Origin: an uncultured Thermoleophilia bacterium
Lineage (GTDB): Bacteria; Actinomycetota; Thermoleophilia; UBA2241
Assembly (NCBI GenBank): GCA_963702475.1
Contig: CAVPCT010000003.1
Span: 384,001 to 448,000, forward strand
Direction: 5' to 3'
Length of the DNA: 64,000 nucleotides
Part shown: positions 1-64,000 of the stretch, one piece after another
How the letters are laid out: each line of letters begins with the position of its first letter
Numbering within the stretch: the first letter of the stretch is position 1
Made by a program: the position numbers and the translations under genes
The notes under the pieces: model-generated
What the model was told of the DNA's origin: nothing
Databases searched by the model: none
The model's input: only the letters and a program-made list of their open reading frames with translations

Positions 1-420
1 TTGGCAGGGACCAACCTCATCTACGGGTCGGGCATGATCGAGTCGGGCGTCACCTTCGACTTCGCGCAGCTGGTCATCGACGACGAGATCGCGCGCATGG
101 TCAAGCAGGTGGTCGGCGGCGTGCGCGTGGACGACGAGACGCTGGCGGTGGACGACATCGCCTCGGTCGGCTCGTTCGGCGACTTCCTCAGCCTGGACGC
201 GACCATGGCGCACATGCGCGAGCAGTCGCAGCCCCGGCTCATGGACAGGCGCGTGCGCGAGGAGTGGGAAGAGGCGGGGAGCCCCGGCATGTACGAGCGC
301 GCCCACGCCAGGGCACGCGACATCCTCGAGAACCACAGGCCGGAGCCGCTGCCCGACGACGTGCGGCAGCGGGTCCGCGACATCGTCGACCGTGAGGACA
401 GGGCGGCCGGCAGGGCCTGA
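1..420 (+). CDS. mttB: Trimethylamine methyltransferase (MttB superfamily), C-terminal part; gene begins before the window
   Basis: AGTNLIYGSGMIESGVTFDFAQLVIDDE...DR..REEWEEAGS...ILENH.PEPL matches the MttB C-terminus; the Pyl/non-Pyl position lies upstream of the window. Confidence 0.85.
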   Translation: MAGTNLIYGSGMIESGVTFDFAQLVIDDEIARMVKQVVGGVRVDDETLAVDDIASVGSFGDFLSLDATMAHMREQSQPRLMDRRVREEWEEAGSPGMYERAHARARDILENHRPEPLPDDVRQRVRDIVDREDRAAGRA

Positions 421-639
421 CGGGCGCGCCGGTGAGGGGGCCGGGCGGCGCCTTGCGGCGCCACCCGAAGCATCGTCCTACTGCGGCCGCCGCCGGGGCC
501 GCCGCGGCCGCGCCCCCGGCGGCGGCCGCCGACGTGTCCGACCCGCTGCAGGCGGCGAGGACGAGCGCCGCCGCGGCTTCGAGGCCGGCGCTCATGGCCA
601 CTCCCCGGCGGAGTCTCGATCCCCATCGTCAGCGCATGA

Positions 640-1674
640 CTACTTCGCCTTCACGATCACTCCCGCCCAGACCCACGTGTCGCCCGGCGCGAGAGGGCGC
701 CGCTCCATGAAGTGCCAGAAGGCGCAGTAGTAGAGATCCGCACATGCGCCCGACCCCGAGGACGTCCAGTACTGGAAGTGCTCGATCCCGCCGGGCCCGC
801 GCACAGCCGTCGATCCGAGGTCCTCCCAAGCCCCGTCCTTGGTGGTCAGGGTGGACCACGAGGAGGAATCGATGCTGCCGTCGCGTCGCCGGTGGCCGAT
901 CTCCTCGATGAAGCCTTCAAGCCGGCCGCTCACGCGCGGGTCCGACTGCTCGAGGTCAAGGATCCAAGGATCCGAGGTGTCGTATGCCGTCTGTCTCATG
1001 GTGGCGATGCCGACGACCGGCGTCCAGTTCGCCGGCGCCGTGCCGGGGCCGGGGGCCGGCGGCACCGGGCTCCCGTCGGTCGTCTCGATCCAGCCCGCGC
1101 CGACGTACTTGGTACTGGGATTCACCCAGCCCGCGCCGGCCTCCGGGAACCACCAGCACCCGCGCGTGACGAGGCCTGCGTAGTCGCCCGTCCCCCTCGC
1201 GCTGCGGTGGGCGGGTTGGCCTCCCATGTCCGCCGCGCGGCCAGCGATGCCGCCCGTCCACCTGCCCAGCCAGGTCCCGCCCTGGTTGCGCAGGCGCCAC
1301 GTGCCCCGCATGCGGGCGCTCCCGCCTTGGCGCGCTTCGAGGTAGATCACTATGTCGACCCTGCCGCTCAGGCGCGGATCGGAGCTCTCCTGGCGGAGTG
1401 TGCAGACGGTGTACCATTGTCTGCGGCCGCCGATCTGCTTGAAGTCTTCGCGCCTACCGGTCTGCGACTGCGTCCAGACGTAGGGGAGCATGCCGTGGAA
1501 CTCGTGGACGGACGCAGAAGGCGTGACTGCGGCGGACGTGCTGCTCGCCGCCGCCGGCCCTGAGGCCACTCCGCCGGCCGTGCTCGCGCACGCCGTCGCG
1601 CACGCCGTCACCGCTGCCGTGCCCACCAAAAGGCACAGCAGGCTCACCATCCTCGATGCGACCCGGTCCTTCAT
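640..1674 (-). CDS. Exported or lipo-protein with two internal 'SDPRLSG' repeats; paralog of 1762-2799
   Basis: SD AGGAAGGAG before ATG 1674; hydrophobic N-terminus with Cys; ESSDPRLSG and EQSDPRVSG; high similarity to its neighbour; TAG stop. Confidence 0.75.
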   Translation of the reverse strand: MKDRVASRMVSLLCLLVGTAAVTACATACASTAGGVASGPAAASSTSAAVTPSASVHEFHGMLPYVWTQSQTGRREDFKQIGGRRQWYTVCTLRQESSDPRLSGRVDIVIYLEARQGGSARMRGTWRLRNQGGTWLGRWTGGIAGRAADMGGQPAHRSARGTGDYAGLVTRGCWWFPEAGAGWVNPSTKYVGAGWIETTDGSPVPPAPGPGTAPANWTPVVGIATMRQTAYDTSDPWILDLEQSDPRVSGRLEGFIEEIGHRRRDGSIDSSSWSTLTTKDGAWEDLGSTAVRGPGGIEHFQYWTSSGSGACADLYYCAFWHFMERRPLAPGDTWVWAGVIVKAK

Positions 1675-1761
1675 GCTCACTCCTTCCTGCTGCCGGACCA
1701 TGTCCTGCGCAACGTGGCGCGGCCGGGCGGCGCCCCCAGGGGCCGCCCGGCTGCGCAGCCG

Positions 1762-2799
1762 TCACTCGGTCTTCTCGACCCAGCCCGTGTACACGAACGT
1801 GTCGCCGGGCACGATGTCGCGCGGCTCGGGGAAGAACCAGAAGCCGTGGTACGTGAGCCCCACGTAGGCGCCCGACCCGGCCGCCGTCCAGGACATGAAG
1901 TGCTCGAACCGCGGACCGGGGCCACGCACGTCGAGCTCCGCCGGCGCCTTCCAGGATCCGTCCTGGTTCCTGACGGTGCTCCACGAGCGATAGTCGATGC
2001 TGCCGTCCGTGCGCGGGTAGCCGATCTCCTCCACCTCACCCTCCACGCGGCCGCTCAGGCGCGGATCCGACTGCTCGACGTCCCAGACCCAGGGCTGGTC
2101 GTCGTCGTAGGACGTGCGCACCGTGGTCGCGATGCCGACGACGGGCCTCCAGTCCACCGGCGTCGTGCCGGGCCCCGGGGTGGGCGGCACCGGGCTGCCG
2201 TCGGCCGTCTCGATCCGGCCCGCGTACACGATCTCGATGTCGGGCGTGAAGCCCTCGCCTGCCTCCACGAACGTCGCCGTCGCGCGATAGACGAGGCCGG
2301 TGTACTCCCCGGTCCCCTTCATCGTCAGGCGCAGGTAGTGCACGTCGCCGCCGGCGGCGACGCCCCCCGTCCACTTCCCGGTCCAGGCGCCGGCCGCGTT
2401 GCGCACGACGCTGGTGCCCCGGAGGGCGGCGCTCATGTCCGCCTGGCGCTGGTCGACGTTGATCACGACGACGTGGTTGCCGCTCAGGCGGGGGTCGGAG
2501 CTCTTCTGCAGCAGCTTCCACTGGGCGTGACGCATGCGCTTGACCCCGTCGACCGTCGTGACGCTCCGGTAGTCTCCGGTGTCGTACACCCTGCCGATGC
2601 AGACGACCGGCAGCATGCCGCGGAACTCCGCGACGGGTGCCGGCGGCGCGCTCGCGACCGGCGTGGCGCCGGCCGCCACCGGCGCGGAGGCTGCGCCCCC
2701 GCCGGTGGTGCCGCACGCCGACAGACCGGCGGTCGCCAGAGCAGCGGCCAGCAGCGCGTATAGCGCGAACAGCGTCCCCCACAAGGCCCTTCCAGACAT
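1762..2799 (-). CDS. Lipoprotein with two internal 'SDPRLSG' repeats
   Basis: SD GGAGGAG; lipobox GLSAC; KSSDPRLSG and EQSDPRLSG; PVPPTPGPGT linker. Confidence 0.8.
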   Translation of the reverse strand: MSGRALWGTLFALYALLAAALATAGLSACGTTGGGAASAPVAAGATPVASAPPAPVAEFRGMLPVVCIGRVYDTGDYRSVTTVDGVKRMRHAQWKLLQKSSDPRLSGNHVVVINVDQRQADMSAALRGTSVVRNAAGAWTGKWTGGVAAGGDVHYLRLTMKGTGEYTGLVYRATATFVEAGEGFTPDIEIVYAGRIETADGSPVPPTPGPGTTPVDWRPVVGIATTVRTSYDDDQPWVWDVEQSDPRLSGRVEGEVEEIGYPRTDGSIDYRSWSTVRNQDGSWKAPAELDVRGPGPRFEHFMSWTAAGSGAYVGLTYHGFWFFPEPRDIVPGDTFVYTGWVEKTE

Positions 2800-2839
2800 G
2801 GCCTCTCCTCCCTCTCGGCGGAGAGGTTCTCCGCTCACC

Positions 2840-2872
2840 CAGACAGACCGGGAGGCCGGGCCGCTTCTTCGC
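2840..2872 (-). promoter_or_regulatory. Putative ECF-sigma promoter motif (GCGAAGAAGCGG-N8-CCCGGTCTGTCTG)
   Basis: Near-identical 33-nt motif at 5338-5370 upstream of the ECF sigma gene. Confidence 0.6.
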
Positions 2873-2969
2873 CGCCGCCGTTGGCCGGGGGGTTGGCTCG
2901 TGTGCGGCAGGGAGTGCTGGTCGATCAAGGGGTTGGGAGCCCGCTACCCGCGGGCGCACTCCACCTTTC

Positions 2970-3205
2970 AGTCCGCCTCGCGCGGGGCCCTCTCGGGCCG
3001 CGAATCGCTCAACAGCACTCCGGCGGCTTCGCACGCTACGGGCGTTAGTCCGCCTCGCGCGGGGCCCTCTCGGGCCGCGAGTCGCTCACTAGCGCTACGG
3101 CAACTGCGTCGCCTGCGGGCATTAGTCCGCCTCGCGCGGGGCCCTCTCGGGCCGCGAATCGCTCAACAGCACTCCGGCGGCTTCGCACGCTACGGGCGTT
3201 AGTCC
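2970..3205. repeat. Three tandem 77-bp REP-like palindromic units
   Basis: Units start at 2970, 3047 and 3124, with a partial AGTCC at 3201; units 1 and 3 identical, unit 2 diverged in its second half; internal hairpin TCGCG..GCCC-TCTC-GGGC.CGCGA. Confidence 0.9.
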
Positions 3206-4620
3206 TGGGTCGCCGGAGCCGCCGGGTACGCCTGCAGCGAGTTCGCGACCTCGAGGAGCTCCTCGGCCGTGGCCGCTCCCGCGATCGTCAGGAGGACGCC
3301 TTCCTTGACGGCCCAGAGGTGAGGCGCGGACGACGTGGTCGCGACCACGATGCTCGCCGTCTGGCCGGCGAAGGCGCCGGAGGTGATCGGGGCCCGCGTG
3401 AGGACCAGCGCGGTCCAGGAGGGGTCGTACGCGTCCACCGGGTCCTCGCGCGCCGTGTAGTACGGGTCGGCGATGGTGCGCGTGGAGACCGTGAGCGCGT
3501 CGAAGCCGTGCGTGTACTGCAGCTCGAAGATGTGACGCGTGCGGACGAGGTGGTTCGCCGTGAGTGCCTCCTCCGCCACTGCCGCGGCGGCCAGGCTGAA
3601 GCCGGACGGCACGAACCCAGGCACGAGCGGCGTCACTCCCGGGAGCCCGCCCGCCTCCTCCAAGGTGACGCGCCGGAAGCCCGCGTCCATGTGCCGGACC
3701 GGCCGCCTCTCGGCCGCCGGCAGCGAGAACGCGTTCGCCGGCAGTGGCTCGTTGTAGCGGACGTCCAGGTACCGCAGGTCGGCGATGAGCACCCCTCCTT
3801 CGATTTGCTGGAAGCGAAGGGGGAGCCACGTGCGCTTGTCGACCGTGACCTTGTAGACGGGCCAGTCGACGGTCGAGCCGGAGACCGCTCGCTTGCCGAT
3901 GTCCCCCTTCGTGCAGGTCACCGTCCAGGCCGGACGGCCGTCCACCACGGTGTCCTCGAGGGTGAAGGCGCCGGCCGCCTCCATGGCGCGCCCGCCGCTC
4001 CCGAAGTCGACCCCCGTCAGCGGGTCGGCGGGCGCGTCCGGCGGCCCGAGCGGGACGTTGCGCGTGACGACCAGTCCTCGTCCTGCGCGGTAGTGGCCGA
4101 GGACGCTTGTCTTGGCGTCGTAGACGAGGACGTCGGTCGGCTGCGCGGAAGCGGACGCGCCGGACCCGCCGTGGCGGGTCCGCCCCAGCTGGGTGAGGCG
4201 GTAGCTGCCGTCGGCGCTCTGCAGCAGGTGGTAGCGGAGGTAGTCGTAGTGGTAGCCGATCAGGGACCGGTTCCAGTCGGTGGCCTTGAGCGTCACGTCG
4301 GCCTGCCAGGTGCGTCCAGACGACGAGGCGGTCAGCACGCGCTTGAGTATCGTGCCGGCGTCGACGGGCTCCGGGCCGCGAGAGCGCGGCAGACCGAAGA
4401 GGACGGCCGCGGCGGCCACCGCGACGACGGCGGTGGCGACGGCGGCGAGGCGCAGGCGCCGGCCGCCGAGGGTGGCGCGCAGTCGTTGTGCGAGACTGGG
4501 GTGCGGTTCTGCGGCGGCGCGAAGCTGCAGGCGGAGCCGATCCCAGTAGTCCGGCGCGTGGTCCGGCTCGGCGATGCTCTCGAGCCGGCGTCCGAGCTCG
4601 ATGTCGCGCTGCTCGTTCAC
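3199..4620 (-). CDS. Probable anti-sigma factor: single TM plus extracytoplasmic LolA/RseB-like region
   Basis: Overlaps the sigma stop (GTGA); short N-terminus, TM AAVATAVVAVAAAAVLFG, 'VDKRTWLPLRF...DVRYNEPLPANAF' LolA-like tail. Confidence 0.65.
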   Translation of the reverse strand: MNEQRDIELGRRLESIAEPDHAPDYWDRLRLQLRAAAEPHPSLAQRLRATLGGRRLRLAAVATAVVAVAAAAVLFGLPRSRGPEPVDAGTILKRVLTASSSGRTWQADVTLKATDWNRSLIGYHYDYLRYHLLQSADGSYRLTQLGRTRHGGSGASASAQPTDVLVYDAKTSVLGHYRAGRGLVVTRNVPLGPPDAPADPLTGVDFGSGGRAMEAAGAFTLEDTVVDGRPAWTVTCTKGDIGKRAVSGSTVDWPVYKVTVDKRTWLPLRFQQIEGGVLIADLRYLDVRYNEPLPANAFSLPAAERRPVRHMDAGFRRVTLEEAGGLPGVTPLVPGFVPSGFSLAAAAVAEEALTANHLVRTRHIFELQYTHGFDALTVSTRTIADPYYTAREDPVDAYDPSWTALVLTRAPITSGAFAGQTASIVVATTSSAPHLWAVKEGVLLTIAGAATAEELLEVANSLQAYPAAPATQD

Positions 4621-5315
4621 GGCTCCAGCTCACGGCCGACTGTGGCGCCGAGGCTGTGGCGTAGCCTGGCTCGTGCCGAGGACAGGCGCGAGGCCAAGGT
4701 CCCCATGGGTACGCCGAGGATGTCCGCCGCCGCCGAGTAGTCGAAGCCCTCGCGGTCGACCAGCAGGACGGCCAGACGTTGTTCGGGCGACAGGGCGGAC
4801 AGGGCCGCCGCGAGTGCCTCGCGGACCGCCAGCGCGTCGGCGGGGTCCGGGTCACAGTCGTCTGGCTCGGGCATCTCCTCCGGAGGTAGAGGGACCAGCC
4901 GCCTGGACCGCGCTACGGCGTCGCAGCAGGCGCGGTAGGTGATGCGGCAGAGCCAGGTGCTCAGCGACGCCTCCCCGCGAAAGCCGGCGAGCGAGCGGTA
5001 GACCCTGAGCGAGACCTCCTGGAGGACGTCGTCCATCAGCTGGCGGTCCGCCAGCGTGTGATAGGCGACGATGCGCAGGCGGCGGTCGTAGTGCCGCATG
5101 ACGGCGATGAACGCCTCGCCGTCGCCGGCTGCGGCCGCGGCGAGGACGCTCGGGTCGATCTCCTCGGTCCTCCGGGCCACGGCAGACACGGCCGCCCCTC
5201 CCTCCGGACGCCTGACCCTCCTCTGGATGAACGTACCACTCCCGGGGAGTCGCAGGCCCGTTGCCGCGAGGGCGCTGTCGGCCCCAACACGAGCCGCGAC
5301 CGTCGTCGCGTGCAT
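4617..5315 (-). CDS. ECF RNA polymerase sigma factor (alternative GTG start at 5189)
   Basis: Region 2 DDVLQEV..RVYRSLAGFRGEASLSTWLCRI; region 4 L..EQRLAVLLVDREGFDY..AA.ILGVP.GT..SRL. Confidence 0.92.
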   Translation of the reverse strand: MHATTVAARVGADSALAATGLRLPGSGTFIQRRVRRPEGGAAVSAVARRTEEIDPSVLAAAAAGDGEAFIAVMRHYDRRLRIVAYHTLADRQLMDDVLQEVSLRVYRSLAGFRGEASLSTWLCRITYRACCDAVARSRRLVPLPPEEMPEPDDCDPDPADALAVREALAAALSALSPEQRLAVLLVDREGFDYSAAADILGVPMGTLASRLSSARARLRHSLGATVGRELEP

Positions 5316-5337
5316 GGCTCCTCTCCCTCCTCTCGGT

Positions 5338-5370
5338 CAGATAGACCGGGGAAGGGCACCGTTTCTTCGC
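5338..5370 (-). promoter_or_regulatory. Putative autoregulatory ECF promoter (GCGAAGAAACGG-N8-CCCGGTCTATCTG)
   Basis: 23 nt upstream of the sigma ATG; shared with 2840-2872. Confidence 0.6.
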
Positions 5371-5430
5371 GGGGGAGAAAGGGCGAGAGCCAACCGAAGG
5401 TGGGCGGTGCCCTGTGGCGCCACCCGGGAT

Positions 5431-6123
5431 TCAGTTCCCCGAGAGCACCCAGTCCTTGGCGGCTGCCAGGTGCACCTTGAGGGTGTACCCTGCGCCGCCG
5501 TCGGTGACGGAGTACGCGAAGTCGCCGTTGCCCGTCCCCTGCGCCATGGGCGCGTGCGTCCAGGGGTTCTGCGGCCACACGGGCACGCCGGGCTGCAGGC
5601 CGACCGCGCCGGCGGCGCCCAGGTCGGCCCCGGCCGGCGGCGTGCCGCCGTGGCCGGCCCTCCACGCCTCGACATAGCTCTGCAGCAGCGCCAGGCCGGC
5701 CTTGCTCGCGTCGTCGCGGTCGGTCTTGAGCCACGCCGGGACGCCCCCGGTGAGCTTGTAGTCGCCGCTCGACAGGTGGCCGATGAGCGTGTAGCCGGTG
5801 CCGTCGGCTTTCAATCTGTAGGTGTAGGTGCCCCTGCTGGTGCCCGGAGCCATGGTCTTGCCGGTCCACGGGTTGCCCGGCCACACCGGCGCCACCAGGG
5901 CGCCGCCCTTCTTGACGTCGGCGACAGCGGGGTAGGTGAAGCCGTCCTTCTCCGCCTGGGTGTTGACGTAGCCCTGCAACAGCAGGACGTTCATCTGCAC
6001 CTGCTTGTCGACGAAGCTCGGGGCGGCGGCGGCCTGCTGCGGCAGCGCCGCGGCCGTGAAGAAGGAGAGCGCCGCGGCCGCGAGCACCGCGGCGCCGCGC
6101 CTCAGCGGGACATGTTTCGGCAT
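5431..6123 (-). CDS. Secreted protein with two tandem pseudopilin(GspG)-like 'WP.NPWT..PM..G...G.Y.Y' domains
   Basis: Sec-type signal ending AAAA; LLLQGYVN/ALLQSYVE and WPGNPWTGKTM/WPQNPWTHAPM duplicated; SD GAGGAGG. Confidence 0.75.
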   Translation of the reverse strand: MPKHVPLRRGAAVLAAAALSFFTAAALPQQAAAAPSFVDKQVQMNVLLLQGYVNTQAEKDGFTYPAVADVKKGGALVAPVWPGNPWTGKTMAPGTSRGTYTYRLKADGTGYTLIGHLSSGDYKLTGGVPAWLKTDRDDASKAGLALLQSYVEAWRAGHGGTPPAGADLGAAGAVGLQPGVPVWPQNPWTHAPMAQGTGNGDFAYSVTDGGAGYTLKVHLAAAKDWVLSGN

Positions 6124-6246
6124 GGGTGCCTCCTCGAAACGCCTCGGAGTGTCGTCTCAGTGTCTCCGCCCCGCCTCTCCGCGGTCAACCGCGGCGGCGA
6201 CCTGTGCCATGGTGTGCGGTCCGGTGCCGGGCTACTGCATTTGGTC

Positions 6247-6252
6247 TAGGAT
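6247..6252 (+). promoter_or_regulatory. -10 element TAGGAT; probable leaderless mtbB transcript
   Basis: TANNNT hexamer 7 nt before ATG 6260; no clear SD. Confidence 0.45.
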
Positions 6253-6259
6253 GCGGGGC

Positions 6260-7648
6260 ATGGAACCCCGCTTCCCCACCCGCATGGGCGACGGCTTCAT
6301 GGTCGAGAGGACGCGCAGCGAGCTGCGCGCCGACATCGAGGACGCGACGCGTGAGGCGGCGCGCAAGGCCAAGGCGCCGCCACTTGCCTCCGACGAGCAA
6401 GAACACCTGCTCGACATCTACGCCTCTCGCGCGGCCTTCACGGCCGTCGACATCGGCGACCAGGTCGTGCTGAGCTGCGATGGCGGCGGCAGCAAGATGA
6501 CCGGCACCGACCTGCTCGACCTCCTGGAGAGCGAACAGCGTCTGGGCCAGGACATCCTCGAGCTGTGGCACATCGAGTACAGCTACAAGGCCATCAAGAC
6601 GATCCTGCCGTTCCAGCAGCAGGTGATGCAGAACGTCCAGCTGATGCTCACCGCTCCGGTGCAGTACGGCGCCCAGCCCAACCTCGCCTTCTACAGCCGG
6701 CCGGACGGGCCGTGCGAGAACTGGTTCGAGCTGCTGCCGCGTGGCGACGTGGCGGGCGCCCGCGCGGCCGTCGAGGAGGCCATGGAGTACGCCACGCAGG
6801 ACTTCGTGTACGTGGCGGACGGCATGATCGAGGCCGGCGCCGACGGCGTGGACTTCGACACCACCGGAGGCGCCGGCGACGCCGACCTCTTCAGCACCCT
6901 CCGCGCCGTGAAGCACGTCCGCGAGCGGTACCCGGAGGCCGGCGTGGAGCTCGGCATGGCCGGAGAGTTCGTGATCGGCGTGCACGGCGAGCTCGCCTGG
7001 GACGGCCGGCGGCTCGCCGGCCTCTGGCCCAAGGGCCAGCTCGAGGTCGCGCAGGACGCCGGCGCCACCATCTTCGGACCGGCCGTCAACATCCGCACCG
7101 GCCGGTCCTGCTGCTGGAACACGGCGTACTCGCTCACCGTCATCAAGCCGTGTATGGAGGTAGCGCGCATCCCCGTCCACGTGAACGTGGGCGAAGGGGT
7201 CTGCGGCGTGCCCGTGAACGGCTACCCGCCCGAGGACGCGTCGTCACGGGCGGCCAAGGCGCACGTGGAGATCCTCGGCTGCGACGGCTTGTAGGTCGGC
7301 TCGGGTGACTCCAGGGGCATGGACGTCACCCACGCGCTCGCCGCGGGCATGGGCGGCATGCGCACGGCCGGAGACCTGGTCGCGCGCCTGCAGATGTCCC
7401 GGGGCATGCGCCTCACGGAGGCGAAACGGTACGTCGCGGAACGGCTGGCTTGCTCGGTCGGTGATCTGAGCGACAGCTACGCGATGGAGCAGCTGCGCGG
7501 CGAGCTGGGTCTGGGGCGGATCCTCGACCACTCGAACCTGCACCCCGGCAAGCCGAACGCGCTGGCGGCGAAGTTCCGTATCGCTGAACTGCTCGGCCTG
7601 CGGATCAACTCGGTGGAGCGCTTTCGGGAGCTGGCGGGGCTGGCGTGA
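6260..7648 (+). CDS. mtbB: Dimethylamine:corrinoid methyltransferase MtbB with in-frame amber (pyrrolysine) codon at 7292-7294; 462 aa with readthrough
   Basis: N-terminal TRMGDG, YSYKAIK, YGAQPNL.FYS.PDGP..N, DTTGGAGDAD, GMAGEF, IPVHVNVG.GV.GVP; ORFs 6005-7294 and 7319-7648 are in the same frame, giving GCDGL-(TAG)-VGSGDSRGM...GMGGMRTAGDLVARLQ, the MtbB Pyl context. Confidence 0.92.
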
Positions 7649-8120
7649 CGGCGGCGCGGCGGGCGGCGCGCATGGCCGCGCCGACGGTCAGCGAGGCCAG
7701 CCCGATCGGCACCAGCAGGATGCCCGTGAGCAACGTCAGGTAGAGGCCCAGACCTGGCCGGTACAGGTCGATCATCGAATCGGCCGCCGCGACCGACTCC
7801 ACCGCGTATACCGCGCCGGCAGCCACGACGACGAGGCTCAACGCGATCGTGACGCGCCGCGGCCCCAGCACGAGCAGCAGGACGGCCGCAGCCAGCGCCG
7901 CGAGCGCGGCCGCCAGCACCGGTGGCCCCCACTGCGTCTGCAGCACGCCGACCACCTCGGGCGGCTTGCTGAGGCCGAAGTTCACGGACTGCTCCGTGTA
8001 GTGGTTGGCCCACGGCAGGAAGAGCGAGACCACGCCGACGGCGCCGCCGGCGATCATCAGGGCGGCGTAGCCGACCCAGTCGGCGCGGGTGAAGCGGTGT
8101 CTGCGGCGCGCGAGCTTCAT
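7605..8120 (-). CDS. Small 4-TM membrane protein
   Basis: SD GAGGAG; four hydrophobic segments; SLFLPW and G.GLYL motifs; 3' end overlaps mtbB. Confidence 0.7.
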   Translation of the reverse strand: MKLARRRHRFTRADWVGYAALMIAGGAVGVVSLFLPWANHYTEQSVNFGLSKPPEVVGVLQTQWGPPVLAAALAALAAAVLLLVLGPRRVTIALSLVVVAAGAVYAVESVAAADSMIDLYRPGLGLYLTLLTGILLVPIGLASLTVGAAMRAARRAAVTPAPPAPESAPPS

Positions 8121-8251
8121 GGTCCCGACCTTCTCCTCCCGGGCTGGATACCGCTCAAGGCGGTTCCGCCAAACGCCAGACCGCACAGATGGCTGCAGGA
8201 TGAGTCCGGAGCGGCCGATAGTCCACCTGACACCTGCGAGGGAGGAGCGAG

Positions 8252-8629
8252 ATGAGACGATCCGTGATCTGCCTGGCCGCCGCGCTGGCCGTGCTCGCGC
8301 TCGCGGCGGCACTCGGCGCCTGTGGCTCCGAGGACATCCAGACACCGACCGACACCATCGACATCGCCAAGGACCAGGCCGTCAAGGCGCAGATCATGAT
8401 GATCAAGACGGGCGTGACTGCCTACGTCCAGCTGAACGGCGTGGCGCCTGCGAACGCGTCCGCGGAGACGCTCGGGAGCTTCGTGCAGCCCTGGCCGGAC
8501 AACCCCTTCACGCAGGCGCCGATGAAGCAGGGCAAGGAGCCGGGCGACATCGCCTATGCGCCCGGCGCCGGCACGGCCTACACCCTCGGCGTGGTGGTGT
8601 CCGACGGCAGCGTGTACAACGCGCCGTGA
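8252..8629 (+). CDS. Lipoprotein with one pseudopilin-like 'WPDNPFT' domain
   Basis: SD GGAGGAG; lipobox LGAC; WPDNPFTQAPMKQG..PGD..Y. Confidence 0.8.
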   Translation: MRRSVICLAAALAVLALAAALGACGSEDIQTPTDTIDIAKDQAVKAQIMMIKTGVTAYVQLNGVAPANASAETLGSFVQPWPDNPFTQAPMKQGKEPGDIAYAPGAGTAYTLGVVVSDGSVYNAP

Positions 8630-8654
8630 GGTGAGATGTCGCCGCCCGGTAGAG

Positions 8655-8770
8655 CTCGCGCGGGTCGTGCCGGAGGATGGCGCCGCGGCCGACGAACTGC
8701 TGGCTTCGGGCGACGACGCTCTCTACAGGGCCAAGCACGAGGGCCGAGACAGAGTGTGCGTCGCGAGGGG
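8655..8770 (+). pseudogene. C-terminal remnant of a GGDEF diguanylate cyclase
   Basis: PEDGAAADELLASGDDALYRAKHEGRDRVCV in the frame of ORF 8556-8903; no GGDEF motif and no start. Confidence 0.65.
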
Positions 8771-8875
8771 GCTCGCCGCCGAGGGCGGCGCCGGCGCGAC
8801 TCTCGATCGCCTGCCGGCTCCTGCCCCGCAGCCGGCTGGTTCCGAGGCTCGTCCCGGCGGCAGCGCGACGCGGCG

Positions 8876-10252
8876 TCACGCCCCTATGAGGCGCTTCACG
8901 TAGGTCGCCCGCCTGCTGGGCCGGCCGCTGGCCAGCTCGGTCTCGTCGGCGCTGCTCATGGCCCGCAACGCGGCGTTGACCCCGAGCCAGCGCAGCGGTT
9001 CGCGCTCCCAGAGCGGCGACCGGTGGTCTGCCCAGGGCAGGTCCGTCAGGGGGGTCCTCCGGTCCAGGATCAGGTCGCGAAGCGTGCGGCCGGCGAGGTT
9101 GGTGGTCGCCACGCCGTCACCGATGTAGCCGCCTGCCCACGCCATACCGGTGCCGCGGTCGAGACCCACCGAGGAGTACCAGTCGCGCGGCGCCGCGACG
9201 GCGCCGCCCCAGTGGTGCGTCACGCGCACGCCGCTGAGCGCCGGGAAGAGCTCGGCGAGCAGCTCCGTGAGGTGCCGGCGCACGTGCTCGTCCCGCTCGA
9301 AGCGTTCGTTCAGCCGCGAGCCGGCGTGGTAGGGGGCGCCGCGCCCACCCAGCGCGATGCGGCCGTCGTCGGTGCGTGCCGCATAGTAGATGAGGTAGCG
9401 GAAGTCGCCGAACACCTCGCGTCCGGCCCAGCCGATCTCGTCCCATGCCTGGGCCGGGAGCGGCTCGGTGCCGATCATCAGCGAGTAGATCGGCACTACC
9501 GTGCGCGCGCACCCGGGGAGCTGCGGCGTGAACGCCTCGGTGGCGCGGACGATCACCTCGGCGCGCACCGCGCCGCACGGCGTGTGGGCGCACCGCGGCT
9601 CCAGGCGCGTGACCGGGGTGCGCTCGTAGATGCGCACCCCCCGTCGCTCGACGGCCGCGGCCAGGCCGCGCGCCAGTCTGGCCGGGTCCACGCACGCCGC
9701 GTGCGGCGAGTAGCCGGCGCCCAGGCAGCCGGCCACGCGCACGCGTGCGCGCGCTTCGGCCGCCGCGAGCTGACGGTAGTCCTCCTCGCCGAAGCCCCAT
9801 GACCGCTCCCACGCCACGGCGTCGCGCAGGCGCAGCAGCTGTACCGGCGTGGCCGCCAGGTCGAGGGTCCCGCCGCGGTGGAAACGCGCCTCGATGCCCT
9901 CCTCGGCGACCACGCGACCGATCTCGTCCACGGTCGCGTGCAGGGCGCGCTGCTGATCGACGACCTTCTGGCGCCCGTGACGCCGAGCGGCCTTCTCGCG
10001 AGAGCCGGGGAACGTGGTGTGGCACCAGCCGCCGTTGCGCCCCGAGGCTCCGAACCCGGCGATCTCCCGCTCCAGCACCGCGATGCGCAGGTGGGGGTCG
10101 GCCCCGGCCAGGTAGTACGCCGTCCACAGTCCCGTGAACCCGGCCCCCACGATGGCCACGTCGACGTCCAGGTCCCCCGGCAGGGACGGCCGTGGCGTGA
10201 GGCTCTCTTCCAGACCGTCGAGCCAGAGACTGCGTGCGCGGTAGTCGGTCAA
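8876..10252 (-). CDS. FAD-dependent oxidoreductase (DAO/PuuB-like amine oxidase family)
   Basis: GAGFTG, GASGRNGG, GGYIGDGV motifs; TTG start after SD GAGGAG. Confidence 0.88.
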   Translation of the reverse strand: MTDYRARSLWLDGLEESLTPRPSLPGDLDVDVAIVGAGFTGLWTAYYLAGADPHLRIAVLEREIAGFGASGRNGGWCHTTFPGSREKAARRHGRQKVVDQQRALHATVDEIGRVVAEEGIEARFHRGGTLDLAATPVQLLRLRDAVAWERSWGFGEEDYRQLAAAEARARVRVAGCLGAGYSPHAACVDPARLARGLAAAVERRGVRIYERTPVTRLEPRCAHTPCGAVRAEVIVRATEAFTPQLPGCARTVVPIYSLMIGTEPLPAQAWDEIGWAGREVFGDFRYLIYYAARTDDGRIALGGRGAPYHAGSRLNERFERDEHVRRHLTELLAELFPALSGVRVTHHWGGAVAAPRDWYSSVGLDRGTGMAWAGGYIGDGVATTNLAGRTLRDLILDRRTPLTDLPWADHRSPLWEREPLRWLGVNAALRAMSSADETELASGRPSRRATYVKRLIGA

Positions 10253-10271
10253 GGTGCGCTCCTCGACGTGA

Positions 10272-11231
10272 TCAGGGGACGAGCACGAGCCGGCCCAGGG
10301 CGGGCCGCTCCATGATGTGACGGTGTGCGCGGGGGGCGTCGGCCAGGGCCATCTCACGCCCTACGACCGGTCGAAGCCAGCCCTCGCGAAGACCCGCGGC
10401 CACGGCGGAATCGGCCTCGGCCGTCTCTTGCGGAGTGGACAGAGAGGCCATCACGCCGAACACGGCGCCCTCCACGTTCATGAGGTCGCGAGGGTTGACC
10501 TCCACCGTGCCGCGGTTGCCGACCACCATCACACGGCCGTTCCGTGCCAGGGCGGTGAAGTCCGCGCCGAGGTTCACGTTGGCCAGGAGCTCGACGATCA
10601 TCTGGAAGCCGAGCCGACCGGTGCCCGCGAACGCCGCCGCCAGGTGGTCGGGGTCGTGATGGTCGAAGGTGCGCACGTCACCCTGTGCTGCCACGAGCTC
10701 GCGGCCGGCCTCGCTGCCGGCCGTACCCATCACGTGGAGGCCGGCGGCCAGGGCGAGCTGGACGGTGGCGATGCCGACCGCGCCGCTCGCTCCGTGTACG
10801 AGCACCTTCTCTCCCGCCCTGGCCCGGCCGCGCTGGAAGAGCGCCCGGAAGGCCGTGGTGTACGGGACGCCCAGCGCGGCGCCCTGCGGATACGAGAGCG
10901 TGTCGGGTAGCGCGTGGACGTCCTCGGCGCGGCAGAGGGCGGACTCGGCGTAGGTCCCGCCCAAGGAGTCGGTGACGTAGACGCGTGCTCCCGGTTCGAG
11001 GTCCACGCCGGGGCCGGCCTGCGTGACGACGCCGGCCCCGTCCACGCCGGGCGTGTACGGGAGCGCGGGCAGGCTGCGGTAGTTGCCCGCGCGCACGTAG
11101 GTCTCGTAGGGGTTCACTCCCGCCGCCTGGATGCGGACGACCACCTCGCCCTCGACGGGCGCCGGCGCCGGCACCTCCTCGAGGCGCAGGACGTCCGGGT
11201 CGCCGAACTCGTGCACGCGGATCGCTCGCAT
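10272..11231 (-). CDS. NADPH:quinone reductase (zeta-crystallin/Qor, MDR family)
   Basis: AAGVNP, PYTPG.DGAG, VLVHGASGAVG. Confidence 0.9.
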   Translation of the reverse strand: MRAIRVHEFGDPDVLRLEEVPAPAPVEGEVVVRIQAAGVNPYETYVRAGNYRSLPALPYTPGVDGAGVVTQAGPGVDLEPGARVYVTDSLGGTYAESALCRAEDVHALPDTLSYPQGAALGVPYTTAFRALFQRGRARAGEKVLVHGASGAVGIATVQLALAAGLHVMGTAGSEAGRELVAAQGDVRTFDHHDPDHLAAAFAGTGRLGFQMIVELLANVNLGADFTALARNGRVMVVGNRGTVEVNPRDLMNVEGAVFGVMASLSTPQETAEADSAVAAGLREGWLRPVVGREMALADAPRAHRHIMERPALGRLVLVP

Positions 11232-11326
11232 CTCTGCCTCCGGTGTGGCGGGGGGACCGTGTCATGGTATCGAGCGCCGAGTCGGCGGTCGAGGTGGCAG
11301 GCGCCGGGGCCGCGCCCGAGACAGAG

Positions 11327-11360
11327 CGGCGGCGGGGGCGCCTCGCGCCCCCGCCGCCGC
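11327..11360 (-). terminator. GC hairpin downstream of 11389-12465
   Basis: GCGGCGGCGGGGGCG-loop-CGCCCCCGCCGCCGC; no strong U tract. Confidence 0.4.
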
Positions 11361-11388
11361 CGGTCCTCCGGCTTCTCGCCGGCGCCCG

Positions 11389-12465
11389 TCAGGGAACCGT
11401 GTACGTGAGGCCGCCGGACACGTAGCCCGTGAGCCGGTAGCCGGCGCCGCCGTTGAGCTGCTCGTAGATGTACGCGCCCGGACTGGTCCCCGGATTCATC
11501 GGCTGACCGTCGTACGGGTTCGTGGGCCACGGATCCACAAACTGGGCGACGTCACCGTCTTGGGTGACGTCTTGCGGCGCGGGATACAGGCCGTTGTTGT
11601 TCGTCGACCAGGTCATGATGCCCGCCTGGATGCGGTCGATGCCGTCGATGACCTGCTGGGCCTCTGCCGACTGCGTCGGGGTCGGGCTCGCGGTCGGTGA
11701 CGAGGTCGGCGAGAGAGTGGGCGATGGGGAGACCGTCGGGGACGGCGAGCTGCTGGGGGTGACCGGTACCAGGGCCGGCACGCGGCCCAGGGGCATGCTG
11801 ATGGTGGTCTCGTTCGCTCCCGTCACGCTCATCGTGATCTCGTCGCCATCCGCCCCGGGGCTGAGCGTGACGTCGTAGGGGCCGGGGATGCCGGCCAGTG
11901 ACGCGGACGTCTCCAGTGCGAACGTGAGGTCCTCGCCCTCTGCGGCCGCGACGGCCGAACCCAGTACGCGCACCATCGTGTCGTACACAGTGATCTGGTA
12001 CTCACCCGAGGTGCGCTGCACCACGATGCCTCCGCCGCTGCCGTCGGTGGGTGCCCAGGCGCCAACCCAGGCGAACGCGACGGTTGGCGTCGGTGTGGGC
12101 GTCGGCGCCGGCTCGGCGCCCTGGTCACGGATGAGGAAGTACCAGGCCGCGGCCGCAGCCGCCAGCGCGACGAGGATGACGATCACGACGATCCAGCCCG
12201 CGGATGAGCCCTCCCGGGGCGGGCGCGACGACATCACCAGCGTCGGCGCCGGGCCGGGCGACGGGGGCGCGGCTCCGCCGGCCGGCATGACCCGGGTGGG
12301 CTCGGCGAGCTCACCCGCCATCACCCGGGTGGCGTCCTCGGGCGGCACGACCGAGGTCGGGTCGTCGTCGGGGCCGGTATCCCCCGGCCACGCCCGCGTG
12401 GCCTCGGTGTCCTGGTCTGGTGCACCCGCCTGTCCTTCGGGCGTCCCCTCGATGTCGTCGTCCAT
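11389..12465 (-). CDS. Single-pass membrane protein with C-terminal pseudopilin-like domain
   Basis: Acidic N-terminus with T.V/T.L repeats, TM, PT/SP linkers, NNGLYP...WPTNPYDGQPMNPG. Confidence 0.75.
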   Translation of the reverse strand: MDDDIEGTPEGQAGAPDQDTEATRAWPGDTGPDDDPTSVVPPEDATRVMAGELAEPTRVMPAGGAAPPSPGPAPTLVMSSRPPREGSSAGWIVVIVILVALAAAAAAWYFLIRDQGAEPAPTPTPTPTVAFAWVGAWAPTDGSGGGIVVQRTSGEYQITVYDTMVRVLGSAVAAAEGEDLTFALETSASLAGIPGPYDVTLSPGADGDEITMSVTGANETTISMPLGRVPALVPVTPSSSPSPTVSPSPTLSPTSSPTASPTPTQSAEAQQVIDGIDRIQAGIMTWSTNNNGLYPAPQDVTQDGDVAQFVDPWPTNPYDGQPMNPGTSPGAYIYEQLNGGAGYRLTGYVSGGLTYTVP

Positions 12466-12525
12466 GCTCGCCCTCCCCGGCCGGGTGACGTGAGTGGTGG
12501 TTTCGTGACCCTGTATTTGCCCCGT

Positions 12526-13869
12526 TCAGTCCGTTCCCTGTTCCAGCTGCGCCCACAGGTCGAAGAACTCCGGACAGGTCTTGCGCACGCAACCCGGGTC
12601 GTCGATCAGGACCCCCGGCGTGCGCAGCCCCAGCACCGTGAACGCCATGGCGATGCGGTGGTCACCGTGAGGGTCGACATGTCCGCCGTGGGGTGGACCG
12701 GGGAACACGCGCAGGTGGTCCGGCCCGGACTCCGTTCGCACCCCGAGCCGTCGCAGGTTCCCCTCCATGGCGGCGATGCGGTCGGACTCCTTGACTCTGA
12801 CGTTGGCGATGCCGGTCGCGGTGACGGGCGCGGCGGCGAAGGGAGCGATCGCGGCGAGGGTCATGAACGTGTCCGAGATGTCGCTCATGTCGACGGTGAG
12901 GCCCTGCAGCACCGCCGGGCCGGAAGCGCAGGAGCGCGTCGCCGAGCCGCCGACGGCGACGCCGTCCGCACCTTCGCCGATCTCGCAGCCCATGGCCTCG
13001 AGCACGTCGAGGAAGCGCACGTCGCCCTGCAGGGCATCGCGCCGGCGAAGCCCGGCGACGCACACACGCCCGCCCGTCACCGCGGCGGCGGCGAAGAAGT
13101 ACGAGGCCGTCGAGGCGTCCGGCTCCACGTCGTACTCGCGCGCCCTGTACGTGCCCGGCACAACGCGGAAGGCGCGGTGGCCGTCGCGTTCGGCCTCGTT
13201 GCCGAACTCGGCCATCATCCGCAGGGTCATGTCGACGTAGGGGCGGCTCACGAGCCCGTCGACGACGATCTCCAGCGGCTCCCTCGCGAGAGGCGCAGCC
13301 ATGAGCAGGGCGGAGACGAACTGGCTCGAGGTGTCGCCCGGCAGGCGCACACTCCCGCCCCGGAGACCGCCGGCCAGCAGGGTGAACGGCAGGCACTCCG
13401 CGTCCTGTGGGTCAGTGCGCGCGCCCTGCGCGCGCAGCACCTCGAGCAGCTGCGCCAGCGGGCGCCGCCGGAGCTGGGGCGAGGCGTCGAAGCGATACTC
13501 GCCCTCGCCGGCGGCGCAGGCCGCCAGCAGGAACCGCGCGGCTGTGCCGGCGTCGGCGCAGTACACGTCGGCGCGGCGCTCGGGGACCGGCCCGCCGCGC
13601 CCCTCGACGCGCCATGCGCCTGGCCCGGCGGGCTCGACCGGCACGCCGAGCGCCCGGACGCCGCCGGCGAAGGCCGCCGTGTCGTCGGCGTCGAGCACGC
13701 CGCGCAGGGTCGACGGGCCGTCCGCCAGGGCGGCCAGCAGGAGCGCCCGGTTGGTGATGCTCTTGGAGCCGGGCACGCGGACCATCACGTCGAGGTCCGC
13801 CCGCGCCGGCCGCACGAGCCGCGGTGCCGGGTCGCCCCCGCCCGCGGCCCTCACGTGGTCCCCGCCCAC
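12526..13869 (-). CDS. aroA: 3-phosphoshikimate 1-carboxyvinyltransferase
   Basis: PGSKSITNR, AGTAARF, SSQFVSAL, RVKESDRI, DHRIAM. Confidence 0.96.
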   Translation of the reverse strand: MGGDHVRAAGGGDPAPRLVRPARADLDVMVRVPGSKSITNRALLLAALADGPSTLRGVLDADDTAAFAGGVRALGVPVEPAGPGAWRVEGRGGPVPERRADVYCADAGTAARFLLAACAAGEGEYRFDASPQLRRRPLAQLLEVLRAQGARTDPQDAECLPFTLLAGGLRGGSVRLPGDTSSQFVSALLMAAPLAREPLEIVVDGLVSRPYVDMTLRMMAEFGNEAERDGHRAFRVVPGTYRAREYDVEPDASTASYFFAAAAVTGGRVCVAGLRRRDALQGDVRFLDVLEAMGCEIGEGADGVAVGGSATRSCASGPAVLQGLTVDMSDISDTFMTLAAIAPFAAAPVTATGIANVRVKESDRIAAMEGNLRRLGVRTESGPDHLRVFPGPPHGGHVDPHGDHRIAMAFTVLGLRTPGVLIDDPGCVRKTCPEFFDLWAQLEQGTD

Positions 13870-13872
13870 CCC

Positions 13873-14811
13873 TCAGCCGCCCGCGAGCGCTTTGGCGTAC
13901 AGCTCGTACGTGAAGGTGAGGCGCATACCGGCGCGCTCGTAGAGCAGCAGCGGCTGCGTCTTGCCCTCGGCGTCCACGCCGAGCTCCACGCGCCGTTGCC
14001 CGCGAGCGGCGAGCGCGGCGAGCGCCGTGGTGAGCAAGGCCAGGCCGATTCCGCGCCGGCGCCAGGGGCGCCGCACGGCGAGACCCTGCACGTAGGCGAG
14101 GTCGTCGTAGTTGAAGCAGATGAGCCCCCCGGCCGGCTGCTCGCCGTCCCAGGCGATGAACCAGAGGTCCGGGTCGAAGGTGGGGTGACCGAGCAGGCGC
14201 TGCCTCCAGGCGTCGAACGGCTCCTCGCTGTGCCGGAAATGGTCCGCGAAGGCTTCGTTCATGGTGTCGCGCATCACCGCCGCCTGCTCCTCGCGGAACG
14301 ACCGGATCGCGATGCCCTCGGGAGGAGCCTGTGCGGGCGCGTCGGCGGTGAGGTCCATGCCCATCCGGTACACGGTGCGGCGCACCTCGTAGCCACGCCG
14401 GCGGAGCACGTCACGCTTCGTGTGGTCGAGGCTGATGCAGAAGATGTCGAGCGCCGCCGCGTGGTAGGCCCTCTCGCGCGCGAGCTCGTGCCCGCGCCCC
14501 TCAGCCAGCGCCAGAAGACGGTCGAGCAACGCCGGCTCGTGGTGCTCCGGGTGGACCCACACGTCGCTCTCCAGCTCGCCGGTGTGGAGCTGGTCGCCGG
14601 TGTACGCGTAGCCGGTCACGCCGCTCGGGACCTCCGCCAGCCACGTGTCTCGAGCCAGGTCGAAGCCGGCCAGGTTCCAGTCGCCCTCGATGTCGCTCGC
14701 GTCGGTGTCGGGCACGCCCATGGTGGCGACGTCGCAGGCGATGAGCAGGTCGAGTATCTCCGGGAGGTCGCCGCGCGTGGCGGGGCGGATGTGGCTGGGG
14801 CTGCCTGTCAT
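13873..14811 (-). CDS. Tandem GNAT acetyltransferase
   Basis: LAVRRPWRRRGIG, LGVDAE, LYERAGM. Confidence 0.85.
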   Translation of the reverse strand: MTGSPSHIRPATRGDLPEILDLLIACDVATMGVPDTDASDIEGDWNLAGFDLARDTWLAEVPSGVTGYAYTGDQLHTGELESDVWVHPEHHEPALLDRLLALAEGRGHELARERAYHAAALDIFCISLDHTKRDVLRRRGYEVRRTVYRMGMDLTADAPAQAPPEGIAIRSFREEQAAVMRDTMNEAFADHFRHSEEPFDAWRQRLLGHPTFDPDLWFIAWDGEQPAGGLICFNYDDLAYVQGLAVRRPWRRRGIGLALLTTALAALAARGQRRVELGVDAEGKTQPLLLYERAGMRLTFTYELYAKALAGG

Positions 14812-14818
14812 GACCCCG

Positions 14819-15397
14819 TCAGTCTACCTTGGTGAGTACGAGCGAACGCTCGTCCAGGCTCACCTTGATGACCCCGACGAAGGTCCCCTCCACGGTCAGC
14901 CTGAGGTGCGCCTGGTCCTGTGGCGCGAAGACCAGGCGGAAGTCCTTCACGTAGGCCGCAAAGGCGTTGCGTACGCGCTGCGCGTCCGCCACGTCGCCGG
15001 CCGCGTCGGCGAAGTCCTCGGCGGTGATCACGAGGTCGTCGCCGTCCAGATGGGCGCGGACGGTGAACGTCTGCGGAGTGCCCGAGGTGGCGTTGCCGCT
15101 GAAGATCGCCTCGATGCGGCGGCCGGGCCCGGCGATCACGACCCGGCCGATGGGCGCGTCCGCCGGAGCCGCCCACGTGCCGGCGAACGGGTTGCCCGGA
15201 TCGCGGATGAAGAGCAACCACACGAGCACGGCGGCGGCGACCGCCGCGGCGACGATGACCAGAGCGCGGCGCGGCACGGAGCGCCGGCGCTCGCGCCGCG
15301 GCCTGGGCGGCCTGGGCGGCGCGGCCCGCGGAGGCGGCGCGCCGCCTCCGCCCAGCGGCTTGACCAGCGGAAGAGGTGTCTCCTGGCGGTCCATCAC
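14819..15397 (-). CDS. Single-pass membrane protein, unknown function
   Basis: Pro/Arg-rich N-terminus, TM ending WLLFIRD, PFAGTW. Confidence 0.6.
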   Translation of the reverse strand: MMDRQETPLPLVKPLGGGGAPPPRAAPPRPPRPRRERRRSVPRRALVIVAAAVAAAVLVWLLFIRDPGNPFAGTWAAPADAPIGRVVIAGPGRRIEAIFSGNATSGTPQTFTVRAHLDGDDLVITAEDFADAAGDVADAQRVRNAFAAYVKDFRLVFAPQDQAHLRLTVEGTFVGVIKVSLDERSLVLTKVD

Positions 15398-15511
15398 GCG
15401 AGCTCCGCGCGTCGCTTGAGCAGGGTCAAGACTGCGGCCGCTGCGGGCGTGGTACGTTTCACGGTAGTCCCGTCACGGCGCGAGGGCCGTCCGCCCGTTC
15501 GAGGAGGAGCG

Positions 15512-15772
15512 ATGGACATCCACCGCTGTCCCGGCCAGGACCGCAGCAACTGGACCCCGGACGACATCTTCGAGATCCGCTGTCCGCAGTGCGGCGGCGA
15601 CATCGAGTACTTCAAAGACGACCAGCGCCGGCGCTGCCCTCATTGCGGCGCCGTCGTGGAGAACCCGCGCTTCGACAACGGGTGCGCGAGGTGGTGCGCC
15701 GCCGCGGAGAGCTGCTCGATCATGCGCGGCGTCGTGCCCGAGGAGCCTCTCGAAGGGGCCACGACGACCTGA
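15512..15772 (+). CDS. Small Cys-rich zinc-ribbon protein
   Basis: SD GAGGAGGAG; CPGQD..CPQC..EYFKDD..CPHC..GCARWC...C. Confidence 0.8.
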   Translation: MDIHRCPGQDRSNWTPDDIFEIRCPQCGGDIEYFKDDQRRRCPHCGAVVENPRFDNGCARWCAAAESCSIMRGVVPEEPLEGATTT

Positions 15773-15805
15773 CGGTCCCGTCGGTTCACTCGCGCGCCGG
15801 CCTCC

Positions 15806-17107
15806 CTAGAACTCCAGGTCCTCCAGCCGGGCGAAGATCACGTCGCGCCCGGCCTTGTACTGGTCCGGGTCGAGCGCCGCGTCCACGTCGGCCGCCGTGA
15901 GCACCGCCATGGCCTCGGCGTCGACCTTCACCACGTCGCCGAAGTCGACGCCCTCGCGCCAGGCCTTCATGGCGGAGTCCTGGACCACGCGGTAGGCGTC
16001 CTCGCGCAGCATGCCCTTGTCCACGAGTACGAGCAGCAGCGTGCCGCTGAACACCAGGCGGTGGCTGATGGCGAAGTTGGCCAGCATGCGCTGCGGGTCG
16101 ACCACGAGGTTGTCCATGAGCTTCGTGAACTTCTGCAGCATGTAGTCGAGCAGGATGCAGCTGTCGGGCAGCACGATGCGCTCGGCGGAGCTGTGGCTGA
16201 TGTCGCGCTCGTGCCACAGGGCGTTGTTCTCCATCCCGACCAGGGCGTTGCCGCGCAGCACGCGGGCGCAGCCGGCCATACGCTCGCTGAGGATGGGGTT
16301 GCGCTTGTGGGGCATGGCCGAGGACCCTTTCTGTCCCTTGCCGAACGCCTCTTCGGCCTCCCGCACCTCGGTGCGCTGCAGGTGGCGGATCTCCGTGGCG
16401 AACTTCTCGATGCTCGACCCGGTCACGGCGAGCGCGTTCAGGAAGGTGGCGTGGCGGTCGCGCTGCACAACCTGGTTGCTGATGGGCTCACGGCCGATGT
16501 CGAGCATCTCGCAGACGAGGTCCTCCACCCTCGGGTCGATGTTGTTGTAGGCGCCCACGGCGCCGCTGATCTTGCCGACGGCGGCCATGCTGGTGGCGAG
16601 GCGCAGGCGCTTGAGGTCGCGGCTGACCTCGAAGGCCCACATGCCGAGCTTCATGCCGAAGGTGATGGGCTCGGCGTGGATGCCGTGGGTACGGCCCACC
16701 TGCACGGCGTCGCGGAACTCGAAGGCGCGCCGCTTGAGCACCTGCCCCAGCGCGACGAGGTCGCGCTCCAGCAGGCGCCCGGCGCGCTTGATCTGCAGCG
16801 CCAGCCCGGTATCGAGCATGTCGCTGCTCGTCATGCCGTAGTGCACGTACTTGCTGGCGTCGCCCACGTATTCCGCGACGTTGGTGAGGAAGGCGATCAC
16901 GTCGTGGTTGGTGGTCGCCTCGATCTCCTGCACGCGGGCTACGTCGAACGACGCCTTGGCGACGATCTCCTTCACGGCGGCGTGCGGGACCTTGCCGAGC
17001 TCGTTCCAGGCCTTGACCGCGGCGATCTCCACGTCCAGCCAGGCCTGCATCTTGGCCTCTTCGGTCCAGACCGCGCCCATCTCCGGGAGCGTGTAGCGCT
17101 CGATCAT
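15806..17107 (-). CDS. purB: Adenylosuccinate lyase
   Basis: MIERY, GRTHGIHAEP, GSSAMPHKRNP. Confidence 0.98.
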   Translation of the reverse strand: MIERYTLPEMGAVWTEEAKMQAWLDVEIAAVKAWNELGKVPHAAVKEIVAKASFDVARVQEIEATTNHDVIAFLTNVAEYVGDASKYVHYGMTSSDMLDTGLALQIKRAGRLLERDLVALGQVLKRRAFEFRDAVQVGRTHGIHAEPITFGMKLGMWAFEVSRDLKRLRLATSMAAVGKISGAVGAYNNIDPRVEDLVCEMLDIGREPISNQVVQRDRHATFLNALAVTGSSIEKFATEIRHLQRTEVREAEEAFGKGQKGSSAMPHKRNPILSERMAGCARVLRGNALVGMENNALWHERDISHSSAERIVLPDSCILLDYMLQKFTKLMDNLVVDPQRMLANFAISHRLVFSGTLLLVLVDKGMLREDAYRVVQDSAMKAWREGVDFGDVVKVDAEAMAVLTAADVDAALDPDQYKAGRDVIFARLEDLEF

Positions 17108-17251
17108 GACGTGCCTCCGTGGTCGTGACGCCGCCGATTCTCTCACACGTCTTGGGCCGGCCGGCGGAGCCGTTTCCGGCAGCGCGCCGTCCGGCCGGGA
17201 GTAGACTTGCAGGTGAGGCGCATCGGGGAGGCACCGAGACCGGAGGAGGGG

Positions 17252-17539
17252 ATGATGGCGACCGACGAGGAACTGCGCAACCACGCGATCAAGGTGATCA
17301 AGAAGAAGCGGGAGTTCTGGGGCCACGTGGCCGCCTACGTCATCGTCAACGCCTTTCTGGTGGTGGTCTGGTACTTCTTCACCGGGGCGGGCTACTTCTG
17401 GCCCGGCTGGGTGATGGCCGGCTGGGGCATCGGCCTGGCCTTCAACGCCTGGGACGCGTACGGCCGTGGAAATCGGCCCATCAGCGAGGACGAGATCCAG
17501 CGGGAGATGCAGCGCCAGAAGGGGTCCGGCGCCTCCTGA
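17252..17539 (+). CDS. 2TM domain protein
   Basis: H.AAYVIVN.FL..W..T..GYFWP.W.M.GWGIGL..ISEDEIQREM. Confidence 0.85.
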   Translation: MMATDEELRNHAIKVIKKKREFWGHVAAYVIVNAFLVVVWYFFTGAGYFWPGWVMAGWGIGLAFNAWDAYGRGNRPISEDEIQREMQRQKGSGAS

Positions 17540-17545
17540 GAAGAG

Positions 17546-17594
17546 CGAGCGGCCGAGGCCGGGGCGGCGCTGCCGCCCCGGCCTCGGCCGCTCG
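17546..17594. terminator. 23-bp perfect hairpin between convergent genes
   Basis: CGAGCGGCCGAGGCCGGGGCGGC-GCT-reverse complement. Confidence 0.6.
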
Positions 17595-17635
17595 AGGCTC
17601 CGTCCCCGCACAGCGGGTTCCGCCGCCCGCCGGTG

Positions 17636-18013
17636 TCAGCGCATGGCGATGGCCTCGATCTCCACGCGCAGGTCCTTGGGCAGGCGCGCCACCTCCACGG
17701 TCGAGCGCGCCGGGTAGGGCTCGCTGAAGAACTCGGCGTACACTTCGTTGACCGCGCCGAAGTCGTCCATGTCCTTCAGGAAGATCGTCGTCTTGACCAC
17801 GTTGTCGAGGGTCAGGCCCGCCGCGCCCAGGGTCGCGACCATGTTCTCGAGCGCCTTGCGGGTCTGCTCTTTGGGCGTGGGGCCGACGATCCTGCCGCTC
17901 GAGTCCAGGGCGATCTGGCCGGAGACGAAGACGAAGCCGCCCGCTCCCAGCGCCGCCGAGTACGGTCCCACGGCGGGCGCGCCCTCCGGTGAAGCGTACG
18001 CTTGCTTGTCCAT
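17636..18013 (-). CDS. ridA: RidA family enamine/imine deaminase
   Basis: GPYS, VSGQI, NVVKTTIFL, PARSTVEV..LP, VEIEAIA. Confidence 0.93.
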   Translation of the reverse strand: MDKQAYASPEGAPAVGPYSAALGAGGFVFVSGQIALDSSGRIVGPTPKEQTRKALENMVATLGAAGLTLDNVVKTTIFLKDMDDFGAVNEVYAEFFSEPYPARSTVEVARLPKDLRVEIEAIAMR

Positions 18014-18058
18014 GCCGGCTCCTCTCGTCCACGCTGTGCGCGGTGGTGGGTGTGTCGG

Positions 18059-18436
18059 TCAGTAGCGTACCGCGACGGCTGCGACCTGCAGCAGCGCGCC
18101 GCCCGGCAGCCAGGCGGCGCCGACGACGCTGCGCGCCGGGAAGGGCGCGCTGAAACACTCGCGGAGGACGTCGTCGACCGCCGTCAGGTCGTCAGGGTCG
18201 GTGAGGTACACGGTGAGCTCGGCCACGCTCTCGAGACCGAGGCCGGTGGCGCGGAGTTGGTGGGCGAGGTGGGCCAGAGCCCGGCGCGCCTGCCCGGCGG
18301 CGTCGCCGCCGGGCTCCTCGCCGGGCCCGAACGGCAGCTGTGCCGAGACGAACACGAGGCGACCGGCCGAGACCGCCGCCGAGAAGGGCCCGCGCGGCGG
18401 CGGCACGAGCGCAGAGGTGAAGCCGTGGACCACCAT
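18059..18436 (-). CDS. Divergent Rid family paralog
   Basis: GPFSAAV, FVSAQLP, PARSVVG..LP. Confidence 0.8.
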   Translation of the reverse strand: MVVHGFTSALVPPPRGPFSAAVSAGRLVFVSAQLPFGPGEEPGGDAAGQARRALAHLAHQLRATGLGLESVAELTVYLTDPDDLTAVDDVLRECFSAPFPARSVVGAAWLPGGALLQVAAVAVRY

Positions 18437-18549
18437 GCTCGAAGTGTCCCCGCGACGAGCGAAGCTCACGCCGCGGGGCGCAGGGACTGCGCGCGTGGGT
18501 CCGCGCGCGGCTACGGGCGCTGCCCGGCCGCCGCGGTCGCGGCCCGCGC

Positions 18550-18999
18550 TCAGACGTCCAGGATCTTCGCCGCCAGAATCGCGGCGTTGCGGGCGCCGTT
18601 GATGGCAACGCACGCCACGGGCACGCCGGGCGGCATCTGCACGATGCTGAGCAGCGAGTCCAGGCCGCCCAGGTCGCTCGTCTTGATCGGCACGCCGATC
18701 ACGGGGACGTTGGTGTAGGCGGCCAGCACGCCCGGCAGCGCCGCGGCCTTGCCGGCGCCACCGATGAGCACCTTGATGCCGCGCGACTGGGCCGTCTTCG
18801 CGTAGTGCGCTACCTTGTCCGGGTCGCGGTGGGCGGAGAGCACGCTGATCTCGTACTTGATCTTGCGCTCGTCGAGCTCCTTGCAGGCCCCCTCCATGAC
18901 CTCGCGATCACTCTCGCTGCCCATGACGATGCCCACCAGCACGGGCTCCAGCTCGATGCCCTGCAGAAGGGCCTCGACCTCGGTACTCGTCCTCTCCAC
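18550..18999 (-). CDS. purE: N5-CAIR mutase
   Basis: [22 protein letters not shown]. Confidence 0.96.
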
Positions 19000-19056
19000 T
19001 GCTCGGCTCCTGTCTCGTGGGTGTTCGGGGTACGCGGCGCGCGGGTGTGGTGACTA

Positions 19057-20376
19057 TCAGTCGGCCGTCCCGAGATGCGGGAACAGATCCAGCGTGCCGG
19101 CCTGTGCCCTGACGGCCCGCTCGGCGATGTCGGGCCGCACCTGCATGCCGTCGAAGGCGATCCTTGAGATGCCCTCATAGGCGCGCGCCCGGGCGGCGGG
19201 GAAGCCGTCGCCGAGCGCGCTGACCGCGAGCACGCGGCCGCCGGCGGTGACCACCTGACCGTCGTGCAGAGCCGTGCCGGCGTGGTAGACGCTCACGCCT
19301 TCCAGGCCGGCCGCCGCGTCCAGCCCGGTGATGACATCGCCCTTGTGGCTGCTTGCCGGGTAACCGGCCGAGGCCATCACGACCGTGACGCACTCCTGCG
19401 GCTTCCAGGCGGCGGAGACGCCGGCGAGCTCGCCGGCCGCCGCCGCCGCGCACAGCTCCAGCAGGTCGCTGTCCAGGCGTGGCAGCACCGCCTGCGTCTC
19501 GGGGTCACCGAAGCGGCAGTTGAACTCCAGCACCTTGACGCCGTCGGCAGTGACGATGAGGCCGGCGTACATGACGCCCTTGTAGGCGATGCCGCGCGCC
19601 TTGAGCGCGGCCATGGTTGGCTCCACGACCGTCGCCATGGCCGCGTCGATCGCCCTCTGCTCGAAGCCCGGCACGGGGCAGTAGCTGCCCATGCCGCCGG
19701 TATTGGGGCCCTGGTCGCCGGCGAAGATGCGCTTGTAGTCCTGCGCCGGCGCCAGCGGCACGGCGTTGACGCCGTCGCAGAGCACCAGCAGCGAGACCTC
19801 CGAGCCCTGCAGGAACTCCTCCACGATGACCACGTCGCCGGCGGCGCCGAAGGCGCGGTCGACGAAACAGCTCTCGACCGCGGCCCGCGCCGCCTCGTAG
19901 TCCTCGCAGATCATGACGCCCTTGCCGGCGGCGAGGCCGTCGGCCTTCACCACGAGCGGGTACGTGTCTTGCAGCGTGAGGCACTCGAGGGCCGTCTCCA
20001 GGCTCTCGTGCCGCCGGTACAGCCCCGTCACCACGCCACCCTCGCGCATGATCTCCTTGGCGAAGACCTTGCTGCCCTCGAGCCGGGCGCCATCGATGTT
20101 CGGCCCGAACACGGCCAGCCCGTGCTCCTCGAAGAGGTCGGTGAGGCCGGCGACCAGCGGCGCCTCCGGGCCGACCACGGTGAGGTCGACCTGCTCGCGG
20201 CTGGCGAAGTCGAGCAACGCCGGCAGGTCCTCGGCGCTGAGGGGTATGTTGTCGGCCTCGGCGGCGGTGCCGGCGTTGCCCGGCGCCACGAAGATGCGCT
20301 CTGCAAGCGGGGACTGGGCGAACGAGTGGACGAGGGCGTGCTCCCGGCCACCGCCGCCGACAACGAGCACGCGCAT
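19057..20376 (-). CDS. purD: Phosphoribosylamine-glycine ligase
   Basis: GGGGREHA, KADGLAAGKGV, GPNTGGMG, RFGDPE. Confidence 0.98.
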   Translation of the reverse strand: MRVLVVGGGGREHALVHSFAQSPLAERIFVAPGNAGTAAEADNIPLSAEDLPALLDFASREQVDLTVVGPEAPLVAGLTDLFEEHGLAVFGPNIDGARLEGSKVFAKEIMREGGVVTGLYRRHESLETALECLTLQDTYPLVVKADGLAAGKGVMICEDYEAARAAVESCFVDRAFGAAGDVVIVEEFLQGSEVSLLVLCDGVNAVPLAPAQDYKRIFAGDQGPNTGGMGSYCPVPGFEQRAIDAAMATVVEPTMAALKARGIAYKGVMYAGLIVTADGVKVLEFNCRFGDPETQAVLPRLDSDLLELCAAAAAGELAGVSAAWKPQECVTVVMASAGYPASSHKGDVITGLDAAAGLEGVSVYHAGTALHDGQVVTAGGRVLAVSALGDGFPAARARAYEGISRIAFDGMQVRPDIAERAVRAQAGTLDLFPHLGTAD

Positions 20377-20529
20377 AGACGCCTCCCGTGTGTGTCTGAA
20401 GTGGAGCCGGGCCGGGCAGGCTACGCCGCCGCCCCCGGCAGTACCGTGCGAGTCTACCCGCGCGCGGCGTGCTTGGGGAGGGGCAGCCGGCGCGTCACGC
20501 GCCGAGCTGCCCGGCCGGGAAGCGGCGCC

Positions 20530-23105
<2,576 letters not shown>

Positions 23106-23109
23106 CGCC

Positions 23110-24240
23110 GTGGGCGAGCTGTCGGCGATCGTGCTGGCCGCCGGCGCCTCGTCGCGCATGGGGTCGCCCAAGCCGCTGCTGACGGCCGGCGGCCGCACCC
23201 TGCTCGCGTGGGCCGTCGGCAGGCTCGGCGCCGCCGGGGTCGAGGACGTCGTCGTGGTGACCGGCCACCGCGGAGACGACGTGGGCGCGGCGGCCGCGGC
23301 GCTCGGCGTCCGGTCCGTTCGCAACCCGCGGTATGAGGACGGCATGTTCTCCTCGGTCCGGGCCGGCGCCGCGGCCGTCTCGGAGGGGCGGAGCTTCTTC
23401 CTGCTGCCCGTCGACTGCCCGCTCGTGCGCCCGGAGACGGTCGGCCGGCTGGCAAGGGTGGGAACCACGCGCGGCTCTCCGGTGACAGTGCCCGTCCACG
23501 GCGACGTGCCCGGCCATCCGCCGCTGCTCGGACCCGGGCTCCTCGCCGAGATCCTGGCGGAGCATCCATCCGGAGGGCTGCGCGAGCTGCTCCTGTCCCA
23601 TCCGGACCGGGTGTCGCGCGTGTCGGTGGACGACCCGGGCGTGTTGGACGACGCCGACACGCCCGCGGACCTGGAGGCGCTGAACGCGCGGGCGGTGCGC
23701 GAGGAACTGCCGCCGCAGCCCCGCTGCCTCGAGTTGCTGCGGGAGCACGGCGCCGGTGAGGCGCTCGTCGCGCACTCTGTGGCCGTAGCCGCCGCGGCTA
23801 CGGCGCTCGCGGCGGCCTTGAACGAGCGGCAACAGCACCTGTGCCTGCCGCTCGTGACCACCGCCGCGCTGCTCCACGACGTCGCGCGCGACGCGCCCGG
23901 GCACGCCAACGCGGGCGCGGCCCTGCTCGTGCGGCTCGGATACCCGCGGCTGGCCCCGGTGGTCCGGAGCCACATGCACCTTGGCGACGCCGCCGGCGCC
24001 GGGATCGACGAGACTCAGGTCGTCTACCTCGCCGACAAGCTGGTGCTGGCCGACCGCTTCGCAGGCCTGGAGGAGCGCTTCGCCGCGCGGCTGCGGCAGG
24101 TCGGCGGCGACGAGGCGACGCGGACGGCGGTCCTTCGGCGTCGCGACGAGGCCTCGCGCGTGCTGGCGCGCATCGACGCCGTGCTCGGGGGCGCCGCGGA
24201 ACAGACCGCGGCGGTGGCGCTGACGTCAGCCGGCGGCTGA
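23110..24240 (+). CDS. MocA-like nucleotidyltransferase fused to an HD domain
   Basis: LAAG.SSRMG.PK, GMFSS, PVD.P, GHP, D.DTP.D, then AH...ALLHD...H...DK. Confidence 0.85.
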   Translation: MGELSAIVLAAGASSRMGSPKPLLTAGGRTLLAWAVGRLGAAGVEDVVVVTGHRGDDVGAAAAALGVRSVRNPRYEDGMFSSVRAGAAAVSEGRSFFLLPVDCPLVRPETVGRLARVGTTRGSPVTVPVHGDVPGHPPLLGPGLLAEILAEHPSGGLRELLLSHPDRVSRVSVDDPGVLDDADTPADLEALNARAVREELPPQPRCLELLREHGAGEALVAHSVAVAAAATALAAALNERQQHLCLPLVTTAALLHDVARDAPGHANAGAALLVRLGYPRLAPVVRSHMHLGDAAGAGIDETQVVYLADKLVLADRFAGLEERFAARLRQVGGDEATRTAVLRRRDEASRVLARIDAVLGGAAEQTAAVALTSAGG

Positions 24241-25638
24241 CCGGCCGCCCAGGATGCTCCGCGCGGCGAGCACACCGGCCGCTGAGGCTTGCACAAGCCC
24301 GCGCGTGACGCCGGCGCCGTCGCCGACGGCGTACAGGTCGCGGACCGGCGTCTGCAGGCCGGCGTCCATCTCGGGCCGCGCAGAGTAGAACTTCACCTCC
24401 ACGCCGTACAGCAGCGTGTCGCGGCCGTTGACGCCCGGGGCGAGGTTGTCCATCGCCTCGAGCATGTCGAGGATGTCGCGCAGGTGGCGATACGGCAGCA
24501 CGAAGGCGAGGTCGCCGGCCGTGGCGCCCTTCAGCGACGGTTGCACCGTCCCGCGCCCGATGCGGTCCATCGTGCTGCGGTGGCCCTGGTGCAGGTCGCC
24601 CAGCCGCTGCACGATGATGTCCTCGCCGAGCAGGTTGGCCAGCCGCGCGATGCTCTTGCCGTAGGCCAGCGGATCGTCGAAGGGTTCGGTGAAGTCGGTG
24701 CTCACCAGCAGAGCGAAGTTGGTGCGGTCGGTCTTCATGTCGGCGTAGCTGTGGCCGTTCACAGTGACCACGTCGCCGTAGTTCTCCAGCGAGACTTCGC
24801 CGTAGGGGTTCATGCAGAAGGTGCGCACCGGGTCGTCGAAGCTCGGCGTGTAGTAGACGAGCTTGCTCTCGTACAGGGCCGTGGTGAGCGGCTCCATGAT
24901 GGAGGCGGCCACCTCCACGCGCACGCCGATGTCCACCGGGTTGGTGCGCAGCTTGATGTGCAGACGCCGGCATTCCTCCGCGAGCCAGCCGGCGCCCTCC
25001 CGTCCGGGAGCCACGATGACGGCGCCGGCGCGGATCCGCGTGCCGTCCTCGAGCACCACGCCGGTGGCGCGCAGGGCACTCGCGCCGGCGGGCTTCTCCG
25101 TGAGGATGCGGTCGACGCGCGTGCCCGTCTGCACGGCGATGCGCTCCTGCAGCTCCTCGCGCATGCGCGTGAGGCTCTCGTAGGAGCGCTCGGTGCCCAT
25201 GTGTCGCACCGGCGACTCGATCAGCGTCATGCCGTGCAGCAGAGCCTGCCGGCGGATCTTGTCGGCTCGCTTGCCACCACCGTGGACCTCGGGCGTGGCG
25301 CCGTACTCGAGCCAGATGCCGTCGACGTACTCGATGAGCCCGGTGAGCTCCTGGCGCGAGACGAACCTGTCGAGCCAGCCGCCGACGTCGGGAGACAGGG
25401 TGAGCTTGCCGTCGCTGAAGGCGCCGGCGCCGCCCCAGCCGCAGGTGATGTCGCAGGGCTCGCAGCCGCTGCACACGCCGGTGGCGCGCGCGGGGCAGCT
25501 GCGGCGGCCGATGTCGGGGCCGCGCTCGACGAGCAGCACGTCGAGGCCGTCGCGGCGCACCAGTTCCAGGGCGGCGAAGATGCCGGCCGGACCGGCGCCC
25601 ACGATGATCACGTCGTATGAGCTGCGGTCAGCGTTCAT
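24226..25638 (-). CDS. NAD(P)/FAD-dependent oxidoreductase (uncharacterised family)
   Basis: GAGPAG, GWGGAGAFSDGKL, RTFCMNP, GDGAGVTRG. Confidence 0.88.
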   Translation of the reverse strand: MNADRSSYDVIIVGAGPAGIFAALELVRRDGLDVLLVERGPDIGRRSCPARATGVCSGCEPCDITCGWGGAGAFSDGKLTLSPDVGGWLDRFVSRQELTGLIEYVDGIWLEYGATPEVHGGGKRADKIRRQALLHGMTLIESPVRHMGTERSYESLTRMREELQERIAVQTGTRVDRILTEKPAGASALRATGVVLEDGTRIRAGAVIVAPGREGAGWLAEECRRLHIKLRTNPVDIGVRVEVAASIMEPLTTALYESKLVYYTPSFDDPVRTFCMNPYGEVSLENYGDVVTVNGHSYADMKTDRTNFALLVSTDFTEPFDDPLAYGKSIARLANLLGEDIIVQRLGDLHQGHRSTMDRIGRGTVQPSLKGATAGDLAFVLPYRHLRDILDMLEAMDNLAPGVNGRDTLLYGVEVKFYSARPEMDAGLQTPVRDLYAVGDGAGVTRGLVQASAAGVLAARSILGGRSAAG

Positions 25639-25828
25639 GGGTGAGGACGGGGGAGGGTCGGGAACAGGGCGAAAGCGGTTCCCTGGCGGGATGATAGTCG
25701 CGCGGCGTCCGCATGACAAACGCGCGGTGCGCGCGGGGCCGCGAACGCATGACAAACGCTGCGCGTCTCGAATCTCGTGTGTGGCGCCCTGCGCGGAGGG
25801 CCGGGGCGTGGCGACGCGGGAGGCGGTC

Positions 25829-26269
25829 ATGACGCTCCGGGTTACGTGGCGACAGGCGGGATCGGTGGCGGTCGTGCTGGCGGTGGCTGTGACGGCCGCC
25901 GGGCTGCTGGCCGCCTGCGGCGGCGAGAGCGGCTCCTCGGGTCAGACAGTACGGCTCAGTCCGGATCCCGAAGGCTCGACGAGCGTCACGGTCAAGGTCG
26001 GCGACACGGTGGTGGTCAGTCTCGCGGCCAACGCCACCACGGGCTACGAGTGGCAGTTCACCGCCGGCGACACGTTCGTGATCGAGAGCAGCGAGTACGT
26101 GCCCGACCCCAACCCGTCGGGCCTGGTGGGCGTCGGGGGCAAGCAGGTGGTGACGCTCGAGGTGACCGAGGCCGGGAGCTCCGACCTCCTCGGCTTCTAC
26201 GTGCGGCCCTGGGAGACACCGTCGCCGGATCCGCAGCCGGACTTCCAGATGACGGTCGTGAGCGAGTGA
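25829..26269 (+). CDS. Lipoprotein with chagasin-like (Inhibitor I42) domain
   Basis: Lipobox LAAC; ANATTGYEW, GVGG, YVRPWE. Confidence 0.85.
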   Translation: MTLRVTWRQAGSVAVVLAVAVTAAGLLAACGGESGSSGQTVRLSPDPEGSTSVTVKVGDTVVVSLAANATTGYEWQFTAGDTFVIESSEYVPDPNPSGLVGVGGKQVVTLEVTEAGSSDLLGFYVRPWETPSPDPQPDFQMTVVSE

Positions 26270-26317
26270 AGGCAGCCGGTCCCGGCGGCGCAGCCGCTCC
26301 GGGACCGGGCCCGTGAG

Positions 26318-26370
26318 ACGGGCAGGGCGGGCGGCTCGGCCGGCCCAGCGGAGCCGCCCGCCCTGCCCGT
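26318..26370. terminator. 20-bp perfect hairpin
   Basis: ACGGGCAGGGCGGGCGGCTC-N13-GAGCCGCCCGCCCTGCCCGT. Confidence 0.5.
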
Positions 26371-26428
26371 ACGCCGTCGCCGTCCGGCTTGTCTCCCGTC
26401 GTGCGCCCGGGTAGCCTCCGAGGCATCC

Positions 26429-26932
26429 ATGCACGACCCCGTCTTCAGCCGCCGCAGCATCCGCAGGTACACGGACGAGCCCGTGTCCGACGAGCACGTC
26501 GAGCGGCTGCTGCGGGCGGGCATGGCGGCGCCGTCGGCCGGCAACCAGCAGCCGTGGAGCTTCGTCGTCGTGCGCGACCGCGCGAGCCTGGGCGCGGTGC
26601 CCGGGTTCCACCCGTACGCCGCCATGATGCCCAACGCTCCGGTCGCACTCGTGGTGTGCGGCCACCCCGGGAGCTGCAAGTGGCCGCAGATGTGGGTCCA
26701 GGACTGCTCCGCGGCCACCGAGAACATCCTCGTGGAGGCAGCGGCGCTCGGGCTCGGCGCCGTGTGGCTGGGCGTGCATCCCCTCGCGGAGCGCGAGTGC
26801 GGCCTGCGCGCCCTCCTCGGCATCCCCGACGACGTCGTGCCGTTCGCGATCGTCCCCATCGGGCACCCGGTGGAGGCCAAGGGGCCGTCGGACCGCTACG
26901 ACCCGGGGCGGGTGCACGTCGAACGCTGGTGA
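26429..26932 (+). CDS. Nitroreductase family protein
   Basis: RRSIR, APSAGNQQPW, QDCSAATEN. Confidence 0.93.
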   Translation: MHDPVFSRRSIRRYTDEPVSDEHVERLLRAGMAAPSAGNQQPWSFVVVRDRASLGAVPGFHPYAAMMPNAPVALVVCGHPGSCKWPQMWVQDCSAATENILVEAAALGLGAVWLGVHPLAERECGLRALLGIPDDVVPFAIVPIGHPVEAKGPSDRYDPGRVHVERW

Positions 26933-27053
26933 ACGTCTGGCGCCGGTCTTCCGCTGCGGCCCCTGAGCACGCGGCACGCGCGGCCTGAACGGTACCGGCG
27001 CGCCGTCCGCGGGTAGGCAGAGGCTGTCGGGGAGTCGCAGATCGGAGGCAGCC

Positions 27054-27560
27054 ATGGAGGATCCCGTCCTTGAGCGGCGCAGCATCCGCAAGTTCACCGA
27101 CCGGCCGGTGCCCGAGGACCACGTGACGACACTGCTCAAGGCGGGCATGAGTGCCCCCTCGGCCGGCAACGAACGCCCTTGGCACTTCGTCGTCATCCGC
27201 GAGCGTTCGTTGCTCGACGCCGTCGCCACGTTCCATCCCTACGCGCGCATGATCACACAGGCGCCCCTGGCGATCCTCGTGTGCGGTGACCCCGAGCTGG
27301 AGAGGAGCAAGGGCTTCTGGGTCGAGGACTGCTCCGCGGCCACCGAGAACATCCTGATCGAGGCGCAGGCCATCGGTCTCGGCAGCGTGTGGCTCGGCAT
27401 CTACCCGCGCGAGGACCGGGTCGAGAACATGCGGCGCATCATCGCGGGGATGCCCGAGCACGTCGTGCCCTTCGCGCTCCTTCCCATCGGCTACCCGGGC
27501 GAGATCAAGCGCCCGTCGGACCGCTGGGACGACTCGCGCGTGCACCGCGGGCGCTGGTGA
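27054..27560 (+). CDS. Nitroreductase family protein (tandem paralog)
   Basis: RRSIR, APSAGNERPW, EDCSAATEN. Confidence 0.93.
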   Translation: MEDPVLERRSIRKFTDRPVPEDHVTTLLKAGMSAPSAGNERPWHFVVIRERSLLDAVATFHPYARMITQAPLAILVCGDPELERSKGFWVEDCSAATENILIEAQAIGLGSVWLGIYPREDRVENMRRIIAGMPEHVVPFALLPIGYPGEIKRPSDRWDDSRVHRGRW

Positions 27561-27729
27561 GGTGGCGCGGCGCCGATCGTGGCCGCGCCGCAGTTTGCGG
27601 GGTCCCCGGCACGGGTACTTCCGCTAGCGACCCGCGACGCGGCGGGTGCCGCCCGGGGGCCCGGCGCCACCGAGACAGGCTCCGCCCCGCGGGTCGTGGA
27701 CTGGAGCAAGCGGTTCGGAAGGGGTGACA

Positions 27730-28059
27730 GTGGCCGGACCTGAGTGGGTCCCTACCATCGACGACACGAAGATCAAGGACGGCGCGTACGTGGCCGTCTA
27801 TCCCAAGGGCTTGAGCGTCCTGCTCGTGCGCGTCGAGGGTGAGCTGCATGCCGTGGCCAACAAGTGCGCCCACATGGCCTGTCCGCTCGAGGGCGGCGAG
27901 CTCTCGGGCGCGGTGATCACGTGCCCCTGCCACGACTGGCGCTTCGACGTCCGCAGCGGGGAGTTCCTTGACGCGCCCGAGCTGGGCATCGCCACCTTCC
28001 CGACTCGCGTGGAGGACGGCAAGGTCCTCGTGCGGATCGGAGGGCGCGGCGATGGTTGA
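27730..28059 (+). CDS. Rieske-type [2Fe-2S] ferredoxin
   Basis: CAH...CPCH.W.FD. Confidence 0.9.
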   Translation: MAGPEWVPTIDDTKIKDGAYVAVYPKGLSVLLVRVEGELHAVANKCAHMACPLEGGELSGAVITCPCHDWRFDVRSGEFLDAPELGIATFPTRVEDGKVLVRIGGRGDG

Positions 28060-28312
28060 CGACGTCTACGTGTACGCCCTGAGCACCTGTCCGTGGTGTC
28101 GCAAGACCAGGCAGTGGCTGGAAGACAGCAGTATCGCCTACGAGTGGGTCGAGGTGGACAAGCTGCCTCAGGACGAACAGGACAAGGCCGCCGAGAAGGC
28201 CTACCAGCTCAGCGGCGGCCGCCGCTACCCCGTGGTCGTCATCAACGGCGAGGTCGTGGTCGGCTACAGCCCCGACAAGTTCCTCGAACACCTCAAGGGC
28301 TGGGGAGGGTGA
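28052..28312 (+). CDS. Glutaredoxin (NrdH-like)
   Basis: YALSTCPWC, YPVVVI, VVGY. Confidence 0.9.
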   Translation: MVDDVYVYALSTCPWCRKTRQWLEDSSIAYEWVEVDKLPQDEQDKAAEKAYQLSGGRRYPVVVINGEVVVGYSPDKFLEHLKGWGG

Positions 28313-28314
28313 GC

Positions 28315-28647
28315 ATGGGCTCAGAGGCGCGCAAAGAGTCGATGCGCTACCTGTACGAGAGGGTCGTGGGTCCACTCGGCTTCAAGTTCACCCCCGACGA
28401 GGGGCTCGTCGACTTCCTCCTGGAGCAGGAGGTCAAGCTGGAGCAGGACCTGGGCGCGCCGTTCTGCCCGTGTCAGGGCCGCAGCGGCGTGCGGGCTGAG
28501 GACATGCTGATCGTGTGCCCCTGCATCCCCTTTCACCGCGCCCACTTCGACAGGATGAAGCGGTGCTGGTGCGGGCTGTTCGTGCACGCCGACGTCACCG
28601 ACCCCGACAGCCTCCCGCAACTCGAGCCGGAGGAGGGTGAAGCCTGA
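28315..28647 (+). CDS. Ferredoxin:thioredoxin/disulfide reductase catalytic-subunit-like protein
   Basis: CPC...CPC...CWCGLFV. Confidence 0.88.
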   Translation: MGSEARKESMRYLYERVVGPLGFKFTPDEGLVDFLLEQEVKLEQDLGAPFCPCQGRSGVRAEDMLIVCPCIPFHRAHFDRMKRCWCGLFVHADVTDPDSLPQLEPEEGEA

Positions 28648-29036
28648 TGTGGCACGAGGTAGCCAAGATGGACGACATCGCTCCCGGCGGGATGAAGTAC
28701 GTGCGTGCCGCCGACCGTGAGATCTGCCTCTGCGAGTTCGACGGCGACATCTACGCCGTCAGCCGTCGCTGCGGCCACGAGAACGCCCCACTCGACCAGG
28801 GCTCCCTGGAGGGCTGGATCATCACCTGTCCCCTCCACAATGGGCAGTTCGACATCCGCAGCGGCGTGAACCTCAGCTGGCCGCTGGACCACGACATGGG
28901 CCCGCAGGAAGACATCCCCGAGCCGGTCAAGCGCTGGTTCAAGCTGCAGAAGCGGCTGGAGTGGAAGACCCGTGTGCACGACCTGCACACGTACAACGTG
29001 CGCGTCACCGACGGCGCCATAGAAGTCGAGATCTGA
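28647..29036 (+). CDS. Rieske-type ferredoxin with C-terminal insertion
   Basis: CGH...CPLH..FD; TGATG coupling to the upstream gene. Confidence 0.88.
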   Translation: MWHEVAKMDDIAPGGMKYVRAADREICLCEFDGDIYAVSRRCGHENAPLDQGSLEGWIITCPLHNGQFDIRSGVNLSWPLDHDMGPQEDIPEPVKRWFKLQKRLEWKTRVHDLHTYNVRVTDGAIEVEI

Positions 29037-29076
29037 GCGACACAGCGCGTCGCACCCCGACCATCAAGGAGGACCT

Positions 29077-29673
29077 ATGGCCTTCGAACTGCCGCCCCTG
29101 CCCTACGCCGACGACGCTCTCGAGCCCGACTACTCGGCCAACACCATCAGCTTCCACTACGGCAAGCACCACAAGACCTACGTCGACACCCTCAACAAGC
29201 TCGTGGACGGCACCGACCTCGCGGACAAGAGTCTCGAGGAGGTCATCGCGGCTGTCGCCGGCAACGCCGAGAAGCAGGCCGTGTTCAACAACGCCGCCCA
29301 GGTGTGGAACCACACCTTCTTCTGGAACGGCATGAAGCCGGGCGGCGGCGGAGCGCCGGGCGGCGCCCTGGGAGACAAGATCACGGCCACGTGGGGCGGC
29401 TACGCTGACTTCGTGGAGGCCTTCAAGGCCGCGGCCGTGGGTCGCTTCGGCAGCGGCTGGGCATGGCTCGTGGCCGACGGCGGCGAGCTCAAGATCGTGA
29501 GCACGCCCAACGCCGAGCAGCCGGCGGCCGGCACGCCGCTTCTCGTGGTCGACGTGTGGGAGCATGCCTACTACCTCGACTACCAGAACCTGCGTCCCAA
29601 GTACACGGAGACGTTCTTCGAGAAGCTCGCCAACTGGGAGTTCGCGGCCGCCAACTACGCCGCCGCGAAGTAA
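29077..29673 (+). CDS. sodB: Fe/Mn superoxide dismutase (Fe-type signatures)
   Basis: HYGKHH, FNNAAQVWNH, DVWEHAYY. Confidence 0.95.
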   Translation: MAFELPPLPYADDALEPDYSANTISFHYGKHHKTYVDTLNKLVDGTDLADKSLEEVIAAVAGNAEKQAVFNNAAQVWNHTFFWNGMKPGGGGAPGGALGDKITATWGGYADFVEAFKAAAVGRFGSGWAWLVADGGELKIVSTPNAEQPAAGTPLLVVDVWEHAYYLDYQNLRPKYTETFFEKLANWEFAAANYAAAK

Positions 29674-29996
29674 CGACCGGGGCGTTGGGTCGCGACGCTG
29701 TGCCGTCGTCCCATCGCAGGTGGGTGCACCGGCCAGGGCCGGAGGGCGAGAGCCCTCCGGCCTTGGCCGCGTACGGCCCCGGCAGCACCGCGGCCGCGCC
29801 AGGCCGTCGCCCGCGGGCTGCGGCAGCACGTCGTCGCCCACCGCCAGCTCACGGTGTGCACGACCACCACCGGTGGCGCGGCAAGGCGACGTCGCCGAAC
29901 GGCGGTCTCTGGTAGGGAGCCGGGTTTGCGGCCAGAATCAGTGCGCGAGAGCCGAGGCCGTAGCGGCGCCGGCGACCGTCTTACCAAGGAGGAGCG

Positions 29997-30410
29997 ATGT
30001 TCAAGGGGTTCCGTGAGTTCATCATGCGCGGCAACGTCGTCGACCTGGCCGTGGCGGTGGTCATCGGCGCCGCCTTCGGGGCCGTGGTCAAGGCCTTCGT
30101 CGACAACATCATCACGCCCATCATCGCGGCGATCTTCGGGCAGCCGGACTTCGCCGCCCTCAAGTTCACCGTCAACGGGAGCGTGTTCCAGTACGGGCTC
30201 TTCATCAACGCGCTGGTCTCGTTCGTGCTGATCGCTCTCGCGGTCTACTACGTCGTCATCGTCCCGATGAACAAGATGAACGAGCTGAAGGCTCGCGGCA
30301 AGGCGCCGGAGGATCCGACCACCAAGCAGTGCCCCGAGTGCCTGAGCGAGATCCCCATCGCGGCACGCAAGTGCGCCTTCTGCGCGTCGCCGCAGGACAC
30401 GGCGGCCTGA
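29997..30410 (+). CDS. mscL: Large-conductance mechanosensitive channel with C-terminal zinc ribbon
   Basis: FREFIMRGNVVDLAVAVVIG; CPEC..CAFC. Confidence 0.95.
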   Translation: MFKGFREFIMRGNVVDLAVAVVIGAAFGAVVKAFVDNIITPIIAAIFGQPDFAALKFTVNGSVFQYGLFINALVSFVLIALAVYYVVIVPMNKMNELKARGKAPEDPTTKQCPECLSEIPIAARKCAFCASPQDTAA

Positions 30411-30414
30411 GGTC

Positions 30415-31968
30415 ATGGCCACCTTCGCGGAGGCGATGGCCGCGGCGTACGCGGCGCAGGGGCCGGCGCTCGACCTGGGCCGCGGCGTGTACCAGGGCGC
30501 CGTGGTGCCCGACGCGGTCGTTACGGTGCCGCTGGCGATGATGAACCGCCACGGTCTCGTGGCCGGCGCCACCGGCACCGGCAAGACCAAGACCCTGCAG
30601 GTCATGGCGGAGCAGCTGTCCGCAGCCGGCGTGCCGGTCTTCGTCGCCGACGTGAAGGGCGACCTCTCGGGCCTCGCCGCACCGGGAGGGACAGAGGGTC
30701 CGGCGGTCAAGCGCGCCGCCGACCTGGGCATCCCGTTCGCGCCCGTGGCGTTCCCTGTGGAGTTCCTCTCGCTGGGAGGGATCGGGCCTGGCGTGCCCGT
30801 ACGCGCCACGGTGTCGGACTTCGGCCCCCAGCTGCTGGCCAGGATCCTGGGGGCCAACGAGACGCAGGCGCAGAGCCTCGGCCTCGTGTTCCGCTACGCC
30901 GACCAGAGGGCCCTCCCGCTGCTCGACCTCAGCGACCTGCGGGCACTGCTCACGTTCCTCGACTCGAAGAGCGGAAACGCCGAGCTGGCCGGCATCGGCG
31001 GCCTCTCCTCGGCCACGGTCGGCGTGTTGCTGCGCGCGCTCGTGGGCCTCGAGGACGGTGGCGGAAACGAGCTCTTCGGGGAGCCGCAGTTCGACATCGC
31101 CGACCTGCTGCGCCTGGCTCCGGACGGCCGCGGCGTGATCTCCTGTCTCGAGCTGCCCGCCGTGCAGGACAAGCCGGCGCTGTTCTCCACGGCGCTCATG
31201 TGGCTGCTTGCTGAGCTCTTCGAGGAGCTGCCGGAGGTCGGCGATCTGGAGAAGCCCAAGCTCGTGTTCTTCTTCGACGAGGCGCACCTGCTGTTCGACG
31301 GCGCGACGAAGGCGTTCGTGGACGCCGTTGCCCAGACCGTGCGCCTCGTGCGCTCAAAGGGCGTCGGCGTGTTCTTCGTGACGCAGGTGCCCAAGGACGT
31401 GCCGGCGGACGTGCTGGGGCAGCTGGGCAACCGCGTGCAGCACGCGTTGCGCGCCTTCACCCCCGACGACGCGAAGGCGCTCAAGGCGGCGGTGTCCACG
31501 TACCCCACCTCGGAGTTCTACGATATCGCCGCGCTGCTCACGCAGATGGGCATCGGCGAGGCGGCGGTGACCATCCTCTCGCCGAGAGGCGTGCCGACCC
31601 CGGTGGTGCACACGTGCGTGCGGCCGCCCATGTCGCGCATGGCGCCGGCCGACGACGTGCAGGCGGCCGCCCTGGCGTCGCCGCTGTGGGCCAGGTACGG
31701 GGCGCGCGTGGACGCGGTGAGCGCGCGCGAGATGCTGGCCGCACGCCTGCAGCCGCCGGTGCTCCCTCCGCCGGCGCCGCTGCCGCGGGTTGAGCCGGAC
31801 GCGCCGCCGCGGCCGGCGCCGCGGCCGACCGCCCGGCAGAAGCAGGCGGGCCGGGCAGTTGCCGGCGGTGTGGACGTGCTGGGTGACTTCCTCAACTCAC
31901 GCCAGGGCAAGGCGGTGCAGCGAGAGGTGGTGCGCGGGCTCTTCGGGCTGCTCAAGAGGTCGCTGTAG
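30415..31968 (+). CDS. DUF853/HerA-like P-loop ATPase
   Basis: NRHGL.AGATGTGKT, FFDEAH, RSKGVG, QHALRAFTP. Confidence 0.9.
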   Translation: MATFAEAMAAAYAAQGPALDLGRGVYQGAVVPDAVVTVPLAMMNRHGLVAGATGTGKTKTLQVMAEQLSAAGVPVFVADVKGDLSGLAAPGGTEGPAVKRAADLGIPFAPVAFPVEFLSLGGIGPGVPVRATVSDFGPQLLARILGANETQAQSLGLVFRYADQRALPLLDLSDLRALLTFLDSKSGNAELAGIGGLSSATVGVLLRALVGLEDGGGNELFGEPQFDIADLLRLAPDGRGVISCLELPAVQDKPALFSTALMWLLAELFEELPEVGDLEKPKLVFFFDEAHLLFDGATKAFVDAVAQTVRLVRSKGVGVFFVTQVPKDVPADVLGQLGNRVQHALRAFTPDDAKALKAAVSTYPTSEFYDIAALLTQMGIGEAAVTILSPRGVPTPVVHTCVRPPMSRMAPADDVQAAALASPLWARYGARVDAVSAREMLAARLQPPVLPPPAPLPRVEPDAPPRPAPRPTARQKQAGRAVAGGVDVLGDFLNSRQGKAVQREVVRGLFGLLKRSL

Positions 31969-32056
31969 CACGGGCGGGGGCCGACGGCGCGACGACCGCC
32001 CGCATCTGGTAAGGTCGCGGTTCCAGCCGCCACCGAGACGGAGGACCACCGCCACG

Positions 32057-33859
32057 ATGTCCCTTCTGCGCCTGGACGTCGGCGACCGCCAGGTCGTCAT
32101 GCACACGGCCGGAGCTGTGTGCTCGAGCACCCAGGAGCTTGTCGAGAGCCGGGCCTTCGCGCGCGTCGTCGGTCTGTACCTCGACCATCTCGAGAGCCAC
32201 GATCCCGCGGCCCTCGACGACCTCGGTCTCGACCACGCCGAGGACCTGGAGTTCGGCCGCGACGACCGGGCGGGCACCGGCGACCCCCGTCGTGCCCGCC
32301 TCCTCGACCTGCTGCGGCTGCTCGCCAACAACCCGCTCGAGCGGGTGGCGCGCCTCGGGGTCGGCTCCGCCGACCTGCTGGCGCGCCGCGACCGCCTGCA
32401 CGAGTTCATCGAGGGCCTCTACGACTTCTGGCGCCACTGGGACAGGTTCCTCATCGTGCGCGCCGAAGCCGTCCGGGAGCCAAGCGAAGCGCGCCCGTTG
32501 CACGGCTTCACCGACACCGTGGACACGCTCGGCTTCCTCGTCCGCACGCTGTACCGCAACGTCGCGGAGCACGTCTCGGGCGGTCGGCCGCGCGTGTACC
32601 GGCAGGTGGCGGCCGGCGCGGAGATGGGCGTCTACGCGGCGCCCCAGAAGTGGCCGGTGCCGGCCAAGTACCGCGAGCTGCTCGGCGGCATCCCGTTCGT
32701 GCGCCACCTGCTCATGTACCCCCCCATGATGCTCGACCCTCCCTCCAACACGCGCACCGGCGTGTTCACCGAGGTGCAGGACGACCCGCTCGAGGGCCTC
32801 GTGCTGCAGCGTGAGGAGTGGCTGTGCTACCCCGCTCTGGTGGGCCGGCTGGTGGTGTTCGTGTACTTCAATCAGCGCTTCGCCGGACTGGGCCTGACGC
32901 TCGCCAACCTGTTCGAGATGGCGTCCGACGAGGAGATCGCGGCCGGGCCCGACGCCGTGTACCTCTACGGCGTCCCGCCGGCCGCACTGGCCCGCTACGG
33001 CGACCTGCCCACGGTATTCCACGAGGACACCGCCCGCCGCCTGCTGGTGGCGGCCGTGCCGCTGGAGGACCGCTTCGGGTACTTCGGCTACATCAAGAAG
33101 ATGGTGCTCACGCTGCACAACGTGGCCGTCATGCAGCGCGGACTCATGCCCTTCCACGGGGCGTACGTGCGGCTGAGCCTGGCGGGCGGCCGCACGGCCA
33201 GCGTGCTCATCATCGGCGACACGGCCACCGGCAAGTCCGAGACGCTGGAGGCGCTTCGCGTTGTTGGCGACGAGCGCATCCGGGAGGTGCGCGTCATCGC
33301 CGACGACATGGGCTCGCTCGAGGTCGCGACCGACGGCCGCCTGCTGGGGTACGGCACCGAGATCGGCGCCTTCGTGCGGCTGGACGACCTGCAGCAGGGG
33401 TACGCGTTCGGCCAGCTGGACAGGGCCGTCATCATGAGCCCCAACCGGGTCAACGCGCGCGTTGTGCTCCCGGTGACCACGCTGGAGCACGTGCTGCGCG
33501 GCTACCCGGTCGACTACCTGCTGTACGCCAACAACTACGAGACGGTCGACGCCGACCATCCCGTTCTGGAGCGACTTCCCGACGACGAGGCCGCGCTGGC
33601 CGTGTTCGGGGAGGGCAAGGCCATGGCCAAGGGCACCACCACCGCCACTGGACTGACGACGAGCCTCTTCGCCAACCCCTTCGGGCCGGCGCAGCGGCCG
33701 GAGCAGCACGAGCGGCTGGCGCGGCAGACGTTCGCGGCGGCCTTCCGGGCCGGGGTGTACGTCGGTCAGCTGCGCACGCAGCTCGGTCTGGCAGGCCAGG
33801 GGGTGGCCGGACCACGAGCGGCCGCCGAGGCCCTGCTGGGGCTCATCGCCGGCCGTTGA
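32057..33859 (+). CDS. PEP-carboxykinase-like P-loop protein
   Basis: [48 protein letters not shown]. Confidence 0.7.
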
Positions 33860-33887
33860 CGAAGCAGAGACGAGAGAGGAGCGCGAC

Positions 33888-34760
33888 GTGGGGACGCTGT
33901 ACGAGACCAACGAGACCGCCTGGGATCTGATCGCCCGGGGCAAGGTGCGCGACGTGTACGCCTACGCCCCCAACGAGATGCTCATCGTCGTCAGCGATCG
34001 CCTCTCCGCGTTCGACGTCATCCTGCCGACGCCCATCCCCGACAAGGGCATGGTGCTCACGCAGATCTCCAACTTCTGGTTCGCCAAGACCAGCGGCATC
34101 ATCGCCAACCACATCGTCGACCCCGACCCGTTCGCGACCGACAGCGAGCACGCCCACCTGGCAGGGCGGTCGGTCGTCGTGCACAAGGCCCAGGCGCTGC
34201 CGGTGGAGGCGATCGTGCGCGGGTACCTGACCGGCTCGGGGCGCAAGGACTACGAGCGCACCGGTCAGGTCTGCGGCATCCCGCTGCCCAAGGGTCTGGT
34301 CGAAGCCAGCCGCCTGCCCGAGCCGCTGTTCACGCCGTCCACCAAGGCCGAGATCGGCACGCACGACGAGAACATCTCCTTCGAGCAGACCGTGGACCTC
34401 GTCGGCCGGGAGCTGGCCGAACGCGTCCGCGACGCCGCCCTCGAGCTCTACAGCTTCGGCGCCGCCTACGCCCTGGAGCGTGGCATCATCATCGCCGACA
34501 CCAAGTTCGAGTTCGGCATCCTCGACGGGGAGCTCATCCTCATCGACGAGGCGCTCACGCCGGACTCGTCGCGGTTCTGGCCGGCCGACGGCTACGAGAA
34601 GGGCGTCAGCCAGCCGAGCTACGACAAGCAGTACGTGCGCGACTACCTGGAGACGCTGGACTGGGACAAGACGGATCCCGGCCCGGCGCTGCCCGACGAC
34701 GTCGTCAAACGCACGAGCGAGAAGTACCTGGAGGCGTGGCGCCGCCTGACGCAGGAATGA
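33888..34760 (+). CDS. purC: SAICAR synthetase
   Basis: [35 protein letters not shown]. Confidence 0.97.
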
Positions 34761-34873
34761 CGGACGTAGCGGGCTCATCGAGGGGTGCACCGAAGGGACA
34801 CCGCTCCATGACCGACGTAGCAGGGTCAGCGAGAGGCGGGCCGCAGGGGGGCCTCCCAGTGAGCTGCGCGTGA
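34757..34873 (+). repeat. Two 51-nt GACGTAG-tagged REP-like units bridging purC and the methyltransferase gene
   Basis: ATGAC(G/C)GACGTAGC.GG.TCA.CGAG.GG...CCG.AGGG; related copies at 54372, 63905 and 39309. Confidence 0.75.
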
Positions 34874-35550
34874 GCGGCGACGACATCCCGCAGGCCGCAC
34901 GCCACTGGGACGCGCGGTACGGAAGCGACGGCAAGCTCTGGGGCGACGGCCCCAGCGAGCTGGCTCGCCTCACCGTCGCCCGGCTGCGTCCCTACTCGAC
35001 GCCGGAGCTGTCGGTGCTCGACGTCGGCTGCGGGTACGGGCGCGACACTCGCTACCTGGCGGTCGAGCTTGGCTGCCGGGTGCTCGGCCTGGATCCGTCG
35101 CCCGCGGCCATCACTGCAGCCCGCCGGCAGCGCTCGGCCAGCCTGGACGTCGACTTCGTGGCGTCGGACCTGGTCGAGTTCGCGGCAGGGCTTGGGGACG
35201 ACGCCCGCTTCGACGTCGTCTTCGCCTGCAACGTCTACCACCTGTTGGGGCCGATCGGCCGCCGGGAGTTCGCGGCGGCGCTGGGCGCCGCCGCGCGGCC
35301 CGGCGGCCTCCTCTTTCTCAGCACGCTCTCGCCGCGCGATCCCCAGCACTACGCCGTGGGTCGTCAGGTGCTCGGCGAGGAGCGCAGCTGGGTCGACAAG
35401 GTGTATCTCCATTTCAGCTCGGCGCAGGAGCTGGAGGCCGAGCTGGCCGACTTCCAGATACTCGACCTCGACGAGCGCAGCTACGAGGAGCGGAACCCTG
35501 CCGGCGTGCACCACCACACGAGCTGGTTCGTGGAAGGTCGGCGGCGCTGA
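34870..35550 (+). CDS. Class I SAM-dependent methyltransferase
   Basis: VLDVGCGYGRD, FDVV, RPGG. Confidence 0.9.
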   Translation: MSGDDIPQAARHWDARYGSDGKLWGDGPSELARLTVARLRPYSTPELSVLDVGCGYGRDTRYLAVELGCRVLGLDPSPAAITAARRQRSASLDVDFVASDLVEFAAGLGDDARFDVVFACNVYHLLGPIGRREFAAALGAAARPGGLLFLSTLSPRDPQHYAVGRQVLGEERSWVDKVYLHFSSAQELEAELADFQILDLDERSYEERNPAGVHHHTSWFVEGRRR

Positions 35551-35593
35551 GGCACGCCGCCCACTGCGGGCCGCCGGCGCCGCGCTTCGCCGC

Positions 35594-36751
35594 CTACCGC
35601 ACGATGCGGTACACGCCGCCGTCGGTCGCGGTCAGATACAGCTCACCTGCGGCATCCTGCCCGAACGACGTGATCCCGGAGAGCGCCCGGTCCAGGCCGG
35701 GCGCCGGCCGCGGCGTCGCGGTGGGTCCGCGGAGTGCCCAGACCCTGGCGCTCGCCCAGTCGCCGTACAGGTACCAGCCGCGCAGTGCGGGGATCGCGCT
35801 TCCGCGATAGACGTAGCCGCCGATGACGGAGACGCCTTGGCGGCGCCCGTACTCCGCTACCGGCCAGACGACGGTGCTCCGCGGCAGCCGGGCGGCGCGC
35901 TCGGCACTGTACACGTTTCGCCCCTCGTAGGCGCTCCAGCCGAGGTTGGCGCCCGGCCTGCGGCGGGGCGCGAGGTAGTCGATCTCCTCCCGGGCGTTCT
36001 GCCCCACGTCCCCGATCCACAGGGCGCCCGTGCGGCTGTCGAACGAGAAGCGCCAGGGGTTGCGCAGCCCCTTGGCGTAGACGGCCACGCGCGGCGCCGA
36101 GTGCGGGGACGCGATGCGCACGATCTTGCCGAGCAAGCTGTCATCGCTTTGGGCGCGGTCGCCCGGGTCGCCGGCGGCCCCGCCGTCGCCGAGGCCGACG
36201 TACAGGCGGCCGTCAGGGCCGAAGGCCAGCTGGCCGCCGTTGTGGTTGGCGTACGGCTGGTCCACAGCGAGGATGACGACGCCGCTGCCGGGATCGGCGA
36301 GGTCGCGGTCGTCGCTTGAGACTCGATACCGCACGACCCGCGTGTCACCGGCGGTGTCGGTGAAGTGAGTGTAGAAGAGGCCGTTCGACGCGTAGCGCGG
36401 GTCGAACGCGAGCCCCAGCAGGCCGCGTTCACCCCCGGTGGAGATCCGTCCGGACACGTCGAGGAACGGGGTCGCCAACGGGCGGCCGTCTTTCACGATC
36501 AAGATGCGGCCGCCCTGCTCGACGACGAAGAGCCGCGAGCGGTCTCCGGGTGGCGCGGTGACGTAGAGGGCGCCGGGGTACGTGCCGGCGATCCGCTCGA
36601 GGCGGACGGCCGGAGGAGACGGGGTCGCCTGGCGCGGCTCGACGCCGGCCTCCGCCTGTCCTTCGCGAAGGGACGAGGCTCCGAGGGCGGCGGCCGCGGC
36701 GACGAGGGCCAGCGCGGCCGCGACGAGCGTGAACAGTCGTGTGCGGCGCAT
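35594..36751 (-). CDS. Secreted PQQ-dependent glucose/sorbosone dehydrogenase-like beta-propeller
   Basis: Signal peptide; ERGLLGLAF.P, NHNGG, GLGDGG, GLRNPWRFSFD, GDVGQ. Confidence 0.9.
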   Translation of the reverse strand: MRRTRLFTLVAAALALVAAAAALGASSLREGQAEAGVEPRQATPSPPAVRLERIAGTYPGALYVTAPPGDRSRLFVVEQGGRILIVKDGRPLATPFLDVSGRISTGGERGLLGLAFDPRYASNGLFYTHFTDTAGDTRVVRYRVSSDDRDLADPGSGVVILAVDQPYANHNGGQLAFGPDGRLYVGLGDGGAAGDPGDRAQSDDSLLGKIVRIASPHSAPRVAVYAKGLRNPWRFSFDSRTGALWIGDVGQNAREEIDYLAPRRRPGANLGWSAYEGRNVYSAERAARLPRSTVVWPVAEYGRRQGVSVIGGYVYRGSAIPALRGWYLYGDWASARVWALRGPTATPRPAPGLDRALSGITSFGQDAAGELYLTATDGGVYRIVR

Positions 36752-36987
36752 GCTGTGAGCATCCCGCGCCGGCCGGCGGGCAAACCAGAGCCTGGGCATG
36801 GCAGCCTGGCGTGCGGCAGGAACCCTCGGGCATGCCGCCGCCGGAGGCTGGACACGGGCGGTGATCCGGCGCAACGGCATTGCCGCGCCCTGCCGGGAGT
36901 ACTGTGTGTTCGTGGAGTGCGCTAGGCCGCCATGTGCACGAGGACTCCCTCGACGAGTCGCATGCGGCCGGACCAGGAGGCTGCACC

Positions 36988-38322
36988 ATGGGGCGACGAC
37001 TTCTGCTGATCAATCCGTCGGCTGCGCACTTCGGACGGGAGAGGTGGAGCCTCGCCGCGTTCGCGACCATGGAGCCGCTCGCCCTGGCGTACGTGGCCGC
37101 GTTGACGCCGCCGGATTGGGAGGTGCGGATCGTCGACGAGACGGTCGAGGGCATGCCCTCGTACTGGAGCTTCGAGCCCGATCTCGTGGGCCTCACGAGC
37201 CAGACGCCCGCCGCGCCGCGTGCGTACGATGTCGCGGCCCACTTCCGCGCTCGTGGTGTGCCGGTGGCCATGGGGGGGATGCACGCGACGTTCTGCGCGG
37301 ACGAGGCGGCACGGTTCGTCGACGTGGTGTGCCAGGGGGAGGCCGAGGGACTGTGGCCGCAGCTCATCGACGATTTCGAGTCCGGAAGGCTTGCCGAGCG
37401 CTACGTGGGCGGCGCGACCGACCTCGCCGATCTGCCCCTGCCGCGCCGCGATCTGTACCGGTATCCGTACCGCGTGGCCCTTGTGACCAGCGCGCGCGGC
37501 TGCAACGAGCGCTGCGAGTTCTGCGCCGTCTGGAAGTTCGAGTCGGGGAGGTTCCGCGTGCGTCCCGTCGAGCAGGTGTTGGCCGAGCTGCCACGCGTGC
37601 CGTCCACGCCGTTCATGATGTTCACCGACGACAACGTGATGGCCGACCGCGATCATGCGCTGGAGGTGTGTCGCGGCATGCAGGAACGAGGGCTGAAGCG
37701 GCGGTTCGCGGTGCAGGCCTCGCTCGACATCGCGGATGACGACGAGTTGCTCGACGCGCTCCGGGCCAGCGGCTGCTTCCTCGTGGAGGTCGGCTTCGAA
37801 TCGCTGAGCGAGGCGACCCTCAAGAGGATGCGGAAGGGCGTCAACCTGCGGGTCGGCGTGGAGCGTTACGGGGAGTTGATCGGTCGGCTGCACGAGCACG
37901 GACTGCTGGTCGTTGGGACGTTCATCTTCGGCAATGACGGTGAAGGGATGGACGTCTTTCGCCGTACCACCGACTTCGTGCTTGACGCCGGCGTCGATCT
38001 GGCGCACTTCGGGCTCCTCACACCTACGCCGGGCACACCGGTCTTCGAGCGGCTCGCGCGCCAGGGGCGTCTGTTGTGGACGCGCTTCCCTGGCGACTAC
38101 GTGCTCTTCCACACCTGGCACTCCACGTTCGTCCCCGACGCCATGTCACCGCATCAGGCCGAGGAGGGGATGGCGACGGTCGCGCGCGACCTCACGCGGT
38201 GGCCGGTCGCGCTGCGACGGGCGGCGCGCACGGGTCTCGACACGCGGAGTCTCACCGCGGCGGCCACGTCACTGCTGTGGACGCGAACAGGGCTGCACCG
38301 GCGAGTGTTCGGTGTGAGGTGA
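36988..38322 (+). CDS. B12-binding radical SAM protein
   Basis: EPLALAYVAA, GG.H.T, GEAE, RGCNERCEFC, DDN. Confidence 0.9.
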   Translation: MGRRLLLINPSAAHFGRERWSLAAFATMEPLALAYVAALTPPDWEVRIVDETVEGMPSYWSFEPDLVGLTSQTPAAPRAYDVAAHFRARGVPVAMGGMHATFCADEAARFVDVVCQGEAEGLWPQLIDDFESGRLAERYVGGATDLADLPLPRRDLYRYPYRVALVTSARGCNERCEFCAVWKFESGRFRVRPVEQVLAELPRVPSTPFMMFTDDNVMADRDHALEVCRGMQERGLKRRFAVQASLDIADDDELLDALRASGCFLVEVGFESLSEATLKRMRKGVNLRVGVERYGELIGRLHEHGLLVVGTFIFGNDGEGMDVFRRTTDFVLDAGVDLAHFGLLTPTPGTPVFERLARQGRLLWTRFPGDYVLFHTWHSTFVPDAMSPHQAEEGMATVARDLTRWPVALRRAARTGLDTRSLTAAATSLLWTRTGLHRRVFGVR

Positions 38323-38359
38323 CGCACTCCGACCGTAGTGCGGGAGGCGCGGGCCGCCG

Positions 38360-39184
38360 TCAGGCGTACGTGGCGCGGAAGGCGGCGGCGCTCGCCTGTT
38401 CGGCCTCGGTGACGAGGCCCAGCAGGCGAGCGTGCATGTCTTCGTGCAGGCGCAGCTCGCGGCCGTCCACGTTGGCCACCATCACGATGCCGCGCACGCT
38501 GCTGGTGAGCAGCATGCCGTCGTCCGGGCGCAGGTCGGCGACGCGGGCGTACGCCTCGACGATGGTGAGTCCGGCGGCCGACCCCAGCTCCTCGACCTTC
38601 GCGCGCAGCACGCCGGGCAGGATGGCGCCCTCGGCCGGCGGCGTGACAAGGCCGCCGCCGCGCACCAGGAACAGGTTGGACGTGGCCCCCTCGAACATGC
38701 GCCCCTCGTCGTCCACGAGGATGGCGTCGTCCACGCCGGCAGCCGTCGCCGCGCGCTGCGCGAGGTAGGACTGCATCACCGTCATCGCCTTGAGCTCGGC
38801 GCGGATACGCACGCCCGGGTAGGTGATGACCTGGAGCGGCCGCGCGGGGAACGGGCGCTGGTCGGTCTGGATGAGGAGGTTGGGGGTGCCTCCGGACGCG
38901 CCCGCCGTGACGAGGACTCGGCAGGCGCCGGCGGCGACTCCGGTGGCCCGCGAGATGGCCGTGATCTGGGCGGCCATCTCCGCGCGGCCGGCCGGACGCT
39001 CCAGGCCGAGCGTCTCGAGCCCGCGGTCCAGGCGCGCAACGTGTTCCTCGAAGAACACGGGCACGCCGTCCACCAGCTTGAGCGTCTCGTACAGGCCGAG
39101 GCCGTGCGTGAGGGCGCGGTCGGTGACCGGCAGCGTCGCCTCCTCGACGGGGAGCAGGCCGCCGTTGAGCATCACGAACGTCAT
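38360..39184 (-). CDS. pabC: Class IV aminotransferase / aminodeoxychorismate lyase
   Basis: DR...HGLGLYET, H..RL, EG.TSNLF, ILPGV.R; downstream of the pabB-like gene. Confidence 0.75.
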   Translation of the reverse strand: MTFVMLNGGLLPVEEATLPVTDRALTHGLGLYETLKLVDGVPVFFEEHVARLDRGLETLGLERPAGRAEMAAQITAISRATGVAAGACRVLVTAGASGGTPNLLIQTDQRPFPARPLQVITYPGVRIRAELKAMTVMQSYLAQRAATAAGVDDAILVDDEGRMFEGATSNLFLVRGGGLVTPPAEGAILPGVLRAKVEELGSAAGLTIVEAYARVADLRPDDGMLLTSSVRGIVMVANVDGRELRLHEDMHARLLGLVTEAEQASAAAFRATYA

Positions 39185-39308
39185 GCGCGGAGTCTACAGT
39201 GCCGGGCCCGCCGGCGCCCCCGCCGTTTTGGAGCGGCTTGCGTGCTTCCACGCGCCTCGCGGTCGGTCATCGACGGGTGCGCCAGCTACGCACGGGTCAG
39301 CGACTCAG

Positions 39309-39519
39309 CTACGTCGGTCGCAGGGCGGTGCCCTGCGGCGCCCCGCTCGACAACGCCGCTGCGTGAGTCGCCGACCTGACCGCCTTCGGCCGCGGTCGGC
39401 GAAGGTGCTACGTCGGTTTCTGAGCGGTGCGCCTGCGGCGCCCCGCTCGAAAACGCCGCTGCGTGAGTCGCCGACCTGACCGCCTTCGGCCGCGGTCTGC
39501 GAAGGTACTACGTCGGTTT
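39309..39519. repeat. Two ~100-bp tandem palindromic units plus a terminal partial unit overlapping the pabB stop
   Basis: CTACGTCGGT starts at 39309, 39408 and 39508; hairpins GAGCGG..CCGCTC and CCTTCG..CGAAGG. Confidence 0.9.
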
Positions 39520-41028
39520 TTCGGCGATGCCGGCGCTCACGGCGCGCAGCATGCCGGCCGCCTTGTGCAGCGTCTCCCGGTACTCCTTCTCGGGGACCGA
39601 GTCGGCCACGATGCCCCCGCCCACCTGCAGGAACAGACGGTCACCGAGACGCACGAGCGTGCGGATGATGATGTTGAGGTCGAGCGTGTGCTCGGCCACC
39701 CATCCGAACGACCCGGTATACGGCCCGCGGCGCACGGTCTCGAGCTCGTCGATGATCTCCATGCAACGGACCTTGGGGCAGCCGGTGATGGTGCCGCCGG
39801 GGAACATGGCGCGGATGAGGTCGACGCTGTCGCGCGACGGGTGAAGGTGGCCACGAACGTTGCTGACGATGTGGATGACGTGCGAGTAGTACTCGTTGAC
39901 CATGAGCTCCGAGACGCGCACCGTGCCGTACTCGCACACACGGCCGAGGTCGTTGCGCTCGAGGTCGACGAGCATGATGTGTTCGGCGCGGTCCTTGGGG
40001 TCGAGGTTGAGCTCCTCGGTGAGGGCGTCGTCTTCGGGGGTGCGGTCGCCGCGCGGCCTCGTGCCGGCGATGGGACGCGTCTCCGCCCAGCCCGCACGGT
40101 CCAGGGAGACGAGGCGCTCGGGGGACGACGAGATGAGCTCGTAGTCGCCGAAGTGCAGGTAACCGGCGAAGGGCGACGGGTTGACGGTACGCAGGGTCTC
40201 GTACAGATGCAGGCTCGGCAGCGAGTACATGCCGTCCAGCCGCTGCGAGAGGTTGGCCTGGAAGATGTCGCCCGCGAAGACGTACTCTCGGGCGCGCGCG
40301 ACGACGGCCTCGTAATCGGGGCGGCGGAAGTTGGAGCGGAACACCGACGAGTCCCTGCCGTGGAGCTCTGCGGGCGCCGGCTGCGCGGCGCGCGCGAGGG
40401 CCTCGGCCACGCGCGCCGCCTCCACGCCCGCCTGTTCCGGCGTCGCCGCGAGGCGGTCGAGCAGCAGCACCTCGCCGCTTTCGAGGTCGTAGCGCAGCAG
40501 GCGACCGGGGACGAAGACGTCGATGTCGGGCAGGCCGAGGTCGTCGCGCGTGCTGTCCGGCAGGCGCTCCAGGTAGCGGACGGCGTCGTAGGAGATCAGC
40601 CCGAGCGCGGCCTCGGCCTCGGGAAGGCCCGCGAGGTCGGCCACCCCATGCTGCGCACCTGCAGACCCGGGGTGGCCGTTGCCCGGCGCGGCTGCGGTGA
40701 GCGCCCCGGCCGGCAGCGCCGCCAGCCGCGTGAGCCGTCGGAGCGCCTCGAACGGCGCGAGCGCCGCGAGCTCGGTCGCCCGGCCGCAGAGCTCCCGCGC
40801 CGCGGCGCTCCATGCGGTCTCGGGCTCGGCGAGCACCGTGACGACTCCGGCCCGCGCTCGCAGGCGCACCAAGGGGTGCCACGCGAGGTAGTGCCGGCGG
40901 GCGAGCGCCGGGGACCCGCCGGCCGAGTCGAGGAGCACGACGGGCGCCTGCCCCTCCAGACCCAGGGCGCGCAGCAGCGCCACGGGGTCGAGTGACGGCG
41001 TGCTGAAGCGGGTGAGGACGGGCGGCAT
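39508..41028 (-). CDS. pabB: Aminodeoxychorismate/anthranilate synthase component I
   Basis: GDIFQANLSQR, SSSPER, TRPIAGTR.RG, KDRAEHIMLVDLERND, FPGGTITG.PK. Confidence 0.85.
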   Translation of the reverse strand: MPPVLTRFSTPSLDPVALLRALGLEGQAPVVLLDSAGGSPALARRHYLAWHPLVRLRARAGVVTVLAEPETAWSAAARELCGRATELAALAPFEALRRLTRLAALPAGALTAAAPGNGHPGSAGAQHGVADLAGLPEAEAALGLISYDAVRYLERLPDSTRDDLGLPDIDVFVPGRLLRYDLESGEVLLLDRLAATPEQAGVEAARVAEALARAAQPAPAELHGRDSSVFRSNFRRPDYEAVVARAREYVFAGDIFQANLSQRLDGMYSLPSLHLYETLRTVNPSPFAGYLHFGDYELISSSPERLVSLDRAGWAETRPIAGTRPRGDRTPEDDALTEELNLDPKDRAEHIMLVDLERNDLGRVCEYGTVRVSELMVNEYYSHVIHIVSNVRGHLHPSRDSVDLIRAMFPGGTITGCPKVRCMEIIDELETVRRGPYTGSFGWVAEHTLDLNIIIRTLVRLGDRLFLQVGGGIVADSVPEKEYRETLHKAAGMLRAVSAGIAEKPT

Positions 41029-41043
41029 GGAGCGGGGCGAGGT

Positions 41044-42399
41044 TCAGTCCTCGCCGATGTCGTAGTCCTCGGTGAGGCTCAGGGGCAGGAACCGCGTGTA
41101 CTCGCGGTTGAAGCCCAGCCGTACGGTGCCCACACGTCCATGCCTGTTCTTCGCGACCTTGAGCTTGATGATGCCTTTGGACGCAGGGTCGCTCTGGTCT
41201 TCGTAGAGGAACAGGACGAGGTCGGCGTCCTGCTCGATGGCCCCCGACTCGCGCAGGTGCGAGAGGTGGGGCTCGCCACTCGCGCTCGACTCGGGGGAGC
41301 GGTTGAGCTGAGACACGGCGATGATGGGGACCTCCAGCTCGCGGGCCAGCTGCTTGAGCGACCGCGAGATGTTGGCGACCTCCTGCTGCCGGCTCTCGGC
41401 GCGCGAGTCGCCGGCCATGAGCTGCAGGTAGTCGACGATGATGAGAGCCGGCGGCGTCTTGGCGAACAGGCGCCGCGCCTTGGCGCGCAGCTCGAACAGG
41501 TTGAGGTCCGACGAGTCGTCGATGAAGATGTCGGCCTTCTCGAGCACGCCGGCCGCGGTGACGAGCTTGGCCATCTCCTCGCCGGTGAGCCGGGAGGTGC
41601 GCAGCTTGTGCGAGCTCACGCGGGCCTGCGAGCACATGAGGCGCTCGCACAGCTCCAGGGCGCTCATCTCGAGGCTGAAGACGGCCACCGGATGACCGTG
41701 GTCGACGGCCACGTTGTGGGCGATGTTGAGCGCCAGCGAGGTCTTGCCGACACCGGGCCGCGCAGCCAGCACGATGAGGTTGGTCTTCTGGAACCCGCCC
41801 GTGTAGTCGTCGAGGCCGTCGAAGCCGGTGGCGAGGCCGGTGATGCCGTCGCTCTCCTGGCCCTCCTGGATGCGCAGAAAGCTCTCCACGAGGACCTGCT
41901 TGAGGTGCTGGAACTCGGCCACCCGGCGTTGCTGCTGGATGACGAACACCTTCTGTTCTGCTCGGTCGAGGAGCTCGGCGGGAGTGCCGGGGTGCTGGTA
42001 CCCCAGTTCGGCGATCTCGTTGCCCGCCTTGATGAGCGCCCGCAGCACGCTCTGTTCACGGACGATGCCGGCGTAGTACACGGCGTTGGTGGCGGCCGGC
42101 ACGAACTCGGCGAGGGTGTGCACCAGCTCGCGACCGCCGGCCCGCTCGAGGATGCCCTCGCGCTCGAGCTGGGCGCTGAGCGTGACGACGTCGACCTCCT
42201 CGCCGCGCCTGTAGAGCTCGACGACGGCGCGGTAGATGAGACGGTGGGAGTCACGATAGAAGTCCTCGGCGACGAGCGACTCGGTGACCGCCGTGATGGC
42301 GTTGGGGTTGACGAGCATGGCGCCGAGCACAGACTGCTCGGCCTCCTGGTCGTGAGGTGGGAGGCGGATCATCGCCGTGTCGACGGGCTGGACGGCCAT
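41044..42399 (-). CDS. dnaB: Replicative DNA helicase
   Basis: PP..EAEQSVLG, ARPGVGKT, SLEM, DYLQL, LRESGAIEQDAD, KNRHG. Confidence 0.98.
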   Translation of the reverse strand: MAVQPVDTAMIRLPPHDQEAEQSVLGAMLVNPNAITAVTESLVAEDFYRDSHRLIYRAVVELYRRGEEVDVVTLSAQLEREGILERAGGRELVHTLAEFVPAATNAVYYAGIVREQSVLRALIKAGNEIAELGYQHPGTPAELLDRAEQKVFVIQQQRRVAEFQHLKQVLVESFLRIQEGQESDGITGLATGFDGLDDYTGGFQKTNLIVLAARPGVGKTSLALNIAHNVAVDHGHPVAVFSLEMSALELCERLMCSQARVSSHKLRTSRLTGEEMAKLVTAAGVLEKADIFIDDSSDLNLFELRAKARRLFAKTPPALIIVDYLQLMAGDSRAESRQQEVANISRSLKQLARELEVPIIAVSQLNRSPESSASGEPHLSHLRESGAIEQDADLVLFLYEDQSDPASKGIIKLKVAKNRHGRVGTVRLGFNREYTRFLPLSLTEDYDIGED

Positions 42400-42511
42400 G
42401 GGTGCTCCGGTCGCGGTGCGGGGTGGCTGGGTCTCGCAGTGTACACCCGATGATAGCCGTCCGAGGGGACGGCAGACGACGGCCGGCGAGCGCCTCGAGC
42501 GGGTCCGGGAC

Positions 42512-42551
42512 GACGACGGCGCCGGCGGCCGAGGCCGCCGGCGCCGTCGTC
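42512..42551 (-). terminator. Hairpin after rplI
   Basis: GACGACGGCGCCGGCGGCC-GA-GGCCGCCGGCGCCGTCGTC. Confidence 0.5.
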
Positions 42552-42575
42552 TCCGCGATCAGACGGGAGGGACCG

Positions 42576-43022
42576 CTACTCGGCGATGACGATGGTCTTG
42601 ACCGAGGCCACGAAGCCCTCGGCGAGCTCCACGTCGACCATGAAGGTGCCGAGCTCCTTGATGGGCTCCTCGAGCAGCACCTTGCGCTTGTCGACGGTGA
42701 AACCGCGGGCGTCCTTGATGGCGTCGGCGATGTCGGCGGCCGTGATGGAGCCGAACAGGTGACCGCCCTCACCCGCTTTGGCGCCGAGCGTGATGACGGT
42801 GCGGTTGAGCGTTGCCGTGAACTCCTCGGCCTGCACGGCCATGCGGGCCTCGCGCGCCTTGCGCTCTTCCTCGCGCCGGCGGAACTCGGCGATCTTGCCG
42901 GGCGTGGCCGGCTCGACCAGCTTGCGCGGGATCAGGTAGTTGCGGGCGTAGCCCTTGGCGACGTTGGCAAGAGAGCCCTTGTCGCCGAGGTTCTCGACGT
43001 CCTGGAGCAGGATGACCTCCAT
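42576..43022 (-). CDS. rplI: 50S ribosomal protein L9
   Basis: MEVILLQDV..LG, GYARNYLIP, LFGSIT. Confidence 0.98.
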   Translation of the reverse strand: MEVILLQDVENLGDKGSLANVAKGYARNYLIPRKLVEPATPGKIAEFRRREEERKAREARMAVQAEEFTATLNRTVITLGAKAGEGGHLFGSITAADIADAIKDARGFTVDKRKVLLEEPIKELGTFMVDVELAEGFVASVKTIVIAE

Positions 43023-43031
43023 CAGCCCTCC

Positions 43032-43295
43032 TCAGCTGTTGACGTTGGGCAGGAGCGCCATCTCGCGGGCGCGCTTGACCGCCACGGCGACCTGGATCTG
43101 GTGCCGGCGGCAGGTGCCGGTGACGCGGCGCGAACGGATCTTTCCGCGCTCCGACACGGTGCGACGCAGGGCGGCGAGGTCCTTGAAGTCGACCTCGTCG
43201 ATGTTCTCCTGACAGAAGTGACAGTACCGGTGAGAGGCACCGGCGGCGCCGGCCTTGGGCTTCTCGCGCCGGGGCTTGCTTGGTGAAACGGGCAT
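43032..43295 (-). CDS. rpsR: 30S ribosomal protein S18 (Zn-binding type)
   Basis: [28 protein letters not shown]. Confidence 0.97.
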
Positions 43296-43349
43296 GCGTG
43301 GTTTCTCTCCTCGGCGCCCGCGGGCGCCGTGCTCGTGCGACCCTGAGAC

Positions 43350-43820
43350 TCAGAAGGGGATGTCGTCGTCGTCCGCGAAGTCGGACGCCGGCGGGGATCC
43401 CAGGCCGGTGTCGTTGAACGTGGTGCCGCCGGTCTGACGCGCCGGTTGGCGGTTCCAGTCGCCGCCCTGGCCGCCACCGGCATCGCGCGGGCCGATGAAC
43501 TGGACCGAGTTGGCGACGATGCTGACGGCCGATCGCTTCTGGCCGTCCTGGGTCTCCCAGGAGCGCCAGCGCAGTCGCCCTTCGATGGCCACCTGGCGGC
43601 CCTTCGAAAGGTACTGGGCGCAGTTCTCCCCCTGCTGGCCGAAGACGTCGATGTCGAAGTAGTTGGGGCGTTCGCCCCACTCTCCGGTCGAGGGATCCTT
43701 GCTGCGCTCGTTCACGGCGATGCCGAGACGACAGACACTCGTGCCGCCCGGAGTGGCACGCAACTCAGGGTCGCGCGTCAGATTGCCGACGAGGACGACG
43801 ACATTGACTGAACCGGCCAC
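43350..43820 (-). CDS. ssb: Single-stranded DNA-binding protein
   Basis: VGNLTRDPELR, DDDIPF tail. Confidence 0.98.
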   Translation of the reverse strand: MAGSVNVVVLVGNLTRDPELRATPGGTSVCRLGIAVNERSKDPSTGEWGERPNYFDIDVFGQQGENCAQYLSKGRQVAIEGRLRWRSWETQDGQKRSAVSIVANSVQFIGPRDAGGGQGGDWNRQPARQTGGTTFNDTGLGSPPASDFADDDDIPF

Positions 43821-43847
43821 GGGGTCTCCCTTCGCTGAGAACGACGG

Positions 43848-44135
43848 CTAGGACTTCAGCCGGATGGTCTTGACCCGCAAGACCTCGTCAGTGATGCCCA
43901 GAACGCGCTCGACCTCGGCGAGAGTCTCGGGAGCGGCCGTGAACGTGATGACGGAGTAGACGCCTTCGGTCTCCTTCTTGATCTCGTAGGCCATCTTCTT
44001 CTTGCCCCACTCGTCGATGCCGGCTACTTGGCCTTTGCCCTTCTCGACGGTGGCGCGAAGACGCTCCACGATCTCTTTCTGGCGCTCCTCGTCCGCGTTC
44101 GGGTTCACGATGAGCATGAGCTCATACTTGTTGAT
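43848..44135 (-). CDS. rpsF: 30S ribosomal protein S6 (probable ATC start)
   Basis: NKYELMLIVNP, WG.KKMAYEIKK.TEG.Y; 95 aa if started at ATC 44135. Confidence 0.93.
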   Translation of the reverse strand: MNKYELMLIVNPNADEERQKEIVERLRATVEKGKGQVAGIDEWGKKKMAYEIKKETEGVYSVITFTAAPETLAEVERVLGITDEVLRVKTIRLKS

Positions 44136-44137
44136 CG

Positions 44138-44195
44138 CGATCACCTCCTGTGGTCTACGCGGCCCCAGCCGGTGTGCTGGAGCAGGGGTGACAAG
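44138..44195 (-). promoter_or_regulatory. rpsF (S6:S18) leader RNA
   Basis: CCCCTG-hairpin-GCCG...CCACAGGAGGT; CCTG can pair with the SD-adjacent CAGG. Confidence 0.65.
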
Positions 44196-44220
44196 CTGCC
44201 TCGTGGCAACGTGAAGGGGC

Positions 44221-44250
44221 ACTGTACCAGTCGCTGCAGGTCGCAGGCAA
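44221..44250 (-). promoter_or_regulatory. Sigma70-type promoter of the rpsF operon (TTGCCT-N18-TACAGT)
   Basis: Hexamers directly upstream of the leader. Confidence 0.5.
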
Positions 44251-44400
44251 ACTGTAGACGCTCGCCGTCCGGGACGCGAGGGTGACGCACGACCGGGACG
44301 GATGACGTTGCCGTGGGGGGCTCCCGTCTCGCCGACCGGGCCTGCGCCCCCGGCGCCGGCGGTCAGGTCTCCCGGGCGGAGTCGGGTCTACGCGTGCACC

Positions 44401-45330
44401 TCAGGTCTCTGCCGCGAGGCGGTGCCGGGCGGCGAGCCCCGTGTCCACCTCGCTGAGGACCAGCTCGCCGCCGGCCAGGCCGCCCACGTCCCACAGGGCG
44501 GCCAGGCGCGGCAGGCCCTTCTGGTCGGAGTGCATGTGCGCGAACACCGGCCGCGCGGCGGCCACGGTGGCGCGGGCCTCCTGCTGCTCCGTCCCGAAGG
44601 CGCGGACGACGGCGTCCACGAGGTGGCTCACGCTGTCGGCGCGTACAGTGGCGAGGCCGCCTACGTGGGGCTCGCTCGCCAGCAGGGTGAAGAACTCCCG
44701 CATCTCGGCGGCATGCATCTCGCCGACCACAAGACGGCCTGGAGTCATGCGCCACGCCTTGGCGAACAAGGCGGGGACGTCGGTGTCGTCGTCCACGCCG
44801 AGACGCACGCAGAAGGAGCGCTCCTTCAGGGAGGGGAGGTCCGGGCCGCGCTCGACGGTGACGAACCGTTCGTCCACCGGCACGAGCTCGAACAGCGAGT
44901 TCAGGAGGGTGGACTTGCCGGTGGCCCTGTCGCCGAAGATCACCAGCGTGCGACGCTCCCCGATCAGGCGCACGAGCGTGGCGGCCTGGCCGGCGGCCAG
45001 GGTGCCGCCGTCCACGAGACCGCGGAAGGTCGTGGAGAGCACGCCGGGCGGGCCGACCTCACCGGCGTACATCACCGAGGTGTGCGAGTACAGGGTCGCA
45101 CGCCGGGAGATGAAGTGGTCGAGGTAGGCGGAGACCTGCGTCTTGAGCAGGCCGCGGAGGATCTCGAGGTGTTCCCGGGCGGAGTCGCCGACGCGCGCTC
45201 GCGCGAGATCGTCGACGGCGTCGTCGATGTCCGTGAGCAGGCGCCCGCGAATCGTGCGGAGCGCATCCTGCGGGGTGTTCGGGCGTTCCGCGGGGCCTTG
45301 CTCGAGGGCTCCTCTGCGCTCGTGAGCCAT
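44401..45330 (-). CDS. Stand-alone CpaF/TadA-like ATPase C-domain with short helical N-domain
   Basis: GDRATGKSTLLN, ERFVTVE, RMTPGRLVVGEM. Confidence 0.7.
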   Translation of the reverse strand: MAHERRGALEQGPAERPNTPQDALRTIRGRLLTDIDDAVDDLARARVGDSAREHLEILRGLLKTQVSAYLDHFISRRATLYSHTSVMYAGEVGPPGVLSTTFRGLVDGGTLAAGQAATLVRLIGERRTLVIFGDRATGKSTLLNSLFELVPVDERFVTVERGPDLPSLKERSFCVRLGVDDDTDVPALFAKAWRMTPGRLVVGEMHAAEMREFFTLLASEPHVGGLATVRADSVSHLVDAVVRAFGTEQQEARATVAAARPVFAHMHSDQKGLPRLAALWDVGGLAGGELVLSEVDTGLAARHRLAAET

Positions 45331-45491
45331 CGCCGACCCCCGGGTCGACTCCACGCTGCCGTCATCTTCCCTCACGCCGTCCGCTCCTCTCCCGGTCTCC
45401 AGGTCGTTCCCCCCTATCGGCAGGTCCCACGCTCGAGTGGAGCACGTTCCGGCCGGGTGGCCCGGCGGGCCGTCGTCCGTGCGCCCGGCGG

Positions 45492-46271
45492 TTGGCCGTG
45501 GCGGCGCCTGTGGGTACAGTCACCGTAGTGGACAGGTCGACTCGAGACGGCCCGCGCGGCCACCGCTTCGCCGTGGCGATCGTCGGGCTGCTGGCGTTCG
45601 CCAGCGTCGTCTGCGTGGGCCTCTTCCTCTTCCGCTGGGCCTACACGCAGACCATCGCGTACTGGTTCCTCATCTGGAACCTGGCTCTCGCCTGGGTCCC
45701 CTTCGTCTTCGCCGGGCTGGCGTACGCGCTGTCGTCGTCGCGTCGCACCCTCACGTGGGTCCTGGTGGTCTGTGCCGCGCTGGTTTGGCTCCTCTTCTTC
45801 CCCAACGCTCCGTACATCCTCACGGACTTCCTGCACCTGGGGAGCATGGGTGACGCCATGCCCGGCTGGTATGACGTACTGATGCTGTACTGGTACTCGT
45901 GGACGGGCCTGCTTCTGGGGGTCGTCTCGCTCTACCTCATGCAAGAGATCGTGGCCAGGGGGCTGGGCCGCGCCGTGAGCTGGGCGTTCGTGGTCGCGGT
46001 GGCGCTGGCGGGGAGCCTGGGCATTTACGTCGGGCGCTTTCTGCGCTGGAACAGCTGGGACCTGCTGCGGCGGCCGGGGCCTCTGGCAGAGCAACTGGTG
46101 GGCAACGTCACAGACCCGGCGACACAGCCGCGGCTGCTGGGCTTCACCCTGCTGTTCACGGCGCTGTTCCTCTTCATCTACGCGGCCGTGTACATCTTCG
46201 CCAAGCTCGCCAAGCCGCGGCCCGGAGGCCGGCCCGCCGGGGGGCCGCCGGGGCCGAAGGACGGAGCCTGA
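45492..46271 (+). CDS. DUF1361 membrane protein
   Basis: FLIWNL.LAWVP, WLLFFPNAPYILTDF.HL, GIY.GRFLRWNSWD. Confidence 0.88.
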   Translation: MAVAAPVGTVTVVDRSTRDGPRGHRFAVAIVGLLAFASVVCVGLFLFRWAYTQTIAYWFLIWNLALAWVPFVFAGLAYALSSSRRTLTWVLVVCAALVWLLFFPNAPYILTDFLHLGSMGDAMPGWYDVLMLYWYSWTGLLLGVVSLYLMQEIVARGLGRAVSWAFVVAVALAGSLGIYVGRFLRWNSWDLLRRPGPLAEQLVGNVTDPATQPRLLGFTLLFTALFLFIYAAVYIFAKLAKPRPGGRPAGGPPGPKDGA

Positions 46272-46406
46272 GGCGGAGATCGAGCCCAGTCGCCGAGCCC
46301 CGCCACCGGACCGGGAGCCGGATCGCACCGGGCGCCGTTGCAGCGCCGGGAGGGCAAGCCTGCGAACTACTTGCCGCGCGCGAGCCCGGTGGCTACACTC
46401 GCGCGC

Positions 46407-46592
46407 ATGACCGCCGGCAACATCCCCCGTCTCATCGAGACCCTCAAGGCGCAGGCCGGGGACGAGAAGCGCCTTGCCTGCGCCGACGCCTTCAGGATCG
46501 CGCAGGACCTCGACGTGCCCCTCTCCGAGGTCGGGCACGCCTGCAACGAGCTGGGCATCAAGATGATGCAGTGCCAGCTCGGCTGCTTCTGA
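46407..46592 (+). CDS. Small conserved protein ending CQLGCF; probably leaderless
   Basis: L.C..AF.IA......VG..CNE.GIK...CQLGCF; TACACT 7 nt upstream. Confidence 0.8.
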   Translation: MTAGNIPRLIETLKAQAGDEKRLACADAFRIAQDLDVPLSEVGHACNELGIKMMQCQLGCF

Positions 46593-46802
46593 CGTCCGAG
46601 GGCTGAGGCGCCCGCCGTCCGCGCGGACGCGCGGACGGTCCGCGCATCCCTTCGGCGGGGCCATCAAAACACCACGTGTGCAGTGTTTTTCTGGCGGGCC
46701 ACCCGGGAAGAGCATCATCGAGACGAGTCCGCAGGTGACCGGTCAGCGCTGTCTTCGGTCCCTGCTCGAGCGGCCCGAGGAGGCCGCGGTGAGGTGAGAT
46801 CG

Positions 46803-48437
<1,635 letters not shown>

Positions 48438-48551
48438 CCCCGCACGGGCGGGGGCCTGGCCGTTCGGGTCCCCGCCCGTCAGGGTAGTGAGAGAGCGTGC
48501 GCCTGAGCCGCCGTCGAGTCAGGCGGAGACGACGAGGGGGAGGGAGCGAGC

Positions 48552-50075
<1,524 letters not shown>

Positions 50076-50170
50076 GGCCGAGAGGCTCGGACGGGCAAGC
50101 GGCCGGAGGCGCCGGGGCTGGGAGAGCCCGGAGCTCGGCCGGGAGCCACGAGGAAAGGAGGTTCGCGACA

Positions 50171-50200
50171 TTGAGTAACTTACGAGGTGCGGCGCGCTAG
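50171..50200 (+). CDS. Candidate 9-aa sORF (MSNLRGAAR) with strong SD
   Basis: AAAGGAGGT upstream of TTG 50171; stop embedded in a 16-bp stem. Confidence 0.35.
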   Translation: MSNLRGAAR

Positions 50201-50243
50201 ACGCCCCGCATGCGGTGAGCTCTAGCGCGCCGCACCATAGTCT

Positions 50244-50280
50244 GGGGCGGCGGGCCTTCGGGTCCGCCGCCCCTCTTTCG
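50244..50280 (+). terminator. Intrinsic terminator
   Basis: GGGGCGGCGGGCC-TTCG-GGTCCGCCGCCCC followed by TCTTTCGTT. Confidence 0.75.
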
Positions 50281-50493
50281 TTCCGGGCGCCGGTCCGGCC
50301 TTCGGCCCGCCGGCGCCCGCCGCGTGGCGCGCAAGCCGGCCCTTCCCGGCCGCGCGCCCAAGCGCTCGTCGCCGGCCCTCCGGCCCTCGGCAGGAGCTGG
50401 ATGGCCGTGGCCCTCCGGCAGTGACCGACCCGGCCGTCGTCCGGAGCGGGCCGTGGCGTCCCGCCGGACGGCTGTGCTAGGATGCCGCCAGTC

Positions 50494-50630
50494 CTACTCC
50501 AAGCCCTCCGCCCTACGGCACTCTGCTATGGGCGCCGGGCCGTACCACGGACAGACCGTGGGGCAGCGCGACTGCGCTGTCGTGGGCCCGCGGCGGAAAC
50601 GCCCGGACCTCCTCGTGCTTGGAAAGGAGC
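50494..50630 (+). ncRNA. Molybdenum-cofactor (Moco) riboswitch, P3-containing
   Basis: CTCCAAGC..CCTACGG..TATGG..GGCCG..[hairpins]..GGAAAC..CCTCCTCGT..TTGGAAAGGAG; SD in P1; TAGGAT -10 element at 50478. Confidence 0.8.
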
Positions 50631-50638
50631 AGAGGACG

Positions 50639-51065
50639 ATGACGCAGCTGACGCTGCCCCCGGCCGGGCTTGCGGCTGTACATGCACGGGACTCCCAATC
50701 GCTGCCGGCGACGGCGCCGCCGCAGCGGGCGTTCTTCGGCGACCTGCACGTCCACACCGGCGACTCCGAGGGGCGGGGCACCCCCGCCCGCGCCTACGCC
50801 GCGGCCAGAGTGGCCGGGGCAGACTCCCTCGCCGTCACCGAACACACCGACCTGGTTCGGTCCTGCCCGGTGGTCGGGCCAGCTGTCCGCGGCTGCGACG
50901 TCCGCGGACTTCGTGGCCTTGAGCGGCTACGAGGCGACGCTGAGCTGGGGTCACCTCAACGTGTACGGCACGGAGGCTTGGCCCGGAGACGACCATTTGG
51001 GGCGGCGGACGCCTGGACCGCACCCGTGTGGACCGGGGCCGTGAACGCTTCAGCGTCGAGTCCTG
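50639..51065 (+). pseudogene. Degraded PHP-family (CehA/McbA-like) metallohydrolase
   Basis: FFGDLHVHT..S.G...AVTEH in one frame, FVALSGYE....GHLNV in another, then the C-terminal AWTAPVW: frameshifts plus a large deletion. Confidence 0.7.
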
Positions 51066-51081
51066 ATCTCAAGGAGGAGCG

Positions 51082-51630
51082 ATGACCGAGACAGCATCGA
51101 GACTGAGCTGGCGGACGATAGGCCTGCTCGCGGCCGCCGCCGCCGTGGTTCTGGCCGTCAGCCTGTTCGTGGCGCTACGGCCTCCGGACGCGGTCCCCGC
51201 GGAGGGTCCCTACGCCGACCTGGTGCTCAAGGGCAAGCTGACCAAGCGCATCGCGTGGGCGGACCTCCCCGTCACGGTCTCCTGGGACGGCACCAAGGAC
51301 AGCGACATCCCCAAGGACCTGCAGGCCGTCTACAGGGGGCAGACGCTGTACAAGCTCATCGGCCTTGTGGACGACAAGAAGCCGGGGAGCTTCAACGTCG
51401 CTCTGGCCAGGAAGGGCTACAAGATCCGTCTTCTGGCGACCGACGGTTACAGCTGGGACATGGACAGCAAGGCGATCATCGGCAAGAAGACGTGGATCGT
51501 CGCGCGGCTCAAGAACGGCAAGCCGCTGCCGGACGGTGAAGGCCCGTATCGCGACGTCGGCTCGTTCATCAAGCACTTCTACGGTCGCGAGTCGGTCAAG
51601 ATGCTCACACGCATCCAGCTCGTGTTCTGA
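51082..51630 (+). CDS. Exported single-domain molybdopterin-oxidoreductase-like (SUOX-fold-like) protein
   Basis: N-terminal TM; YRGQTL.KLIGLVDD, ATDGY, IVA..KNGKPL..EGP. Confidence 0.7.
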   Translation: MTETASRLSWRTIGLLAAAAAVVLAVSLFVALRPPDAVPAEGPYADLVLKGKLTKRIAWADLPVTVSWDGTKDSDIPKDLQAVYRGQTLYKLIGLVDDKKPGSFNVALARKGYKIRLLATDGYSWDMDSKAIIGKKTWIVARLKNGKPLPDGEGPYRDVGSFIKHFYGRESVKMLTRIQLVF

Positions 51631-51645
51631 CGCAGGCTCCTCCGC

Positions 51646-53760
51646 GTGACCGCCGTCTCACACTCGGTTCTGACGCGTCCCGCACCGATCGGGCGCGCCT
51701 CTCTCGTCGCAACGGGCGGGGTGTTGCTCCTGACGGGACCGCGCGGGAGCGGCAAGACGACCGCCTGCCGCGCGCTGGTCTCGGACACGGTCTCCCGCGC
51801 TGGCGTGGTGGCCGGCATCGTGTGTCCCGCCCGCTTCCGCGACGGCGTCAAGGTCGGCATCGACGCCGTGGACGTGGCGAGCGGTGCGCGCCGGCGGCTC
51901 GCCACGAGGCTCGACGGCGCCGACGCGTATCATGCGGCGGCCGGAGGGGACCTCATCCTCGGCTCCTGGAGCTTCGACCGCGAGGCTCTGGCCTGGGCCG
52001 ACGACGTGCTGGCGGCCTCGTCCCCGGCGTGCGATCTGCTCGTGATCGACGAGCTCGGCCCCCTGGAGCTGCTGCGCGGTGAAGGCCTGACCTCGGCGCT
52101 GGACCTCGTCGACGCGGCCGCGGCCGGCCTCGTCGTGGCGGTCGTGCGGCCTGAGCTCGTGGACGTCGCGCTGGAGCGCTGGCCGCTCGCCCGCACCGTC
52201 ACTCCGGATGCGCTGGCGGCGCAGGTGCGCGCCGCGGGCCTCGACGACTCCGGAGTCGCAGGCCGGCCTCGTCGGGGCGCGCCCGCGGCGCCGGCCGTCG
52301 AGCTCCGCGGCCTCTCGGTCACCTATGCGGGTCGGCCCGCGCTGCGCGACGTGACCCTCGACGTGGCGGCGGGCGAGTTCGTGCTCGTCAGCGGCCCCTC
52401 CGGTTGCGGCAAGAGCACGCTGGCGCGAGTCTTGGCCGGTCTCGTCCCTCACGTGCTGCCCGGCGTCGTCGACGGGGCGGTCAGGGTCGGAGAGGTCGAC
52501 CCGGTCGCCCGCGGTCCGGCGGCGACCGCCCGCCATGTGGGCACGGTGTTCCAGGAGCCGGCTTCCCAGCTCTTCTGTCTCACCGTCGACGAGGAGCTCG
52601 CCTTCGGGCCACGGAACCTCGGCCTCGACGAACGGGAGGTGGCGGAGCGGGTGGACCGGGCCGTGACGGCCTGCTCCCTCGAGGCCGTGCGCTCGCGGGC
52701 GCCGGCGGCGCTCTCGGGGGGCGAGCAGCAGCGGGTGGCGACCGCGGCGGTGCTGACGATGAGGCCGCGTGTGCTCGTGCTCGACGAACCGCTTGCCGGT
52801 CTCGACCTGGGGGGCGTCCGTGCGCTCCTTGCGACGCTGGAGCGCCTCAACCGTGAGGAGGGCGTGACCGTCGTCCTCATCGAGCACAGGCTGGGGGAGG
52901 TCGTGTCGCTGGCGGACCGCGTCGTGCTGCTGGAGCGCGGTCGCGTGGTGGCCGACGGCCGGCCCCGGGAGATCCTCCACGACGAGGAGCTGTCGCGCCG
53001 GCTGGGGTTCCGCCATCCGGCCGTCGAGCCGGCGTCGGAGTGGGAGGATCTCCTGCAGCCGCTGGCCGGTCCCGGCGCCGGCGAGGTCGTGCTTCGCGCC
53101 GAGCATCTCGCGGCGGGCTACGGGAGGCGCCGCGTGCTCCACGACGTCGAGCTCGAGCTGCACGCCGGGGAGCTCGTGGCCCTCGTCGGCGAGAACGGCT
53201 CGGGCAAGAGCACGCTGGCGCGCGTCCTCGCCGGTCTCCGGCGTCCGGCCTCGGGCAGCCTGACGTTCCCCGGCGTGCGGAAGCCGCGGCCGGGCCGTGA
53301 CATCGGGCTCCTGCTGCAGGACCCGGCCGACCAGCTGCTCACGGACGAGGTGGACGCGGAGGTCGCCCTGGGGCCACGCTCCTGGGGGCGCTTCGACGCG
53401 GCGGCGCACGAGGACCTGCTCAGGAGGAGCGACCTCGCCGACCTGCGCGGCTATCCTCCGCTCTCCCTGTCCGCCGGACAGCAGCAACGCACCGTGCTCG
53501 CCGCTTCTCTGGCGTTGAGGCCGCGTGTCCTCATCCTGGACGAGCCGACCCACGGCCAGGACTGGGGACACCTGGAGCATCTCGTGGGCGTCCTCCAGGA
53601 CCTCAAGGCGGGCGGCAGCGCGATCCTGCTCATCACGCACGACTTCAAGCTGGCCCACTTCTGCGCCGACCGGGTGATGGTCCTCCGCGACGGGCGCATC
53701 GCCGCCGAGGGCGCCTTCTCGCGGCGTGGAGCACGTACCGGACGTGGGGCGGAGCCGTGA
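51646..53760 (+). CDS. ECF transporter ATPase: NTPase_1/DUF2478-like domain fused to EcfA-EcfA'
   Basis: Three Walker A motifs (GPRGSGKT, GPSGCGKS, GENGSGKS); LLVIDELGPLE; EcfA signatures FQEP..QLF..TV.EELAFGP.N, LSGGEQQR, LDEP. Confidence 0.85.
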   Translation: MTAVSHSVLTRPAPIGRASLVATGGVLLLTGPRGSGKTTACRALVSDTVSRAGVVAGIVCPARFRDGVKVGIDAVDVASGARRRLATRLDGADAYHAAAGGDLILGSWSFDREALAWADDVLAASSPACDLLVIDELGPLELLRGEGLTSALDLVDAAAAGLVVAVVRPELVDVALERWPLARTVTPDALAAQVRAAGLDDSGVAGRPRRGAPAAPAVELRGLSVTYAGRPALRDVTLDVAAGEFVLVSGPSGCGKSTLARVLAGLVPHVLPGVVDGAVRVGEVDPVARGPAATARHVGTVFQEPASQLFCLTVDEELAFGPRNLGLDEREVAERVDRAVTACSLEAVRSRAPAALSGGEQQRVATAAVLTMRPRVLVLDEPLAGLDLGGVRALLATLERLNREEGVTVVLIEHRLGEVVSLADRVVLLERGRVVADGRPREILHDEELSRRLGFRHPAVEPASEWEDLLQPLAGPGAGEVVLRAEHLAAGYGRRRVLHDVELELHAGELVALVGENGSGKSTLARVLAGLRRPASGSLTFPGVRKPRPGRDIGLLLQDPADQLLTDEVDAEVALGPRSWGRFDAAAHEDLLRRSDLADLRGYPPLSLSAGQQQRTVLAASLALRPRVLILDEPTHGQDWGHLEHLVGVLQDLKAGGSAILLITHDFKLAHFCADRVMVLRDGRIAAEGAFSRRGARTGRGAEP

Positions 53761-54371
53761 AGTTCTCGACCAAGGAGCTGGTGACGCTGGCGGTGTTCGG
53801 CACGCTGTGGGGAAGCGTGGAGATGACGCTGGGAGCCTGGTTGCACGCGGCCAACGCGCCGTTCACGGGGCTTCTGCTCGCCGGCGTGGGCATCTGTGTC
53901 GCCCTCATCGGCTACGTGTTCGTGCCGCGCGCAGGCGCCGTGTTCATGATCAGCCTGGTCGCGGCGATCCTGAAGGCGTTCAGCGTCGGCGGCGTGGTGC
54001 TCAACCCCATGATCGCGATCGTCGTGGAGGGCCTGCTCGCCGAGCTCGGCTTGGCCATCGGCGGCCGGCACCGTCGTTTGCTGCCGTTCCTCCTGGCCGG
54101 CGTGCTCGCCGTCAACTGGTCGCTGGTGCAGCCCTTCTTCACCCAGGGCGTGCTCGCCGGGCAAGGTGTGTTCCTCATCTACACGCGCACGCTGCAGAGG
54201 GTCGCCGACCTGCTGGGTCTGAGCCCCGGCATGGTTGTCGCCCTGGTCGCCATCGTCGTCCTGGCGCACTCGCTGGTCGGTCTGGGCGCGGGCGCGGTGG
54301 CGGCCGGCGTGGGGCGTCAGCTCACGCGACGTCTGCGTTCGCGTGCCCCCGTGGAGGTTCCAGGTGACTGA
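53757..54371 (+). CDS. ECF S-component-like membrane protein
   Basis: ~200 aa, ~6 TM, MKFSTKELV.LA N-terminus; between ecfA and ecfT. Confidence 0.75.
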   Translation: MKFSTKELVTLAVFGTLWGSVEMTLGAWLHAANAPFTGLLLAGVGICVALIGYVFVPRAGAVFMISLVAAILKAFSVGGVVLNPMIAIVVEGLLAELGLAIGGRHRRLLPFLLAGVLAVNWSLVQPFFTQGVLAGQGVFLIYTRTLQRVADLLGLSPGMVVALVAIVVLAHSLVGLGAGAVAAGVGRQLTRRLRSRAPVEVPGD

Positions 54372-55152
54372 GCGACGTAGCGGGCTCAGCGAGGGGGGCT
54401 CCGCAGGGGCACCGCTCAGTGACCGGCGGAGCGTCGCCACCCCACGAACGGCCGCGACCGCATCACTCGGCGGGTGGCTCGGCACCCCGGGCTACCTCTG
54501 CTGTTTCGCCGCCTCGATGACGGCGGCCGTGCTGCTGCCCGGCTGGCGGGCGGCGCTGGCTCTCGCCCTCGCTGCGGCTCTCGCGCTGCTGTTCTACCGC
54601 GTCGCCTTCCGCGCGCTGACGCACCCAGGGCTCTGGGTCTTCGTGGGCTTGCTGCTGGTCTCGATGACGTTCTGGGTGGGGGAGCCGACCGGCAGCCTGG
54701 GTCCGTTGCCGGCGTCCCTCAGCGGGCTGTCCGCCGGCCTGCAGATGTCGTTGCGGGCGCTGGCCATCACGCTGGCGGTGCGCGGGCTGGCGGCGCGCGT
54801 CTCGCCCGGGGAGTCGGCCGGCCTGCTGGAGCGCGCCGGCGTCAAGGGGCTGGGGTTCACCGTTGGCGTCGCCTTCAACCTCCTCCCGTCCATGGAGCGG
54901 TCTGTCCGCCAGACGCTGGACACGGCGCGACTGCGTGGAGGGTCGCTGTGGCGGCGGCCGCGGGTGCTGCGCCTGGCCGCCGTGACCGCGCTCGCCTCGG
55001 CGGTGCGGCGCGCCGAGGACGTGGCCGCGGCCGCCGAGGTGCGTGGGTTCTCCCCGCAGCACACGCGCGCCTTGCCGCTACGCCGCGGGCGCTACGACCT
55101 GCGGGTGGCCGTGGTGCTCGGCCTCGTGGTCGCCGGTCTCGTGGTCCTCTGA
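54364..55152 (+). CDS. ecfT: ECF T-component
   Basis: Hydrophobic; coupling motifs ARLRG and AEVRGF. Confidence 0.8.
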   Translation: MTERRSGLSEGGSAGAPLSDRRSVATPRTAATASLGGWLGTPGYLCCFAASMTAAVLLPGWRAALALALAAALALLFYRVAFRALTHPGLWVFVGLLLVSMTFWVGEPTGSLGPLPASLSGLSAGLQMSLRALAITLAVRGLAARVSPGESAGLLERAGVKGLGFTVGVAFNLLPSMERSVRQTLDTARLRGGSLWRRPRVLRLAAVTALASAVRRAEDVAAAAEVRGFSPQHTRALPLRRGRYDLRVAVVLGLVVAGLVVL

Positions 55153-55280
55153 GCCGAGTGGGCTTCGATGGCCGCGATGCGAGGCACCGCCTGCGGCGGA
55201 TGCCATCCTGTACAACGCGAACGCCGTCCGTTCTACCCCGGCGTCCTTGTGAGCCGTCGCACGACCGCGTAGACTCACTG

Positions 55281-55386
55281 CGCTTCTCCGAGTCGTGGAT
55301 GCCTAAGGGCCGAAGGGCCTATGGCGCCGCGACCGGAAGGGTACAGCGGGAAACCGCCGTGTCTCCCAGTGCGGAAAGGAGAGCGC
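55281..55386 (+). ncRNA. Moco-class riboswitch lacking P3 (Tuco/tungsten-type variant)
   Basis: CTCCGAG..CCTAAGG..TATGG..GGGT..GGAAAC..GTCTCCC..GGAAAGGAG; P1 GCGCTTCTCC/GGAGAGCGC; TAGACT -10 element at 55270. Confidence 0.8.
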
Positions 55387-55570
55387 GCTTCGCCGGGCCT
55401 CTCCGCGTGCGGAAGGGCCCTTTCGTTGCCCCCGTCACGCGGGCGGCCCACCGCCGCCGGTGCACGCGTCCCGGCGACCGACGGGGCTCCTCCTCGTTCC
55501 CCACCGGGCGAACCGGCCGTCCCGACCTTCCCGGAGAAGCGGTAACCGGGCCACGGGGAGGAGTGGGAGC

Positions 55571-56695
55571 ATGACAAGAAGACTGACTGTTATCACCGTG
55601 CTGGTGGTCGTTCTGGTGCTCGCGGCGGGGGCGATGGCGTTCGCCAGGCATGCCGCCTCGTCCGAGATGTACGGCTGGGACCTGCAGCTGCGCAACACGG
55701 TGTCCACCCAGTACAGCAGCGACATGGCGTACAAGGCGTTCACCGCCTGGGCGGCCGCGCATCAGGTGACGATCGTCGACACCAACAAGACGCCGGACAA
55801 CCCGGCCGACGACACCACGTACAAGGGCGTCGCCCTCAAGACGCTCGTGGGGTATTTCGACGACGCCGACCCCGGCACGTTCAACACGGCGCTGGCCTCG
55901 GCCGGGTACAACGTCGTGCTCATGGGCATGGACGGCTTCACCGGCACGTTCAGTGCAGCCGACATCGCCGCCCTTGGCGACAAGGTCATCCTCGCCAATC
56001 TCGCCAACGACGCCCCGCTTGCGGTGCCGGCCGCCACACTCGGCAGCGGTGGCGCTGCCAGCTGGAAGCCGAGCTGGCCGCTCAGGGTCGTCAGCAACGA
56101 GGGCAGCGTGACCGGCAAGATGAAGCCCGGCGGCGTGCTGCGCGTGAGCATCGTGTCGGCCACAGATCCCAACGCGCCGGCCGAGCCCGTGGCCTGGGAC
56201 CTGCAGCTGCGGAACACGAAGACCAAGAAGTACAGCGCCGACATGACCTCCACGCAGTGGGCGACCTGGGCGGCCAAGGCCGGACGTACCGTCACCGTCA
56301 GCAGCACCGAAGGCACGAAGACCGTCGCCTACAAGGGCGTCTCGCTCAAGAACCTGGTCGGCTACTTCGACGACAAGAACCGCACCACGTTCAACACGAA
56401 GCTGGCCGCCAAGGGCTACTACATCACCATCCTCGGCATGGACGGGTTCAGCTACGCGTGGTCGAGCAAGGGCCTCGCCAAGCTCGGTAACAAGGTCATC
56501 GTGGCGAGCCAGGCCGACGGCGCCCCGCTGCCCGTGCCCAAGCCCTTCGTCAACAGCGAGGGCGCCGCGGAGTGGGTGCCCGACTGGCCGCTGCGCGTGG
56601 TGAGCAACGTGCCCGACGTGGAGGTGGATGCGAAGGTCCAGGGCATCGTGCGCCTGACGATCTCGTCGAAGGCGCCCAAGACAGCCCCCTTTTGA
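55571..56695 (+). CDS. Secreted protein with two tandem molybdopterin-oxidoreductase-like domains
   Basis: Signal peptide; duplicated WDLQLRNT..YS.DM..YKGV.LK.LVGYFDD..GMDGF..KVI.A..WPLRVVSN. Confidence 0.8.
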   Translation: MTRRLTVITVLVVVLVLAAGAMAFARHAASSEMYGWDLQLRNTVSTQYSSDMAYKAFTAWAAAHQVTIVDTNKTPDNPADDTTYKGVALKTLVGYFDDADPGTFNTALASAGYNVVLMGMDGFTGTFSAADIAALGDKVILANLANDAPLAVPAATLGSGGAASWKPSWPLRVVSNEGSVTGKMKPGGVLRVSIVSATDPNAPAEPVAWDLQLRNTKTKKYSADMTSTQWATWAAKAGRTVTVSSTEGTKTVAYKGVSLKNLVGYFDDKNRTTFNTKLAAKGYYITILGMDGFSYAWSSKGLAKLGNKVIVASQADGAPLPVPKPFVNSEGAAEWVPDWPLRVVSNVPDVEVDAKVQGIVRLTISSKAPKTAPF

Positions 56696-57143
56696 CCGGG
56701 CGCGAGCGGCGGGCACCGACGACCTGAAGCTGACCCTGCGCGGCAAGACCAAGAAGGTGCTGCCGTGGGCCAAGGTGCCGGCCAAGGTGGCCTGGCACGG
56801 CGAGAAGGCCGGCAACATCAATCCGTCGTTGCGGTACGTGTACCGGGGCCAGACACTGTCCAAGCTGGTGGGGCTCGTGGACGGCGGGAACAGCTCGTTC
56901 AACGTCGCGCTCGCCAAGAAGGGCTACCAGATCCAGTTCGTCTGCCGGGACGGCTACAAGCCGAAGATCCCGAGCAAGTGGATCGTCGGCAAGAAGACCT
57001 GGATCGTGGCGAAGCTCAAGAGCGGCAAGCCACTGCAGGGTGACGAAGCTCCGTTCCGCTTCGTCGGCGGCAAGCCGATCACGCAGCCGTTCAACAACAA
57101 GCTGTCGGCCTACGGGGTGGTGGAGATCCGGCTCATCTTCTGA
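56694..57143 (+). CDS. Third SUOX-like domain, paralog of 51082; probable +1 frameshift continuation of 55571 (first in-frame GTG at 56757)
   Basis: Similarity to 51082 extends upstream of 56757 (DDLKLTLRGKTKK vs YADLVLKGKLTKR); CCC-TTT-TGA-C junction. Confidence 0.65.
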   Translation, partial: DRARAAGTDDLKLTLRGKTKKVLPWAKVPAKVAWHGEKAGNINPSLRYVYRGQTLSKLVGLVDGGNSSFNVALAKKGYQIQFVCRDGYKPKIPSKWIVGKKTWIVAKLKSGKPLQGDEAPFRFVGGKPITQPFNNKLSAYGVVEIRLIF

Positions 57144-57290
57144 GCCGTGCGCGACCGGCAGACGGCGCGACGGGGGCTTTCGCCCAGCTCCCGTCGCGCC
57201 TGCCGGCATCCGGCGGCCACGTGCCGCCGCGCGGGCGACGCAAGGCATGAGCCGACGACGGCTCACGGGCAGCACTGGAGGAAGTCAGCA

Positions 57291-58331
57291 ATGAAGAGAA
57301 CGAGCGTGTGGGCGGCCCTCGTGACCGTGGTGCTGGTCGCAGCCGTCGCCCTCGTGGGGACGGCGGTGACGGGCGGCGCGCCGCAGGCGTCCGCCGCCGA
57401 CCCGGTGGTGCTCACGATCACCGGCAACAGTCAGACCAAGACGTACACCATGACGGAGTTGCGGGCGCTGCCCGCCTACACCGGCTACGCCGGGTACGTG
57501 AACAGCTCCGGCACCGTCAGCCCGCCGTGGCCCATCAAGGGTGTGAAGGTCACGGACCTGCTGGCCGAGATCGGCGGCATCCCCGACGGGCAGTCGGTCG
57601 ACGTCACCGCCATCGACGACTACGGCATGACGTTCACCTGGGACGAGGCCGTCAACGGCTCCGTCACCGTGTACGACGCCACCACCAAGAAGGAGGAGCC
57701 TGCGGCCGCGCCGCTCTCCATGGTGCTGGCGTACGAGGAGAACGGCGCGCCCATCGCGGCTTACCCGACGGGAGACGGGCCCCTGCGCCTCGTGTTCGCC
57801 CAGACGCAGGACGTCGGCCAGATCGTCGACGGGCATCTGTTCGTCAAGTGGGTCGACCGCGTCGGCCTGCGCAACGCCGTCGTGCCCTGGGAGGTCAAGA
57901 TGTACGGCCTCAAGGACAAGAAGGGCAAGCGGCAGACGTACACGCTGGACCGCATGAGCTACGACTCGTGCGCCACGCCGGGGTGTCACGGCGCCTCCTG
58001 GGTCGAGCCGGCCACGCAGAAGACCTGGAGCGGCGTGCCGCTGTTCCTGTGCATCGGCAAGGTCGACGGCGGCAAGGGTCACGGCGGCTACGGCGCCTAC
58101 AACGAGGCCCTCGCCCTCAAGGGCTACCGCATCAAGATCACATCCGCCGCCGGCAAGAGTGCGATCATCGGCTCGCGGACCATCCGCAACGTCGAGACGA
58201 TCATCTTGGCCAACAAGCTGATGGGATCCGAGCTCGGACCGGACTACTACCCGCTGCGGCTGATGGGTCCCAAGATCGGCAGCAAGAACTGGGTCGGGCA
58301 GATCACCAAGATCACGCTGCTCCCGAAGTGA
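57291..58331 (+). CDS. Secreted two-domain molybdopterin-oxidoreductase-like protein with CX4CH
   Basis: SD GGAGG; signal peptide; KGVKV.DLL, DDYG, LAYEENG..GPLRL, VKWV; SCATPGCH. Confidence 0.8.
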   Translation: MKRTSVWAALVTVVLVAAVALVGTAVTGGAPQASAADPVVLTITGNSQTKTYTMTELRALPAYTGYAGYVNSSGTVSPPWPIKGVKVTDLLAEIGGIPDGQSVDVTAIDDYGMTFTWDEAVNGSVTVYDATTKKEEPAAAPLSMVLAYEENGAPIAAYPTGDGPLRLVFAQTQDVGQIVDGHLFVKWVDRVGLRNAVVPWEVKMYGLKDKKGKRQTYTLDRMSYDSCATPGCHGASWVEPATQKTWSGVPLFLCIGKVDGGKGHGGYGAYNEALALKGYRIKITSAAGKSAIIGSRTIRNVETIILANKLMGSELGPDYYPLRLMGPKIGSKNWVGQITKITLLPK

Positions 58332-58398
58332 GAGCGCTCCGTGGACACCTGACGGCCGCGTGCGCCGCGGCACCCGGTGCTGCCCAGCGGACGGCATC

Positions 58399-59418
58399 AT
58401 GAGGACCCGGGTCCTCGCGGCCGTCGCCTTCGTGCTGGCGCTCTCCGTGCCGGCCGGCCTGGCCGCCTGCGGCGGCCAGGCCGGCCCCTCCGCCTCGCCT
58501 TCGCCCTCCGTGAGCCCCTCCGGGCCCGTCGTGCTCACGGTGGTCGGCGAGGACGGCCAGAAGCAGTTCACGATGAACCAGCTCCAGGCGCTGCCGGCCT
58601 ACACCGGGTACGCCGGCCTCAAGAGCAGCACCGGCGTCATCACGCTCCCCGTGGAGTACACCGGCGTCTCGCTCACCTCGCTCACCGACCTCGTGGGCGG
58701 CATGAGCAAGACCAACGGCGTCACGCTCGTGGCGAAGGACGGCTACGGTATGACGATCTCGTACGCGCAGCTCGTCGATCACGCCTTCACGACCTATGAC
58801 CCTGCCACGGGCGACGAGGTGCCGCCGGCGGACGACCTCACGGTCATCGTCGCCTACGCACGAGAGGGCGAGCCGCTGGGCGAGGACGAAGGGCCGCTGC
58901 GGCTGATGGTCGCCTCCCCCGATCCCGGAGGGCAGATCGTCGACGGACACTGGACGGTGAAGTGGGTCGACCGGGTCTCGGTCACCAAGGCCTCCGCGGA
59001 GTGGAAGGTGCAGATCCAGGGCGCGCGCCCCGACACCCTGGACAAGCCCAGGTACGTCAACTGCGCCTCGCCCGGCTGCCACGGTTCGGGCTGGGTGGAC
59101 GACAGCGGAAGGCGCTGGGAGGGCATCCCGCTCTACCTGGTCGCCGGTCTCGTGGACGACGAGAAGAAGCACGGCGAGGGCGCCTACAACGCGGCCCTGG
59201 CGAAGCAGGGCTACGACATCCTCATCGAGGACGCCGACGGCGAGGTGACGACCATCGACTCCCGCGACATCGCCGGCAGGGACGACGTGGTGCTGTCGTC
59301 CAAGGTGGACGGCGGCGAGCTCTCCGACGAGGACTTCCCGCTGCGGCTGGTCGGCCCGGGTCTGGACGAAGCGCAGATGCCCGGGCGCGTCGCCCGCATC
59401 GTCGTGCGCCCGCGGTAG
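58399..59418 (+). CDS. Lipoprotein paralog, two SUOX-like domains with CX4CH
   Basis: Lipobox LAAC; YTGV.L, DGYG, AY.REG.PL..GPLRL, VKWV; NCASPGCH. Confidence 0.8.
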   Translation: MRTRVLAAVAFVLALSVPAGLAACGGQAGPSASPSPSVSPSGPVVLTVVGEDGQKQFTMNQLQALPAYTGYAGLKSSTGVITLPVEYTGVSLTSLTDLVGGMSKTNGVTLVAKDGYGMTISYAQLVDHAFTTYDPATGDEVPPADDLTVIVAYAREGEPLGEDEGPLRLMVASPDPGGQIVDGHWTVKWVDRVSVTKASAEWKVQIQGARPDTLDKPRYVNCASPGCHGSGWVDDSGRRWEGIPLYLVAGLVDDEKKHGEGAYNAALAKQGYDILIEDADGEVTTIDSRDIAGRDDVVLSSKVDGGELSDEDFPLRLVGPGLDEAQMPGRVARIVVRPR

Positions 59419-59428
59419 CGGGTACGGC

Positions 59429-60547
59429 ATGGCGGCAGGTGGTCGCGGGTCCGGGCGGGCGGTCCGGAGTGCGTGGGCTCGCGGGGCCGCACTCGCGCTG
59501 CTGGCCTGCGTCGCACTGCCGGCAGCGGCCCTCTCGGCGGCCTGCGGCGACACCCCGCGGCAGGTCAGGGTGATCGAGGCGGGCAGCCTCATCGTCCCGT
59601 TCGCCGACGTGGCCGCCGCGTTCGAACGGTCGCACCCGGGCGTGGAGGTCGTCACGGAGAGCCACGGAAGCATCCAGGTGCTGCGCTACGTGTCGGAGCT
59701 CGGCGAGCGCTTCGACCTCGCCGCGAGCGCCGACGAGCAGCTCATGGAGCCGCTGCTGTACGACCGCGACGACCCGGCGACGGGCGAGCCCTTCGCGAGC
59801 TGGTACTGCTCGTTCGCCACGAACCGGGTGGTCCTCGCCGTGTCGCCGAAGAGCCCGCTGGCCGGGCAGCTCACGGCCGCCGACTGGTACCGGCGCATCA
59901 CGGAGCCGGATGTGCGCTTCGGGCTCGCCGACCCGCGCTTCGACGCCGCCGGCTACCGCGCCCTGATGGTGCTCCAGCTGGCCGAGCGTGCCTACGACGA
60001 CCCGTACTTGTTCGAGGACATGTTCATGGGCGCGTTCACGTCGCCGGTGACCGTCGAGCAGCGCGGTCCGACGGCGGTCATCGAGGTCCCCGAGATCCTC
60101 GAGACCCGCTCCGGATCGCACGTCGTGCTCCGCGGCGCGAGCATCCAGCTGGTGGCGCTGCTGGAATCGGGCGACCTCGATTGCGCCTTCGAGTACGAGA
60201 GCGTCGCCCGGCAGCACGGGCTCGAGTACGTGCGGCTGCCCGGCTCCGTGGACCTCGGCGATCCGTCCCGCCGCGACCTGTACGGGACGGTGGAGGTCAA
60301 GCTCGACTTCCAGCGCTTCGCCAGCGTGCGCCCGGTCTTCCGCGGCGACGTGATCCGCTACGCGTTCACGATCCCCGCGAACGCGCCGGACCCCGAGCTG
60401 GCGGCGGAGTTCGCGGCGTTCCTTGTCGGCGAGGAGGGCCGCAGCATCCTCCTCGCCGACCACCAGCCTCTGCTCACGCCGCCCGAGCTCGACGGCGCGG
60501 CCGCCGCCCCGGAGGAGGTGAGACGGGCGTGCGCAGGGTCACGGTGA
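59429..60547 (+). CDS. wtpA: Tungstate/molybdate ABC transporter binding lipoprotein (WtpA-type)
   Basis: AGSL..PF, E.HGS, SAD, DP..D..GYR, LLESG.LD.AF.Y.SVA.QH.L. Confidence 0.85.
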   Translation: MAAGGRGSGRAVRSAWARGAALALLACVALPAAALSAACGDTPRQVRVIEAGSLIVPFADVAAAFERSHPGVEVVTESHGSIQVLRYVSELGERFDLAASADEQLMEPLLYDRDDPATGEPFASWYCSFATNRVVLAVSPKSPLAGQLTAADWYRRITEPDVRFGLADPRFDAAGYRALMVLQLAERAYDDPYLFEDMFMGAFTSPVTVEQRGPTAVIEVPEILETRSGSHVVLRGASIQLVALLESGDLDCAFEYESVARQHGLEYVRLPGSVDLGDPSRRDLYGTVEVKLDFQRFASVRPVFRGDVIRYAFTIPANAPDPELAAEFAAFLVGEEGRSILLADHQPLLTPPELDGAAAAPEEVRRACAGSR

Positions 60548-60647
60548 GCGTCCTCAGGGATCACAGGCGACCCTTCGCGCCGGGGCCCTGCGCCCGCCCG
60601 TCTCCCGCCGGGCGCGGATCGTACCGGCGGCGGCCCCTCACGGGCCC

Positions 60648-61454
60648 GTGACCCGGCGCCGCCCCTCGCTGTTCTGGGCGCTCTGCGCCGTCGCCGGCGC
60701 GGTGCTGGTGGCGTTCGTCGTGCTGCCTGCCGCCGGCATGCTCGCCGGTGCCGGCGCCGGCATGCTTGGCGAGGCGCTTCGTCAGGACGACGTGCGGCGC
60801 TCCCTGTGGCTCACCGTGAGCGCCGCCCTCATCTCCACCGCCATCGCCTTCGTCGCCGGCGTGCCGCTCGCCTACCTGCTCGCGCGCAAGGACTTTCCCG
60901 GCAAGCGTGTGGTGGAGGGCATCATCGACCTGCCCATCGTCTTTCCGCACACCGCCGCCGGCGTCGCCCTTCTCATGGTGTGGGGCCGCGAGGGCGTCGT
61001 GGGGCGGGCGTTCGCCTCGGTGGGCATCACGTTCACCGACACCGTGGCCGGTATCGTCCTGGCGATGCTGTTCGTGAGCCTCCCGTTCCTGGTGGACACC
61101 TCGCGAGAGGCCTTCGCGCTGGTGGACGAACGGTACGAGCACGTGGCCCGCACCCTGGGCTCGTCGCGTGCGGGGGCCTTCGCGCGCGTCACCTTCCCCC
61201 AGGCGTGGCGCGGCGTGTTCTCGGGCGCCGTGCTCATGTGGGGCCGCGGTATCAGCGAGTTCGGTGCCGTCGTCATCCTCGCCTACAACCCCAAGGTGAT
61301 CTCCGTGCTCACCTTCGAGCGGTTCGAGGGGTTCGGGCTCGACGCTGCAGAGCCCCCGGCCGTGCTCATCGTCATCGTCGCCTTCGTCGTCTTCCTCGTG
61401 CTGCGCACGCTGCTGCTGCCGCGACGCAGGCGCTCGCGCAGGGACGCGTCGTGA
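60648..61454 (+). CDS. wtpB: Tungstate/molybdate ABC permease
   Basis: DLPIVFPH.AAG.ALL, ARTLG, W.RGISEFGA. Confidence 0.85.
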   Translation: MTRRRPSLFWALCAVAGAVLVAFVVLPAAGMLAGAGAGMLGEALRQDDVRRSLWLTVSAALISTAIAFVAGVPLAYLLARKDFPGKRVVEGIIDLPIVFPHTAAGVALLMVWGREGVVGRAFASVGITFTDTVAGIVLAMLFVSLPFLVDTSREAFALVDERYEHVARTLGSSRAGAFARVTFPQAWRGVFSGAVLMWGRGISEFGAVVILAYNPKVISVLTFERFEGFGLDAAEPPAVLIVIVAFVVFLVLRTLLLPRRRRSRRDAS

Positions 61455-62533
61455 TCGGCCTCCGGCGGCTCCAGGTCGAGGCCGGCGGCTTTCGCGTGGG
61501 GCCGCTGGACCTCGAGGTGGGCGACGGGGTCTACGGCGTGCTGCTCGGGCCGAGCGGCGCCGGCAAGAGCCTCGTCCTCGAGGCGGCCGCCGGCGTGTGG
61601 CCGCTCCGCGCCGGCGCCGTGCTCGTCGACGGCGAGGAGGTGTCGGCGCGCGCCCCAGAGCGGCGCCGCGTCGGCCTCGTCTTCCAGGACGGCCTGCTGT
61701 TCCCGCACCTGAGCGTGGCCGACAACATCGCCTACGGCCTGCGTGACGAGCCGCGTGTGGGGGCCGGGCGCCGTGGCCGCGCCGCGGCCGTGGCCGCGCT
61801 GGCGGGCTCCGTCGGCGCCGGCCACCTGCTCGAGCGCCGCCCTGCCACGCTCTCGGGCGGCGAGCGGCAGCGAGTCGCGCTGGCGCGCGCCCTCGCGCCC
61901 CGTCCGCGCGTCCTCCTCCTCGACGAGCCGCTCAGCGCCGTCGACACGGAGGCGCGGGAGGAGCTGCAGGAGCTGCTGCGGTCCCTCAGCCGCGAGCGCG
62001 GTCTCACCGTGCTCCACGTCACCCACGACCGCGCCGAGGCGTTCGCCTTGGCCGACGTGTGCGCCGTGCTCGTGGGCGGCCGGCTGCGCCAGACCGGCCG
62101 GCCGCAGGATGTGCTCAGGGAGCCGGCCGACGAGGCGGTCGCCCGGCTCCTCGGCGCGCGCAACGTCCTGCGCGCCTCGCGCGACCCGGCCGATCCCGCG
62201 CGCGCCCTGACCGTCTCAGGACTCACCCTGGCAGTCACGACCCCGCTTCCGGATGGCGCCTTCGACCTGGTCGTCCGCCCCGAGGACGTCGAGGTCCGTC
62301 CGCCCGGCGCCGCGGTGGCGGCAGGCACTGTGGCTCACGCCACCGTGGCTCGCCTCGTCCTGCAGGGCAGCCACGTGCTGGTCGGCGTCGAAGCGCGTGC
62401 AGCGGACGGTGCTCAGGCGCCGCTGGAGGCGCTGCTGGGGCGTCGCCGGGTCGAGGAGTTGGACCTGCGCATCGGGACCGCGATCGAGCTCGTCATCGAC
62501 CCCGCCCACGTCCACGTGATCCCGATCGCGTAG
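61451..62533 (+). CDS. wtpC: Tungstate/molybdate ABC ATPase with C-terminal TOBE-like domain
   Basis: GPSGAGKS, LFPHLSV, LSGGERQR, LDEP, VTHD. Confidence 0.85.
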   Translation: MIGLRRLQVEAGGFRVGPLDLEVGDGVYGVLLGPSGAGKSLVLEAAAGVWPLRAGAVLVDGEEVSARAPERRRVGLVFQDGLLFPHLSVADNIAYGLRDEPRVGAGRRGRAAAVAALAGSVGAGHLLERRPATLSGGERQRVALARALAPRPRVLLLDEPLSAVDTEAREELQELLRSLSRERGLTVLHVTHDRAEAFALADVCAVLVGGRLRQTGRPQDVLREPADEAVARLLGARNVLRASRDPADPARALTVSGLTLAVTTPLPDGAFDLVVRPEDVEVRPPGAAVAAGTVAHATVARLVLQGSHVLVGVEARAADGAQAPLEALLGRRRVEELDLRIGTAIELVIDPAHVHVIPIA

Positions 62534-62622
62534 CGGTCGTAACGCCGTTTGCAGAACGCCCGCCGGGGAATGTGTGAGCCGACAGGCCGCGAGGCGCGGC
62601 GTCCCCAGCGGAGGAGGGTCCC

Positions 62623-62826
62623 ATGGCAATCAGCGCGAGAAACCAGCTCCCTGGCACGGTCAAGAGCGTCGTCCTCGGCACGGTGATGGCGGAGGTCGTC
62701 GTGGACGTGGCGGGGCACGAGGTGGTCTCGGCCATCACGCGGCACGCGGTGGAGCGCCTGGACCTCAAGGCCGGCGACGAGGTCAAGGCCATCATCAAGT
62801 CCACGGAGGTCATGATAGAGAAGTGA
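62623..62826 (+). CDS. mop: Molbindin (Mop/TOBE)
   Basis: ISARNQL.G.V, SAIT, IIKST.V. Confidence 0.92.
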   Translation: MAISARNQLPGTVKSVVLGTVMAEVVVDVAGHEVVSAITRHAVERLDLKAGDEVKAIIKSTEVMIEK

Positions 62827-62916
62827 CGCATGGGCGCCCCGGCGTTAGACTCGTTGTGAACTGACGCCCATTCGGCGGCGCCCTGCGCCGTCCGTCCGAG
62901 GAAGAACGGCCAGCGC

Positions 62917-63882
62917 GTGAACGCCATCCCCGACAGGGTGCAGGGCCGCGTGGATTACCTGCGCCTCTCGATCACCGACCGCTGTAACCTGCGCTGCGCG
63001 TACTGCATGCCGCCAGAGGGCGTACCGGCGCGCGCCCACGGCGAGATCCTGAGCTACGAGGAGCTCGCCGCCTTCGCGCGCGTCGCCGCCGGCTGCGGCA
63101 TCAGCAAGGTGCGCATCACCGGCGGCGAACCGCTCGTGCGCCACGGCTGCGCCGACCTGGTGGCGATGCTCGCCCGCACCAGCGGCATCCGCGACCTCTC
63201 GCTGACTACCAACGGCACGCTGCTCGCGCGCTTCGCCGGCGAGCTCCGCGACGCGGGCCTGAGCCGTGTCAACATCAGCCTGGACAGCCTGGACGAGGCG
63301 CGCTTCGCCGAAGTCACGCGTGGTGGCCGGCTCGGCGACGCGCTGGCCGGCCTGGATGCCGCGTTCGCGGCCGGCTTCGCGCCGGTCAAGGTGAACACCC
63401 TCCTGCTCGAGGGCGTTGAGGACGAGTTGCCGGCGTTCGTCGACCTCACGCGAGCGCGCGAGGTGCACGTGCGTTTCATCGAGTTCATGCCGCTGGACCG
63501 CCGGCTGGGCGGGAGCGGCCGCCTGGTGCCGGCGCCGCAGGTGCTGCAGCGGCTGCGCGAGCTGTACGAGCTGGTGCCGCACGAGGGGCCGCTGGGACAC
63601 GGGCCGGCGCAGTACTGGCACGTGCCCGGGGCTCTCGGCACCATCGGCTTCATCGCCGGCGTCTCCGAGCACTTCTGCGAGAGCTGCAACCGCCTGCGTC
63701 TCACGGCCGACGGGCGTCTGCGCACCTGCCTGTTCTCGGGCGAGGAGACCGCCGTGCGGCCGCTCATCTCCCGCCCGGAGGAGCTGCGCGCCGCCATCCT
63801 CGCCGCGGTCTCGGGCAAGAGCTTCGACCGCTGCGCCGAGCGGCGCGCCAACGAGCGCGCCATGTCCGAGATCGGCGGCTGA
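62917..63882 (+). CDS. moaA: GTP 3',8-cyclase
   Basis: LRLSITDRCNLRCAYCMP, FCESCNRLRLT.DG..C, C-terminal MSEIGG. Confidence 0.97.
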   Translation: MNAIPDRVQGRVDYLRLSITDRCNLRCAYCMPPEGVPARAHGEILSYEELAAFARVAAGCGISKVRITGGEPLVRHGCADLVAMLARTSGIRDLSLTTNGTLLARFAGELRDAGLSRVNISLDSLDEARFAEVTRGGRLGDALAGLDAAFAAGFAPVKVNTLLLEGVEDELPAFVDLTRAREVHVRFIEFMPLDRRLGGSGRLVPAPQVLQRLRELYELVPHEGPLGHGPAQYWHVPGALGTIGFIAGVSEHFCESCNRLRLTADGRLRTCLFSGEETAVRPLISRPEELRAAILAAVSGKSFDRCAERRANERAMSEIGG

Positions 63883-63884
63883 GC

Positions 63885-64000
63885 GTGAACAGCCACCGCA
63901 GGCGGGCTGACGAGCGGTGTACCGAAGAGGCACCGCTCTGCGAGCTCAGTCACATCGACGAGCAGGGCCGCGCGCGCATGGTGGACGTGGGCGCCAAGGA
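63885..64000 (+). CDS. moaC: Cyclic pyranopterin monophosphate synthase, 5' part
   Basis: LSHIDEQGRARMVDVGAK. Confidence 0.9.
   Translation, partial: MNSHRRRADERCTEEAPLCELSHIDEQGRARMVDVGAK

Follow-up and report, generated by a model that had tools for sequence, protein, structure and literature searches.

Does a TAG in the middle of a methyltransferase gene of a high-GC bacterium end the protein, or does it encode pyrrolysine (Pyl)? The question is raised by a locus of an uncultured Thermoleophilia bacterium, found within a window of 64,000 nucleotides that corresponds to positions 384001-448000, forward strand, of C3, a 1.14 Mb contig of the source genome. Two open reading frames on the plus strand, 6005-7294 and 7319-7648, lie in a common frame, and what parts them is the TAG at 7292-7294 followed by eight sense codons. 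An earlier note, made from the sequence, had described this arrangement and taken the two frames to be one Pyl-encoding dimethylamine methyltransferase gene, mtbB; its coordinates were reproduced exactly. Translation of 6260-7648 with TAG read as O gives, as the note had stated, 462 residues with O at residue 345, in the context GCDGL-O-VGSGD, and the gene terminates with TGA at 7646-7648. Another possible in-frame start is the ATG at 6251. The following features of the window are concerned:

1..420, plus strand: C-terminal 139 codons of an mttB gene of the Pyl type (profile positions 362-497 of 500)
6260..7648, plus strand: mtbB-family gene of 462 codons with a single in-frame TAG (PF09505 and TIGR02368)
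7292..7294, plus strand: UAG codon 345, predicted Pyl codon, in a column shared by 7/7 paralogs and 49/49 sequences of the orthologue set; positions 1-3 of PYLIS_2

The reading frame across the TAG

The joined product matches PF09505 (Dimeth_Pyl) with E=1.3e-152 and 509 bits, from residue 5 to 457 and from profile position 3 to 462 of 463 (the score is 505 bits in the genome-wide comparison of copies). It also exceeds the equivalog cut-off of TIGR02368, the NCBIfam model for dimethylamine:corrinoid methyltransferase, with 389.9 as compared to 369.1 bits, and by these two models it is a full-length member of the MtbB family. A sequence search for relatives in the PDB gave 0 matches at E up to 1. 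Public annotation splits such a gene, as the note had expected: among the best 120 protein hits, 119 span no more than 74% of the query, and the majority of the 120 stop at the TAG, with a length near 344 residues. The sole full-length protein among them, P0103, is 47% identical and has Q at the Pyl site, presumably the result of a gene call under another code. Gene callers split every Pyl gene of this kind, and the capacity is consequently under-counted in metagenome surveys.

The position of the TAG is the same in the paralogs and orthologues that were aligned. There are 16 matches to PF09505 in the source genome; seven are near full length and have exactly one TAG each, and all seven TAGs fall in one alignment column, within the motif DG[LF]-O-[VA]GxGD. 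A scan of species-representative genomes gave 58 related loci with 80-89% identity, and after omission of 10 partial loci the orthologue set consisted of 48 near-full-length loci plus the window (n=49). The aligned codon is TAG in all 49 sequences, while the flanking codons drift synonymously. The observation of a TAG-interrupted mtbB gene is thereby confirmed and lies far beyond chance, given the column shared by paralogs and orthologues and the synonymous drift beside it. The single in-frame UAG sits at the Pyl position of the family: it is position 1 of the Rfam model PYLIS_2 (56 bits, gathering score 36), whose consensus opens with the UAG of known mtbB genes, and it stands in the column of all paralogs, which agrees with the assignment made in the note. 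In Methanosarcina MtbB the Pyl is, as we take it, residue 356 of 467.

The codons past the TAG are under purifying selection and conserved as protein. The median dN/dS ahead of the TAG (codons 1-344) is 0.19, and after it (codons 346-461) 0.15, calculated over 528 pairs from 33 equal-length in-frame sequences, and judged by these two values the gene is evidently translated beyond the TAG.

Pyrrolysine machinery, other UAG codons and host lineage

The earlier note had seen no pylTSBCD or corrinoid gene in the window, and indeed all matches in the genome lie outside C3:384001-448000. The genome holds the full pyl set, with the proteins over their equivalog cut-offs, and the genes share the contig of the window, at a distance of some 250 kb from mtbB:

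C3, pylBCD row at about 637.9-641.0 kb: pylB (435.6 bits, cut-off 348.2), pylC (323.8 bits, cut-off 248.3) and pylD (209.6 bits, cut-off 150.05)
C3:641046-641118, 53 bases after pylD: tRNA-Pyl with anticodon CUA (ARAGORN, cta)
C3:642228-642485: pylSn (126.2 bits, cut-off 51.15)
C3, about 643-644 kb: MtbC-like corrinoid protein
C3:657647-658501, strand opposite to the pylBCD row: pylSc (314.3 bits, cut-off 178.15)

The layout is pylB-pylC-pylD-pylT, with pylSn about 1.1 kb further on and pylSc, the other part of the split synthetase, about 15 kb off on the other strand, where it adjoins another TAG-bearing mtbB. The tRNA folds with one base between the acceptor and D stems, a D loop of 5 bases, a long anticodon stem and a variable region of 2 bases; a short acceptor-D linker, a small D loop, a long anticodon stem and a short variable region are what we take to be the hallmarks of tRNA-Pyl. 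The presence of pylB, pylC, pylD, pylSc, pylSn and tRNA-Pyl(CUA) on one contig upholds the suggestion in the note that the organism decodes UAG as Pyl. What the note had named as a refutation, a complete genome devoid of pyl genes, is thereby contradicted.

The partners of the pathway, which the note had proposed to look for, are present elsewhere in the genome. There are 33 matches to corrinoid domains, four of them over the pyl_corrinoid cut-off, and activators of the RACo/RamA type (RACo_C_ter) occur at three loci. One gene codes for CdhC (acetyl-CoA synthase, ACS), and of three genes for pterin-binding methyltransferases one lies beside ACS and RACo genes on C5. Beside the window mtbB there is no corrinoid protein, methyl-corrinoid methyltransferase or activator.

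Taken together, we consider it highly probable (about 0.92) that the gene codes for a Pyl-dependent methylamine:corrinoid methyltransferase of the MtbB (dimethylamine) family in an anaerobic, methylamine-using Thermoleophilia bacterium. From the chemistry of the family, the ribosomes would place Pyl at UAG-345, with release factor 1 (RF1) competing for the codon, and the Pyl of MtbB would bind and activate dimethylamine or a close methylamine. A corrinoid protein, encoded at another place in the genome, would then accept one methyl group in its Co(I) form, and a pterin-binding methyltransferase would move this group to tetrahydrofolate and into the Wood-Ljungdahl route. Oxidised corrinoid would be repaired by the RamA-type activators. 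In RNA-labelled runs there are contigs that overlap parts of the gene, with shares of words of 0.05-0.07, and one contig of 118 bases bridges the TAG with 6 differences; such contigs are short and come from metagenomes that may hold DNA, and they were rejected as a sign of expression.

The mtbB gene is one of many. The MttB-family gene that the note had seen ending at 420 is represented in the window by its C-terminal part, and the note had asked whether an amber codon lies upstream: there is one TAG, at C3:383932-383934, 66-68 bases ahead of window position 1, and its counterpart in the solved structure of Methanosarcina barkeri MttB (PDB chain 7XCM_A) is residue 334. When joined, this gene reaches 691.3 bits against the equivalog for trimethylamine methyltransferase (TIGR02369, cut-off 525), and its TAG opens a PYLIS_3 match of 60.8 bits (gathering score 38), the last part of which is window bases 1-31. 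Of the 75 matches to the MTTB family genome-wide, 15 contain a TAG, and 13 of the 15 cover nearly the whole length and have a single TAG each. These 13 TAGs share one column of the alignment, at which 26 non-Pyl paralogs carry ordinary residues. In the MtmB family one of five matches has a TAG, which gives a Pyl gene set of at least 7 mtbB, 13 mttB and 1 mtmB.

TAG is also in use as a stop. It terminates 381 (14.5%) of the 2626 coding-like open reading frames that have 200 codons or more, where TGA accounts for 82.6% and TAA for 2.9%, and the median distance to the next in-frame stop is 62 codons after TAG as compared to 59 after TGA. The genes secY, rplI and that of a chorismate-binding enzyme end in TAG where their domains end, and RF1 is present (477.2 bits, cut-off 423.25). 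The window mtbB itself stops at TGA, as do 12 of the 38 in-frame orthologues, and the other 26 are terminated by TAG. There were 74 pairs of coding-like frames joined by a TAG. Vetting covered 34 of them, the pairs outside the methyltransferases in which both sides had 100 codons or more, and none of the 34 is a conserved Pyl candidate. By their Pfam domains 25 are two adjacent genes; seven lack a Pfam match and resemble antisense frames; in one, a TGG codon of a repeat protein has become TAG; and one is an SDR-type gene with the TAG inside the domain, the only relative of which in 30 same-genus genomes has no TAG there. With TAG an ordinary stop, RF1 present and no candidate among the vetted pairs, the use of Pyl appears to be limited to methylamine methyltransferases, as in other Pyl bacteria. 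As TAG is not avoided and RF1 is there, a truncated product would also arise, or pyl expression would be regulated; for the UAG to be decoded, Pyl-tRNA would have to compete with RF1, or the pyl genes would have to be under regulation.

The host is a Thermoleophilia, in line with the actinobacterial type given in the note. The genome is 4.31 Mb in 9 contigs, with 70% G+C, a completeness of 93.8% and a contamination of 6.49%. By record title, 45 of the 58 related loci are from Thermoleophilia, 6 from Actinomycetes, 6 from Actinomycetota and 1 from Deltaproteobacteria. PF09505 with a TAG was found in 24/24 sampled genomes of the same genus and in 1/16 from other families of the class. PylSc was found in 51/55 sampled genomes of the same family, in 9/55 of a second family and in 0/190 from ten other families of the class, and 400 other genomes across the phylum added one, which belongs to that second family.

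Three other explanations bear on the gene, the code and the contig. A nonsense mutation or an assembly error could have produced the TAG, and the gene would then be a dead relic or an inexpressible horizontal acquisition. Standard gene calling does stop the gene at the TAG, and frame-breaking indels were seen in 10/48 of the near-full-length orthologous loci; these are, however, a minority of MAG records, and the indels leave the TAG untouched. With the TAG in all 49 aligned sequences, a dN/dS of 0.15 downstream of it and a complete pyl system on the same contig, we find this very improbable, and the conservation data by themselves already refute a dead relic or a nonsense TAG. It is equally hard to believe that every TAG of the genome is reassigned to Pyl and never a stop, a state that some archaea are reportedly in according to a 2025 report. 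The size of the Pyl gene set would fit, as would the fact that the next in-frame stop is no nearer after TAG than after TGA, but 381 of the 2626 long frames, secY and rplI included, end in TAG, RF1 scores over its cut-off, and 25 of the 34 vetted pairs were judged to be separate genes. That the contig was misbinned, and the gene belongs to another Pyl-using bacterium, has a negligible probability in our view. The contamination estimate of the bin and the one orthologous locus labelled Deltaproteobacteria could point in that direction; against it, mtbB and the pyl genes share a single 1.14 Mb contig with core genes (dnaB, rplI, rpsR and ssb, and in the window also purine biosynthesis genes and aroA), the G+C content is about 70% in all contigs, and 57 of the 58 related loci are titled Thermoleophilia, Actinomycetes or Actinomycetota.

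The hairpin downstream of the UAG

Two further features of the window concern the mRNA:

7292..7391, plus strand: Rfam RF02509, PYLIS_2 ('pyrrolysine insertion sequence mtbB'), 56 bits, gathering score 36, E=3e-12, model positions 1-100 of 100
7358..7389, plus strand: core hairpin of PYLIS_2 (alignment A1, columns 76-107), in which synonymous third-codon positions change in a compensatory way

The PYLIS_2 match starts at the UAG, scores over the gathering score and has the consensus hairpins, and the genome has 11 matches to the model, all at or over the gathering score. When RNAalifold was slid along the orthologue alignment, the eight most stable windows of the gene clustered around the TAG, the best of them with -40.8 kcal/mol as compared to a mean of -8.7 (SD 7.6). 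This stability had been found before the Rfam match was seen. The RNAalifold signal partly reflects the conservation of the sequence and the protein motif, and of the folding signals the covariation test is the sole one to survive the explanation that the hairpin is a by-product of the protein sequence.

In an alignment of 39 sequences and 117 columns the covariation score of the predicted structure is 0.098, the shuffled mean is 0.040 and 0/500 shuffles reach the score; with slid partners it is at most 0.018. The set was widened with the region from 40 further mtbB copies in relatives and from 11 stretches of the source genome, copies as well as fragments, and five of the 40 loci and one source-genome fragment were dropped for misfit to the anchor motif, which left 83 sequences, 77 of them distinct. 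Ranked by double changes among 5151 column pairs, the helix pair 84-99 came 1st, 78-105 3rd, 81-102 10th and 87-96 11th. All four join third codon positions, and 84-99 and 87-96 sit in four-fold degenerate codons. The columns of pair 84-99 have at least 15 and 13 one-sided changes by Fitch counts and only 17 changes of the pair state, on a tree that was built without the region, and they are paired in 95% of 74 sequences. The loop has a GGA glycine codon, kept in 9/9 paralogs and 39/39 sequences of the orthologue set, and GGA makes up 5.5% of the glycine codons genome-wide. The covariation at synonymous third positions and the preservation of a rare codon in the loop show that the core hairpin at 7358-7389 is under selection as RNA.

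It is less obvious that the element takes part in recoding. The two hairpins directly after the UAG are 56-87% paired across the paralogs and are kept only within the orthologue group. Synonymous randomisation gave a mildly negative z for the mtbB hairpin region (mean about -1.2, 9 copies), and other parts of the gene have a lower synonymous-site entropy than the stretch that follows the TAG. A universal recoding structure was rejected by the same randomisation of the 99 bases after the TAG in the 13 Pyl mttB genes, where mean z was +0.30; the aligned stretch of the 26 non-Pyl mttB paralogs had -0.06. The loss of the UAG-proximal hairpins, the modest z and the lack of excess folding in mttB count against a general role in recoding. 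It is conceivable, if rather doubtful, that the hairpin 66-97 bases after the UAG is a cis element that tips the choice at the UAG towards Pyl, or that it serves in regulatory coupling. Such a reading gains plausibility from the fact that UAG is also a stop here, with RF1 present and 26 of the 38 orthologues using UAG twice in each mRNA. If it is true, the hundreds of diverged mtbB copies in this family of Thermoleophilia would be the best natural data set so far on the function of PYLIS, and we know of no organism in which PYLIS_2 has a proven function.

As compared to the Rfam family, the match in the window is full length from the UAG and includes the conserved GGAGAY loop region. The new element is the compensatory synonymous change across 74-77 Thermoleophilia copies; otherwise nothing is categorically different. 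The canonical structure of the mtbB element is described in the relevant passages of Have et al. 2013 (PMC3639795).

The window copy and known systems

The mtbB gene of the window is not a typical copy. It is solitary, behind an intergenic region of 136 bases; it has the lowest PF09505 score of the seven full-length copies, and its margin over the TIGR02368 cut-off is about 20 bits. The orthologue group differs from the other six paralogs at 12 positions that are invariant in them, for instance R290Y and M312E/Q. Several of the group's own residues are well kept: Q68, E106 and A143 in 32/32 sequences, Y290 in 29/32, E or Q at 312 in 32/32, and G446 in 30/32. The neighbourhood is conserved too. 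Of the 42 loci whose flanks are complete, 38 have a secreted protein that fits no known family and 34 have a DAO-type FAD amine oxidoreductase, and Pfam and NCBIfam assign the neighbouring genes no function in the methylamine pathway.

Given the 12 positions, dimethylamine is at best the presumed substrate of this copy. It is possible, though on balance improbable, that the paralog group is an MtbB-fold Pyl enzyme that has moved to another substrate, such as another secondary or methylated amine. This would explain both the solitary position and the conserved substitutions of the group, and it would fit with the low family score, the lack of adjacent partner genes and the kept secreted protein and oxidoreductase. 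On the other hand, the copy still passes the curated cut-off for dimethylamine methyltransferases, the Pyl codon and the motif around it are kept, and a conserved gene order is to be expected among close relatives anyway; nor is there a solved MtbB structure that could place the changed positions in the active site.

With the full machinery on one contig, the genome documents UAG as Pyl across a widespread uncultured family of Thermoleophilia from soil, peat, sediment and digester, a family that devotes dozens of genes to the demethylation of methylated amines. Bacteria of this type would draw on the same methane precursors as methylotrophic methanogens and be their competitors.

The closest known enzymes are MtbB1-3 of Methanosarcina barkeri (PF09505, TIGR02368), with which the comparison was made via the family models. 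The family match runs end to end, there are several paralogs per genome, and one in-frame UAG is found at the same site, followed by the same PYLIS_2; among 14 control genomes only that of Methanosarcina acetivorans matches PF09505 and RF02509. Three things set the present case apart: its host is bacterial, at about 70% G+C; the destination of the methyl group is presumably tetrahydrofolate, with the Wood-Ljungdahl route, and not coenzyme M; and no mtbC adjoins the window copy. Desulfitobacterium hafniense, Acetohalobium arabaticum and Bilophila are what we take to be bacterial systems with a split PylSn and PylSc. As in these, the synthetase here is PylSn plus PylSc, TAG is kept as a common stop and Pyl is limited to methylamine methyltransferases, whereas the phylum, Actinomycetota, and the gene layout are different and the Pyl gene set is much larger.

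The phylum has been reached before. The earlier note had considered an expanded code to be rarely described in such a lineage, and this stands, as Pyl in Actinobacteria is rare in print, but it is not new. In Guo et al. 2022 (PMC9630628), 'two Actinobacteria' are among 81 bacterial genomes with a PylRS gene, all of them with split PylSn/PylSc. Ellenbogen et al. 2023 (mSystems, PMC10805028) report that some Actinobacteriota MAGs from Stordalen Mire, a thawing permafrost mire, express Pyl-encoding mttB and mtbB. The relevant passages of the two papers do not name Thermoleophilia, and the term 'pylS' is absent from the main text of the latter. To judge from those passages, the Stordalen Mire MAGs have the phylum, the genes and the signature of truncation at the amber codon in common with the genome studied here, and one of the loci related to the window mtbB bears the isolate label 'palsa'. 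The trait is real and already reported for the phylum, and is no discovery. The modest additions of the present comparison are the spread across a whole family and the covariation support for the mtbB hairpin, by which the genetic-code field gains a PylSn/PylSc/tRNA-Pyl set from a high-GC bacterium and many natural mtbB variants with a covarying mRNA hairpin.

The methyltransferase expansion

In the genome carrying the window the MttB superfamily is very greatly expanded, with 75 matches to the family profile PF06253 within 4.3 Mb. The majority of these are without TAG, and are presumably quaternary-amine demethylases. The corrinoid-domain matches amount to 33, and the genes of both kinds are grouped in islands, together with copies of mtbB and broken fragments. 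Examples are:

C4, 13-62 kb: methyltransferase island
C5, 331-373 kb: methyltransferase island

The window itself also holds the following genes, in which no tie to mtbB was seen; the last two adjoin a solute ABC transporter:

36865-38322 (+): B12-binding radical SAM gene
57144-59418 (+): two adjacent genes with molybdopterin-oxidoreductase domains

Variation among the relatives

Single-base indels break the mtbB frame in 10 of the 48 near-full-length orthologous loci (L048-L051, L058-L060, L066, L068 and L070), and the TAG column is unbroken in all ten. Faulty assembly of these MAG records may account for the indels. One MAG record, under the title 'Deltaproteobacteria bacterium', contains an orthologue (L041) with 84% identity to the mtbB of the window; its contig is probably mislabelled or misbinned. 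It was also observed that TAG is the gene's own terminator in 26 of 38 in-frame orthologues (L018-L067), as compared to 14.5% of the coding-like ORFs of at least 200 codons in the genome of the window; read-through of this terminal TAG would add 9-190 codons.

PylSc was not found in three of the 36 sampled same-genus genomes (G041, G042 and G004), two of which are small, 1.7-1.8 Mb, and almost closed. TAG-bearing mtbB genes are still present in G004. This suggests either that the trait has been lost in these genomes, or that there are gaps in the assemblies.

Other in-frame TAGs and a tRNA-Sec

In-frame TAGs were also observed outside the methyltransferases:

C5, 869152-870282 (-): SDR/epimerase-family gene (L099), TAG inside the Pfam domain
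C5, 889589-892951 (-): large, repeat-rich surface protein with TAG (L096)

The sole relative of the SDR/epimerase gene found among 30 same-genus genomes, 60% identical, lacks the TAG. The TAG of L099 is probably a nonsense mutation rather than a Pyl site. In the surface protein the repeat occurs twice more after the TAG, both times with a Trp codon at the corresponding position; either TGG has changed to TAG here, or the assembly has slipped within the repeat.

The genome also encodes a tRNA-Sec, and the organism therefore probably reads UGA as selenocysteine as well:

C3, 167171-167268: tRNA-Sec, anticodon TCA

Layout of the pyl genes

The pyl genes are spread over some distance on the contig of the window:

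C3, 637.9-658.5 kb: pyl genes (L014, L015, L017)

The order is pylB-pylC-pylD-pylT, followed by an ORF on the opposite strand, after which come pylSn and a gene for a corrinoid protein whose N-terminus is extended by about 190 residues. At a distance of about 15 kb, on the opposite strand, is pylSc, adjoining an mtbB. The genes are thus arranged more loosely than in the compact pyl cassette known from bacteria.
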